Shown here: in pieces, positions 1-46,410 of the stretch
How the letters are laid out: each line of letters opens with the position of its first letter
How positions within the stretch are numbered: position 1 is the stretch's first letter
From: a virus
Taxonomy: Duplodnaviria; Heunggongvirae; Uroviricota; Caudoviricetes
Length of the DNA: 46,410 nucleotides
IMG/VR virus record: IMGVR_UViG_2721755497_000002
Location: 1-46,410 of that record
Direction: 5' to 3' (one strand)
Notes under the pieces: generated by a model
The model's input: the letters and a program-made list of their open reading frames with translations, nothing else
What the model was told of the DNA's origin: nothing
Database searches by the model: none
Translations under genes and position numbers: made by a program

Positions 1-798
1 TTAATGAACATTCGTCGCCGAAAACGAGTCTGTATCATTAGTGCGATGCAGTCTCTGCAAAGGATCTTGTTGATAAAATTGGCAGAAACGTTGCCACAAT
101 GAAGGGAAACGAGGAGCAAAAAGTTCTGGGGCGCTAAAGAAATATTCAGAAAGTACGGCAAAACATTCAGCAGGATCACTGGCAGCATAAGCATCAATGC
201 TCGCCGCATTCTCGCCAACCAATTCGATTTCTTCCTGAATGTTGTTCATTGCAGCATGAAGATCGTGTTCCCAGCCAGCAACCTCACGCAACGGAATAAA
301 GGGAACTCCGCTGGCGCGATCGCCGTTACGGGTGTCCAGCTTATGAGCGACTTCATGAATAATCAGGTTAAAACCAGAAGCATCAAAAGAATCTTGTATA
401 TCCAACCAGTTCAAAACGATAGGCCCTTGCTGCCAGCTCTGACCTGACTGAACAATACGTTGGTTATGCACCAGACCGATATCGTCTTCCCATTCATCAT
501 CGACCACAAATGGCGCAGGATAAATTAAGACTTCATGAAAACCATCCAGCCATTCCAGTCCTAACTCCAGAACGGGTAGGCAAAATAGAAGTGCTATCCG
601 GCAGCTTCTTAATGAATCCAGTTCAAAGCCCTGTAAAGGAACAAGCCGCTTTTGCTGTAAAAAACGTTCGGCAAGAGTGACTAATTTGCTTTGTTCCTGT
701 TCCGTCAGACACGTTAAAAGGGGGATCGATAGTGCTTCCTGCCAGGGAAGGGCAGTTTGATGTGCTGATTCTTGTACTTTCCAGGGCCACTTAATCAT
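1..798 (-). CDS. mtfA: MtfA (Mlc titration factor A, zinc peptidase-like); host gene flanking the prophage
   Basis: ORF 1..837 minus; translation matches MtfA end to end; likely start at internal Met (MIKWPWK...) giving 265 aa; zinc-binding HEVAH motif present; stop at window position 1-3. Confidence 0.85.
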
Positions 799-891
799 CG
801 TTTTGCTCGCAAACTCGTCACTTGAACAAAATTGCACGGACAGGGACTGTTAAAATGCCAAATTTCCTGGCATCATGGCAACCATCTGAAC

Positions 892-981
892 GGAGAGATG
901 CCGGAGCGGCTGAACGGACCGGTCTCGAAAACCGGAGTGGGGGCAACTCCACCGGGGGTTCAAATCCCCCTCTCTCCGCCA
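892..981 (+). tRNA. serU: tRNA-Ser, anticodon CGA; prophage integration target
   Basis: 90-nt sequence GGAGAGATGCCGGAGCGGCTGAACGG...TTCAAATCCCCCTCTCTCCGCCA with long variable arm, anticodon loop CTCGAAA, 3' CCA; sits between mtfA and the phage integrase. Confidence 0.9.
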
Positions 982-1063
982 AAATTCAATCACTTACACA
1001 TCATTAAGTCAGTGACAAAAATCACACTTGGAATTACTTGGAATATTTTCTTGGAATATTTTC
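982..1063. repeat. attL candidate: tRNA 3' flank with tandem direct repeats (CTTGGAAT x3, including TTGGAATATTTTC x2) overlapping the int 3' end; possible arm-type Int binding sites
   Basis: Direct repeats visible at about 1027-1063, immediately between the tRNA and the integrase stop codon. Confidence 0.3.
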
Positions 1064-2059
1064 AGGTAACGGGACATCAAGTGTTGGTGAAACTTTAACC
1101 TTCCTGTCATAGATTAGCACTTGCCCTTCGGTTTTGTGACCAGAGAAAAGTTGCTTATCCCGGCTGCTTCCTTCATAGTCTGAAATTCCTTTCGCCTTCA
1201 GATCATGAAAGGTGAAGTCGGATAAAATACCTGAAATTTTTCCAGCACGATTTCTTGCTTCTACCCACATTTCGTTAAAGCCTTTGTACATATATCGGTT
1301 GCCGTATTGATTGCTGATCACATAGGCAGATTTTGGTAACTGTTTTGCTTTTTCGATCGCTGCCTGTAATCGTGGACTCCATGCTTTTATCTGTTTTTTT
1401 CCGGTTTTCCCTTGCTGGATGAATATCCCGTCGTTTCCAATCTGTTCCCATTTCAGCGATAACACATCGGAAACCCTCGCTGCACACAGATAGGCAATTT
1501 CCATTGCGATAAAAACAGGAAGAGGTGCAACGCTTAATACTGCCTGGTATTCTTTGTCGGTTACATATCGTTCGCGGTTTTTGGCCTTGAATTTACTTAC
1601 ACCTGCACATGGGTTAGCCTTGACGTACCCTCGCTCATACCCCCAACTGTAAACACGGGACATACTGCTTTTTTCATGGTTGGCTTGCGTTTTACTCTGC
1701 TCCCCTCTTTTGTCCATGTATCGACGGATGTGTTCTGGTTTTATGGAATCCGCTGGTACCTTACCGAATACGGCAAGCAACTTTTTTTGATGTTGCAGAT
1801 AATCTTTTTGTGTTCTTGGACTAAGGTCACTGTAATAGGCGCTGGCGAGGAATTTTTCCCACAAGCGACCGAATGTCATTGCACGATCGCGATTATTTAC
1901 AGTTTCCTCATACTTTTTCCATAAAGCAGCTAAACCATCCTTGATGGCGGTTAGTGTGACAGATTCTCTGGATGTTGGTTTCCATACATAACTATATTTA
2001 TTTGGGTATACATTTGGAGGTAATTTTTCGTGTTCAGGATTTTTCCTTCGTCTTCCCAT
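1034..2059 (-). CDS. int: Tyrosine integrase, lambda Int family
   Basis: 341-aa ORF; N-terminus MGRRRK...LPPN resembles lambda Int; directly adjacent to the tRNA integration site. Confidence 0.9.
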   Translation of the reverse strand: MGRRRKNPEHEKLPPNVYPNKYSYVWKPTSRESVTLTAIKDGLAALWKKYEETVNNRDRAMTFGRLWEKFLASAYYSDLSPRTQKDYLQHQKKLLAVFGKVPADSIKPEHIRRYMDKRGEQSKTQANHEKSSMSRVYSWGYERGYVKANPCAGVSKFKAKNRERYVTDKEYQAVLSVAPLPVFIAMEIAYLCAARVSDVLSLKWEQIGNDGIFIQQGKTGKKQIKAWSPRLQAAIEKAKQLPKSAYVISNQYGNRYMYKGFNEMWVEARNRAGKISGILSDFTFHDLKAKGISDYEGSSRDKQLFSGHKTEGQVLIYDRKVKVSPTLDVPLPENIPRKYSK

Positions 2060-2262
2060 CAGATCGCACCAAAATTCGGCTCTACCTCGCGTGGTGGTAA
2101 AGTTTTATTGCAGGTAAATAGATCCCGGCTGACAATCGGTTTGCCACTACGATTGGTATAGAACGGAAGCCCGTTTTCCATTAACCATTTTCGCTGGTGG
2201 CTTGCATATTTGCAGCCCGTTAATATTAGCAATTCATCTTCGGTTAAAAATAAGCTGCTCAT
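2059..2262 (-). CDS. xis: Excisionase-like protein
   Basis: 67-aa ORF immediately upstream of int with overlapping stop/start; size and position typical of lambdoid Xis. Confidence 0.55.
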   Translation of the reverse strand: MSSLFLTEDELLILTGCKYASHQRKWLMENGLPFYTNRSGKPIVSRDLFTCNKTLPPREVEPNFGAI

Positions 2263-2320
2263 AGCTATATCTCATAACCGCCGCTAACTATATACGGTTA
2301 GCGGCAATTAGGGTTGAACA

Positions 2321-4762
2321 TTAAAAATCAGCCTGACTCGGGATCAGTTTTTGCCAGATAGCTGAAACGTATTTTGCCTGGTAACGAGCGTCATCAAGTG
2401 CATTATGGCGCTCACCTTCGAATGGGATAGCAGTTCTGGCATCGAAGTCTATGGCTTTCCCCAGCTCAACGATTGTGCGTACATCGCGATCGTTGCAGTA
2501 GCGCCATGGGCAGGGGATACCCTGTCGTTCGTATGAACGGCGTAAAATCACGTTGTCGAAGTTGGCCCCATTACCCCAGACCTGAACAAAAAATTCACCG
2601 GAGTTTTCGTCGATAAATTCCCGCAATTGCAGTAGTGCATCATCTAACGGGATTTCATCGGTCATAATGGCAGACTGCGCTTCACGTGATTGCTTCAGCC
2701 ACCATTTAATGACGTCACGATCAATGACTCCGCCAGCAGTATCCAGATCGATGGTCTTGCTAAATTCCGGTCCCATATCTCCGGTTTGTGGATCGAAAAA
2801 TATTGCGCCTATTGAGATAATCGGGGCATCGGGATTTATTCCCATGGTTTCAAGGTCGATCATCAGATGAATCCCCGCTCTGCTGGTGGATGTGAGATTA
2901 TGATGACCGTTCGCCTTAATTAAGGGATCTGACGCCTCGCCAGTTTCACTATCGCTGGCATGATGCTGATTGCCGCCAGTGTTCTCCTTGTGCTGATGCG
3001 CAGTGCCTTCCATTTCCTCCGGATCATTTTCCTGAACTTCAGGCTGATTCTCTCCATCGAATATTTCCTGGTATGTTGCGTCACCCATCACCGCACCACA
3101 ATCAGGGCAGTTGCCGCCACCGCTATGACCGCAGGCGGTGCAGATCTTTTCCGGTTCCTGTTGCACTACTGGTTCAGGTTGTTTCGTTTCTGGCTCGTTT
3201 TGTTGCGTATTTGGGCTGTTTTGTTCCGCTTTCTGGTCGTTCTGTTCCGTTTCTTGCTGGTTCTGGTTCACAGAATCGCGAGTCTGGATCCCCTTGACCC
3301 ATTTCGGATCATTAGGGTCGCTAATCCCCTCAACAAATTCACCACGCGATACAGCAAGTAACTTATCGGCGTCAGGCTGGCTGATATTGGCTGCCTGCAT
3401 AATTTTGTTTACTTCGTCAGCGGTGACTTTTACCTGGTTAGCGGAACTCACCTGCGACTGAGCATCCAGCGACTGCGCGTTCTGGCAATGTTCAGTTGTA
3501 TCCGGTTCCATTGTTTCAGTTGTTGCCTGTTCACCTGCCATTGCGTCAGATGGTTGTGGTTTTTCTTCCTCTGTTTCACGTTCAGTAACCACCTCGCGGT
3601 TAATTTCTTCCAGGATATCTTTTTCCGGCGTATGCCGGGCAGCTGTGAGAGTTTCCTTGCTGGGGTTCTCGTGATCAGTTTCCGTCAAATAGGCGTTGAT
3701 ATACCCCTGAAGGCGTCCCGGGTAGTGATAAAATTCAGGGTGTGCGCTTCGGATAAGTGCAAAAATAGCGGCGCGGGAATAGTCCAGAATACCCGGGGTT
3801 GCACGAAGTGCTGAGGACCATTCTTTGAACGGACTTTCTTTTTTCAGGACTACTTCTTTTGCGCGACGATAAACGCTGCCCGGAATTTCATAAATATTAA
3901 AATCCATCGGAAGTGTGGCTGCTGCAATCTCCACATCCAGTGTGTCGAGGGTGTGTACTAAATTCGGATTGCGATCGGTTTTGTTCCCACCGCCAGCATT
4001 AGCACCGGAAGCCGTGCGGGTGATGCGTGAAACACGATTTCCTTTCATCCACTCTTTTGTCAGCAGACCCCGATCAATGTAGTCAGCGTCCAGGTATGCT
4101 TCGAAAAAAGCAGTTATTAGTCCCAGGTCTGAATTACCAGGATTAGGGAAAACTTTGTCAGTGTCACGAACCAGTTTGTGGAGGTCGCGAATCTCCAGCG
4201 AGTCGAGCAGACTGGTTTTATGCGAAATAGCCAGGGCAGTAACAGCCGGTAGTTCTTCAGCCCGTGCAATGTGTAATGCCTGGAGTTCGTCGCGTGAAAC
4301 GTGCGTTACTGGTTTTTCGCTGCCGTGTTGAGCAAGCCAACGAATGGGCAGTTCCTGACCGGAGACAGGCAGAAGCATGCTCTCCTCAATCTCAGTCATG
4401 TCTTCGCCGTTGATGTTGGTATTGTCAGTGCTGGCTGGTTTGTCCTGAACAGAGGGGGAAGGGCCGATAAATGTCATTGTGATGCCATCTTTCCCGCCTT
4501 TTTCATAGCGGTTGCAGAATTCAGTATCAAACACGCCTTCTGGCGGAAGGTCGTCAACAACGGGCAAATTGACGCGGACGGGTTTTTTAAAGTCGTCTTC
4601 ATCATAATCGTTGTCATCCATTGCGGTAATGCAGCGGGAGATTGCAACAGATAATTTTTTTGCTGTAGTCCAGTAAAAACCACCTTTAATTCCCAGGCGT
4701 TTTCTTACTTTGTCATTTTTTGCTTCGCAATATAGTGCAAATTCTTCTTTATCAGTGCTCAT
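2321..4762 (-). CDS. Large phage exonuclease: long acidic N-terminal region with a C4 zinc ribbon and a C-terminal DnaQ-like (DEDDh) 3'-5' exonuclease domain; the type often annotated exodeoxyribonuclease VIII-like in lambdoid prophages
   Basis: 813-aa ORF; C-terminal motifs IDLETMG (Exo I), WGNGANFD (Exo II), HNALDDARY (Exo III); zinc ribbon CTACGHSGGGNCPDCG. Confidence 0.75.
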   Translation of the reverse strand: MSTDKEEFALYCEAKNDKVRKRLGIKGGFYWTTAKKLSVAISRCITAMDDNDYDEDDFKKPVRVNLPVVDDLPPEGVFDTEFCNRYEKGGKDGITMTFIGPSPSVQDKPASTDNTNINGEDMTEIEESMLLPVSGQELPIRWLAQHGSEKPVTHVSRDELQALHIARAEELPAVTALAISHKTSLLDSLEIRDLHKLVRDTDKVFPNPGNSDLGLITAFFEAYLDADYIDRGLLTKEWMKGNRVSRITRTASGANAGGGNKTDRNPNLVHTLDTLDVEIAAATLPMDFNIYEIPGSVYRRAKEVVLKKESPFKEWSSALRATPGILDYSRAAIFALIRSAHPEFYHYPGRLQGYINAYLTETDHENPSKETLTAARHTPEKDILEEINREVVTERETEEEKPQPSDAMAGEQATTETMEPDTTEHCQNAQSLDAQSQVSSANQVKVTADEVNKIMQAANISQPDADKLLAVSRGEFVEGISDPNDPKWVKGIQTRDSVNQNQQETEQNDQKAEQNSPNTQQNEPETKQPEPVVQQEPEKICTACGHSGGGNCPDCGAVMGDATYQEIFDGENQPEVQENDPEEMEGTAHQHKENTGGNQHHASDSETGEASDPLIKANGHHNLTSTSRAGIHLMIDLETMGINPDAPIISIGAIFFDPQTGDMGPEFSKTIDLDTAGGVIDRDVIKWWLKQSREAQSAIMTDEIPLDDALLQLREFIDENSGEFFVQVWGNGANFDNVILRRSYERQGIPCPWRYCNDRDVRTIVELGKAIDFDARTAIPFEGERHNALDDARYQAKYVSAIWQKLIPSQADF

Positions 4763-4855
4763 TATTGGTAAACCTCATCACAGATTTAAGGGTGAACAAA
4801 TCTCTGCCATTGCTGACATATAAGAATGAAACTGGATATTTATTACGGTGCTGTT

Positions 4856-5047
4856 TTAAAATCCTGCCGGGATTTCGTTATTATCCTGGTGAATAACTTT
4901 ATCGACCGGATAACAGTTGCCTGGAATTTTCTGTTCGGTTGCTGCTGCCATACATTCCTGCATTGTTCTGTGAACACTGACTGCAATATCAACTGGCTCT
5001 CCGGAAACAAGAAAAACCGTCAGAATAAGTGCAAATACTGGATTCAT
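4856..5047 (-). CDS. ydfD: YdfD, small membrane lysis protein of the dicB operon
   Basis: Internal Met of ORF 4856..5101 gives 63 aa MNPVFALILTVFLVSGEPVD... matching YdfD as recalled; start overlaps dicB stop (ATGA). Confidence 0.75.
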   Translation of the reverse strand: MNPVFALILTVFLVSGEPVDIAVSVHRTMQECMAAATEQKIPGNCYPVDKVIHQDNNEIPAGF

Positions 5048-5232
5048 TGTGCACATCCCTTTGGCATCAGACGTAAACGGGCCAGCATTGAAACAATGCA
5101 TACTTTATTTAATAACTCCCGTTCGTGTTTTCTTTTGTTAATGGCATCTTCAGTAAATACAGGATTACTGATAGTGACACCAATTTCAAAACAACCTTCA
5201 GACGTATTAACGTTTGGTAATAACGTTTTCAT
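5044..5232 (-). CDS. dicB: DicB cell division inhibitor (MinC-activating)
   Basis: Internal Met of ORF 5044..5337 gives 62 aa MKTLLPNVNTSEGCFEIGVTISNPVFTEDAINKRK...MPKGCAQ, matching DicB of Qin prophage. Confidence 0.85.
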   Translation of the reverse strand: MKTLLPNVNTSEGCFEIGVTISNPVFTEDAINKRKHERELLNKVCIVSMLARLRLMPKGCAQ

Positions 5233-5406
5233 TATCGCGCCCTCAACAATGAGTTTTGTGATGCGGTGCCTGGTGCCTCCAGGTGACGTTAACCAGTTAA
5301 CAATTAACGCCGGATACAGAGAATCCACCCATAACACTGTTTTTGGTTTTAACTGTTCCGCGTGCGCTTAGTCGCATTCACCGCATCACAAAATTCACTT
5401 TAAAAA

Positions 5407-5459
5407 GGGCGGCAGAGCAGTCACGGAGTAAAACTGATACCGCCAAACGTCACCAGAAA
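5407..5459 (-). ncRNA. dicF: DicF small RNA (Hfq-dependent, represses ftsZ)
   Basis: Reverse complement reads TTTCTGGTGACGTTTGGCGGTATCAGTTTTACTCCGTGACTGCTCTGCCGCCC followed by a U-tract; lies between ydfC and dicB as in Qin. Confidence 0.8.
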
Positions 5460-5799
5460 ATTGATAACAGAGGGCGTTGCAGCGGGGTTGTCACTTAAGC
5501 GTATGGTCAACCTGACAACCCGGTGTCCTCAACGGGGAAGGAATAACCCCGCCATACTTACCGCCGCGTCATTTCGCGGAGTGCCACAACCGGAAGCGCA
5601 CGGTCGACGAAAATTTAACGACAGGCTATCTATGAACCAGCTACCTCGCCGTGCGCTTTCGCGTTATGGTCTGACTTTTCATGGAAATATCCTTTCAGTA
5701 AACTGTCAGTGCCGGATGCTCACCCGTGTCCGGCGCACGCACTCCACCTCACCCGTGGAGAACTCCTTAATTACCAACCTTAGCTTCGTTGGTTAGCTA

Positions 5800-6018
5800 T
5801 TAACGCGGGTATGTAATCATTCTGGCAATGCTTAATGCCGCTGCTTTTTCCAGATTGGTGATATCCTGCTCCAGAGCGGACAGATTTTCAGCCTGCTTAG
5901 CCCTGGCTTCATTGGCCCATTTCAGATCCTGCGCTGCATTAATTTTCTGGCGCATCCACTCATAAAGTTCATCATCGGTATAGTCTGGCGCGATGATGAC
6001 GGGTTCTCGTTTCTGCAT
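5800..6018 (-). CDS. ydfC: YdfC-like protein of the dicB operon
   Basis: 72-aa ORF MQKREPVIIAPDYTDDELYEWMRQKINAAQ... in the expected operon position. Confidence 0.7.
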   Translation of the reverse strand: MQKREPVIIAPDYTDDELYEWMRQKINAAQDLKWANEARAKQAENLSALEQDITNLEKAAALSIARMITYPR

Positions 6019-6047
6019 ACTGATTCCTCGCGGTGCTGCTTCGCTTA

Positions 6048-6176
6048 TCAGCCATTAGATTTTGCCGAACTGGAAAGCGCCTGTTTAAACTCACTGAAGC
6101 TGAGAGCTTCTTCGCCTTCGGCAAGGCCTTCGAAGTATTCTTCGTAAGCCTTTTCCATGACTGTGTTGAAATCCAT
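6048..6176 (-). CDS. ydfB: YdfB-like small protein (42 aa)
   Basis: Not in ORF track (under 60 aa); minus strand reads MDFNTVMEKAYEEYFEGLAEGEEALSFSEFKQALSSSAKSNG; adjacent to ydfA stop. Confidence 0.65.
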   Translation of the reverse strand: MDFNTVMEKAYEEYFEGLAEGEEALSFSEFKQALSSSAKSNG

Positions 6177-6177
6177 A

Positions 6178-6333
6178 TCACTCACCTGGATTTCTTTCTA
6201 GCCAGCGACGCGCGCCAGATTCGGTTTTAAACGTTTTACTTTTGGTATACGTCATCGCGGTGAACGTGCCGTCCTGGTTGGGAAACACGCCGTACACCAG
6301 AGATTCGTTGTTGCCAAGATCGATAGTATCCAT
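6178..6333 (-). CDS. ydfA: YdfA-like small protein (51 aa)
   Basis: Internal Met of ORF 6178..6414 gives MDTIDLGNNESLVYGVFPNQDGTFTAMTYTKSKTFKTESGARRWLERNPGE. Confidence 0.7.
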   Translation of the reverse strand: MDTIDLGNNESLVYGVFPNQDGTFTAMTYTKSKTFKTESGARRWLERNPGE

Positions 6334-6622
6334 GCTGACCTCATTTCCCCTTAACGCCGGGGTAGCGGAACAAAAACCTGCTGCATAGTTATTAAAGTTG
6401 AACCCTGCCGTCATGTTCTTACGCCTCGGGCTGGCTACTTAACCCCTGACCACTGCCTGGTAACTCGAAGTATTGCCCGGCGTTCTGTGGGGCGGGGTGG
6501 GTTGGTAGATTCAGTTTAATAAACATTAAACTGAAGTCAAGTAAAAACTAAATCATGGGGCGTAACAAACACAACGCTTTTGATAAAGTCGTTGCGGTTG
6601 TTATTTCTATTGGTAGTGAAAG

Positions 6623-6901
6623 TTAGGGAAACTGGCGTCTTGCGTGGATCACGTTTACTACTTCAACGCTTGATGTTGTTACGCGGTATAGAATTATATA
6701 GTTAGGGTGGGCCACAATCTCACGCAAGCCAGGTACTCTGTCGCTTGGTGGGTATAAATACGGATGTTCGGATAATGGCAGCACACAACCCCTTAATCGC
6801 TGCCATAAGCGTTCAGCCGCATCTACGTCGAAACGAGCAATATAACTAGTTATATCATCTAGGTCGGTATCTGCGCTTTCAAGCCATAACACGGGTAACA
6901 T
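6623..6901 (-). CDS. ParE/RelE-family type II toxin (candidate)
   Basis: About 92 aa from internal Met (MLPVLWLESADTDLDDITSYIARF...IHARRQFP); size and composition typical of ParE/RelE toxins; start is 1 nt after the stop of the upstream small gene. Confidence 0.65.
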   Translation of the reverse strand: MLPVLWLESADTDLDDITSYIARFDVDAAERLWQRLRGCVLPLSEHPYLYPPSDRVPGLREIVAHPNYIILYRVTTSSVEVVNVIHARRQFP

Positions 6902-6902
6902 T

Positions 6903-7094
6903 TTACTGCTTGCTCCGTTCCTTCCGCATTTTAGCAAAGCGTTCTGCCATTCTGCGCTCAACTTCGTCATGGGGAATTGCTGGGCGCGGATCTGCAAGGC
7001 TTGTTGCTACTTTCGCACGCAGCCATTCGTTGTAACTGTTTTCTTGTTCAATGGTTTCAAATTCAGAAACCATTGGTGAAAGGGCTCTATTCAT
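6903..7094 (-). CDS. Cognate antitoxin candidate (small DNA-binding protein)
   Basis: 63 aa from internal Met (MNRALSPMVSEFETIEQENSYNEWLRAK...); GGAGG Shine-Dalgarno 4 nt upstream; immediately upstream of and coupled to the toxin gene. Confidence 0.55.
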   Translation of the reverse strand: MNRALSPMVSEFETIEQENSYNEWLRAKVATSLADPRPAIPHDEVERRMAERFAKMRKERSKQ

Positions 7095-7114
7095 GTTTCC
7101 TCCGGTTTTATAAC

Positions 7115-7486
7115 TCAGGCGCGGCGGCATTTTTGCGCCGCAATCCATCTCGCTATGAGATCTTCCATTGATTCTTTTTTCTGCTTTAACTCGCTGATTA
7201 TCTGGCGTTGCTCATCCTCAGGGAAGGCTGAAAAAATCTGCAATAATTCCAGTTGATTAGACGTTAACCCTGCATGTGGTGGAGAAACCTCAGGTTGTTC
7301 TGCGTATTCCACATCTAGATACCCATCCGGCATCCCGTATGTTTGCTCTATTCTTCTGGCAGCCTTTTCTCCAAACGAGGCTCTCCCACTCATTAGTTGA
7401 GATAGGTAGCTCTTCTCTTTGGGTGGCAGAGTTTTATCTTTAAACCACTCCTTGAGACGTAAACGGCGAATTTCTTTTTTTTGCAT
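7115..7486 (-). CDS. Phage repressor, cI/DicA-like (HTH XRE family)
   Basis: 123 aa from internal Met MQKKEIRRLRLKEWF...; HTH region SYLSQLMSGRASFGEKAARRIEQ; divergent from the cro-like gene across an operator-rich spacer. Confidence 0.8.
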   Translation of the reverse strand: MQKKEIRRLRLKEWFKDKTLPPKEKSYLSQLMSGRASFGEKAARRIEQTYGMPDGYLDVEYAEQPEVSPPHAGLTSNQLELLQIFSAFPEDEQRQIISELKQKKESMEDLIARWIAAQKCRRA

Positions 7487-7582
7487 GTGGTAATTATCTT
7501 TAGTAATCACTAAACAAGCAAATACTTGACTTAATGGTTTATTAAACACTAAACTCGCAAAAAACACTAAACCGAGGAAGGT
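7487..7582. promoter_or_regulatory. Immunity-region divergent promoter/operator spacer with three ACTAAAC-containing direct repeats and a rightward TTGACT-N18-TAAACT promoter
   Basis: Repeats atcACTAAACaag, aacACTAAACtcg, aacACTAAACcga; sigma70-like -35/-10 upstream of the cro-like gene. Confidence 0.45.
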
Positions 7583-7885
7583 ATGACATTAAAAGAGTTT
7601 ATTAAATCATTGAGGGTTGGTGATGCTAAGAAATTCGCGGCCAGACTTGGTGTATCGCCATCTTACTTATCGCAAATGGCGTCTGGACGAGCAGCTATAT
7701 CTCCAACCCGCGCCCTTATGATCGAATCTGCTACGGAAGGCCAAGTAAGTAGGGCGGAGCTACGACCCCATGATTGGGAACTTATTTGGCCTGAGTATGC
7801 GAGCGGCATTCGTTTGGGGCAAACGCATGTAGTTCATGCTGAAGGTGATTGTAGTGCATGCTTATCTGATGGAGTTGATTCATGA
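7583..7885 (+). CDS. Cro-like HTH regulator (YdaS family)
   Basis: 100-aa ORF; HTH motif AARLGVSPSYLSQMASGRAAIS; first gene of the rightward early operon. Confidence 0.7.
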   Translation: MTLKEFIKSLRVGDAKKFAARLGVSPSYLSQMASGRAAISPTRALMIESATEGQVSRAELRPHDWELIWPEYASGIRLGQTHVVHAEGDCSACLSDGVDS

Positions 7886-8307
7886 AAATCAAGCATGAGC
7901 ATATTCGCATGGCGATGAATGCCTGGGCGCGTCCGGATGGTGAAAAAGTTCCGGTAGCCGAGATAACCAGGGTTTATTTCGAGCTGGGCATGACGTTTCC
8001 TGAGCTGTATGACGACAGCCATCCGGAAGCCCTGGCCCGTAATACCCAGAAAATTTTCCGCTGGGTGGAGAAAGACACCCCTGATGCGGTTGAAAAAATT
8101 CAGGCGTTACTGCCAGCGATCGAAAAGGCAATGCCGCCTTTGCTGGTGGCCAGAATGCGTAGTCACAGCTCAGCCTATTTCAGGGAGCTGCTGGAGACAC
8201 GAGAACGGCTGGTGAGAGACGCTGATGATTTTATCGCAGTGGCAATCGCCGGTTTCAATCAGATGAACCGTGGTGGCCCTGCAGGAAATATTGTGGCTGT
8301 GCATTGA
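7882..8307 (+). CDS. YdaT-family protein (CII-like functional analogue)
   Basis: 141-aa ORF overlapping the cro-like stop; size and position match Rac YdaT. Confidence 0.6.
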   Translation: MKIKHEHIRMAMNAWARPDGEKVPVAEITRVYFELGMTFPELYDDSHPEALARNTQKIFRWVEKDTPDAVEKIQALLPAIEKAMPPLLVARMRSHSSAYFRELLETRERLVRDADDFIAVAIAGFNQMNRGGPAGNIVAVH

Positions 8308-8372
8308 CTCGCAATATTCATACCGGATCACTTCCGGCAATTTGTGAGTAAAAAGATTCGGTATCAAAAGAG

Positions 8373-9449
8373 GTGAGTATGGCTAACGCCTGGCTCAGAT
8401 TATGGCATGACATGCCAAATGACCCTAAGTGGCGAACAATTGCCAGGGTGTCAGGGCAGCCAATTGCAACAGTGATGGCAGTGTATATCCACCTATTGGT
8501 GAGCGCGTCACGAAATGTCACGCGAGGTCACATTGATGTCACGACAGAAGATTTGGCAAGTGCGCTCGACGTGACAGAAGAGGTAATTGATTCAATTTTG
8601 CAGACGATGCAGGGGCGGTTACTTGATGGTGATTTAATCACTGGATGGGAAAAACGCCAGGTGCTTAAAGAGGACAACGGCAATATTTCGCAAACCGCAA
8701 AATCTCCTGCAGAGCGCAAGAGGGCGCAGCGAGAGAGGGAAAGAAAGCGGGAACAAAATGGCGATTGTCACGGCGCGTCACGAAATGTCACGCACATGTC
8801 ACGACAAGTCACGACAGATAAAGATACAGATAAAGATACAGATCAAGAAGATCAAAACACTATGGTCCATGGCGTAAAAAATGCCACGAACCAGGCAGGG
8901 GATGTTCAGACCGTCAATCTTGGTCAGCCAGCAGGCACGACACCGGAAGCCGATTCAGCGTATGTGCTGAAAGCCGATTCGGGCGCTGTGCAGCAGGTGA
9001 TGACCGCAAGGCCGGAGCAATCACACCAACTGCAGCAGCCTGAAGCCGATTCCGCCATTCAGCGGGAAGCCGATCGGGTAGTCCCGGAAAAAAACGGGCA
9101 GTCTGTGGGACGAGTGGATTATCCGGATGTGTTCGAACAGGTCTGGCGGGAGTACCCGTTGCGTGCCGGGGCAAACCCGAAGAAATCCGCTTTCAGTGCC
9201 TGGAAGGCCAGATTACGCGAGGGGGTGCCACCAGAGGCCATGCTGGATGGCGTGAGGCGTTACGCAAGATACCTGGCGGCTACCGGGAAAACGGGAACGG
9301 AATTTGTTCAGCGAGCGACGACGTTTTTTGGACCGGACCGGAATTTTGAAAACCCCTGGTTGCTCCCGGTAAGCGGCACGAACAACCTGCGTTGTGTGAA
9401 TCATATTTCTGAACCGGATACCGAAATTCCGCCGGGTTTCAGGGGGTAA
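8373..9449 (+). CDS. Replication initiator / replisome organizer (O-like) with a C-terminal DnaC-interaction-type domain
   Basis: 358-aa ORF; N-terminal WLRLWHDMPNDPKW replisome-organizer-like motif; contains internal iteron DNA repeats; directly precedes the DnaC-like loader. Confidence 0.75.
   Translation: MSMANAWLRLWHDMPNDPKWRTIARVSGQPIATVMAVYIHLLVSASRNVTRGHIDVTTEDLASALDVTEEVIDSILQTMQGRLLDGDLITGWEKRQVLKEDNGNISQTAKSPAERKRAQRERERKREQNGDCHGASRNVTHMSRQVTTDKDTDKDTDQEDQNTMVHGVKNATNQAGDVQTVNLGQPAGTTPEADSAYVLKADSGAVQQVMTARPEQSHQLQQPEADSAIQREADRVVPEKNGQSVGRVDYPDVFEQVWREYPLRAGANPKKSAFSAWKARLREGVPPEAMLDGVRRYARYLAATGKTGTEFVQRATTFFGPDRNFENPWLLPVSGTNNLRCVNHISEPDTEIPPGFRG
8505..8858. repeat. Candidate origin of replication: iteron clusters (GTCACG repeats; 19-bp element GCGTCACGAAATGTCACGC present twice) plus an AT-rich GATAAAGATACA tandem repeat, inside the initiator gene
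   Basis: At least eight GTCAC(G/A) copies in two clusters (about 8505-8546 and 8775-8815), followed by gataaagatacagataaagataca. Confidence 0.5.
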
Positions 9450-9455
9450 CTGACC

Positions 9456-10208
9456 ATGAAAGATATCGCGACAGTTGCAGTTGGTATTCTGGAACGCATC
9501 CGCAGACTGGCTCCTGAGCACGTTCCCGTGCCGTACAGTACGACGGAGGAGTGGCGCGAGTGGCAACTTGCCGAAGGCCGGAAATGCTGCGAGGAGATTA
9601 ACCGCCGGAATCGTCAGTTGCGGGTGGAAAAAATCCTGAACCGTTCGGGCATCCAGCCGCTGCACCGCAAATGTTCGTTCGCGAATTACCAGGTGCGGAA
9701 CGACGGGCAGAAACATGCGCTGAGCCAGGCCAAATCCATCGCTGAGGAAATGATAACCGGTTATACAAACTTCGTGTTCAGCGGGAATCCGGGAACCGGA
9801 AAAAATCATCTGGCGGCGGCTGTGGGTAATCGTCTGCTGAAGGCCGGTAAATCCGTGATAGTGGTCACCGTGGCGGATGTGATGAGCGCGTTACATGCCA
9901 GCTATGACGATGGGCTGTCAGGGGAAAAATTTTTGCGGGAACTGTGTGAAGTGGACCTCCTGGTTCTTGACGAAATTGGCATTCAGCGCGAGACAAAAAA
10001 CGAGCAGGTGGTACTGCACCAGATTGTTGACCGCCGGACGGCATCACTGCGCAGTGTCGGGATGCTGACAAACCTGAATCATGCCGCAATGAGCACGCTT
10101 CTTGGTAAGAGGATTATGGACCGGATGACCATGAACGGTGGTCGCTGGGTGAGTTTTAACTGGGAAAGCTGGCGTCCCAATGTCAGCCATCTGAGTGTGG
10201 CGAAGTAA
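9456..10208 (+). CDS. DnaC-like helicase loader (IstB-like AAA+ ATPase)
   Basis: 250-aa ORF; Walker [14 protein letters not shown], Walker B LLVLDEIG. Confidence 0.85.
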
Positions 10209-10230
10209 TTTTTATCCGGAGGAAAATTTA

Positions 10231-10944
10231 ATGGAAACCGTTTTTGACGCACTGAAAGCACTGAAAAAAGCCTCGTCGCACGAGATTGCAGCCCGTCTTG
10301 AAATCAGCCGTGACGATGCTGTTACCGAACTCTGGAAGCTGAAGCGTCGTGGTGAGGCTGATAACAAGGGGTCGATGTGGTGGCCGACGAGTGAGGCAAG
10401 TGAAGCGGTCCCAAAAACCACAGCAGAGATGCTGATTAACGCGATTGAACAGCATGGTCCTCAGTCGGCTGACGAACTGGCGTTAATGTTCGGGATTACC
10501 TCCCGCCGGGCGAATTCATCACTGGCGATGGCAATCAGCAAAGGTCGTCTGATTCGCGTTAATCAGGACGGTAAATATCGTTACTGCATACCGGGCGATA
10601 ATTTACCGACAGAGCCGAAAGCTGCATCGGTAACGGAAACCGATGGTAAAGCCTTTCCTCAGCCAGCAGGTGTTGCGTTACCAGTCCGGGAAGCGGAAAC
10701 ACAGGAAGAAATTAAAACTGAAAGTGTGGCGGTCACAGTGCAGTCACAGCCGTCGTTCACCAGAAAGCATCCGGATAGTCTGATTTTACCATCGCTGCAT
10801 GTGGCTAACCGCGAACTGCGCCGGGCAAAAGGTCAGGTTCAGAAGTGGGAGCGAGTCTGTGCTGCGCTGCGTGAGCTGAACAAGCACCAGGATATTGTTC
10901 GACAGATTACTGATTCATCCTGTTGTGTTGCATCAGAAAAGTGA
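10231..10944 (+). CDS. Hypothetical protein (nin-like region), possible winged-helix repeats
   Basis: ATG at 10231 with GGAGG Shine-Dalgarno; 237 aa; no recognisable catalytic motif. Confidence 0.55.
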
Positions 10945-10959
10945 TTGCAGGGGACGCTG

Positions 10960-11382
10960 ATGGCAAGAGTATTTACACCAGAAGAGCGGGAAAAAATTAA
11001 GGGGCAGGTTGTTGAACTCGTACGCCAGAGCGGTCGCGAGACGTTACGGCAACTGGAAGCTAAAACAGGTGCAACAAGATATCTGATGAGCGTTCTCGCC
11101 AGAGAGCTGGTTGCCAGTGGTGATGTATACAACTCTGGCTACGGGTTATTTCCGTCTGAACAGGCTCGTAAAGACTGGCAAAACGCCCGCAAAAAACTTT
11201 CAAGGGCAAAGGTGAAGAAACCGGCTGTGGTTGATCCGGACCTTATCTGGTCATTACCAGACGGAGAAATACGCCGCTACGACAGGCGCCTGAACATAAT
11301 CTGTCGCGAGTGCCGGAATAGTGAAGTTATGCAGCGTGTGCTGGCGTTTTATCAGGGTAATTTTCAGGAGGTGATGGCGTGA
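10960..11382 (+). CDS. Hypothetical protein
   Basis: ORF 10945..11382 (track start is TTG); first ATG at 10960 (MARVFTPEE...). Confidence 0.5.
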   Translation: MARVFTPEEREKIKGQVVELVRQSGRETLRQLEAKTGATRYLMSVLARELVASGDVYNSGYGLFPSEQARKDWQNARKKLSRAKVKKPAVVDPDLIWSLPDGEIRRYDRRLNIICRECRNSEVMQRVLAFYQGNFQEVMA

Positions 11383-11678
11383 GGGTGAGAGTTTATATTG
11401 CCGGTCCAATGACCGGGTATAAAAATTTCAACCGTGAGGCGTTCCACAAGGCGGAAGAGGAACTGAAACGGGAAGGGCATACAGTCTTAAACCCGGCAGT
11501 ACTTCCGGACGGGCTGACACAGCCACACTACATGGATATTTGCATGGCAATGATTCGTTGTGTTGATGCGATTTACATGCTGAAAGGCTGGCAGCGGTCA
11601 GCAGGCGCTAAGGCAGAACTGGCGCTGGCGGAGAAGCTGGGGCATGCAGTTATTTTTCAGGAGGCAAACAGTGAGTAA
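11379..11678 (+). CDS. DUF4406-like protein (nucleoside 2-deoxyribosyltransferase-like fold)
   Basis: 99 aa; GTG start with GGAGG upstream; N-terminal VYIAGPMTG motif typical of the family. Confidence 0.6.
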   Translation: MRVRVYIAGPMTGYKNFNREAFHKAEEELKREGHTVLNPAVLPDGLTQPHYMDICMAMIRCVDAIYMLKGWQRSAGAKAELALAEKLGHAVIFQEANSE

Positions 11679-12207
11679 CCAATGGCGACCAGATATTTGC
11701 CCTATAACCGGACGTGCATTTTTCATGTGGATTGAGCATCCGACATTGGGAAATGTGCCGACGTATGGTGGCCCATTAGATAGCTACACCATCCCAACAA
11801 AGGACAGCGACGGTGAGTTTTCATGTGAGCGTTACGATCATGATTTCGGTGGCTGGGTAGAAAGCGAATGTCTTGGGTTATATCTGATTGATGATAAAGA
11901 ACAATGCAGAGTCTACGAACTCGAGGAGCGCGTTAAAGAGCTGGAAGCGCGGGAAATAAAACCGGCCAAGGGCGAAGTTCTTGTCGTTGTATCTGGTTTT
12001 ACTGGTTGCGGAAAAAGCGCCATTGCCGGGGAAATAGAAATCGCGATGAAGGCTATTGGTGTACCGGTTCAGTGGACTAATGGCGATGCAGAAAAGCGCA
12101 TGACAGGAGCTGACTGGCTGACAGCAATTGAGATGTACAAACCAACTGTGCGCATTGTGGAAGTTAATGTGCCACGCGTCGCTGGCATTCGCATCAAAGG
12201 AGAGTGA
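11671..12207 (+). CDS. Hypothetical protein with Walker A-like P-loop (SGFTGCGKS)
   Basis: GTG at 11671 preceded by AGGAGG (alternative ATG at 11644); overlaps upstream stop. Confidence 0.5.
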   Translation: MSNQWRPDICPITGRAFFMWIEHPTLGNVPTYGGPLDSYTIPTKDSDGEFSCERYDHDFGGWVESECLGLYLIDDKEQCRVYELEERVKELEAREIKPAKGEVLVVVSGFTGCGKSAIAGEIEIAMKAIGVPVQWTNGDAEKRMTGADWLTAIEMYKPTVRIVEVNVPRVAGIRIKGE

Positions 12208-12208
12208 C

Positions 12209-12565
12209 GTGGAAATAAATCCAGAAGATGAGTTAAGCAATATCGTTTTATTTCCGGTAAAAGAGGATGACCCACGTAATCAGGTTAATTTTATTTATGA
12301 GCCATCGGAAAGACCATACTGCCATCACGCCTCTGTCCGGGTTGATGAAAAAGAGCGTCAGGTCCGGTGCAAAATATGCGGTGCGGTGGTGGAACCATTT
12401 GACTTGATGCTCTCTGTGGCGAAAAGAGAAACCAGACTGGCGGATGATGTAAAGCTATTGAGGCAGGAGGAACGGGAAAGGCGTAAAAATATAGAAAAGC
12501 TAATCCAGATTGAGCGTAATGCGAAAGCGCGGATACGCAGGGCGACAAAAACCAGGCCAGAATAA
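12209..12565 (+). CDS. Hypothetical protein with zinc-ribbon-like motif and basic coiled-coil tail
   Basis: GTG at about 12209 after AAAGGAGAG; motif CHH...CKIC; ORF track 12128..12565. Confidence 0.45.
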   Translation: MEINPEDELSNIVLFPVKEDDPRNQVNFIYEPSERPYCHHASVRVDEKERQVRCKICGAVVEPFDLMLSVAKRETRLADDVKLLRQEERERRKNIEKLIQIERNAKARIRRATKTRPE

Positions 12566-12610
12566 ACAATATTATTATCGAAAATAAAATACTTAACCGG
12601 ATGAATATCT

Positions 12611-12823
12611 ATGTCAAATATTCAGAAAACCATTAACACTGAAAAATATAACGAGTGGGTGAAAAAATTCTCTGAGCAGGTTTTTAAAATTACTGGTGAC
12701 GAGAATGCGGCAAAAAATGAATTAGAACCGTGGACACTTGAAGGAACCGACCCAAATTATTGCTGGTGGGAGGTTGATCCGGTTGATGCTGCAAATGAAG
12801 CCATGAGTTATTACGACGATTAA
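12611..12823 (+). CDS. Hypothetical small acidic protein
   Basis: 70-aa ORF with compact spacing in the operon. Confidence 0.45.
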   Translation: MSNIQKTINTEKYNEWVKKFSEQVFKITGDENAAKNELEPWTLEGTDPNYCWWEVDPVDAANEAMSYYDD

Positions 12824-12858
12824 TGTCTGGAGGCAGCCCGAAAGGGCGGTAATGAAAA

Positions 12859-13527
12859 ATGAATGAATTAACCAAAGAATGGTTACAGAACACGATTACC
12901 GGAATTGAATCGATAATGGACGATACATCGTTTGTATGTAGCGAAATAGCATTCGAAATCGGTAAGGTTAAAAACGTACTTACCGCATTTAAAATTGCGC
13001 TGGCATCGCTGGAAGAAGAGCCGATAGCGTGGCGATATCGCTACGTGAAAAAAGGTGTTACGGACTATCAGGGGGAGCTGTGGGTTGGTGACTGGAAATA
13101 TGTACCGACAAAAGAGGATTGCAACGACAGGCCGAACTATGAAATTCAGGCGTTATTCACTTCCCCGCCTGTGCCAGTAGTACCTGAAGAAAAACCAATG
13201 CCTAACCCTCTTAAAATGTACGCGGTCGATGCTGTTGCCGCTATTGCAGAGGTGAGAGGCTGGAACGCCTGCCGCGCCGCTATGCTTCAGAGTCAAGATA
13301 GTGGCATCAAAGATGGTTGGATAAGCTGTAGCGAGCGAATGCAGGATAGCAAAACAGGTGTTCTTGTTGCGCGCGAGCTTGACGGGAAAGGTGACTGGCG
13401 AATGAAATGGGCGACTTACATCCCGGGTCATCCTGACGCTAATGACGGGTGGCTAATTCCTGGGGCGTCATGGAAACCGTCACACTGGATGCCACTGCCA
13501 GAACCGCCGCAGGAGGTGAATCAATGA
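12859..13527 (+). CDS. Hypothetical protein, DUF551-like C-terminus (WMPLPEPP)
   Basis: 222-aa ORF; C-terminal motif typical of phage nin-region DUF551 proteins. Confidence 0.55.
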   Translation: MNELTKEWLQNTITGIESIMDDTSFVCSEIAFEIGKVKNVLTAFKIALASLEEEPIAWRYRYVKKGVTDYQGELWVGDWKYVPTKEDCNDRPNYEIQALFTSPPVPVVPEEKPMPNPLKMYAVDAVAAIAEVRGWNACRAAMLQSQDSGIKDGWISCSERMQDSKTGVLVARELDGKGDWRMKWATYIPGHPDANDGWLIPGASWKPSHWMPLPEPPQEVNQ

Positions 13528-13607
13528 CCTGGCCTGAAGCATTCACCACGGTAGGGATTGCAATGGCGGTGGCACTGGTGGTGTATTCGATTTGCAGCTG
13601 GGGATGA
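13524..13607 (+). CDS. Possible 27-aa hydrophobic peptide (MTWPEAFTTVGIAMAVALVVYSICSWG)
   Basis: ATG overlaps upstream stop (ATGA); single predicted transmembrane helix; not in ORF track. Confidence 0.25.
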   Translation: MTWPEAFTTVGIAMAVALVVYSICSWG

Positions 13608-13617
13608 TAAGTAGCAC

Positions 13618-13645
13618 GGTGCGGGGCATTGTTTGCCCCGCTAAT
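13618..13645. terminator. Hairpin GCGGGGCattgtttGCCCCGC between convergent genes; candidate bidirectional terminator
   Basis: Perfect 7-bp GC stem followed by T-rich tract. Confidence 0.45.
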
Positions 13646-13653
13646 TTGATTAT

Positions 13654-13821
13654 TTATTTGGGGGTAATATCCTGAAGTGTAGCGTTTATTTCTTCGCCTG
13701 TATCTGTATTTCTGAGTTGATATGTAATGTCGTCGTTTCTAATAATTTGCACTAAAAGCCATTCTCCATTTTTTTCACGTAAGTGAACAGTACTGTTTTC
13801 TGATATACCATGAACAGTCAT
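13654..13821 (-). CDS. Hypothetical small protein on the opposite strand (about 55 aa from internal Met MTVHGISEN...)
   Basis: ORF 13654..13956 minus in an AT-rich stretch convergent with the nin-like operon; weak support. Confidence 0.3.
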   Translation of the reverse strand: MTVHGISENSTVHLREKNGEWLLVQIIRNDDITYQLRNTDTGEEINATLQDITPK

Positions 13822-14088
13822 TTTTATACCTTTTGTGTTGTGTGAACGATGAGTATAGTCAGAAATGAGACTGTGAAGGGGGATAGAAAATAATAGTTTG
13901 TTTTTGTAGAATCGCTGCGGGTGCTTGGGGCTATCTGTCTCAGGCATGAACACCAAAAGGCAGATAGAGAAAAGCCCCAGTTAACATTACGCGTCCGGCA
14001 AGACGCTTAACATTAATCTGAGGCCATATCTATGACTTGCACGCGTAGGTTAGCCTCTTACGTGCCGAAAGGCAAGGAGAAGCAGGCT

Positions 14089-14244
14089 ATGAAGCAGCAA
14101 AAGGCGATGTTAATCGCCCTGATCGTCATCTGTTTAACCGTCATAGTGACGGCACTGGTAACGAGGAAAGACCTCTGCGAGGTACGAATCCGAACCGGCC
14201 AGACGGAGGTCGCTGTCTTCACAGTCTACGAACCTGAGGAGTAA
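14089..14244 (+). CDS. hokD: Hok/Gef-family type I toxin
   Basis: Internal Met of ORF 14032..14244 gives MKQQKAMLIALIVICLTVIVTALVTRKDLCEVRIRTGQTEVAVFTVYEPEE, a near match to HokD/RelF as recalled; upstream in-frame extension is consistent with a mok-like leader. Confidence 0.8.
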   Translation: MKQQKAMLIALIVICLTVIVTALVTRKDLCEVRIRTGQTEVAVFTVYEPEE

Positions 14245-14312
14245 GAGACCAGGCGGGGGAGAAATCTCCCGCCACCTCTGATGTGTCAGGCATCCTCAAC
14301 GCACCCGCGCTT

Positions 14313-14340
14313 AACCCGCTTCGTCGGGTTTTGTTTTTTC
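14313..14340 (+). terminator. Rho-independent terminator after hok (CCCGcttcgtCGGG + TTTTGTTTTTT)
   Basis: Hairpin followed by T-tract; preceded by a second hairpin GGCGGGGGAGaaatCTCCCGCC. Confidence 0.5.
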
Positions 14341-14411
14341 CTGGCATTCTGGTTTACAATTCGCACGTCAGCCTGAACAACTGGCACCTGCTGCGCCAGC
14401 AGAGACAACCG

Positions 14412-14690
14412 ATGGCGCACGATACCAAATTACACAATTCTGATGATTCTGCCGTCTTTGCCAGCAGGCACGGGCGGCGTTCCCGCACTTTCAAATCTGA
14501 CTGGTTCCAGCATGACCCATGTACTGAAGAACAGGCCGAATGGCTAATTCATAACTATCGCAGACGCGGATACGAGATTAAGAAAGCCCTCAGCCTCGAT
14601 TATCGTCACTGGATAATCTATGTCAGGCTCCCTTATTCCGAACGCCCACCGCGCCCATCCCGCACATACCAGCAACGGATCTGGAGGTAA
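14412..14690 (+). CDS. Rem-like hypothetical protein
   Basis: Internal Met (MAHDTKLHNSDD...) downstream of the hok terminator; position between hok and DUF968 gene mirrors Qin rem. Confidence 0.45.
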   Translation: MAHDTKLHNSDDSAVFASRHGRRSRTFKSDWFQHDPCTEEQAEWLIHNYRRRGYEIKKALSLDYRHWIIYVRLPYSERPPRPSRTYQQRIWR

Positions 14691-14691
14691 C

Positions 14692-15747
14692 GTGCGGATA
14701 TTACTTCGACCTGTTCTGGTACCGGAACTCGGGCTGGTGGTCCTTAGGCCGGGCCGTGAATCCATGCAAGTATTTCATAACCCTCGAGTGCTGGTGGAGC
14801 CTGAACCGAAAAGCATGCGCGGTCTGCCGTCCGGAGTCGTCCCTGCCGTTCGCCAGCCGCTGGCGGAGGATAAATCATTACTGCCATTTTTCAGCGATGA
14901 GCGGGTGATTCGTGCTGCTGGCGGCGCTGGGGCACTGTCTGACTGGCTGTTGCGTCATGTCAAATCCTGCCAGTGGCCTCATGGTGACTATCATCACAGT
15001 GAAATCGTCATACATCGTTACGGTACCGGCGCGATGGTGTTGTGCTGGCACTGCGACAACCAGTTGCGTGACCAGACATCCGAATCACTCGGGCAACTTG
15101 CTCATCAAAACCTGTCAGCATGGATGATTGACGTCATCGGTCACGCAATAAGCGGTACGCAGGAGCGTGAATTATCTCTGGCTGAATTATCCTGGTGGGC
15201 GGTCCGCAATCAGGTGGCGGACGCGCTACCGGAAGCGGTATTACGTCGTTCGCTGGGGTTGCGTGCGGAAAAAATCCGTTCAATGTACCGTGAAAGCGAC
15301 ATCGTACCGGGAGAGCAGACCTCCACCAGCATACTGAAGCAGCGCACAAAAAATCTTGCGCCGCTGCCTCACGCCCACCAGCAAAACCCGCCACAGGAAA
15401 AGACGGTGGTCAGCATTGCTGTTGATCCGGAGTCACCGGCTCAGTATCTCCAGCGCCAGAAACCACAACGGGAAGAGATGCCTGTATACACGCGCTGGGT
15501 AAAAACGCAGAAATGCATGACGTGCGGTAATCAGGCAGATGATCCGCATCACATCATTGGTCATGGACTGGGAGGGACGGGAACAAAGGCTGATGATTTG
15601 TTTGTTATTCCGCTGTGCCGTAAATGTCATAACGAACTGCATGCCGGGGTAAAAGATTTTGAAGAAAAACACGGCAGCCAGCTGTTGTTGCTGATTCGTT
15701 TTTTAATGCACGCGAGAAATTCGGGTGTCCTGAAGTGGAAAGCATGA
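14692..15747 (+). CDS. DUF968 protein (YdfU-like; HNH-like zinc finger CMTCGNQADDPHHIIGHG...CRKCHNELH)
   Basis: ORF 14620..15747; probable GTG start at 14692 with GGAGG overlapping upstream stop (alternative ATG 14620); 352 aa. Confidence 0.65.
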   Translation: MRILLRPVLVPELGLVVLRPGRESMQVFHNPRVLVEPEPKSMRGLPSGVVPAVRQPLAEDKSLLPFFSDERVIRAAGGAGALSDWLLRHVKSCQWPHGDYHHSEIVIHRYGTGAMVLCWHCDNQLRDQTSESLGQLAHQNLSAWMIDVIGHAISGTQERELSLAELSWWAVRNQVADALPEAVLRRSLGLRAEKIRSMYRESDIVPGEQTSTSILKQRTKNLAPLPHAHQQNPPQEKTVVSIAVDPESPAQYLQRQKPQREEMPVYTRWVKTQKCMTCGNQADDPHHIIGHGLGGTGTKADDLFVIPLCRKCHNELHAGVKDFEEKHGSQLLLLIRFLMHARNSGVLKWKA

Positions 15748-16125
15748 ATGACTGAACGCATAGAATTTGTTTTGCCTTACCCGCCGACGGTGAATACCTA
15801 CTGGCGACGTCATGGCAATACGTATTTCATCTCGGAGGCCGGAAAGCGTTATCGCCGTGATGTGGCGCTAATTGTTCGCCAGCAGCGGCTGAAATTAAAC
15901 CTGTCCGGAAGGCTGGCAATAAAAATTACTGCAGAGCCGCCGGATAAGCGCCGTCGGGACCTGGACAATATCCTGAAAGCACCGCTGGATGCACTGACGC
16001 ATGCGGGGCTTCTCATAGACGACGAGCAGTTTGATGAAATCAATATTGTGCGCGGTCAGCTCGTTCCTGGTGGGCGACTGGGCGTGAAGATTTGCGAAAT
16101 CAGAGGTGATGGTAATGGGGCGTGA
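15748..16125 (+). CDS. rusA: RusA Holliday junction resolvase
   Basis: 125 aa; motifs PPTVNTYWR and RRRDLDN...LDAL...AG match the RusA family. Confidence 0.85.
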   Translation: MTERIEFVLPYPPTVNTYWRRHGNTYFISEAGKRYRRDVALIVRQQRLKLNLSGRLAIKITAEPPDKRRRDLDNILKAPLDALTHAGLLIDDEQFDEINIVRGQLVPGGRLGVKICEIRGDGNGA

Positions 16126-16465
16126 TATGTATGAGGTTTTAGATCGCTGGGGGGCATGGGCTGCAGCAGAAAATAGCGGTGTCGATTGGCAACCGATAGC
16201 AGCGGGCTTCAAGGGGCTTTTGCCACATGGCAAAAAGTCACGTCTCCAGTGTGATGATGATGAAGGCATCATGATAGACGGTTGTGTGGCTCGGTTGCGA
16301 AAGTATAAACCAGAGGAATATGAGCTGCTCATAGCTCACTTTGTTATTGGTGTTTCTCTACGCTCAATCGCGAAGAAACGCAGGTGCTCAGATGGAACTA
16401 TAAGAAAGGAGCTGCAAACTGCATTAGGCTTTATTGATGGATGTATATGCTTGATTCTATCATAA
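16115..16465 (+). CDS. Late antiterminator Q (QuuD / phage 82 Q family)
   Basis: ORF 16106..16465; LDRWGAWAA...IAAGFKGL...RLQCDDDEG...DGCVARL resembles QuuD; likely start ATG 16115 after GAGGTGA. Confidence 0.75.
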   Translation: MGRDMYEVLDRWGAWAAAENSGVDWQPIAAGFKGLLPHGKKSRLQCDDDEGIMIDGCVARLRKYKPEEYELLIAHFVIGVSLRSIAKKRRCSDGTIRKELQTALGFIDGCICLILS

Positions 16466-16478
16466 GTTATGACTGTTA

Positions 16479-16865
16479 CTACTCGTTTGCTTGAGCTTTC
16501 GATTCGGCGTCAGATAAAGCATCAATACGAATATTTATGTTTTTTAATAGCTTATTGTCTAGATCGATAAGACATTGGTTGTAGTGCGCAATTTGGTCTG
16601 GTGTTAGGTTAGGGTTGGCCAGGCAGTTCGTGATGAATTTTCTGGCCGTTTTTATTTCCCTTTTCATTCTTACATCATTAAGCGTAGGCAAACCTATGTA
16701 AGCGATAAGAAGAATTACCACATGAGATAAGCCGACAGCAGCTCCAGGCGCCAATGATTTGAAGAAGGCTAATTGAGGAAGCCAGTCAAAAAGGAAATTC
16801 AATCCCGCAGTGATAAGGGTGGTAAACCATGCCTGCATTGCCAGGTAGGATTTAGTGTTCGCCAT
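16479..16865 (-). CDS. Uncharacterised membrane protein (cargo gene 3 of 3), two predicted TM helices plus helical C-terminus
   Basis: 128-aa ORF; hydrophobic segments WFTTLITAGLNFLF and VGLSHVVILLIAYIGL; start abuts stop of upstream gene; convergent with Q, 13-bp gap. Confidence 0.6.
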   Translation of the reverse strand: MANTKSYLAMQAWFTTLITAGLNFLFDWLPQLAFFKSLAPGAAVGLSHVVILLIAYIGLPTLNDVRMKREIKTARKFITNCLANPNLTPDQIAHYNQCLIDLDNKLLKNINIRIDALSDAESKAQANE

Positions 16866-17111
16866 TCACCTTCCTGCACTTGCTTCGTTGCGAGTTTTGA
16901 GTTCGCGTAGCAGTAGCGCCAACTCTTCTGCGTCATTTTCGTTTCTAACGCTGACTTTCCTTTTAGCGGTTCTGCCTTCAGGATCGGTGTAGGTTAGTTC
17001 AATATACGCATTCGGCTTTACCCAAACCAAGAACCTAAGCACAGCATATCTGACCGTCGCTGCGACAGCCATGAATACAGTGATGTAAAGCATAATGCTT
17101 AGGATTGACAT
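16866..17111 (-). CDS. Uncharacterised small membrane protein (cargo gene 2 of 3), one N-terminal TM helix
   Basis: 81-aa ORF; ILSIMLYITVFMAVAATV hydrophobic segment; translationally coupled to neighbours. Confidence 0.6.
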   Translation of the reverse strand: MSILSIMLYITVFMAVAATVRYAVLRFLVWVKPNAYIELTYTDPEGRTAKRKVSVRNENDAEELALLLRELKTRNEASAGR

Positions 17112-17114
17112 GAT

Positions 17115-18026
17115 TTAAAGTAGTTTCCTATCTGCCGCCGCTCTGTGGCGTATAACCTTAGTAATACTATAGCGTGGTTTAGACAGCGCGCCATTTGTTT
17201 CTTTTGTTGTTTCTGTCAGTTCTACAACAAAAAGATCACCCTTACAGAATGCTGCTTGGTTGTGTTCAACCCGTTCAAGAAAAGCCTCATCTTTCATAGA
17301 TGCGCTAACTTCTTCGCCATTTGGCAGGATGATATCCCAGCTTTTGCCTTGCTTGAATCGAACATTAGCAAAATGTACATTAGCTTGGCGTGTCGTTACG
17401 TGCGTTTTCTCGACAAAGGTGGATTTTGCAGTTTTAAAACTTACTGCTTCAGCTTGCGTCACCCTGACTACCTTATGCTTCTGCTGTGAAACTGAGAACG
17501 TGGATGGTTTTTCAGTCTGCAGGGGTTTATAGATTAATTTATCCAGTTCTTTTCGGATGATTGGACTGGTTATTAATTTTTGAATGTCGTTACTGCATTT
17601 AACCTTCTCACCATCCACTTCGATTTCTGCTGTATCTTTTTGTTCATCGACGACAATGGAGCTGATTTTACGCCCTTTGAGCCATTCGATTATCCCGAGT
17701 ACGCCACCTGCGGCAACTCCACCACCTGCAACGAGGCCAAGGGCGTTAATAGTTTTTATGCTCCCCATCACAGCAACAAGCAAAGTAAATGAACCTTCTT
17801 TTGTTGCCTTGATGTTGACTTTCGGCTCTGCTGTTTCGCCATTAATTATTTTTTCGGCGTGTTCAATCAGGGCACTAAGAGAGGTTAAGGCTTCGCCTAA
17901 TGTTTTCGCGTCGATCTGATTATCTGCGTATGCCTCTCCACCGTAGGCAATTTCGATTTCTGTTATTGGCATGTTTTCGAGTTGCTGCGTCATCAAAAGC
18001 ATCCTTTGCGCAAGAGAAATAGCCAC
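17115..18026 (-). CDS. Uncharacterised protein (cargo gene 1 of 3) with central Gly/Ala-rich hydrophobic segment
   Basis: 303-aa ORF (track start is GTG; probable true start ATG at 17993 after AAGGA, giving 292 aa); hydrophobic LLVAVMGSIKTINALGLVAGGGVAAGGVLGII; no recognisable catalytic motif. Confidence 0.6.
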   Translation of the reverse strand: MAISLAQRMLLMTQQLENMPITEIEIAYGGEAYADNQIDAKTLGEALTSLSALIEHAEKIINGETAEPKVNIKATKEGSFTLLVAVMGSIKTINALGLVAGGGVAAGGVLGIIEWLKGRKISSIVVDEQKDTAEIEVDGEKVKCSNDIQKLITSPIIRKELDKLIYKPLQTEKPSTFSVSQQKHKVVRVTQAEAVSFKTAKSTFVEKTHVTTRQANVHFANVRFKQGKSWDIILPNGEEVSASMKDEAFLERVEHNQAAFCKGDLFVVELTETTKETNGALSKPRYSITKVIRHRAAADRKLL

Positions 18027-18115
18027 AGGATACAGATAATTATGAAAAAATCACTAACGCGTACGCAAAAACTATCTTAATCTGTTAAGAGTGGTCGCTT
18101 CGCCACACAACTTAA

Positions 18116-18140
18116 ACCCGCATCAAGCGGTTTTTTTTGT
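18116..18140 (+). terminator. Weak intrinsic terminator (CCGCatcaaGCGG + T8) upstream of the tRNA cluster; possible tR'
   Basis: Short GC stem followed by eight T residues on the plus strand. Confidence 0.35.
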
Positions 18141-18243
18141 GCCACTTATCTCGGATAGACATGGTGAATGCGCTGGTGGAGGAGATAAGGGTGATTTTTG
18201 AATGCTTGCAACATTGATTTCGTAACGTTATTATCCTGCGCCC

Positions 18244-18319
18244 GGCCCTTTAGCTCAGTGGTGAGAGCGAGCGACTCATAATCGCCAGGTCGCTGGTTCA
18301 AATCCAGCAAGGGCCACCA
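18244..18319 (+). tRNA. tRNA with CAU anticodon (Met or lysidine-dependent Ile2; ileZ-like phage tRNA)
   Basis: 76 nt GGCCCTTTAGCTCAGTGGTGAGAGC...ACTCATAATCG...GGTTCAAATCCAGCAAGGGCCACCA; canonical cloverleaf. Confidence 0.8.
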
Positions 18320-18326
18320 TCTCATA

Positions 18327-18403
18327 CCGCCATTAGCTCATCGGGACAGAGCGCCAGCCTTCGAAGCTGGCGGCGCGGGGTTCGGGTCCTCGATGGCGGT
18401 CCA
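18327..18403 (+). tRNA. tRNA-Arg, anticodon UCG (argN-like phage tRNA)
   Basis: 77 nt; acceptor CCGCCAT/ATGGCGG, anticodon loop CTTCGAA, T-arm CGGGG-TTCGGGT-CCTCG, CCA end. Confidence 0.75.
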
Positions 18404-18416
18404 TTATCTGCACCAT

Positions 18417-18490
18417 GCGGTCATCGTATAATGGCTATTGCATCAGCCTTCCTGGCTGATTATGCGGGGCAATTCCCGCTGACCGCTCCA
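18417..18490 (+). tRNA. tRNA-like element, argO-like but degenerate (non-canonical anticodon loop CTTCCTG and shortened T-loop GCAATT)
   Basis: Acceptor GCGGTCA/TGACCGC with CCA end; anticodon and T-loops deviate from consensus; may be a pseudo-tRNA. Confidence 0.4.
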
Positions 18491-18675
18491 TAGTGGATTA
18501 TGGGTACTGTATGTTAAGCATTTTTCTTCGTTACCCTTCATCGGTAAAAAAGCGTACAACAACTATTTATGCTGCCATTAGCGATGATAGTATAGTTACT
18601 GGTTCTTTCGTAGTGTGTTTATTTGTTTGCTATATTTTTATCGATAATTGACATTCTTCAGATGGGGATGAATAA

Positions 18676-19104
18676 ATGTATTGCCGTGGTTTGCCAGTTC
18701 TTGTTTTGATATTCGCCTGCCTGGCAGCAGGCTGCACAAAAGATGTATCAACAAATTATCATGATAGTGCGCCATATCACGCAGGTGAATTAACAAAGGT
18801 TAAGAATGTTAATCCATCTGAAAGTACTGCTGATGTTAGTGAAGACATTCGTCATTATGCCGGTCAAATCAAAAAAGCCATTGAAGAACAGTTCAGGGAA
18901 CCGGGTAAGTATTCCGGGAAAGTGTGTTCACTGAGAATGAATATGGCTCCGAATGGTCTTCTGTTGCAGGTTAAAAGAGAAGGTGGAGACCCCGATTTAT
19001 GTCGTGAAGCGATGAATGCGGTGAAGCATGCTGATATACCAGCACCGCCGTCTCCGGAAGTATATAAAGTATTTCACAATGGAGTGCTGGATTTTAAACC
19101 GTGA
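18676..19104 (+). CDS. Lipoprotein carrying a TolA C-terminal (domain III)-like domain
   Basis: 142 aa; signal peptide with lipobox LAAGC; C-terminal 85 aa (YAGQIKKAIEEQF...GKVCSLRMNMAPNGLLLQVKREGGDPDLC...IPAPPSPEVYKVFHNGVLDFKP) closely parallels E. coli TolA domain III as recalled. Confidence 0.7.
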   Translation: MYCRGLPVLVLIFACLAAGCTKDVSTNYHDSAPYHAGELTKVKNVNPSESTADVSEDIRHYAGQIKKAIEEQFREPGKYSGKVCSLRMNMAPNGLLLQVKREGGDPDLCREAMNAVKHADIPAPPSPEVYKVFHNGVLDFKP

Positions 19105-19304
19105 TTCTACATCTTTGCAGTAAACAATAATCATAATTGCATGTTTTTTCTGTGGTGGGGCATTTGGCTTCTGTTGCCTGCGATGTATTGTGGACCTGGT
19201 ATCAGCCTGCAGAAAATGCACACAGGTGTGAAGTGTTAAATTCCTCACAACTCAGAACGCAGAATGTTGTCCTGCTTGCGGGGAATTTGTTAAAAGAGTA
19301 CAGC

Positions 19305-19423
19305 ATGGTGAATCCCCCTGAGCGGAGGGGCATAATGACAGATGTTTGGTCGTGTTATCGTATAGGCAAGTTGCGGATTCTGTCTGGTCATTGCAGAATT
19401 CACCGGGAGGCACCCGGCACCAT
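19305..19423. repeat. Repeat unit copy 1 (about 119 bp): ATGGTGAATCCCCCTGAGCGGAGGGGC ... CACCGGGAGGCACCCGGCACCAT with two GC-rich hairpins
   Basis: Termini shared with copy 2 and mutually reverse-complementary (ATGGTG / CACCAT). Confidence 0.45.
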
Positions 19424-19558
19424 GTATTTTCAATATGTTATTGATCATTCTCTTTTTCGGAATACTCTGGTTATGTTTTCCTGTAACTGATAATTAAATC
19501 ACATTTTGTGTAACTGCATATTGTCTGAACGGGATAAGTTTCAGTATCTTCTGAATGT

Positions 19559-19678
19559 ATGGCGAATCCCCCTGTGCGGCGGGGCGTACTGATTTAAGTA
19601 GTCATCCAAGAATGCAGCTGAATGAAAACGCGCTCCATATTAATCAGTGGTGGAGCACCGGGAGGCACCCGGCGCCAT
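19559..19678. repeat. Repeat unit copy 2 (about 120 bp): ATGGCGAATCCCCCTGTGCGGCGGGGC ... CACCGGGAGGCACCCGGCGCCAT
   Basis: Same terminal hairpin modules as copy 1, divergent interior. Confidence 0.45.
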
Positions 19679-19707
19679 ACCGATGATGAAAGTAAATGCG
19701 TCCATCC

Positions 19708-19732
19708 GCCCCTCTCCGGAGGGGCTTTTTTA
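19708..19732 (+). terminator. Strong rho-independent terminator (GCCCCTCtccgGAGGGGC + TTTTTT) upstream of nanS-p
   Basis: 7-bp GC stem, 4-nt loop, T-tract. Confidence 0.6.
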
Positions 19733-19913
19733 TGGGCAAAAAAAGCCCGCTACGAATGGTAACGGGCTGCACAAAATAACAAAATGTGAAGTATTCTAAT
19801 CAGCCGCTGAATAATACCCGACAGTAATTAATCTGTGCAACGGTGCTTTTTCCCGCCTTGCAGGCACCGACTCTCTCATTTGATTTAACGCATTATCCCG
19901 TCCGGGAGGATTC

Positions 19914-21857
19914 ATGACATTTAAATATTATGATGTGGTTTCGGCCAGAACAACTGATGAATTAAAGCGGAAACTGAACGAAAAAATCCGTGAAGGATGG
20001 CAGCCTTATGGAACAATATCTGTTTCATCTGTGAGTGGTACTGAAGACATATATCATCAGCCAGTTGCTGCTGAGGGGGAGGTGAGTACGCCGGTGATAC
20101 GTCCTGATGCCGGTGATGATTCATCTGTGGCCGTCTCCGGATCGCCTGATTATTACTACGTGGTGGTACTGGCGGGGCAGTCAAATGGCATGGCCTATGG
20201 TGAAGGGTTTCCGTTACCGGATTCATTTGACCGCCCGGACCCACGGATTAAGCAACTGGCACGCCGCAGCACGGTCACGCCAGGTGGTACGCCGTGTAAA
20301 TACAATGACATCATTCCGGCAGACCACTGCCTGCATGATGTGCAGGACATGAGCGGGATAAACCACCCAAAAGCTGACCTGAACAAGGGGCAGTATGGTT
20401 GTGTGAGTCAGGGGCTGCATATTGCCAAAAAACTGCTGCCTTATATCCCGCAGAATGCCGGGATACTTCTGGTGCCCTGTTGCCGTGGCGGGTCAGCATT
20501 CACCACCGGGCCGGACGGTTCATTCAGTGAGGCCAGCGGTGCTTCCGCTGATTCTTCACGCTGGGGAGTCGGTAAACCTCTGTATCAGGACCTGGTAAGC
20601 CGCACCAAAGTCGCGCTGGCGAAGAACCCGAAAAACAAACTTCTGGCTGTGGTCTGGATGCAGGGAGAGGCAGACCTTGCATCGGGAAGTCAGCAGCATA
20701 ATGGTTTATTCACTGCCATGGTTCAGCAGTTCAGAGCCGACCTGTCTCCGCTTGCTGCGCAGTGCGTGAGTGGAAATGCTGGCACGGTACCGTGGATTTG
20801 TGGTGATACCACGTATTACTGGAAAAACGCTGGCACCGATAAATATGAGGCGGTATACGGTGGCTACAAAGGCAAGGAAACTCAGAATATTTTCTTTGTA
20901 CCGTTCCTGACGGATGAGAATGGACAGAACACGCCAACGAATGCTCCGACGGAAGATCCGGATATTGTGGCTGTCGGGTATTACGGTGCGGCATCCCGTA
21001 CCCAGGGCAGTTTTGTCTCGACACAGCGTGACAGCCATTTCAGTTCATGGGCACGCAGGGGCATCATTTCTGACCGTCTGGCCTCCTCTATTCTGCTCCA
21101 TGCAGGGCGCACGGCTGAACTGCTGGGCGGGCAGGCCGTGACACCACCGGATGAGAAGCCATCACCTGACACTCCATCAACATCACCGGGTGAAACTACC
21201 GGGATGACAACACTGTTTGCATACAGGGCCAGCGATTCGGAAGGACAACTGACTCCACAGGGCTGGGGGGCTGGCGGAGGTAGTGCCGCTGTTGTGGATG
21301 ATGCCGGAGCCAGTGGAGGTAAGGCGATGAAGCTTACCAAAGCGACGGGAAAATCCTCCTGGTACCTGGAACATGATGCCGGTAATGGTGCCGACCTGCT
21401 GGGCAAAGGCGGCCTTGTCAGTTGTCGTTTTAAACTTGATGGCGCGCTTACGGCTAATCAGTACGCACTGGCGCTGTACTGGCCGGTTTCTGCCCTGCCA
21501 CAAGGGGTTACCCTGGAAGGTAATGCTGGTCATAACCTGCTGGCATCTTTTTACGTTCAGAGCGATGCGACAGACCTTAACGTGATGTACCACAAGGGCG
21601 ATACGGCGCAAAACATGAAACTGGGGTCATTCGGTGCATTTGACAACGAGTGGCATACGTTGGGCTTCCGTTTCGCCGGTAACAACAGTATTGAGGTGAC
21701 GCCGGTCATTGATGGTCAGGACGGGACGCCGTTCATGCTGTCGCAGTTACCTGTCGGTTCTTTTGCGGCAGACAAGTTGCGCGTGACCGATATTACCAGT
21801 GCAGCAACGTATCCGGTGCTGATTGACAGCATAGTGGTGGAAGTGAATAACGCGTAA
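19914..21857 (+). CDS. nanS: NanS-p-type sialate O-acetylesterase (DUF1737 N-domain + SGNH/SASA esterase domain)
   Basis: 647 aa; N-terminus MTFKYYDVVSARTTDELKRKLNEKIREGWQPYGTISVSS (DUF1737-like); GQSN motif (VLAGQSNGMAYGEG); position between tRNAs and lysis genes as in EHEC prophages. Confidence 0.8.
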   Translation: MTFKYYDVVSARTTDELKRKLNEKIREGWQPYGTISVSSVSGTEDIYHQPVAAEGEVSTPVIRPDAGDDSSVAVSGSPDYYYVVVLAGQSNGMAYGEGFPLPDSFDRPDPRIKQLARRSTVTPGGTPCKYNDIIPADHCLHDVQDMSGINHPKADLNKGQYGCVSQGLHIAKKLLPYIPQNAGILLVPCCRGGSAFTTGPDGSFSEASGASADSSRWGVGKPLYQDLVSRTKVALAKNPKNKLLAVVWMQGEADLASGSQQHNGLFTAMVQQFRADLSPLAAQCVSGNAGTVPWICGDTTYYWKNAGTDKYEAVYGGYKGKETQNIFFVPFLTDENGQNTPTNAPTEDPDIVAVGYYGAASRTQGSFVSTQRDSHFSSWARRGIISDRLASSILLHAGRTAELLGGQAVTPPDEKPSPDTPSTSPGETTGMTTLFAYRASDSEGQLTPQGWGAGGGSAAVVDDAGASGGKAMKLTKATGKSSWYLEHDAGNGADLLGKGGLVSCRFKLDGALTANQYALALYWPVSALPQGVTLEGNAGHNLLASFYVQSDATDLNVMYHKGDTAQNMKLGSFGAFDNEWHTLGFRFAGNNSIEVTPVIDGQDGTPFMLSQLPVGSFAADKLRVTDITSAATYPVLIDSIVVEVNNA

Positions 21858-21988
21858 GCAGGACAAAAAAATGCCGCCGGGAAAGGGAAAACAAGGAAAC
21901 CGGCGGCAAAGGTCGTCACATCTAAAGCAAAAATGCAGGACGCCTTTTTAACCAACAGGTATTAACGATGTCAACACCATGTCGATAA

Positions 21989-22177
21989 TTGGGAGGGATA
22001 ATGACATTTTTACAGCTTATTTTATTGTATTTCTGTACGGCGGTGTGTGCACTGTATCTGGTGAGTGGTGGGTACAAAATTATACGCAACTACATCCGTA
22101 AAAAGATTGATGCCATGGCGGCTGAAAAAATCAGTGCCGGTCAGTCAGCAGAGCCAAAGTCCACGTCCCTCCCGTAA
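21989..22177 (+). CDS. Hypothetical small membrane protein
   Basis: 62-aa ORF with hydrophobic N-terminus FLQLILLYFCTAVCALYLV. Confidence 0.35.
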   Translation: MGGIMTFLQLILLYFCTAVCALYLVSGGYKIIRNYIRKKIDAMAAEKISAGQSAEPKSTSLP

Positions 22178-22202
22178 TCACATCTCACAGCGAGAAAAAA
22201 CC

Positions 22203-22508
22203 ATGACAGAAATGAAAAAACTGGTCACTGCTGATGCAGTGAAGTCAGCGCTGCGCACTGAAGAAGTCCGCGGGACGCTGAAAGCATCTATCCGTAAAAC
22301 GTTTGAGGCTCAGATTGATGCGGATGTGGAAGCGATTCTGGATGAGCTTATCGGACCTGCTGAGGGGGCATCTGCGCCACAGGTAGGGGATGGTGAGAAT
22401 ACAGCAGACTCTCCGGTGGAAAACAGCAGCGAACAACCTGAGGCACAACCCGCTGCTGGAGAACAACCAGCTGATGTACTGCAGCCTGAACCAGCGACCA
22501 TGCTGTGA
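22203..22508 (+). CDS. Hypothetical acidic protein upstream of holin
   Basis: Internal Met ([14 protein letters not shown]...) of ORF 22065..22508; about 101 aa. Confidence 0.45.
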
Positions 22509-22585
22509 TACATGACGCACAGGCCACCAGCATATCGCGGTGGTCTTTTATTATCGTGCGCTTCCGGTTAACGGGAGGCGGGGAT

Positions 22586-22801
22586 ATGTACCAGATGGAA
22601 AAAATCACAACAGGTGTGTCATACACCACGTCTGCGGTGGGGACGGGATACTGGTTTCTGCAGTTGCTGGACAGGGTATCCCCGTCTCAGTGGGCGGCAA
22701 TAGGCGTGCTGGGGAGTCTGCTGTTTGGTCTGCTGACGTACCTGACCAACCTGTATTTTAAAATCAGAGAGGACCGGCGCAAGGCGGCGCGGGGAGAATG
22801 A
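22586..22801 (+). CDS. Holin, phage 21 S21-like pinholin with dual-start motif
   Basis: 71 aa [26 protein letters not shown]...[22 protein letters not shown] resembles S21; GGGAGG Shine-Dalgarno; two Met within first four codons. Confidence 0.8.
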
Positions 22802-22805
22802 ACTG

Positions 22806-23339
22806 GTGAGTAAAAAACTCCGCTACGGTTTATCTGCGATCGTTCTGGCGCTGATTGCCACAGGTGCTTCTGCGCCTGAAATCCTTGACCAGTTTCTGGA
22901 TGAAAAGGAAGGTAACCACACCACGGCATACCGTGATGGCGCGGGTATCTGGACTGTCTGCCGGGGAGCCACTCGGGTGGATGGCAGACCTGTAGTTCCC
23001 GGTATGAAGCTGACGAAGGAAAAATGCGCTCAGGTTAATGCCATTGAACGGGATAAGGCACTGGCATGGGTGGAGAAAAATATCAGAGTGCCACTGACCG
23101 AACCGCAGAAAGCGGGGATAGCGTCATTCTGCCCGTACAACATTGGTCCCGGTAAGTGTTTTCCGTCGACGTTTTATAAACGAATTAATGCAGGTGATCG
23201 AAAAGGTGCCTGTGAGGCGATTCGCTGGTGGATTAAGGATGGTGGCAGAGACTGCCGTATTCGCTCAAACAACTGCTACGGTCAGGTGTCCCGTCGTGAC
23301 CAGGAGAGCGCGCTGGCGTGCTGGGGAATCGACAGATAA
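22806..23339 (+). CDS. SAR endolysin (T4 lysozyme-like muramidase with N-terminal signal-anchor-release domain)
   Basis: 177 aa; GTG start; N-terminal Gly/Ala-rich hydrophobic SAR segment LSAIVLALIATGASA; resembles phage 21 R21. Confidence 0.85.
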   Translation: MSKKLRYGLSAIVLALIATGASAPEILDQFLDEKEGNHTTAYRDGAGIWTVCRGATRVDGRPVVPGMKLTKEKCAQVNAIERDKALAWVEKNIRVPLTEPQKAGIASFCPYNIGPGKCFPSTFYKRINAGDRKGACEAIRWWIKDGGRDCRIRSNNCYGQVSRRDQESALACWGIDR

Positions 23340-23430
23340 GCAGAATATTTTGCTGAAAAATGCCGTTTGCTCACGCGGGTGGATAACACGATATTCTGCG
23401 AACTGGCAAAAGGTAAGTGAATAAAAGTAA

Positions 23431-23462
23431 AAACCCCGTTTGTTGGCTGCAAGCGGGGTTTT
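23431..23462 (+). terminator. Hairpin AAACCCCG...CGGGGTTT with T-tract inside the lysis cassette (candidate terminator/attenuator)
   Basis: GC stem with long loop followed by TTTTG. Confidence 0.35.
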
Positions 23463-23498
23463 GTGTTTCCTGACTCCGGAAAAGTCAAAGGAGAAAGT

Positions 23499-23636
23499 GT
23501 GTTTGATTTTAGCAAACTGATTCGGGAGATTCGAGTGATGGCTGAAAAATTATCCACCTGGAAGTTCATCCTTATCTGGCTGGTGTTTGTGATTATGGCC
23601 TCCGGTTATTTCATCGGTCAGATACGCTGGTGGTGA
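23499..23636 (+). CDS. Possible small membrane protein between endolysin and Rz (45 aa, [45 protein letters not shown])
   Basis: GTG start 5 nt after AGGAG; stop 1 nt before Rz ATG; one predicted TM helix; not in ORF track. Confidence 0.35.
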
Positions 23637-23637
23637 A

Positions 23638-24105
23638 ATGAACCGCGTTCTGTGTGTGATCATCATTGCCCTGCTGGTGGCCTGTGGTGTGCTGTGGGTG
23701 GCAACAGACTATTACCGCGATAATGCCATCACCTACAAGGCGCAGCGCGATAAAAAAGCCAGGGAGCTGCGGCTGGCAAACGCAACCATTACTGACATGC
23801 AGCAGCGTCAGCGTGATGTTGCTGCACTCGATGCAAAATACACAAAGGAGTTAGCCGATGCGAGAGCTGAAAATGAAACTCTGCGCGTTGATGTTGCCGC
23901 TGGTCGTAAGCGCCTGCGGGTCAACGCCACCTGTGTGTCCGCCACAGACAAAAACACCAGAACCGCCAGCGTGGATAATGCAGCCCGCCCCAGACTGGCA
24001 GACGCCGCTGAACGGAATTATTTCACTCTCAGCGACCGGCTGATGACGATGCAGAAGCAGCTGGAAGGGGCGCAGGAATATATCCGCGCTCAGTGCCTGA
24101 AATAA
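23638..24105 (+). CDS. Rz i-spanin
   Basis: 155 aa; N-terminal TM helix, coiled-coil-rich periplasmic domain; Rz1 embedded in +1 frame. Confidence 0.8.
23873..24043 (+). CDS. Rz1 o-spanin lipoprotein (embedded in Rz)
   Basis: Internal Met of ORF 23858..24043: [32 protein letters not shown]... lipobox VVSAC, proline-rich. Confidence 0.7.
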
Positions 24106-25169
24106 GTTTTGCTGATGCGCAGTATCGTCGCCGTATTCCCGCATTAACAGAGACCGCAGCCCTTGCGGGATACTCCTCTGCGCGAGTGTGCGGGAATAAT
24201 CAGAAACGATGCACGCCGGGTTTTGCAGCGCGAACTGAACGGGGCGCGGATTGTACCCTCATAATCGCCCATCCGGTGCGATGGTGGAAGAAACCGGAAT
24301 GATGAATTGTGAATGCAAAATATGGTTCTGCATTGAATAATACTGGCATTGTTTCCTGTTTACATCCAGAACATATTTAAATATGCCTGCCTGGGACAGA
24401 GTAAGATGGCTACGGAAAAAAGGTATGCTACCGGATAAATGTTTTTTGATAACCAGTTTTGTCCAGATATTGTTTGATCTGTGGTTTATATAAACTGGTC
24501 TTTTTTGGGTCTGTACCGTGATCATACTATGGTTATGTGTGGTAAACCGTATATTTCCTGTAGACAGGAAATAAAAACAATGCGAGATATCATTTTTTTT
24601 AAGATAGTCAGTGACGGAAATAATATCGCTATTGTGTGATGAAATAAGCAAGGATATAACAGAGCTAAGCCGGTTGTTCTCTGTGGTGACACAATCTGGT
24701 GGCGATAAATCAGAATGCGTGATGTAAAGATTAAGCATGTAAAACCATGGTGTTTAACTGAAGGTTACTGTGCGGCGGGAAAATAATGAAGTGAAAAGGT
24801 AATGTCTATTTGTTATTTTCGCATGATAAAGCAGAGGTATTATTTTTTTTGCTAATTTATTCTTTTGATATATCTTATCTGTATTTGTGGTTGATTGTAA
24901 ACCACTATTGCAACTGACATCGTCAGCAATGTTGCATACTCATTCAGGTACAACATGGCGTGGAAGAAAGAATGCAGGTATCAAGATATTTGAGTGGATG
25001 ATAAAAAAAGCCGCAGGTGGTATGCGGCATGAAATGGCACGAATTAGTGGATGTATCTTTTCTCGTTTGTATTTTTATCTTATTTCCTGAGGTGTAATCA
25101 ATTCGAAAAATACGTGAGAACAGAGCGTGTATTTTCGACCTTTTTATGGGTCCTCCTGGTGGGGTGGCC

Positions 25170-25200
25170 TGTCCACGGGGCGGGTCGGCGCGGAAAAAGG
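25170..25200. other. Candidate cos site (cosN-like GC-rich patch CACGGGGCGGGTCGGCGCGG in AT-rich DNA, followed by cosB-like sequence)
   Basis: Resembles lambda cosN region (ACGGGGCGGCGACCT ... CGTCAT ... AACTTA ... TGTTTTTA) as recalled; lies about 190 bp upstream of terS. Confidence 0.45.
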
Positions 25201-25381
25201 CGCATTTTTGTGATTTTATCGTCATCATCATCATGTGTGTAACTTATTGTTTTTAATTGTTTTGATGCAAAAAAGATGATGAATGTGGTTGATTTTTGTT
25301 CGATATCTTTGTGGGGGCGGTATTTCTTTACAAAAAAAACAGAGTCACTTCTGTTTTGCGGGTTACGTGGAGGACGTGTAA

Positions 25382-25858
25382 ATGGACGGCGAGCTGAAAA
25401 ATATGAAGTTAAATATTAATCAACTGGCATCCCTTTCAGGCCTGCACCGGCAGACTGTTACCGCAAGAATGGCAGATGTTCCTCTTGCACCAGGCAGCAA
25501 TGAGAAGAAAAAACTTTATTTCCTGACGGATTTGATTACCTCGCTGCTGGAAAAAACACCATCCACCGAAGATGAGGAGATGAATCCACACGATCGCAAG
25601 GCATGGTATCAGTCCGAGCGCGAGCGCCTTAAATTTCAGCATGAAACTGCTCAGCTTGTGCCCGTCAGTGATGTCAGGCGGTCGTTTTCCGTCGTGGTGA
25701 AAGCCATTGTGCAGATACTGGAAACCTGGCCTGACAGGCTGGAAAGGGACAGGGGGTGGACTGCATCACAACTGAACGAAGTGCAGATCGTTGTTGATGA
25801 GATCCGTGACACGCTGGAAAAGGCAGTGATTGCCTGCTGTGATGAGGCTGATATGTGA
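25382..25858 (+). CDS. Terminase small subunit (Nu1-like, winged HTH)
   Basis: 158 aa; GGAGG Shine-Dalgarno; stop overlaps terL start (ATGTGA). Confidence 0.75.
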   Translation: MDGELKNMKLNINQLASLSGLHRQTVTARMADVPLAPGSNEKKKLYFLTDLITSLLEKTPSTEDEEMNPHDRKAWYQSERERLKFQHETAQLVPVSDVRRSFSVVVKAIVQILETWPDRLERDRGWTASQLNEVQIVVDEIRDTLEKAVIACCDEADM

Positions 25859-27978
25859 ATCCGGTTAACGAGTGCCATAGCCGCGCATCCGATATCTGGC
25901 GCGAAGTGGCCTCGCTGTTTCGCCCACCTGGCCGGTTACCTGTGGCGGAAGCCATCAGGCGTTATATGCGGGTACCACGGGGAGCCAATACTTCCGGTCC
26001 GTGGGAGTCATCGCTGACGCCCTATATGATTGACCCCATTAATACATTATCAGCCCGTGAATATGACGCGGTGGTGTTTGTGGGACCGGCGCGAACCGGG
26101 AAAACCGAAGGGCTGATTGATGGCTGGATTGTGTACGGCATCATCTGTGATCCGGCGGATATGCTGGTGGTGCAGATGACCGAGACCAAGGCGCGTGAGC
26201 ATTCCAGAACGCGTCTTTCCAGGACGTTTCGTCACAGCCCGGAGGTCTGCAAACGCCTCAGTCCTTCCCGTAATGACAACAACGTCCACGATAAAATGTT
26301 TCTTGACGGCTCCTTCCTGAAGATTGGCTGGCCGTCGATCACCGTATTTTCCTCTTCGGATTACCGTCGTGTGGCGCTGACGGATTATGACCGTTTTCCT
26401 GAGAACGTTGACGGTGAAGGGGATGCCTTCACCCTGGCATCAAAGCGTACCACCACCTTTATGTCCTCAGGGATGACCCTGGTCGAAAGTTCACCCGGGC
26501 GGGATATCACTGACACCAAATGGCGATGTGGTGGTGCACATGAGGCTCCGCCAACAACGGGGATCCTGTCGCTGTATAACCGGGGAGACCGCCGCCGGTG
26601 GTACTGGCCGTGTCCGCACTGCGGGGAATATTTTCAGCCGGTGATGGATAACATGACCGGCTACCGGAATAACCCCGATTTTGTGGCTGCAGGTCAGGCT
26701 GCCCGTCTGATGTGCCCGCACTGTCGTGGGCTGATTGCCCCGGAGCAGAAACGTGAACTGAATAACCAGGGGATCTGGCTTCGTGAAGGTGAACGGGCGG
26801 CGGCGGACGGCAGTATCACCGGAACACCACGAAATTCCAGGATTGCGTCATTCTGGATGGAGGGTCCGGCTGCGGCGTTTCAGACCTGGGAACAACTGAT
26901 TTTTAAACTGCTGGCGGCAGAAGAAGAGTATGAGCGAACCGGCAGTGAAGAGACCCTGAAAGCGGTGGTGAACACCGATATCGGACGGCCCTATCTGCCC
27001 CGTTCAGCCACGGAACAGCGCAAAAGTGAGCTGCTTGAACAGCGTGCGGAGCCGGTTCCACGGCGATGTGTGCCGGATGGCGTGCGCTTCATTGAGGCAA
27101 CAGTGGACGTACAGGGCGGTAAAAACAGACGTTTTGTGGTGCAGATCACCGGATACGGAGAACAGGGAGAACGCTGGATTGTTGATCGCTACAACATCCG
27201 GCATTCACTGCGATGCAGTCCCAACGGTGAAAGTCTGCTGGTTGATCCGGCGGCATATCCGGAGGACTGGGATTTGTTGCTGACGGATGTGTTCCATAAA
27301 ACATGGCCGCTGGCGTCTGATCCGGATGTGCGCATGCGGCTGATGGCCATGGCGGTGGATACGGGCGGTGAAGCCGGGGTGACGGATAACGCCTATCGTT
27401 TCTGGCGGCAGTGCCGCCGCGAAGGGCTGGGTAACCGGGTGTTTCTGTTCAAGGGTGATGGCCTGCGTCGCGACAGACTGATTAACCGTACTTTCCCGGA
27501 TAACACCGGCAGAAGTGCCCGCCGTGCCAGGGCCAGCGGTGATGTTGCCCTGTGGCTGGTGCAGACCGATGCGTTTAAGGACCGGGTGAATAATGCCCTG
27601 TGGCGTGACACACCTGGGCCTAACTATATCCACTTTCCCGACTGGCTGGGGCGGTGGTTTTTCGATGAACTGACCTATGAGGAGCGCGGCAGTGACGGAA
27701 AATGGCGAAAACCGGGCAGGGGCGCTAACGAAGCGTTTGACCTGCTGGTCTACGCGGATGCGCTTGCCGTTCTGCATGGTTACGAAAAGATCCGCTGGTC
27801 GTCTGCACCTGACTGGGCACAACGGGAAACGTGGCTTGTCGGTCCGGAGGAGCGTTCAGGGCTGACAACATCACGGGCGCTGCCGGGAAGGAAAGAAAAA
27901 CGCCGTCACCGGCAGGAAAAGCTGCGCACAGAGCGTGCAGAGGATAATCCGTGGATAACATCAGGAGGCTGGTTGTGA
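25855..27978 (+). CDS. Terminase large subunit (lambda gpA-like)
   Basis: 707 aa; Walker A VGPARTGKT; lambda A-like length and order. Confidence 0.9.
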   Translation: MNPVNECHSRASDIWREVASLFRPPGRLPVAEAIRRYMRVPRGANTSGPWESSLTPYMIDPINTLSAREYDAVVFVGPARTGKTEGLIDGWIVYGIICDPADMLVVQMTETKAREHSRTRLSRTFRHSPEVCKRLSPSRNDNNVHDKMFLDGSFLKIGWPSITVFSSSDYRRVALTDYDRFPENVDGEGDAFTLASKRTTTFMSSGMTLVESSPGRDITDTKWRCGGAHEAPPTTGILSLYNRGDRRRWYWPCPHCGEYFQPVMDNMTGYRNNPDFVAAGQAARLMCPHCRGLIAPEQKRELNNQGIWLREGERAAADGSITGTPRNSRIASFWMEGPAAAFQTWEQLIFKLLAAEEEYERTGSEETLKAVVNTDIGRPYLPRSATEQRKSELLEQRAEPVPRRCVPDGVRFIEATVDVQGGKNRRFVVQITGYGEQGERWIVDRYNIRHSLRCSPNGESLLVDPAAYPEDWDLLLTDVFHKTWPLASDPDVRMRLMAMAVDTGGEAGVTDNAYRFWRQCRREGLGNRVFLFKGDGLRRDRLINRTFPDNTGRSARRARASGDVALWLVQTDAFKDRVNNALWRDTPGPNYIHFPDWLGRWFFDELTYEERGSDGKWRKPGRGANEAFDLLVYADALAVLHGYEKIRWSSAPDWAQRETWLVGPEERSGLTTSRALPGRKEKRRHRQEKLRTERAEDNPWITSGGWL

Positions 27979-28187
27979 GTATTGATGATGTCAGGAACAT
28001 GATACAGAGGTACCGCGATGCGGAAATGGCGGTACTGGAGGGAAAATCTGTCACGTTTAACGGGCAGCAACTGACGCTGGAAAGTCTGTCCCAGATCCGC
28101 GCCGGTCGTCAGGAGTGGGAGCGAAGACTTACGGCGATGGTGAACCGCAGACGGGGGGAGCCCGGGTTTAAACTGGCGAGGTTCTGA
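27975..28187 (+). CDS. W: Head-tail joining protein W-like
   Basis: GTG start overlapping terL stop after GGAGG; C-terminus RRRGEPGF resembles lambda gpW. Confidence 0.65.
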   Translation: MSIDDVRNMIQRYRDAEMAVLEGKSVTFNGQQLTLESLSQIRAGRQEWERRLTAMVNRRRGEPGFKLARF

Positions 28188-29692
28188 TGGCGATTAGCGA
28201 TGATGTGATTGGTTTTTTCTCGCCCGGCTGGAAAGCAGCGCGATTACGCTCAAGGGCGTTAATTATGGCCTATGAGGCCGTGAAACCCACCAGGACGCAT
28301 AAAGCACGCCGGGAAAACCGTTCTGCTGATCAGCTCAGTAAATACGGTGCGGTTTCCCTTCGGGAGCAGGCCCGCTTTCTGGATATCAATCATGACCTGG
28401 TGATAGGCGTGTTTGACAAGCTGGAGGAGCGGGTGATTGGTGCTAAGGGGATCACCGTTGAGCCTCATCCGGTACTGAAAAACGGGAAGATTGCGGCGGA
28501 GCTGGCAGCGGATATCCGGCGGCTGTGGGCGGAATGGTCTGTCAGTCCGGATGTGACCGGACAGTACACCCGTCCCATGCTTGAACGTCTTCTGCTGCGC
28601 ACCTGGCTGCGGGACGGGGAAGTGTTTGCGCAGATGGTCAGTGGTGCGGCAGGCGGTCTTAAGCGGTCTGCCGGTGTGCCTTTCTGGCTTGAGGCGATGG
28701 AGCCGGATTTTGTGCCCATGCGCAGTGATGAGTCTGCCGGACTGAATCAGGGCGTTTTTCTGGATGAGTGGGGCAGGCCGAAAAAATATCTGGTTTACAA
28801 AAATTATCCGGTTTCCGGGATACAGAGTGATACCAAAGAGATCGCCGCAGACAATATGGTGCATCTGAAATTCACCCGCCGCCTGCACCAGACGCGCGGT
28901 GCGTCCATGCTGTCCGGCGTGATGGTGCGTATCAGTGCCCTTAAGGAATATGAAGATGCCGAACTGACAGCGGCGCGTATTGCTGCGGCGCTGGGGCTGT
29001 ATATCCGTAAGGGGGATGGACAGGATTACGACGATCAGGGAGCAGATAAAAAAGAAGAGCGTGAAGTGCATATCACCCCGGGCATTATCTATGACGATTT
29101 GCGCAAGGGTGAGGATATCGGCATGGTCAAATCCGACCGTCCTAATCCCAATCTTGAAAATTTTCGTAATGGTCAGTTGCGTGCGGTGGCTGCAGGCAGT
29201 CGTCTGAGCTTTTCCAGTACCGCACGCAACTACAACGGCACCTACAGTGCCCAGCGGCAGGAACTGGTGGAGTCCACTGACGGTTATCTTATCCTGCAGG
29301 ACTGCTTTATTGGCGCGGTAACCCGACCGGTGTACCGGGCATGGCTGAATATGGTGGTTGCTGCCGGTCTGCTGAAAATCCCGTCTGGCCTGGATATGAA
29401 GACGTTATATAACGCGACGTATTCCGGTCCGGTGATGCCGTGGATAGATCCGGTTAAGGAGGCTGAAGCCTGGCGGATACAGATCCGGGGCGGTGCCGCG
29501 ACGGAATCCGACTGGGTACGTGCCGGCGGACGTCATCCGGATGAGGTTAAACGTCGCCGCAAGGCTGAAATTGATGAAAACAGCAGACTGGGGCTGGTCT
29601 TTGATACTGACCCCGTCAACGACAAAGGAGGCAACAGTGCCGGAACTGAACGACAGCATCAGCGCGACACCGAAAGCCAGCATGAAGAATAA
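28187..29692 (+). CDS. B: Portal protein (lambda gpB-like)
   Basis: 501-aa ORF following W with overlapping TGATG; lambda B-like. Confidence 0.85.
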   Translation: MAISDDVIGFFSPGWKAARLRSRALIMAYEAVKPTRTHKARRENRSADQLSKYGAVSLREQARFLDINHDLVIGVFDKLEERVIGAKGITVEPHPVLKNGKIAAELAADIRRLWAEWSVSPDVTGQYTRPMLERLLLRTWLRDGEVFAQMVSGAAGGLKRSAGVPFWLEAMEPDFVPMRSDESAGLNQGVFLDEWGRPKKYLVYKNYPVSGIQSDTKEIAADNMVHLKFTRRLHQTRGASMLSGVMVRISALKEYEDAELTAARIAAALGLYIRKGDGQDYDDQGADKKEEREVHITPGIIYDDLRKGEDIGMVKSDRPNPNLENFRNGQLRAVAAGSRLSFSSTARNYNGTYSAQRQELVESTDGYLILQDCFIGAVTRPVYRAWLNMVVAAGLLKIPSGLDMKTLYNATYSGPVMPWIDPVKEAEAWRIQIRGGAATESDWVRAGGRHPDEVKRRRKAEIDENSRLGLVFDTDPVNDKGGNSAGTERQHQRDTESQHEE

Positions 29693-31661
29693 ATCCTGGT
29701 TCAGGATGCAGGCTGGGGGGCCGGGTGACGCGGATATTTATATTTATGACGAGATTGGTTTCTGGGGAGTTACCGCGAAGCAGTTTGTCTGCGATCTGAA
29801 TGCTCTGGGTGATATCACCCACATTAATCTCCATATCAACTCACCGGGTGGCGATGTCTTTGAAGGCATCGCCATTTTTAATGCCCTGAAAAATCAGGGG
29901 GCGACCATTACCGTGTATGTGGATGGCGTTGCCGCATCGATGGCATCCGTGATTGCGATGGCCGGTGATACGGTCATTATGCCGGAAAATTCTTTCATGA
30001 TGATCCATAAGCCATGGGGCTTCAGTGGGGGGGATGCTGAGGATATGCGCAGTTATGCCGATCTGCTGGATAAAGTCGAATCGGTACTGTTGCCAGCCTA
30101 TGCGCAAAAAACAGGAAAAACCACCGATGAAATTGCCGCCATGCTGGCGGATGAGACCTGGATGTCAGGTGCCGAGTGTCTGGCACACGGATTTGCTGAC
30201 CAGGTGACGCCAGCCGTTAAGGCAATGGCATGTATTCAGTCAAAACGTACAGAGGAATTTAAAAAGATGCCGGAATCCATCCGAAACATGATTACTCCGC
30301 CACGCAACAGTGCCCCGCATGATACCACAGTGACAATCCCTGCACCGGCGGTAACCGAACCATCGCCGGTACCGGCAGTGGCTGATGAAGCGACCATTCG
30401 CGCCGGTGTTCTGGCGGAGCAGAAAGCCCGTATGTCAGGCATTAACGATCTGTTCGCCATGTTTGGCGGTCGCTATCAGGCGCTTCAGGCACAGTGCGTG
30501 GCCGATCCTGACTGTTCGCTGGAAATGGCCCGTGAACGTCTGCTGAATGAAATGGGCAAGGAGTCCTCGCCGACCAACAAAAACACACCGGCCCATATTT
30601 ATGCCGGAAACGGTAATTTTGTGGGAGACGGGATCCGCCAGGCGCTGATGGCCCGCGCCGGATTTGAGACTACGGAGAAGGATAATGCCTATAACGGTAT
30701 GACCCTGCGTGAATGCGCCCGTATGTCACTGACAGAGCGGGGGATCGGGGTGGCCAGTTATAACCCCATGCAGATGGTGGGGCTGGCGCTGACGCACAGT
30801 ACCTCAGATTTTGGCAATATTCTGCTGGATGTGTCGAATAAGGGGTTAATCCAGGGCTGGGAGGAATCAGAAGAAACCTTCCAGAAATGGACCCGCAAAG
30901 GTCGCCTGTCTGACTTCAAAACGGCATACCGTGTGGGGATGGGGGGCTTTGGCTCACTGCGTCAGGTACGGGAAGGGGCGGAGTACAAATACATCACCAC
31001 CTCAGACCGCAAGGAGACCATTGCACTGGCGACCTACGGGGAAATTTTCTCCATCACCCGTCAGGCCATTATCAATGATGACCTGAATATGCTGGTGGAT
31101 GTCCCGATGAAGATGGGGCGTGCCGCGAAGGCAACGATTGGCGATCTAGTGTATGACGTGCTGACAAAAAATCCGAAACTGTCAGACGGTAAGGCGTTGT
31201 TCCATGCCGATCACCAGAATATTGCCACCGGCGGGATCTCCGTTTCCGGTCTGGATGCGGCACGGCAGATGATGCGCCTGCAGAAAGAGGGCAATCGTGC
31301 GCTGAATATCCGTCCGGCCTTCATGCTGGTACCGGTGGCGCTGGAGACGGTGGCAAACCAGACCATCAAATCGGTCAGTGTGAAAGGGGCGGATGCAAAC
31401 GCCGGTGTCATTAACCCGATCCAGAACTTTGCCGAAGTGATTGCGGAAGCGCGTCTTGATGCGGCAGATCCGAAAACCTGGTACCTGGCTGCGGCACAGG
31501 GGACCGACACCATTGAAGTGGCCTGGCTCGATGGTGTGGACACCCCCTACATTGACCAGCAGGAGGGTTTCACCACTGACGGTATTGCCACAAAAATCCG
31601 TATCGATGCCGGTGTGGCACCGCTTGACTGGCGCGGACTGGTACGTTCATCCGCTGCCTGA
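29637..31661 (+). CDS. Prohead protease (ClpP/S49-like) fused to major capsid protein
   Basis: ORF 29493..31661; probable GTG start 29637 after AAAGGAGG; N-terminal ClpP-like motifs (NSPGGDVFEGIAIFNAL), C-terminal capsid-like domain. Confidence 0.75.
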   Translation: MPELNDSISATPKASMKNKSWFRMQAGGPGDADIYIYDEIGFWGVTAKQFVCDLNALGDITHINLHINSPGGDVFEGIAIFNALKNQGATITVYVDGVAASMASVIAMAGDTVIMPENSFMMIHKPWGFSGGDAEDMRSYADLLDKVESVLLPAYAQKTGKTTDEIAAMLADETWMSGAECLAHGFADQVTPAVKAMACIQSKRTEEFKKMPESIRNMITPPRNSAPHDTTVTIPAPAVTEPSPVPAVADEATIRAGVLAEQKARMSGINDLFAMFGGRYQALQAQCVADPDCSLEMARERLLNEMGKESSPTNKNTPAHIYAGNGNFVGDGIRQALMARAGFETTEKDNAYNGMTLRECARMSLTERGIGVASYNPMQMVGLALTHSTSDFGNILLDVSNKGLIQGWEESEETFQKWTRKGRLSDFKTAYRVGMGGFGSLRQVREGAEYKYITTSDRKETIALATYGEIFSITRQAIINDDLNMLVDVPMKMGRAAKATIGDLVYDVLTKNPKLSDGKALFHADHQNIATGGISVSGLDAARQMMRLQKEGNRALNIRPAFMLVPVALETVANQTIKSVSVKGADANAGVINPIQNFAEVIAEARLDAADPKTWYLAAAQGTDTIEVAWLDGVDTPYIDQQEGFTTDGIATKIRIDAGVAPLDWRGLVRSSAA

Positions 31662-31663
31662 TA

Positions 31664-31703
31664 AGCCCTGCGACACAATCCCTGCCCGAAAGGGCTTTTT
31701 TTA
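31664..31703 (+). terminator. Terminator-like hairpin + T7 after the capsid gene
   Basis: AGCCCT...AGGGCT followed by TTTTTTT; second hairpin CAGCCCCCCCGGGGGCTG just downstream. Confidence 0.5.
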
Positions 31704-31748
31704 TGCCTGAAAACAGCCCCCCCGGGGGCTGTCCGGAGAGACAGCATT

Positions 31749-32075
31749 ATGGCTAAAAATTTTGTACAGGACGGCACCACCATTGAACTAGTGAATGCCG
31801 GGGATCAGACCATTCTGAGCGGTGCCGCTGTGGTGGTTGGCAGCATGGTGGCGGTGGCCATTACCGATATTCCTGCCGGGGAAACCGGTGACGGGTTCGC
31901 CGAAGGCGTGTTCCTGCTGCCAAAACAGTCTGCCGACGATATTCAGGCCGGTGTGGCGGTTTATCTGAAGGACGGGACTGTGCAGCCTGTCGCAGACGGC
32001 GCTGTGGCGGCGGGGATGGCATGGGAGCATGCGCCGTCAGGCACCACCACGGTGGCGGTCAAAATCAATGCCTGA
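31749..32075 (+). CDS. DUF2190-like head decoration/stabilisation protein (candidate)
   Basis: 108-aa Gly/Ala/Val-rich ORF immediately after the capsid gene. Confidence 0.55.
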   Translation: MAKNFVQDGTTIELVNAGDQTILSGAAVVVGSMVAVAITDIPAGETGDGFAEGVFLLPKQSADDIQAGVAVYLKDGTVQPVADGAVAAGMAWEHAPSGTTTVAVKINA

Positions 32076-32349
32076 TCTGTTTGCGCGAATGTGCCACCGG
32101 ATGGACCTGGCGACCGTACGCATGATGGGGAAAACGGCGGAGATTAACGGCATCAGTTATGACGTGATACCGGAGTATGAGTCTGCGGATATGGGGGCGC
32201 TTTCCGGCAGTCAGTTATCACTGGTGGTGTTTTCAGCGCAGTACCGGCCTGCCCGCGATGATGTGGTTGTGTTTGACGGTCGCTCACTGGTGGTGACCCG
32301 TTATGACACGTACAACGGTAAACCCCGGATTTTTGTCGAACAGGAGTAA
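32068..32349 (+). CDS. Head-tail joining protein (FII-position)
   Basis: Internal ATG of ORF 32029..32349 overlapping upstream stop; position as lambda FII. Confidence 0.5.
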   Translation: MPDLFARMCHRMDLATVRMMGKTAEINGISYDVIPEYESADMGALSGSQLSLVVFSAQYRPARDDVVVFDGRSLVVTRYDTYNGKPRIFVEQE

Positions 32350-32351
32350 GT

Positions 32352-32978
32352 ATGGCGATAAAAGGTCTGGCGCAGGCCATGAAAAATCTGGATGCGATTA
32401 ACCGCCGTGCCGTTCCCCGGGCTGCCGCCACGACGCTTAACCGCGTGGCGGAGTCCATCATCGCGAAAACGGCCTCTTCGGTTGCCCGGGATCTGGCGGT
32501 CCCACGCCGTCTTATCCGTGAGCGTATCCGCCTGCAACGGGCCAGCGAAGACAGGGTTTATGCGAAGGTCATCATCAACACCGGTAATCTGCCCGCCATA
32601 AAACTGGGGACGGCCAGCGTGCGGCTTTCCCGCAGAAAGCGGCGAAAGAAAGGCGAGCGATCGGTCACGAAAGGCGGTGGCAGCGTGCTGATTGTCGGGA
32701 AACGGCGGATCCCGAATGCCTTTATTACCCGGCTGGAAAATGGCCGGTGGCATGTGATGCAGCGTATGCCGTGGGCGTCGTCGTCAACCGGTGTTGACCG
32801 TAAGGGCAGGCCAGCGCGTTATCGTCTGCCGGTTGAAGTGGTGAAAATACCGACGGTAAAACCGCTGACAGAAACCTTTGAGCGTGAACGTGACCGGATG
32901 TACCGGGAAAAATTACCGGAACAGATGATGAAAGCCATGGCGTATCAGTTGCGTCTTGTTATGAAACGAAAACTGTAA
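32352..32978 (+). CDS. Tail completion protein (Z-position)
   Basis: 208-aa basic protein between FII-like and U. Confidence 0.5.
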   Translation: MAIKGLAQAMKNLDAINRRAVPRAAATTLNRVAESIIAKTASSVARDLAVPRRLIRERIRLQRASEDRVYAKVIINTGNLPAIKLGTASVRLSRRKRRKKGERSVTKGGGSVLIVGKRRIPNAFITRLENGRWHVMQRMPWASSSTGVDRKGRPARYRLPVEVVKIPTVKPLTETFERERDRMYREKLPEQMMKAMAYQLRLVMKRKL

Positions 32979-32987
32979 GGAGGTGGA

Positions 32988-33386
32988 ATGAAACACCGGG
33001 AAATACGGGCGGCAGTTCTGTCTGCCCTGAAGGCAAATATTACTGAGCAGGTGACCTGGTTTGACGGGCGACCTGTTTTTATTGACGAGCAGGAACTTCC
33101 GGCAGTGGCGGTCTATCTGACTGACGCGTCAGCGGCTGACGAGTTCGTGGATGAGGACACCTGGGAGGCGGTACTGCATATCGAAGTGTTTCTCAGGGCG
33201 AAAGAGACGGACTCGGCAATGGATACATGGATGGAAGAAAAAATTTTTCCGGCGATGGAAGGGGGGCCCGGTCTCAGTTCGTTACTGCTGAAAATGAACC
33301 TTCAGGGGTACGACTACCGCCGCGATGATGAGTTCATGATGTGGGGATCGGCAGATCTCCGGTGGAATATTACCTACGAAATGTGA
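32988..33386 (+). CDS. U: Tail terminator protein U
   Basis: 132 aa; [14 protein letters not shown]...GYDYRRDDE...ITYEM closely parallels lambda gpU. Confidence 0.85.
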
Positions 33387-33393
33387 GGACGCT

Positions 33394-34152
33394 ATGCCAA
33401 CACCTAATCCCCTTGAGCCGGTAAAAGGCTCAGGCACCACACTCTGGCTTTATTCCGGGCAGGGTGACCCATATGCAAATCCGCTTTCTGATGATGACTG
33501 GACGCGACTGGCGAAAATCAAGGATCTGACACCGGGAGAAATGACGGCAGAATCCTACGACGATAACTATCTGGATGATGAGGATGCCGACTGGGTATCC
33601 ACCGGGCAGGGGCTTAAATCAGCCGGTGACACCAGTTTTACGCTGGCCTGGAAACCCGGCGAAGCTGGTCAGCAGGCGCTGTTACGGTGGTTTGATGAGG
33701 GCGATTCCAGAGCCTACAAAATTCGTTTTCCCAATGGGACGGTGGATGTGTTCCGTGGCTGGGTGAGCAGTATCGGCAAGGCCGTCACCGCAAAAGAGGT
33801 GATCACCCGCACGGTGAAAGTCACCAATATCGGACGCCCGTCGCTGGCGGAGGACAGCGGGACCATCACGCCGGTGACGGGGATCACTGTCACACCGGCC
33901 ACGGCCTCAGTTGAGGCCGGGAAAACGGTGGAACTGACGGTGGCCGTACAGCCGGATACGGCATCGGACAAAACCTTCCGGGTGTCATCTGATCACAATA
34001 ATGTGGCGACGGTGACCGTGAAGGATAACGTCATCACGGTGAAAGGGGTGGCAAAAGGCACTGCACTTATTCCCATCATGAGCAATGGCGGCGCTTTTGC
34101 TGCAGTGGCCACCGTAACGGTCACCGTCCCTGCAGCACAACCCACCACGTAA
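33394..34152 (+). CDS. V: Major tail protein V with C-terminal Ig-like (Big_2) domain
   Basis: 252 aa; long runs identical to lambda gpV (e.g. [39 protein letters not shown]). Confidence 0.9.
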
Positions 34153-34170
34153 TTATCCCGGAGTGAATTC

Positions 34171-34587
34171 ATGTTTCTGAAAACTGAACCGTTTGAATAT
34201 AACGGGCAGAGCGTCACGCTCAGCGAACTGTCCGCCCTGCAGCGCCTTGAGTATCTTGCCTGGGTGAAGGAGAAGGAAGAACAGCGGGGTGATGCAGTCA
34301 GTGAGCAGCAGGCGCTTGATGATCTCGTCAGAGAGGGTGCCCTGCTGGTGGCGATGTCGCTCTGGCATAATCATGCGCTGAAAGGCACGTTACCCTCCCT
34401 GCGTCAGGAGACTGACAGGATCATGCAGGAGGTGCTGACCACCTGGCCTGTGGAGGCCATCGCCGCAGGCCGAAACGTGGTGGCCAGACTGAGCGGTATG
34501 TCCGCGCCTGTTGATGAATCCTCCGGGAAACAGGAGAAAAAACCGGCTGAACCGGTAACGGCAAAAAAGCGTACGAAGGCGAGCTGA
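34171..34587 (+). CDS. G: Tail assembly chaperone G
   Basis: 138 aa; MFLKTEPFEYNGQSVTLSELSALQR...VAMSLWHNH lambda G-like. Confidence 0.85.
   Translation: MFLKTEPFEYNGQSVTLSELSALQRLEYLAWVKEKEEQRGDAVSEQQALDDLVREGALLVAMSLWHNHALKGTLPSLRQETDRIMQEVLTTWPVEAIAAGRNVVARLSGMSAPVDESSGKQEKKPAEPVTAKKRTKAS
34563..34569 (+). promoter_or_regulatory. Programmed -1 ribosomal frameshift slippery heptamer A_AAA_AAG producing the G-T fusion
   Basis: Heptamer in G frame near G 3' end; -1 frame continues into the T ORF. Confidence 0.6.
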
Positions 34588-34613
34588 ATTTTGCCCTGAA
34601 ACTGGCGCGCGAG

Positions 34614-35003
34614 ATGGGGCGTCCTGACTGGCGCGCCATGCTTGCCGGGATGTCATCAACTGAATATGCCGACTGGTGTCATTTTTACCGCACGCATTAT
34701 TTTCACGATGCACAACTGGACATGCATTTTGCCGGGCTGACGTACGCTGTGCTCAGCCTGTTTTTTGCCGATCCACAGATGCATCCGTCTGACTTCAGTC
34801 TCCTGCGAGCGACGGAGAACGGGGAGGAAGAGGACGATGATGTGCTGATGCAAAAAGCAGCAGGGCTGGCTGGTGGTGTCCGTTATGGTCCGGATGGTGT
34901 GGTGGTGGAATATGACCGCCTGACACCCTTCGTGCATGAAGATGACGCCATGCTGATGACGGTATCAGAAGGTATCGCAGGAGGTGTCCGCTATGTCGGG
35001 TAA
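34614..35003 (+). CDS. T: Tail assembly protein T (expressed as G-T fusion by -1 frameshift)
   Basis: 129-aa ORF in -1 frame relative to G; lambda T-like. Confidence 0.8.
   Translation: MGRPDWRAMLAGMSSTEYADWCHFYRTHYFHDAQLDMHFAGLTYAVLSLFFADPQMHPSDFSLLRATENGEEEDDDVLMQKAAGLAGGVRYGPDGVVVEYDRLTPFVHEDDAMLMTVSEGIAGGVRYVG

Positions 35004-46410: not shown

Follow-up and report, generated by a model that had tools for sequence, protein, structure and literature searches.

A predicted phage 21-type pinholin and SAR-endolysin lysis cassette in a lambdoid prophage of Escherichia coli strain M3

By which route would the virus encoded on this DNA open its host cell? The window analyzed here, the whole 46,410-nucleotide stretch of the IMG/VR virus record IMGVR_UViG_2721755497_000002, carries at 22586-23339 two adjacent open reading frames. 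The original prediction, made from the sequence alone, read them as an S21-like holin followed by a lysozyme with a signal-anchor-release (SAR) N-terminus, and proposed the pinholin/SAR pathway rather than lambda-type large-hole lysis. Its coordinates proved exact (a 71-aa ORF at 22586-22801 and a 177-aa ORF at 22806-23339), and the RefSeq record NZ_CP010183.1 carries the same two ORFs, labeled 'class II holin family protein' and 'lysozyme'. Analysis of the surrounding region revealed that they open a longer unit, 22586-24105, very probably a lambdoid prophage's lysis cassette within the late operon, similar in type to those of the Stx phages (933W, H-19B) and of K-12 Qin, working by a phage-21-like pinholin/SAR mechanism. 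The genes and features of this cassette are the following.

22586-22801, plus strand: holin S, class II, S21 family, 71 aa (MYQM...), with ATG at 22586 and TGA at 22799-22801
ATG at 22595, plus strand: second holin start, Met4, which would give a 68-aa form (dual-start motif)
22806-23339, plus strand: endolysin R, 177 aa, T4-type (GH24) lysozyme of the 933W R / Qin RrrQ type, with a GTG start 4 nt past the holin stop
22806-22874, plus strand: predicted N-terminal signal-anchor-release segment of the lysozyme, residues 1-23, MSKKLR followed by YGLSAIVLALIATGASA, then Pro24
22908-22955, plus strand: catalytic triad region of the lysozyme, E35-X8-D44-X5-T50, aligned with the R21 triad
23638-24105, plus strand: Rz i-spanin, 155 aa, with an N-terminal transmembrane domain (TMD) (PF03245, E=2.6e-48; phrog_13)
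23873-24043, plus strand: Rz1 o-spanin lipoprotein, lipobox VSAC, in the +1 frame of Rz (PF06085, E=2.9e-19; phrog_3198)

The window is 100% identical to positions 4074694-4121103 of the chromosome of the mouse E. coli strain M3 (NZ_CP010183.1), and is a lambdoid prophage of that strain lying beside tRNA-Ser and mtfA. Its late region begins with the antiterminator gene Q, two opposite-strand genes, a 36-aa Q fragment, three tRNAs and a gene for a TolA C-terminal domain protein. It continues with a nanS-p-like SASA esterase, DUF1378, DUF826, the holin, the lysozyme, Rz/Rz1 and an opposite-strand DUF1398 gene, and ends with lambda-like terminase, portal, head and tail genes. The prediction had singled out the lysis genes as differing from the lambda-like morphogenesis genes, a combination that is ordinary lambdoid mosaicism. 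Upstream of the cassette, the late region contains the following features.

Within 16115-18201: Q antiterminator, intact, 116 aa, matching PF06530 positions 2-112 of 118
16479-16865 and 17115-17993, opposite strand: two genes after Q with no Pfam match
18091-18201: 'antiterminator' fragment, 36 aa, just before the tRNAs
18676-19104, plus strand: TolA C-terminal domain protein, 142 aa (PF06519, E=2e-23)
22001-22177, plus strand: DUF1378 gene, 58 aa, with an N-terminal TMD, directly upstream of the holin region
22203-22508, plus strand: DUF826 gene, acidic product of 101 aa, immediately upstream of the holin

The late promoter region seems to be put together from two Q modules. We considered that Q had been split by an insertion, silencing the cassette, and rejected this idea: the 116-aa Q spans PF06530 2-112/118, and the 36-aa piece is the remnant of a second Q.

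Whether the cassette still operates in strain M3 is a matter of activity in this host and not of the type of lysis system. According to RefSeq, the integrase gene (1009-2059, minus strand) and the tail-fibre gene (44098-45505, plus strand) are frameshifted pseudogenes, and because of this the prophage may have lost the ability to excise or to form infective particles. If the prophage is defective, the cassette may never be expressed in its host, which would leave it an inert remnant in a decaying prophage, with pinholin/SAR-type genes no longer expressed or used. The 36-aa fragment of a second Q upstream of the tRNAs, and the two opposite-strand genes standing between the intact Q and the late region, point the same way as the two frameshifts. 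On the other side, all five lysis ORFs are intact and have good ribosome-binding sites, Q is full length, and the head and tail genes look complete. We regard an inert remnant as unlikely, while giving it real weight.

Pinholins of the S21 type form holes of about 2 nm, which depolarize the membrane but keep back a cytoplasmic endolysin. By homology to phage 21, whose mechanism is covered by reviews (PMC6116005, PMC9636201), we infer the export, tethering, hole size, triggering and activation in an expressed cassette as follows. First, the host Sec system would export the lysozyme, and an uncleaved, weakly hydrophobic N-terminus would tether the inactive enzyme to the inner membrane. Secondly, the holin, with its two TMDs, would build up in the membrane. 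Thirdly, the weakly hydrophobic TMD1 would exit the bilayer, and oligomers of TMD2 would form nanometre-scale pinholes through which the proton-motive force collapses. Depolarization would then free the N-terminal segment of the lysozyme, which would refold into the enzyme body, and the active enzyme would degrade the murein. Finally, the Rz/Rz1 spanins would disrupt the outer membrane. In this way the prophage would lyse its host like the Stx phages, by depolarizing the membrane and setting free a lysozyme exported beforehand. This reading is supported by homology, topology arithmetic, a structure model, co-occurrence across related loci and published work on the 933W R protein, and the choice of the pinholin/SAR pathway over lambda-type lysis made in the original prediction stands on these.

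The lysozyme gene has a GGGGAG Shine-Dalgarno sequence 9 nt upstream of its GTG. Its product matched PF00959 (E=1.3e-24) and the PHROG endolysin family phrog_7 (E=8e-63), while in NCBIfam only a sub-threshold GTA-endolysin match came up for it, and neither the holin nor the spanins nor the small ORFs had a model. Antisense ORFs lying inside 22586-23339 are without support. Sequence matches in the PDB comprised the FAHEc1 endolysin (7M5I), R21 (3HDE, 7e-17, and 3HDF, ~1e-16) and RrrD of DLP12 (4ZPU). Identity amounted to 94% with 933W R, 86% with K-12 RrrQ and 34% with R21; by sequence, the enzyme is of the 933W/Qin type and not a close relative of R21. The S21 and R21 references came from the phage 21 genome OL657228, in which the antiholin S21-71, the pinholin S21-68, the SAR endolysin and the spanins are annotated. 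All of 42 lysozyme homologues keep E35, D44 and the eight cysteines, and at least 90% of them keep T50.

The N-terminus of the lysozyme presents three basic residues (K3, K4 and R6) and then 17 uncharged residues, ten of which are G, A, S or T (5 Ala, 2 Gly, 2 Ser, 1 Thr). The description of this N-terminus as Gly/Ala-rich was therefore roughly right, except that the stretch is poorer in Gly than the SAR domain of R21 and falls short of its 20 residues. SAR endolysin N-termini have been defined as two to three basic residues ahead of a TMD composed mainly of weakly hydrophobic ones (PMC9239132), and the window lysozyme fits this definition. Crude dGapp values were +1.8 (17-mer) and +3.8 (19-mer) for the lysozyme segment, +0.15 (17-mer) and +0.8 (19-mer) for the R21 segment, and -4.4 (19-mer) for the TMD of the neighbouring Rz, a true anchor. 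The segment is conserved in Enterobacteriaceae homologues, from Escherichia, Salmonella, Klebsiella, Citrobacter and others, while its C-terminal motif varies among them between GASAP, GAPAS and GAPAP.

An AlphaFold (AF2) model of the lysozyme, built from a shallow alignment of 42 sequences 73-94% identical to the query, reached a mean pLDDT of 82 and a pTM of 0.80. In this model, residues 11-30 (pLDDT ~94) are part of the fold. In Foldseek, the alignment between the model and full-length active R21 (3HDE) covered 180-182 columns, that with the truncated form (3HDF) 140, and the probability was 1.00 for both 3HDE and 4ZPU. The R protein of 933W, kept as a SAR endolysin stock by the Young laboratory (PMC9239132), has been studied directly: expressed alone it is mostly inactive, with a small fraction of cells turning into spheres, and significantly more cells do so when the Mu releasin gp25, which furthers release of the enzyme, is co-expressed (Chamblee et al. 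2022, PMC9239132).

The same N-terminus can be read in another way. On its letters alone, the 17-residue stretch ending in A-S-A resembles a cleavable signal peptide, with MSKKLR as n-region, a short 17-residue h-region and the small residues T-G-A-S-A as c-region. The lysozyme would then be secreted in the conventional way, through a Sec signal peptide that can be cleaved off, as is Lys44 of Oenococcus phage fOg44, and would not be a tethered SAR enzyme, its activity being restrained otherwise until the holin depolarizes the membrane. Some homologues carry A-P-A-S or A-S-A-S in place of A-S-A-P, and those variants could be cleavable. In the window enzyme, however, A-S-A runs directly into Pro24, and proline at +1, which blocks signal peptidase I, would block cleavage here. 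The segment is also strongly conserved and is modeled within the folded enzyme at high local confidence, and 933W R, whose N-terminus is almost identical, behaves as a tethered, releasable enzyme (PMC9239132). Conventional secretion of the lysozyme thus appears very unlikely, and the evidence argues for an N-terminus that serves as an uncleaved, releasable anchor.

Regarding the likeness to R21, the two enzymes share the fold, the triad and a basic N-terminus followed by a weakly hydrophobic segment. They differ in the length of the SAR stretch (17 residues in the window lysozyme and 20 in R21), in the number of cysteines (eight and four, respectively) and in a 7-residue Cys-containing insertion near the C-terminus of the window enzyme. 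The comparison to S21/R21 that the prediction had called for came out well for the holin (79% identity) and for the triad, which aligns; it did not extend to the whole lysozyme (34%), whose SAR segment is not alignable with that of R21. This last result counts against the pinholin/SAR reading, and because of the low identity and the unalignable segment we only infer that the enzyme works like R21. A second reference is Lyz of P1, likewise a T4-type lysozyme, exported by Sec through an N-terminal SAR segment, as the window enzyme would be; the window model is a distant fold match to its structure 1XJT. P1 Lyz has a cysteine in the SAR segment and another at the second triad position, whereas the window lysozyme has no cysteine in residues 1-51 and an aspartate (Asp44) as second triad residue. 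The missing cysteine in the N-terminal segment excludes the disulfide-caging switch of P1 Lyz and, together with the aspartate in the triad, means that the P1 thiol-isomerization switch cannot apply.

The 71-aa holin matched Pfam PF04971 (Bacteriophage P21 holin S) with E=9e-33 and 112.5 bits (cut-off 26), as well as PHROG holin families (E=2e-40); neither this ORF nor that of the lysozyme is a chance one. The holin shares 70 of 71 residues (99%) with the S protein of 933W, and is 79% identical both to S21 and to K-12 EssQ, which confirms the S21-like character first proposed for it. Of the 15 residues that differ from S21, 12 lie in the N-terminal extension, TMD1 and the loop, and three in TMD2, where all changes are conservative (L46V, F47L, L49F). 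The holin shares with S21 the family, the two-TMD layout, G40, S44 and G48, and an identical C-terminal tail. TMD1 of S21 is known to leave the membrane. Crude sums on the Hessa biological scale (Hessa et al. 2005), a composition argument only, gave +6.2 kcal/mol for TMD1 and +0.8 kcal/mol for TMD2 of the window holin, as against +6.4 and +1.0 for S21; on sequence composition, TMD1 is as marginal as its S21 counterpart.

That this holin makes large lambda-like holes despite its S21 ancestry, leaving the N-terminal segment of the lysozyme redundant, is extremely improbable: P1 pairs a SAR endolysin with a canonical holin (PMC6116005), and no other support for it was found, whereas the window holin has 79% identity with S21, its TMD2 hardly differs, its TMD1 is just as marginal, and it has none of the three-TMD architecture of lambda S.

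The pairing of holin and lysozyme was followed through 237 IMG/VR loci, each with an S21-family holin of one of three subtypes. In 217 of them, the holin has a lysozyme ORF of 140 aa or more downstream. All 217 are T4-type lysozymes in which the catalytic Glu stands near residue 35 and the N-terminus has an uncharged stretch, a count that overstates independence since many of the loci are near-duplicates. The uncharged stretch measures at least 18 residues in 216 of these loci and 13 in the remaining one, and it contains a cysteine in only one locus. Enzymes of the lambda R type or of the unextended P22 type were found in none of the 217 loci. Published surveys agree with this picture: about 99% of Stx phages have a predicted SAR endolysin plus pinholin (PMC8136144), and the holins of Stx2a phages are pinholins of the P21 S family (PMC10462455). 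The pathway was rightly presented from the outset as an established mechanism; the module is already well described and the system already known.

The one detail of the cassette that departs from the phage 21 paradigm, shared with 933W, is the uncharged long form of the holin. The dual-start motif named in the original prediction is present, as Met1 and Met4, and conserved: in a 38-sequence alignment of the holin family, every member has M1 and at least 90% have M4, a pattern that speaks for the importance of both starts. Reviews put the antiholin behavior of S21-71, like that of lambda S107, down to an additional positively charged residue (PMC9636201). The extension of S21 is Met-Lys-Ser, with the extra positive charge, whereas that of the window holin is Met-Tyr-Gln, with a net charge of 0, so that the basic residue defining the S21-71 antiholin is absent from it, as it is from 933W. 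Both kinds of extension are found among 120 database representatives, the basic ones being MYR (20), MKS (18), MLR (6), MK (4), MMK (3), MHR (2) and MKF (1), and the non-basic ones MYQ (34), MDQ (4), MNQ (3), MFQ (2) and MHQ (1). MYQ could lie one base from MYR (Arg CGG to Gln CAG).

One consequence may be that the long form of this widespread MYQ-type allele, which 933W and H-19B also have, has lost the antiholin charge and that timing in cassettes of the Stx-phage type is not set by a holin/antiholin pair, and could depend on small membrane proteins such as the DUF1378 protein or a 45-aa ORF of the phrog_6632 family in the gap between R and Rz. In sampled viral loci, DUF1378 lies upstream of MYQ-type holins in 32 of 74 cases and of other types in 0 of 118. 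Considered together, the DUF1378 and DUF826 genes are confined in this sample to loci with MYQ-type holins, where they lie upstream of the holin (32-33 of 74), with 0 of 116 loci for the MKS, MYR, MLR and MHR types and none at two MDQ loci. This co-occurrence may reflect shared ancestry of the whole late region, and we hold the timing proposal to be doubtful. Published work on the dual start of Stx-phage holins was searched for, and nothing relevant turned up. The same antiholin question arises for the well-studied alleles of 933W and H-19B as much as for the window.

A predicted RNA element lies just upstream of the holin.

22559-22580, plus strand: predicted RNA hairpin (CGCUUCC / GGAGGCG) with a 7-bp stem, which would sequester the GGGAGG Shine-Dalgarno sequence (22573-22578) of holin Met1

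The stem recurs in 933W. Its fold energy is not significant in the window (z = -1.5), in 933W (-0.4) or in phage 21 (-1.1), and a scan of 21800-24300 at the Rfam gathering threshold gave no match. We retain this hairpin as a lead only.

Downstream of the lysozyme, the two spanin genes complete the cassette. Rz1, which has an alternative upstream ATG at 23858, is embedded in Rz and is without annotation in the RefSeq record of the strain. The R-Rz gap of 297 bp contains two further elements.

23430-23462, plus strand: terminator-like hairpin, 14 pairs and then a T-rich tail
23499-23636, plus strand: unannotated 45-aa ORF with a single TMD and a GTG start after AGGAG (phrog_6632, E=1.4e-29)

The stop of the 45-aa ORF overlaps the Rz start (TGAAATG). 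Protein-level conservation of the ORF extends over 53 phage records, with identities as low as 50%. Its homologues occupy the R-Rz position in Stx phages and in Salmonella SPN3UB, and in Salmonella SEN34 and Pseudomonas YMC11/02/R656 they are surrounded by tail or baseplate genes, the homologues in these three named phages being 50-67% identical. A role as a lysis-specific gene, which we had considered, is weakened by the homologues among tail and baseplate genes; given these non-lysis contexts, the ORF looks like a mobile, moron-like small gene and not a dedicated lysis gene.

Comparison of the gene arrangements places the cassette next to that of 933W. The window shares with 933W, and with H-19B, the MYQM holin start, a nearly identical holin, a lysozyme close to 933W R and the 4-nt S-R spacing. 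As in 933W, a nanS-p-like esterase lies upstream and Rz/Rz1 downstream; the window adds DUF1378 and DUF826 upstream, and the R-Rz gap, which carries ant in 933W, holds the hairpin and the 45-aa membrane ORF instead. The S and R genes, which overlap in phage 21, stand 4 nt apart in the window. In K-12 Qin, RrrQ has the same N-terminal segment as the window lysozyme, while EssQ starts with MKSM and its basic residue in place of MYQM, ydfR lies between the holin and the lysozyme, and the spanin belongs to another family (DUF2514 RzpQ). The pathway bears on how toxin and phages are released in E. coli; otherwise the assignment matters mainly for correct annotation.

Several observations concern the rest of the element. 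There are no stx genes in the window, and the TolA C-terminal domain gene sits in the corresponding region, downstream of the tRNAs, at the position of stx in Stx phages; the late region of phage 21 has a TonB C-terminal domain gene. Two copies of a small RNA lie between this TolA-like gene and the nanS-p-like esterase gene.

19274-19478 and 19529-19737, plus strand: STnc100 sRNA family, two tandem copies (Rfam RF02076, 119 and 98 bits)

The window also contains a set of Qin-like cargo, with a DicF sRNA and dicB, a hokD/sok locus, a second Hok/Gef gene and a RelE/RelB pair; the coordinates of the set are 5407-5458 (minus strand), 13919-14094 (plus), 14089-14244 (plus), 43816-43956 (plus) and 6623-7094 (minus).

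What the first reader, a model, noticed from the sequence alone, without database searches (positions are those of the whole stretch)
23340..23637. Unannotated insert between endolysin and Rz: hairpin plus a 45-aa membrane ORF
Lysis cassettes usually have R directly followed by Rz. Here about 300 bp intervene, containing a terminator-like hairpin (about 23431-23462) and a small ORF with a good Shine-Dalgarno whose stop is 1 nt from the Rz start ([45 protein letters not shown], one TM helix). It could be an extra lysis regulator (antiholin or spanin-associated) or a small moron.
Basis: seen in the sequence. Interest (0 to 1): 0.4.

Follow-up and report, generated by a model that had tools for sequence, protein, structure and literature searches.

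The report
Mobile small membrane-peptide cassette before Rz
The gap between the phage endolysin and Rz genes holds a real, conserved 45-residue membrane-peptide gene that moves between phages as a roughly 215-bp unit with two RNA hairpins and a probable antisense promoter; its function is unknown and it is not specific to lysis genes.

Summary
A strong hairpin with a T-run lies at 23430-23462. A GTG-initiated 45-codon ORF (23499-23636) stops 1 nt before the Rz ATG.

The ORF is a real gene. It matches phrog_6632 (unknown function) over its full length. dN/dS is 0.09-0.25 against homologues from Salmonella, Citrobacter, Edwardsiella, Yersinia, Klebsiella and a GC-rich phage group. About 870 of 5426 complete E. 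coli genomes carry the whole segment.

It is not a dedicated lysis regulator. The unit (hairpin 1, hairpin 2 with the SD, ORF) occurs with at least five endolysin types and at least three i-spanin families. It also sits between tail spike V and baseplate W, after siphovirus tail genes, and before an SLT virion protein. Empty sites show the flanking genes overlapping.

Both hairpins covary. Synonymous sites in codons 3-12 are frozen and read, on the minus strand, as an extended -10 promoter (TGCTAAAAT) aimed at the hairpin.

My best reading is a promoter-less, moron-like late-gene cassette for a small inner-membrane peptide. It is probably guarded by a roughly 80-nt cis-antisense RNA, as in type I toxin-antitoxin systems. 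The peptide's function, the antisense RNA and the use of the internal start are all inferred.

The parts
22586..22801 (+). Context: P21-type class II holin (pinholin-like S)
   Evidence: Pfam PF04971, E 9e-33
22806..23339 (+). Context: endolysin R, with a signal-anchor-like N-terminus
   Evidence: Pfam PF00959, E 1.3e-24; ORF list
23340..23429 (.). Non-coding 3' flank linked to the R gene, not part of the mobile cassette. It contains the conserved motifs CTGAAAAATG and GGATAACAC. Its function is unknown.
   Evidence: Query positions 1-86/95 are shared at 84-92% identity with 933W-type phages, which then diverge into ant. About 2000 E. coli genomes match this part. It is absent from cassettes in other contexts. 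Substitutions are not codon-like.
23430..23462 (.). Hairpin 1: G+C-rich stem with an A-tract 5' (from about 23425) and a T-run 3' (to about 23472). It is a bidirectional intrinsic-terminator-like element and marks the 5' edge of the cassette.
   Evidence: Terminator scan. 8 of 13 pairs show compensatory changes. It scores as a minus-strand terminator in L013 and L118. T-runs are present on both strands.
23466..23494 (.). Hairpin 2, overlapping the Shine-Dalgarno sequence (AAGGAG, 23488-23493) of the ORF
   Evidence: Folds. 5 of 10 pairs show compensatory changes. Inner-stem variants are CCTTG/CAAGG, CGTTA/TAACG, CCTG/CAGG, CATG/CATG and GACT/AGTC. SD sequestration is not better than in shuffled controls.
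23499..23636 (+). 45-codon ORF with a GTG start. It encodes a small bitopic inner-membrane peptide (cytoplasmic amphipathic helix 4-17, TM helix 20-44, C-terminal IRWW). It belongs to phrog_6632.
   Evidence: phrog_6632, E 1.2e-29. dN/dS is 0.09-0.25. The start is GTG or TTG in 16 of 17 lineages. AlphaFold2 model. Hydropathy.
23524..23540 (+). Internal SD-like GGGAG (23524-23528) plus the invariant ATG of Met14 (23538-23540). This is a possible second start giving a 32-residue form.
   Evidence: R9 is always NGG, E10 is always GAG and Met14 is invariant. The Serratia copy keeps only the 32-residue form. GC-rich relatives keep GAGGTG-N6-ATG. Use of this start is inferred only.
23506..23514 (-). 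Extended -10 promoter-like motif TGCTAAAAT on the minus strand, embedded in codons 3-6. A weak -35 (TCGAAT/CTCGAA) lies at 23529-23535.
   Evidence: Synonymous sites are frozen: diversity 0.15 in codons 3-12 against 0.51 in codons 15-45, p = 5e-4. The motif is kept in 17 of 17 lineages, including a GC-rich one. The promoter scan finds the equivalent site as the only promoter in L131, L125 and L006. One occurrence alone is not significant.
23422..23500 (-). Predicted cis-antisense RNA of about 80 nt. It would have a CU-rich anti-SD 5' end, the reverse complement of hairpin 2, then hairpin 1 as terminator with tail UUUUUACUUUUAUU.
   Evidence: Inferred from the promoter motif and the minus-strand terminator. 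It folds at -21.8 kcal/mol, z = -3.4. No transcript data were available.
23638..24105 (+). Context: i-spanin Rz. The o-spanin Rz1 is embedded at 23858-24043. The Rz SD-like GGTGGTGA is formed by the WW-stop codons of the ORF.
   Evidence: Pfam PF03245 and PF06085; sequence

Best explanation
Positions 23425-23636 are one copy of a mobile, promoter-less late-gene cassette that resembles a moron. It consists of a bidirectional terminator-like hairpin, a second conserved hairpin carrying the SD, and a weak-start (GTG) gene for a 45-residue inner-membrane peptide.

Peptide layout: N-terminus in the cytoplasm, an amphipathic helix, one TM helix, and a C-terminal IRWW at the periplasmic face.

Shown:
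- The gene is real and under purifying selection.
- The two hairpins covary.
- The unit is inserted exactly between genes that overlap in empty sites.
- It occurs in unrelated lysis cassettes and in tail, baseplate and virion operons.

Inferred:
- No plus-strand promoter was detected between 22400 and the ORF, and a terminator lies upstream. The peptide would therefore be made only from read-through transcripts, meaning Q-antiterminated late transcription in this lambdoid prophage.
- Its stop lies 1 nt before the Rz ATG, and its WW-stop codons form the Rz SD. Its translation would therefore hand ribosomes on to Rz, restoring the coupling that the insertion broke.
- A conserved minus-strand extended -10 promoter inside codons 3-6 would drive an antisense RNA of about 80 nt. 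This RNA would cover the SD and start codon and end at the same hairpin, silencing leaky expression in lysogens as in type I toxin-antitoxin systems (SymR/SymE-like geometry).
- The peptide would act through the inner membrane on a host or general target late in infection, for example as a membrane-perturbing helper of lysis timing. It would not act through a specific holin, endolysin or spanin partner.

My sub-confidences are: real gene 0.95; mobile cassette with a conserved RNA leader 0.9; late-only expression by read-through 0.6; antisense RNA 0.55; membrane-toxic or lysis-assisting role 0.3.
For: Gene is real:
- Full-length match to phrog_6632.
- dN/dS is 0.09-0.25 with near-saturated synonymous change in the C-terminal half. 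I42 uses ATA/ATC/ATT and R43 uses CGC/CGT/CGG/AGA.
- Homologues occur across Enterobacterales and in a GC-rich phage group.

Cassette and mobility:
- The covariance model of the leader hits every locus.
- Covariation: 94.8% of cells paired against 84.4% in shuffles; 13 pairs with double changes against 6.4; 0 of 500 shuffles reach the observed values; slid controls score 0.075 or less.
- Empty against filled site: V/W overlap as TAATG in E. coli G3/10, against a 229-nt insert in L111. rrrQ and rzpQ overlap in K-12.
- Contexts are varied.

Read-through and coupling:
- No plus-strand promoter is found in 22400-24400, and there is a terminator at 23430-23462.
- The stop-to-start spacing is 1-8 nt in most loci.

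Antisense promoter:
- Synonymous sites are frozen in codons 3-6 and 10-12, with free sites between them. This matches a -10 / 17-18 nt spacer / -35 layout.
- TGnTAAnAT is kept in 17 of 17 lineages. This includes L118, where S5 has become I, and GC-rich L131, which still uses GAT TTT AGC.
- The scan tool reports the equivalent minus-strand site as the sole promoter in L131, L125 and L006.
- A minus-strand U-run is always present, and it is the only U-run in L118.

Precedents:
- SymR/SymE geometry (from my own knowledge).
- hokW-sokW assists Sp5 lysis (PMC8621323).
- IsrK-orf45-anrP uses terminator read-through and uORF coupling (PMC4825925).
Against: - There are no transcript, ribosome-profiling or phenotype data for any member. 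No paper contains the peptide.
- The -35 in the window and in enterobacterial copies is poor (3/6 or less), so the scan tool does not call a promoter there. TGNTAANAT alone occurs 8 times in the window against 5.1 expected.
- The frozen codons could instead reflect the internal SD/ATG and constraints on the translation-initiation region.
- SD sequestration by hairpin 2 is no better than composition predicts.
- G-U asymmetry does not show which strand's RNA is structured.
- Coupling is not universal: L142 ends at a terminator, and L119 has a 22-nt gap.
- Whether the non-lambdoid hosts of the cassette use antitermination was not checked.
- Toxicity is assumed from size and hydrophobicity only.
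Confidence: 0.55

Rival explanations
1. It is a dedicated lysis-cassette regulator. The peptide would bind the pinholin, the SAR endolysin or the Rz TM domain and tune lysis timing, acting as an antiholin, a releasin-like factor or a spanin partner.
For: - In most E. coli, Salmonella and Citrobacter copies it sits between endolysin and i-spanin, with its stop abutting the spanin start.
- It may have two starts, like holin/antiholin pairs.
- It has a conserved GxxxG-like G36xxxG40 in the TM helix.
- Other small TM ORF families share the same slot, and some share the C-terminal RWW.
Against: - The partners are not conserved. It occurs with at least 3 holin types, at least 5 endolysin types (including non-SAR GH19, GH108 and M15) and at least 3 spanin families.
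- The same protein family lies between spike V and baseplate W, after tail L/K/I genes, and before an SLT virion protein.
- There is no Pfam holin or DUF2730 match.
- Mu releasin is 99 aa, N-out, with a 73-aa cytoplasmic domain.
Confidence: 0.15
2. The payload is the minus-strand small RNA. It would be a classical moron (promoter, RNA, terminator) expressed in lysogens and acting in trans through its CU-rich 5' end. The plus-strand ORF would be secondary.
For: - The leader (both hairpins) is the most widely shared piece. It precedes three different ORF families (A, C, D) and occurs twice in L013.
- Each such ORF carries a minus-strand promoter-like site aimed at the leader.
- The minus-strand RNA has a typical sRNA shape, with fold z = -3.4.
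Against: - The ORF itself is under strong protein-level selection along its whole length, including far from the promoter.
- There is no Rfam family here.
- There is no expression evidence.
- The Pas and EcOnc sRNA papers do not place an sRNA in this gap.
Confidence: 0.12
3. It is a translational adaptor or leader peptide. The ORF would exist only to deliver ribosomes to the downstream gene after the insertion broke coupling, or it would stall at IRWW-stop to set Rz translation, in a register like SecM or TnaC.
For: - The stop lies 1-8 nt from the next start in most loci, and the WW-stop codons encode GGTGGTGA, an SD for the next gene.
- IR lies at -3/-2 from the last residue, as I162-R163 does in SecM (from my own knowledge).
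- In the IsrK locus, a 45-codon uORF works this way.
Against: - dN/dS is 0.1-0.25 over the N-terminal helix and the TM segment, so peptide sequence matters beyond the last four residues.
- By contrast, the IsrK orf45 is conserved in nucleotides but not in amino acids.
- Some members lack RWW (AIKG, PWDRLLG ends) or lack a coupled downstream gene.
Confidence: 0.08
4. It is a lysogenic-conversion or superinfection-exclusion moron expressed from the prophage, in the manner of HK97 gp15.
For: - It is a small inner-membrane protein inserted between tail or lysis genes, as morons are.
- It is widespread in prophages.
Against: - No plus-strand promoter was detected between the upstream gene and the ORF in the window.
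- A terminator lies directly upstream, the start codon is weak, and a probable antisense promoter opposes it.
- There is no PADLOC match.
Confidence: 0.08
5. It is a chance ORF or decaying remnant with no function.
For: - It is often unannotated.
- Frameshifted or truncated copies exist, for example P0025, P0027 and P0034.
Against: - Purifying selection.
- Conservation across genera and contexts.
- A PHROG family exists for it.
- The leader covaries.
Confidence: 0.02

Closest known systems
Phage morons (Juhala/Hendrix definition; e.g. HK97 gp15, lambda bor and lom)
   Same: It is a discrete accessory unit inserted exactly between two genes that are adjacent or overlapping in related phages. 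It encodes a small membrane protein, carries an intrinsic terminator, and moves between unrelated phage backgrounds.
   Different: The classical moron has its own promoter upstream and a terminator downstream, and is expressed from the prophage. Here the terminator is upstream of the ORF and no plus-strand promoter is detected. The only promoter-like element faces the opposite way.
Type I toxin-antitoxin modules with 5'-overlapping antisense RNA (SymE/SymR geometry; Hok/Sok; hokW-sokW of Sp5)
   Same: It encodes a small hydrophobic single-TM peptide. A predicted antisense RNA of about 80 nt has its promoter inside the first codons of the ORF and covers the SD and start codon. Initiation is weak and the leader is structured. 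There is prophage precedent for such a toxin helping lysis.
   Different: There is no toxin-side promoter, no demonstrated toxicity and no demonstrated RNA. There is no sequence relation to Hok, Ldr, TisB, Ibs, Sho, Zor or DinQ. No Rfam antitoxin RNA is found here, although a true sok lies elsewhere in the window at 13919-14094.
IsrK-orf45-anrP locus of Salmonella Gifsy-1 (PMC4825925)
   Same: It lies in a lambdoid prophage. A Rho-independent terminator is read through into a 45-codon upstream ORF with two in-frame starts. That ORF's stop abuts or overlaps the next gene's start and couples its translation.
   Different: There is no homology: Rfam isrK is not detected. IsrK's orf45 is conserved in nucleotides but not in amino acids, whereas this ORF is conserved as a protein with a TM helix. 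No upstream sRNA promoter is found here. The downstream gene is a spanin or baseplate gene, not an antirepressor.
Holin/antiholin dual-start genes (lambda S107/S105; phage 21 S71/S68)
   Same: It is a small membrane protein in a lysis cassette with two possible in-frame starts, giving forms that differ by a charged N-terminal extension.
   Different: The starts are 13 codons apart, not 2-3. It has one TM helix of a 45-aa protein. There is no holin Pfam hit. It coexists with a bona fide holin and is also found outside lysis cassettes.
Mu gp25 releasin (DUF2730)
   Same: It is a single-pass membrane protein encoded next to a SAR endolysin.
   Different: gp25 is 99 aa, N-out/C-in, with a 73-aa acidic cytoplasmic domain. 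There is no DUF2730 match. This peptide also accompanies non-SAR endolysins.

Membership tests
PHROG 6632 (phage protein family, unknown function) | Full-length HMM match | tested here: met
   E 1.2e-29, residues 1-45 against profile positions 1-45 of 45. The SPN3UB homologue scores 3.9e-23.
Moron | Inserted between two genes that are adjacent in related phages | tested here: met
   V/W overlap as TAATG in L117 against a 229-nt insert in L111. rrrQ and rzpQ overlap in K-12 Qin.
Moron | Own sigma-70 promoter upstream of the gene | tested here: not met
   No plus-strand promoter-like site in 22400-24400. Only about 35 nt separate hairpin 1 from the start codon.
Moron | Factor-independent terminator downstream of the gene | tested here: not met
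   The terminator-like hairpin is upstream. A downstream terminator was seen only in L142.
Type I toxin-antitoxin | Small hydrophobic membrane peptide under 60 aa | tested here: met
   45 aa; the 19-residue window 24-42 has a Kyte-Doolittle mean of 2.13; TM helix 20-44 in the model.
Type I toxin-antitoxin | Antisense RNA gene overlapping the toxin mRNA | tested here: inconclusive
   A conserved minus-strand extended -10, a minus-strand terminator and frozen synonymous sites are present. No transcript data exist, and the -35 is weak in the window.
Type I toxin-antitoxin | Toxicity of the peptide, neutralised by the RNA | not testable with these tools
   This needs expression assays.
Holin / antiholin | Match to a holin family, or being the sole membrane lesion-former of the cassette | tested here: not met
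   No Pfam holin hit at E up to 1. A P21-type holin is already present at 22586-22801.
Holin / antiholin | Constant association with a lysis cassette | tested here: not met
   Also found in baseplate, tail and virion-protein operons.
Releasin (DUF2730) | DUF2730 domain with N-out TM and a cytoplasmic domain of about 70 aa | tested here: not met
   No DUF2730 hit. The charge distribution predicts the opposite topology. The definition comes from PMC9239132.
IsrK-type sRNA/uORF switch | IsrK RNA (Rfam isrK) upstream of the uORF | tested here: not met
   No isrK hit in the window or in related loci.
IsrK-type sRNA/uORF switch | uORF stop abutting the next start, giving translational coupling | tested here: met
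   The geometry is TGA-A-ATG. Coupling itself was not tested.
Spanin (Rz/Rz1) | Periplasmic coiled-coil domain or lipobox | tested here: not met
   Only about 3 residues lie beyond the TM helix and there is no lipobox. The true Rz and Rz1 follow.

The most novel reading that the evidence does not exclude
The cassette, together with the C and D small-ORF cassettes that share its leader, would be a new family of type-I-toxin-antitoxin-like modules domesticated by phages.

- The product is a membrane peptide with no promoter of its own, so its synthesis depends on terminator-resistant late transcription.
- It would be kept silent in lysogens by an antisense RNA of about 80 nt. That RNA's promoter is written into the synonymous sites of the peptide's first codons, and it shares a bidirectional terminator with the peptide gene.
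- Arrays of such cassettes fill the endolysin-spanin junction, with up to four in tandem. They spread by inserting at translationally coupled gene junctions, which they re-couple through their WW-stop/SD ends.
- They would act as lysis-timing or membrane-collapse helpers.
Probability: 0.25. Interest if true: 0.65.

Novelty: new member of a known kind. Interest (0 to 1): 0.42.

Why it matters
- **Prevalence.** About one in six complete E. coli genomes, including many Stx1a and Stx2c phages and H-19B, carry this exact segment in their lysis cassette. About 37% carry part of the same filled gap. No member has been studied, and many annotations skip it.
- **Lysis model.** If the peptide affects the membrane late in infection, it would add an accessory layer to the textbook holin-endolysin-spanin scheme. 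In Stx phages it could also influence the timing of toxin and phage release.
- **Method.** The antisense-promoter reading shows how a regulatory signal can be hidden in the synonymous sites of a 45-codon gene.
- **Annotation.** The leader covariance model gives a handle for finding more such cassettes.
- **If only the core holds.** The result is still a useful correction: a real small gene, a mobile unit, and not a lysis-specific factor.

Tried and rejected
**Database and literature searches that found nothing useful**
- Rfam, at gathering and at E-value thresholds, on the region and on related loci: nothing above chance.
- Pfam, NCBIfam, PADLOC and PDB sequence searches of the peptide: no hits.
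- Literature: no paper contains the peptide.
- The phrase 'between R and Rz' gave nothing relevant.
- The EHEC Hfq-CLIP paper and its supplements, and the Pas sRNA preprint, do not place an sRNA in this gap.
- The spanin census paper does not discuss intervening genes.

**Structural and sequence ideas that did not hold up**
- SD sequestration by hairpin 2: predicted in most sequences, but not better than shuffled pyrimidine-rich leaders (mean 0.64 against 0.59). I dropped it as evidence.
- Using G-U asymmetry to decide which strand's RNA is structured: inconclusive.
- A minus-strand promoter at 23621-23592 found by the scan: it is not conserved in SPN3UB, so I rejected it.
- An 8-codon mini-ORF and an in-frame extension of R within the 90-nt flank: substitutions are not codon-like, so I rejected both.
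- Homology between the ORF45 family and the 37-aa AIRWW family: only the last 14 columns align (probability 60%), so it is not established.
- RNAalifold on ungapped or MAFFT alignments missed hairpin 2 because loop lengths differ. A hand-annotated covariance model solved this.

**Other**
- Sakai Sp15 was checked as a possible source of published transcript data. It has the 933W-type ant insert and no ORF45.
Full report
**1. What is in the window**

The finding sits in a phage 21/H-19B-type lysis cassette.
- P21-type holin: 22586-22801, PF04971.
- Endolysin R: 22806-23339, PF00959.
- A 298-nt gap.
- Rz: 23638-24105, PF03245, with Rz1 embedded at 23858-24043.

The gap has three parts.
- (a) 23340-23429.
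- (b) A G+C-rich hairpin at 23430-23462, flanked by an A-tract and a T-run. It is the best terminator-like site in the 2-kb region.
- (c) After a second small hairpin and an AAGGAG Shine-Dalgarno sequence, a GTG-initiated 45-codon ORF at 23499-23636. Its TGA stop is 1 nt from the Rz ATG.

The peptide has one clear hydrophobic span. AlphaFold2 models it as helix 4-17, a kink at L-S/P, then helix 20-44, at pLDDT 83. Net charge is +2 on the N-terminal side, which predicts N-in/C-out. Only R-W-W would lie at the periplasmic face.

**2. Is the ORF a gene?**

Yes.
- It matches phrog_6632, a 45-position family of unknown function, end to end at E 1e-29. It matches nothing in Pfam, NCBIfam, PADLOC or the PDB.
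- The 298-nt segment is 93-100% identical in about 870 of 5426 complete E. coli genomes. It is also present in H-19B, CP-1639, TL-2011c and many Stx1a, Stx2c and Stx2a phages.
- Annotation is inconsistent. There is none in E. coli M3 (100% identical) or in H-19B. Elsewhere it is called 'hypothetical' or 'putative bacteriophage protein'.
- Protein homologues at 57-87% identity occur in Salmonella, Citrobacter, Enterobacter, Klebsiella, Edwardsiella, Yersinia, Serratia, Izhakiella, Sodalis and Trabulsiella.
- A full scan of 1.84 billion representatives finds only 51 clusters. All are 24-86 aa and none is fused to a larger protein.
- Against ten divergent homologues, dN/dS is 0.09-0.25, with synonymous sites near saturation in the C-terminal half. 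Ile42 uses all three of its codons and Arg43 uses four.
- The start codon is GTG or TTG in 16 of 17 lineages.

**3. It is a mobile cassette, not a lysis-specific gene**

The ORF always travels with the two hairpins. A covariance model of the 81-nt leader hits every locus at 41-102 bits.

On the model-based alignment of 29 sequences:
- 94.8% of cells are paired, against 84.4% in shuffles.
- 13 of 23 pairs show double-sided changes, against 6.4 in shuffles.
- The covariation score is 0.288, against 0.099 in shuffles and 0.075 or less with slid partners.
- No shuffle out of 500 reaches the observed values.
- The caveat is that the alignment was fitted to the model.

The neighbours vary freely.
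- Holins: P21-type, holin_2_3, holin_8 plus holin_3_7.
- Endolysins: PF00959, GH19, GH108, peptidase M15_4 and a 138-aa type.
- i-spanins: PF03245, DUF2514 and DUF2570/LysC.

The same family is also found in other operons.
- Between tail spike V and the sheath initiator/baseplate W, in E. coli, Klebsiella, Yersinia and Serratia.
- After lambda-like tail genes L/K/I, in a GC-rich phage group.
- Before an SLT-domain virion protein.

Empty sites exist. In E. coli G3/10, V and W overlap as TAATG. In L111, a 229-nt cassette sits exactly between V's stop and W's ATG. In K-12 Qin, rrrQ and rzpQ overlap.

The cassette therefore inserts at translationally coupled junctions of late operons. In most copies it ends 1-8 nt before the next start, and its TGG-TGG-TGA codons provide a GGTGGTGA Shine-Dalgarno sequence for that gene.

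This excludes a partner-specific antiholin, releasin or spanin-associated role. Mu's releasin is a 99-aa N-out DUF2730 protein and shares neither domain nor topology with this peptide.

**4. The first 90 nt are a separate piece**

Positions 23340 to about 23429 are linked to the R gene. They are shared at 84-92% identity with 933W-type phages, which then diverge into the ant insert. They are also present in about 2000 E. coli genomes. They are absent from cassettes in other contexts.

Substitutions in this stretch are not codon-like, and no Rfam family matches. I could not assign it a function.

**5. The R-Rz gap is a mosaic hot-spot**

Related prophages carry other small single-TM ORFs in the same slot.
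- B: MSDKLITL..., phrog_4906. This includes 933W and Sakai ECs_5741.
- C: ...RALAFAIKWVAVG...LKS.
- D: MKGIEVE...AIRWW, phrog_4493, present in more than 1000 contigs.
- One genome has A, B, C and D in tandem.

The C and D ORFs, and a second ORF in E. fergusonii, are preceded by the same two-hairpin leader. Families A and D share only the last 14 or so residues, ending in IRWW (hhalign probability 60%). Homology between them is not established.

**6. A signal hidden in the synonymous sites**

Synonymous-codon diversity is 0.15 in codons 3-12, against 0.51 in codons 15-45 (Mann-Whitney p = 5e-4). Seven of those ten codons never vary: GAT, xTT, AGC, AAA, GAG, TTG and CGA. Codons 7-9 between them vary freely.

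Read on the minus strand, the two frozen blocks are TCGCA(A/C) and TG-n-TAA-n-AT, 17-18 nt apart. This is a weak -35 plus an extended -10.
- The only variable -10 position is position 4.
- The motif survives in L118, where Ser5 has become Ile (TGATAAAAT).
- It survives in the GC-rich L131 group, which still uses GAT TTT AGC and CGA.
- The promoter-scan tool reports this site as the only sigma-70-like promoter in the L131 region: TTCGCA-18-TAAAAT with TG, against 0.0 expected.
- It reports equivalent minus-strand sites as the only promoters in the C-type region (TAGTCA-18-TATACT) and the D-type region (TGGACA-18-TATACT, 10/12).

A transcript from this promoter would start at about the ORF's start codon. 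It would run through the complement of the SD and hairpin 2, and end at hairpin 1.
- Hairpin 1 has a U-run on the minus strand in every lineage (UUUUUACUUUUAUU in the window).
- In L118 the minus-strand U-run is the only one.
- The predicted RNA of about 80 nt folds at z = -3.4.

This geometry is that of SymR/SymE and other type I antitoxin RNAs (from my own knowledge).

Caveats:
- In the window and in enterobacterial copies the -35 matches only 3/6 or less, so the scan does not call a promoter there.
- The 9-mer alone is not rare: 8 occurrences against 5.1 expected.
- Part of the frozen block, (C/A)GG GAG ... ATG, is equally well explained by an internal Shine-Dalgarno for the invariant Met14.
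- The Serratia copy retains only that 32-residue form, and GC-rich relatives keep GAGGTG-N6-ATG.
- Both signals may coexist.
- Hairpin 2 pairs with the SD in most predicted folds, but not more than shuffled U/C-rich leaders do. I do not count that as evidence.
- Which strand's RNA the covariation serves could not be resolved.

**7. Most likely mechanism**

Shown:
- A real gene for a bitopic inner-membrane peptide.
- A covarying two-hairpin leader.
- Insertion at overlapping-gene junctions.
- Independence from any particular lysis protein.

Inferred:
- No plus-strand promoter was detected, and there is a terminator immediately upstream. The peptide would therefore be made from read-through, Q-antiterminated late transcripts.
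- Its translation would be handed on to Rz.
- A constitutive antisense RNA would keep leaky expression off in lysogens.
- The peptide, probably in two forms, would act on the membrane late in infection.

Two prophage precedents exist. hokW-sokW assists Sp5 lysis and phage release (PMC8621323). In Gifsy-1, a read-through terminator, a 45-codon two-start uORF and translational coupling control anrP (PMC4825925). Neither is homologous to this locus.

**8. Novelty and verdict**

The gene family already exists in databases as an uncharacterised PHROG, so the gene itself is not new. No function, transcript or paper was found for it.

New here:
- The definition of the cassette.
- The covarying leader shared by several small-ORF families.
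- The empty-site evidence.
- The exclusion of a lysis-specific role.
- The antisense-promoter reading.

I class it as a new member of a known kind: a moron-like accessory small membrane protein. There is a 25% chance that it is a new type-I-TA-like variant. Interest is moderate at 0.42. The cassette is widespread and untested, and it sits in medically relevant Stx phages, but its function is unknown and the most interesting part rests on comparative inference only.

Noticed in passing
L129 701-1345; L125 857-1185; L006 2182-2334; L005 (933W) about 3350-3485; L124 (Sakai) 7749-7895: The endolysin-Rz gap of E. coli lambdoid prophages holds at least three further families of small single-TM ORFs. 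These are B (MSDKLITL..., phrog_4906, Sakai ECs_5741), C (...AFAIKWVAVG...LKS) and D (MKGIEVE...AIRWW, phrog_4493, more than 1000 contigs). Up to four occur in tandem, and all are of unknown function.
   Followed up: partly
L013 3677-3757 and 3925-4003: E. fergusonii carries two copies of the two-hairpin leader in tandem, each followed by a different small TM ORF. Between them lies a truncated Rz start (TGGTGGTGATATGTCCCGGGTAA). This suggests that cassettes stack by recombination at the WW-stop/ATG junction.
   Followed up: partly
window 23340-23429: A 90-nt non-coding flank of the R gene is conserved in about 2000 E. coli genomes and in Salmonella phages. Its conserved motifs are CTGAAAAATG and GGATAACAC. 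The window copy has a perfect 9-bp inverted repeat (GCAGAATAT at 23340-48 and ATATTCTGC at 23391-99) that is not conserved elsewhere. Its function is unknown.
   Followed up: partly
window 13919-14094 (+): Rfam sok antitoxin RNA (111 bits). This indicates a hok/sok-type type I TA module elsewhere in the same prophage.
   Followed up: no
window 19274-19478 and 19529-19737 (+): Two tandem STnc100 sRNA matches (119 and 98 bits) lie upstream of the 647-aa esterase-like ORF.
   Followed up: no
window 5407-5458 (-): DicF antisense sRNA match (77 bits).
   Followed up: no
window 18244-18400 (+) and 892-978 (+): Phage-borne tRNA genes: two adjacent ones downstream of the Q region, and one near the window start.
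   Followed up: no
window 19914-21857 (+) and 21860-22580: A 647-aa YjhS/NanS-like sialate esterase ORF is followed by about 700 nt before the holin. A 2026 preprint places the prophage sRNAs PasA, PasC and PasD in this esterase-holin interval. I did not check whether this window has one.
   Followed up: no
window 24259-24738 (-): An AT-rich 159-aa ORF lies on the opposite strand just downstream of Rz, where bor sits in lambda and 933W. It could be another moron.
   Followed up: no
L106 1477-2617; L108 760-1485: In E. coli prophages carrying the P0036 variant, enterotoxin-like ADP-ribosyltransferase genes (Enterotoxin_a/Pertussis_S1, LT-IIB) lie within or next to the lysis cassette.
   Followed up: no

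What the first reader, a model, noticed from the sequence alone, without database searches (positions are those of the whole stretch)
24110..25381. 1.2-kb AT-rich non-coding stretch with a perfect palindrome and a lambda-like cos site; no bor
No credible ORF lies between Rz and terS; the track ORFs there are low-complexity. The stretch contains a perfect inverted repeat TATTTCCTGT-AG-ACAGGAAATA at about 24551-24572 and, near 25170-25200, a GC-rich patch CACGGGGCGGGTCGGCGCGG followed by CGTCATCATCAT...AACTTATTGTTTTTAATTG. The latter parallels lambda cosN and the start of cosB as recalled, implying cos packaging with a 12-nt cohesive end around GGGCGGGTCGGC. The bor gene found here in lambda is absent.
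Basis: partly seen in the sequence, partly recalled or inferred. Interest (0 to 1): 0.35.

Follow-up and report, generated by a model that had tools for sequence, protein, structure and literature searches.

The report
Lambda-type cos site plus DUF1398 gene
The gap between the lysis genes and the terminase genes of this E. coli prophage holds an ordinary lambda-type DNA-packaging (cos) site, but it is not empty: it also carries a real reverse-strand gene of unknown function, and the "perfect palindrome" is just a coincidence of that gene's codons.

Summary
The window is a lambdoid prophage of mouse E. coli M1/M3. The cos call is right. cosQ GGGTCCT lies at 25148-25154, then a 23-nt spacer as in lambda, then ACG|GGGCGG at 25175-25183. 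A cosB follows with R3, an IHF site, inverted R2 and R1, upstream of a DUF1441-type small terminase and a gpA-type large terminase. The layout is conserved in mEp460, mEp213, VT1-Sakai, Stx2 phages and Fels-1. A natural hybrid in E. coli M8 switches from window-type to lambda-type sequence inside cosN.

bor is absent, as claimed. "Non-coding" is wrong. 24259-24738 (minus strand) encodes a 159-aa DUF1398 protein (Pfam E 5e-21, dN/dS about 0.16), a distant homologue of lambda lambdap78 and K-12 YbcV in the same position. It sits in a 701-bp AT-rich cassette that is an indel relative to a sister prophage.

The palindrome is real but encodes YFLSTGNI, the family's conserved motif, and synonymous changes degrade it in relatives.

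The overhang may be 11 or 12 nt. The first 185 nt (24115-24298) are GC-rich. They form a sharply bounded block shared with lambda, with covariation suggesting an undescribed structured RNA. Overall this is an ordinary member of a known kind.

The parts
23638..24105 (+). Rz spanin gene (Rz1 embedded at 23858-24043); left boundary of the region
   Evidence: Pfam Phage_lysis E 2.6e-48; ORF list; PGAP 'lysis protein'
24115..24298 (+). GC-rich, sharply bounded conserved block of about 185 nt. It is shared with lambda (46876 to about 47040), DLP12, mEp460, VT1-Sakai and Stx2 phages. It is a candidate structured RNA of the late transcript, not coding.
   Evidence: Homology. Alignment A1. In one search, 97.3% of cells are paired against 37-59% when the partners are slid, and 5 pairs show compensatory changes. 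G.U occurs at 18 pair positions against A.C at 3. Indels are not multiples of 3. No Rfam match. Against: the MFE z-score is only -0.43.
24259..24738 (-). DUF1398 family gene (159 aa), a moron-type accessory gene. It is homologous to lambda lambdap78, K-12 YbcV and YdfO.
   Evidence: Pfam PF07166 E 4.7e-21, 75.5 bits against a cut-off of 22. PGAP WP_073520605.1. PDB 2HH8 YdfO E 6.8e-8. 26% identity, E 1e-11, to lambdap78. dN/dS 0.16 against the CFE299 homologue. 11 close homologues, all E. coli.
24552..24573 (.). Perfect 10+2+10 palindrome, formed by the codons TAT TTC CTG TCT ACA GGA AAT ATA (YFLSTGNI) of the DUF1398 gene. A coding coincidence.
   Evidence: I17. Frame and codons. Arm complementarity is 8/10 in the 85%-identical homologue and 7/10 in lambda and DLP12. 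It is 9/10 in the 96.8%-identical M8 copy, by my reading of the codons printed.
24300..25000 (.). 701-bp AT-rich cassette (most of the DUF1398 gene plus its upstream region). It is an indel relative to the E. coli 2012C-4221 prophage, which has 19 bp here.
   Evidence: BLAST block structure; GC 31-40%; the upstream part occurs in only 34 of 5426 E. coli genomes; weak minus-strand promoter-like sites at 24808-24780 and 24901-24872
25003..25028 (-). Intrinsic-terminator-like hairpin GCCGCATACCACCTGCGGC followed by T7, on the minus strand
   Evidence: fold -10.1 kcal/mol
25103..25145 (+). Hairpin followed by a T-run immediately upstream of cosQ. Relatives have a different hairpin plus T-run at the same place.
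   Evidence: Fold -11.2 kcal/mol; alignment of relatives
25148..25154 (+). cosQ heptamer GGGTCCT (packaging-termination signal)
   Evidence: Identical to lambda 48473-48479. The 23-nt spacer to GGGCGG equals lambda's. Invariant in the 22 related sequences aligned. Role of cosQ from PMC4669245.
25175..25194 (+). cosN. The predicted top-strand nick is between 25177 and 25178 (ACG|GGGCGG). The bottom-strand nick is 11 or 12 nt to the right, giving a cohesive end of GGGCGGGTCGG(C). The right flank is (G)CGCGG.
   Evidence: Alignment with lambda; family alignment; M8 hybrid junction inside it; length statistics; literature on cosN (PMC4669245, PMC12315714)
25195..25217 (+). A5/T5-tract spacer between cosN and cosB, in the position of lambda's I2 segment
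   Evidence: Conserved AAAAAGGC..TTTTTG in all relatives; the I2 role is by analogy only (PMC4669245)
25218..25233 (+). R3-like small-terminase binding site CGTCATCATCATCATG
   Evidence: It co-varies with R2 and R1 between subfamilies (ATCATCATC against TCATCACCAC).
25240..25252 (-). I1-like IHF site AAACAATAAGTTA (12 of 13 matches to WATCAANNNNTTR)
   Evidence: On my reading of the alignment, the mEp460-type and L101-type relatives have a perfect consensus at the same place. 17 of 20 positions match lambda I1.
25270..25285 (-). R2-like site, inverted relative to R3 (AAAGATGATGAATGTG on the + strand)
   Evidence: Inverted repeat I6
25298..25311 (+). R1-like site GTTCGATATCTTTG (degenerate here; clearer in Fels-1 as GTTCATCATCTTCG)
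   Evidence: the weakest of the assignments
25382..25858 (+). Small terminase subunit, DUF1441 type (not Nu1 type)
   Evidence: Pfam PF07278 E 1.7e-48; phrog_141 'terminase small subunit' E 1.2e-63; BLASTP against Nu1 E 0.088
25855..27978 (+). Large terminase subunit, lambda gpA family (ATPase plus endonuclease)
   Evidence: Pfam GpA_ATPase E 1.6e-80 and GpA_nuclease E 2.7e-84

Best explanation
The interval between Rz and terS has four parts.

(1) 24115-24298 is a conserved GC-rich block that belongs to the backbone of Escherichia lambdoid phages.

(2) About 24300-25000 is an AT-rich accessory ('moron') cassette. Its minus-strand gene (24259-24738) encodes a DUF1398 protein, the same family lambda (lambdap78) and DLP12 (ybcV) carry at this position. 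It is probably transcribed leftward from its own promoter independently of the late operon (inferred). Its biochemical function is unknown.

(3) 25001-25147 is a short pre-cos segment with terminator-like hairpins.

(4) 25148 to about 25311 is a complete lambda-type cohesive-end site.

By analogy with lambda, packaging would work as follows. The DUF1441 small terminase binds R3, R2 and R1 of cosB. IHF bends the DNA at I1 so that R3 and the inverted R2 are presented together. This positions the gpA-type large terminase to make staggered nicks at cosN, on the top strand after ACG at 25177 and on the bottom strand 11-12 nt to the right. The DNA is then packaged rightward. cosQ (GGGTCCT) is the signal that allows nicking at the next cos to terminate packaging. 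Virion DNA should therefore carry 5' single-stranded ends beginning GGGCGGGTCGG(C).

Shown here: the sequence elements, their spacing, their conservation and the protein families. Inferred: the nick positions, overhang length, protein binding and expression of the DUF1398 gene.
For: cos:
- Exact lambda cosQ heptamer, with the same 23-nt spacer to GGGCGG (one match in the window, none in 100 shuffles).
- The 9-mer ACGGGGCGG and 17 of 20 positions of I1 are shared with lambda.
- The whole cosQ-cosN-spacer-R3-I1-R2-R1 layout is conserved in 22 related sequences next to DUF1441 terS genes, in mEp213 and in Salmonella Fels-1. The R-site sequence co-varies between subfamilies.
- The IHF consensus matches 12 of 13 here and is perfect in two sister subfamilies on my reading of the alignment.
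- TerL is gpA family.
- The E. coli M8 prophage is 96.8% identical to the window up to 25183, then switches to lambda-type cosB and Nu1. The mosaic joint is therefore inside cosN.
- The mEp460_4F5 record begins CCACGGGGCGGG, 4 nt before the predicted nick.
- Literature: lambda-like cos sites keep cosQ and bp 1-6 and vary freely at bp 7-12 (PMC4669245). The end of mEp213/LLS was inferred as GGGCGGCGCGCT (PMC12315714).

DUF1398 gene: Pfam 75.5 bits, PGAP annotation, PDB YdfO, homology and synteny with lambdap78 and ybcV, dN/dS 0.16.

Cassette indel.
Against: - There are no virion-end data for this phage or any close relative, so the nick positions are by analogy only.
- The overall local alignment score against lambda cos is only about 2.9 sd above shuffles, and the best shuffle exceeded it. 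The case rests on motifs and family conservation, not on global similarity.
- The right flank CGCGG is 11 nt, not 12 nt, from the left nick. Relatives range from 9 to 12. The cohesive-end length is therefore uncertain.
- R1 is degenerate in the window.
- TerS is not Nu1 family, so the R-site assignments are not backed by any binding data.
- Whether the prophage is inducible was not assessed.
- The DUF1398 promoter predictions are no better than chance (4 promoter-like sites found against 3.4 expected).
Confidence: 0.82

Rival explanations
1. The cos-like sequence is a relic in a defective prophage. It is recognisable by descent but no longer used for packaging.
For: Many E. coli lambdoid prophages are cryptic; DLP12 keeps a Nu1 remnant, nohD. 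Inducibility was not tested here. R1 is degenerate.
Against: terS and terL are full-length with strong family scores. cosQ, the left half of cosN, R3, I1 and R2 are all intact and match active phages such as mEp460, mEp213 and the Stx phages. The locus is identical in two strains and 96.8% identical in a third.
Confidence: 0.1
2. The perfect palindrome at 24552-24573 is a functional DNA site, such as an operator or a binding site for a dimeric regulator, embedded in the gene.
For: It is exact, 10+10 bp, and locally unexpected: 0.02 expected in the region.
Against: It is in frame with, and fully explained by, the codons for the conserved DUF1398 motif YFLSTGNI. The same peptide is encoded with synonymous changes that break the symmetry: 9/10 in the 96.8%-identical M8 copy (my count), 8/10 in CFE299, and 7/10 in lambda and DLP12. 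A 2-nt loop cannot form a hairpin. It lies mid-gene, far from any promoter.
Confidence: 0.03
3. The stretch is non-coding AT-rich spacer, and the 159-codon ORF is spurious.
For: The composition is AT-rich and fairly low in complexity. No strong Shine-Dalgarno sequence was seen by eye upstream of the ATG at 24738. There are no NCBIfam or PADLOC hits.
Against: The Pfam hit is 53 bits above its cut-off. A solved homologue exists. dN/dS is 0.16, with 32.5 synonymous against 23.5 non-synonymous differences. The ORF is kept in 11 distinct homologues. It is syntenic with lambdap78 and ybcV.
Confidence: 0.03
4. Packaging uses a different end type, such as a 3' overhang or pac/headful, and the resemblance to lambda cos is misleading.
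For: TerS belongs to a different family (DUF1441) from Nu1. The spacing in cosN differs by 1 nt from lambda.
Against: TerL is of the gpA type, with both domains. By Casjens' terminase classification, as cited in PMC12315714, that type goes with 5' cohesive ends. cosQ and the left nick context are identical to lambda. The M8 hybrid joins this left half to a lambda right half.
Confidence: 0.02

Closest known systems
Bacteriophage lambda cos (cosQ-cosN-cosB; Feiss laboratory; PMC4669245, PMC9026076)
   Same: Identical cosQ heptamer, and an identical 23-nt distance from cosQ to the first G of the cohesive end. The left nick context ACG|GGGCGG is identical. A CGCGG right flank is present. cosB has R3, an IHF site (17 of 20 positions identical to I1), an inverted R2, and R1. 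The large terminase is gpA family. The site lies just upstream of terS.
   Different: All six positions 7-12 of the cohesive end differ (GTCGGC against CGACCT). The right flank is 1 nt closer. The spacer is A5/T5-rich instead of lambda's I2 sequence. I1 is 11 bp closer to cosN. The R sites are ATCATCATC-like rather than lambda's. The small terminase is DUF1441, not Nu1.
Putative cos of mEp213 / LLS (end GGGCGGCGCGCT; PMC12315714, citing Vahanian et al. 2017 and M. Feiss), and the cos regions of mEp460, VT1-Sakai (Sp15), Stx2_95 and Fels-1
   Same: Same DUF1441-type TerS, and the same cos subfamily: GGGTCCTCC.GG..GGGTGG(G)CCTG..CACG|GGGCGG...CGCGG. The R3-I1-R2-R1 order is the same. The region from cos to terS is 86-88% identical to VT1-Sakai and the Stx2 phages.
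   Different: The core sequence and length differ: window GGGCGGGTCGG (11 nt to CGCGG), mEp213 and mEp460 12 nt, Stx2_95 10 nt, mEp460_4F5 9 nt. Those phages have no DUF1398 cassette upstream of cos. Fels-1 has GGTACTC where cosQ would be.
Lambda lambdap78 / E. coli K-12 YbcV (DLP12) and YdfO (Qin; PDB 2HH8), Pfam DUF1398
   Same: Same Pfam family. Same position and orientation: minus strand, between the lysis genes and cos. The same conserved block lies at its 3' side.
   Different: Only 26% identical to lambdap78. The N-terminal 40 residues are unrelated. This is a rare subfamily (11 close homologues, all E. coli). bor and the ybcW/lambdap79 gene that accompany it in lambda and DLP12 are missing here.

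Membership tests
Lambda-like cos site | 7-bp cosQ (GGGTCCT) about 23 nt upstream of the cohesive-end sequence | tested here: met
   25148-25154; the spacer is 23 nt as in lambda
Lambda-like cos site | [quoted passage not shown] | tested here: met
   ACG|GGGCGG at 25175-25183
Lambda-like cos site | CG 5' of the bottom-strand nick, 12 bp from the top-strand nick (right flank CGCGG) | tested here: inconclusive
   CGCGG is present but starts 11 nt, not 12 nt, after the left nick. Relatives show 9-12 nt, with a compensating cosQ spacer.
Lambda-like cos site | 12-nt 5' single-stranded extensions on virion DNA | not testable with these tools
   No virion-end data. The mEp460_4F5 record starts 4 nt before the predicted nick, which is suggestive only.
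Lambda-like cos site | cosB with small-terminase sites R3, R2 (inverted) and R1, and an IHF site between R3 and R2 | tested here: met
   By sequence only: 25218-25233, 25240-25252, 25270-25285, 25298-25311. Conserved and co-varying in relatives. Binding was not tested.
Lambda-like cos site | Adjacent gpA-family large terminase | tested here: met
   GpA_ATPase and GpA_nuclease, E 1e-80 or better
Lambda-like cos site | Nu1-family small terminase (true of lambda, 21, phi80 and Gifsy-1, but not part of the definition of the site) | tested here: not met
   The TerS is DUF1441. BLASTP against Nu1 gives E 0.088.
DUF1398 (PF07166) | Score above the Pfam gathering threshold across the domain | tested here: met
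   75.5 bits against a cut-off of 22; profile positions 15-117 of 119. PDB 2HH8 E 6.8e-8.
DUF1398 (PF07166) | Evolves as a protein-coding gene | tested here: met
   dN/dS 0.16 and 0.15 in two comparisons
bor (lambda serum-resistance lipoprotein) | Bor homologue between Rz and cos | tested here: not met
   tblastn of lambda Bor against the whole window: best E 0.33
Known RNA families (Rfam 15) | Covariance-model match in 23500-26000 | tested here: not met
   No match at E up to 1. Only chance-level matches at E up to 10 on the block.

The most novel reading that the evidence does not exclude
It is present in lambda itself (about 46876-47040, between bor and lambdap78), in DLP12, mEp460, VT1-Sakai and the Stx2 phages, and in 764 of 5426 complete E. 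coli genomes. Its boundaries are sharp and it has six helices.

In favour: pairing is kept by compensatory and G.U changes that work only on the + strand. Against: its folding energy is no better than shuffled sequence. Its spread is essentially one genus, so the covariation comes from few events. It could instead be a DNA-level element or a recombination 'joint'.
Probability: 0.4. Interest if true: 0.5.

Novelty: new member of a known kind. Interest (0 to 1): 0.22.

Why it matters
For annotation, this fixes the packaging site and the predicted genome ends of this prophage family. It also corrects an empty-looking interval into a gene plus defined cis elements.

For terminase biology, the DUF1441-type phages offer a natural series. 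The distance between the two conserved nick contexts varies from 9 to 12 nt while the distance from cosQ to the right flank stays at 34-35. The M8 hybrid shows that cos halves of two specificity groups can be joined inside cosN. Both points bear on how gpA-type terminases measure their cuts.

None of this changes the picture of lambda-type packaging. The only item with real upside is the conserved block after Rz.

Tried and rejected
- Rfam over 23500-26000 and over the block alone: nothing.
- The search for related loci with the TerS protein in genome contigs: no confirmed relatives.
- Global and local alignment with lambda cos: z only about 2.9, so it was not used as the main argument.
- Single-sequence folding of the block: z -0.43 on the + strand and -1.47 on the - strand, not significant. 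The RNAalifold consensus put one helix in the wrong register, so I named the structure myself.
- Promoter and terminator scans: promoter hits are at chance level.
- PADLOC and NCBIfam for the DUF1398 protein: no hits.
- The + strand ORF 24093-24302 matches phrog_6954 'Rz-like spanin'. I rejected it as coding because homologues differ by indels that are not multiples of three.
- The other local ORFs (24887-25090 +, 24944-25234 -) have no family hits.
- HnrS, a 66-nt EHEC prophage sRNA, was considered for the block. I rejected it on size, terminator and distribution.
- Vahanian et al. 2017 (the cosN natural-history paper) could not be read. I therefore cannot say whether the length variation is already described.
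- Literature searches on DUF1398, DUF1441 and ybcV gave no functional information.
- One search was a mis-aimed search (Bor against the phage collection). It shows only that bor occurs in 195 phage records.

Full report
**Source and context**

The 1.3-kb interval is 100% identical to a chromosomal prophage of the mouse E. coli strains M1 and M3. RefSeq annotates, in order:
- a class II holin, a lysozyme and a lysis protein (Rz);
- a DUF1398 family protein on the opposite strand;
- a DUF1441 family protein and a large terminase.

My own scans agree. Rz is at 23638-24105 (Pfam Phage_lysis). The small terminase is at 25382-25858 (DUF1441; PHROG 'terminase small subunit'). The large terminase is at 25855-27978, with both gpA domains.

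**Checking the observation**

- The palindrome is exact, at 24552-24573.
- The low GC content (31-40%) holds only for about 24300-25100. The first 190 nt are 55% GC.
- 'No credible ORF' fails, as shown next.

**The DUF1398 gene**

The minus-strand ORF 24259-24738 (159 aa) matches Pfam DUF1398 at 75.5 bits, against a cut-off of 22. It matches the solved YdfO protein 2HH8. It is 26% identical (E 1e-11) to lambda lambdap78.

lambdap78 lies in the same place and orientation, between the lysis genes and cos. So does ybcV in the K-12 DLP12 prophage.

Against an 85%-identical homologue, the gene shows 32.5 synonymous and 23.5 non-synonymous differences, giving dN/dS of 0.16. It is therefore a real gene. 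It has only 11 close relatives, all from E. coli. It has no defence-system or NCBIfam match, and no paper I found gives a function.

**The palindrome**

On the coding strand the palindrome reads TAT TTC CTG TCT ACA GGA AAT ATA, in frame, encoding YFLSTGNI. This is the family's most conserved motif (YYLATDNI in lambda and YbcV).

Arm complementarity in other copies of the gene:

| Copy | Arm complementarity |
|---|---|
| M8 (96.8% identical) | 9/10 (one synonymous change; my count) |
| CFE299 homologue (same peptide, three synonymous changes) | 8/10 |
| lambda and DLP12 | 7/10 |

The symmetry is therefore not maintained at the DNA level. A 2-nt loop also cannot form a hairpin. I conclude it is a coding coincidence, although a perfect 10+10 repeat is locally unlikely (0.02 expected).

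**The AT-rich part is a cassette**

The E. coli 2012C-4221 prophage matches the window up to 24299 and again from 25001. It has 19 bp in place of 24300-25000.

VT1-Sakai and Stx2_95 go from the 24115-24298 block almost directly to cos. The upstream half of the cassette occurs in only 34 of 5426 complete E. coli genomes.

bor, ybcW/lambdap79 and ylcI have no counterpart in this interval; a weak ylcI match (E 0.012) lies elsewhere in the window, near 15058-15132. The 'no bor' statement is therefore right.

**cos: the elements**

GGGTCCT at 25148-25154 is the exact lambda cosQ heptamer (lambda 48473-48479). It is followed by 23 nt and then GGGCGG, the same spacing as in lambda. The composite pattern occurs once in the window and never in 100 shuffles.

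ACGGGGCGG and the CGCGG flank are shared with lambda. TAACTTATTGTTTTTAATTG matches lambda I1 at 17 of 20 positions.

**cos: family conservation**

A pattern scan of viral contigs returned many lambda-type sites, plus a distinct subfamily that sits upstream of DUF1441 terS genes.

An alignment of 22 such sequences shows several invariant or near-invariant elements:
- GGGTCCTCC;
- CACGGGGCGG;
- GCGCGGAAAAAGGC;
- TTTTTG;
- a TCATCA-type R3;
- an ATTG core of the IHF site;
- an inverted R2 and a direct R1.

The IHF consensus WATCAANNNNTTR matches 12 of 13 positions in the window. On my reading of the alignment it is perfect in two sister subfamilies.

R3, R2 and R1 change together between subfamilies (ATCATCATC against TCATCACCAC). 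That is what binding sites for a co-evolving small terminase should do.

mEp213 has the same TerS type. Its cos reads ...CCACG|GGGCGGCGCGCT|CGCGGG. This is the end that Feiss inferred for mEp213 and LLS (PMC12315714). Salmonella Fels-1 shows the same R3-I1-R2-R1 order very clearly.

The literature fits this pattern. In lambda-like phages, cosQ and bp 1-6 of the cohesive end are conserved, while bp 7-12 vary freely (PMC4669245).

**A natural hybrid supports the position of cosN**

The E. coli M8 prophage is 96.8% identical to the window up to 25183. It then continues with lambda-type sequence: AAGGCGCGCGGGTTTTCGCTATTTATG..., lambda cosB and a Nu1 protein. The joint lies inside the cohesive-end sequence.

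**What stays open for cos**

With lambda's geometry the end would be the 12-mer GGGCGGGTCGGC. However, the conserved right flank CGCGG begins 11 nt after the left nick, so an 11-nt end GGGCGGGTCGG would keep CG 5' of both nicks.

Across 121 distinct contexts, the distance from ACG| to |CGCGG was distributed as follows:

| Distance (nt) | Contexts |
|---|---|
| 12 | 94 |
| 11 | 14 |
| 10 | 12 |
| 9 | 1 |

The spacer from cosQ to GGGCGG compensates: 22 nt goes with 12, 24 with 10, and 23 or 24 with 11. The distance from cosQ to CGCGG therefore stays at 34-35 (lambda 35, window 34). I could not read Vahanian et al. 2017, so I do not know whether this is already described. No virion-end data exist for this group. 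The mEp460_4F5 record merely begins 4 nt before the predicted nick.

**The first 185 nt (24115-24298)**

This is not AT-rich spacer. It is a sharply bounded block found in about 49 distinct lambdoid loci. These include lambda (46876 to about 47040), DLP12, mEp460, VT1-Sakai and Stx2 phages, with or without a DUF1398 gene beside it.

It is not coding, because homologues differ by 1-2-nt indels. PHROGs nevertheless holds an ORF family over it, labelled 'Rz-like spanin'.

I tested a six-helix structure on 27 distinct sequences:
- 97.3% of cells pair, against 37-59% when the 3' partners are slid.
- Five pairs show changes on both sides. Examples are CCCGCA/TGCGGG becoming CCCGGA/TCCGGG in lambda, and TCCGGT/ACCGGA becoming TCCTGT/ACAGGA in mEp460.
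- No shuffle reaches the observed covariation score.

G.U pairs occur at 18 pair positions, against A.C at 3. Transitions in unpaired columns are balanced. Together these point to an RNA constraint on the + strand, which is the late-transcript sense.

Several points count against this reading:
- The folding energy is not better than shuffles.
- The structure was derived from these same sequences.
- The element is essentially confined to Escherichia.
- Rfam has no such family.

I treat it as a candidate, not a finding.

**Verdict**

The locus is an ordinary new member of a known kind.

Noticed in passing
window 24115-24298 (lambda NC_001416 about 46876-47040; DLP12 between borD and ybcV): A sharply bounded GC-rich block of about 185 nt is conserved in many Escherichia lambdoid phages, including lambda. 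Compensatory and + strand-only G.U changes preserve six helices. It has no Rfam family and is not coding. One contig (L021) carries two copies about 950 nt apart.
   Followed up: partly
L252 (E. coli M8, NZ_CP010191.1), locus positions about 2550-2800, against window 25148-25190: A natural hybrid cos. [quoted passage not shown] From inside the cohesive-end sequence onward it is lambda-type cosB with a Nu1 small terminase.
   Followed up: yes
window 25175-25194 and 121 related cos contexts in loci L010-L251: The distance between the two conserved nick contexts (ACG| and |CGCGG) varies from 9 to 12 nt among phages with DUF1441-type TerS. The cosQ spacer varies inversely, so the distance from cosQ to the right flank stays at 34-35 nt. 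This implies either variable overhang length or a cut measured from one side only.
   Followed up: partly
L038, L045, L057, L063, L084, L085, L120 (IMG/VR contigs): The same DUF1441-type cosQ-cosN-R3-I1-R2 module occurs without a DUF1441 terS downstream; other genes follow instead. Some contigs carry two or three cos copies. These may be satellite or PICI-like elements that borrow this packaging specificity, or assembly concatemers.
   Followed up: no
window 25003-25028 (minus strand) and 25103-25145 (plus strand): There is a minus-strand terminator-like hairpin with a T7 run, and a plus-strand hairpin plus T-run ending 2 nt before cosQ. Relatives have unrelated hairpin plus T-run sequences at the same spot, as does lambda (TGATAATCATTATCA). 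This suggests a conserved need to stop unmodified transcription from entering cos.
   Followed up: partly
window 24093-24302 (+): A 69-codon ORF over the conserved block matches phrog_6954, labelled 'Rz-like spanin' (E 4.6e-21). The label looks like an annotation artefact propagated from ORF calls on a non-coding conserved block.
   Followed up: partly
L006/L007 (Escherichia virus mEp460_4F5, LR595868.1): The deposited linear record ends ...GGTGGGGTGGCCTG and starts CCACGGGGCGGG. It is therefore cut 4 nt left of the predicted top-strand nick. Its cosN core is the shortest seen (9 nt to CGCGG).
   Followed up: no
L139, L143, L138 (genome-contig hits in Pseudomonas, Thiomicrorhabdus and a Nanosynbacter MAG): Short contigs (351 bp, 468 bp and about 4 kb) in non-enteric assemblies carry the lambda-type block motif. 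They are probably lambda control-DNA contamination.
   Followed up: no
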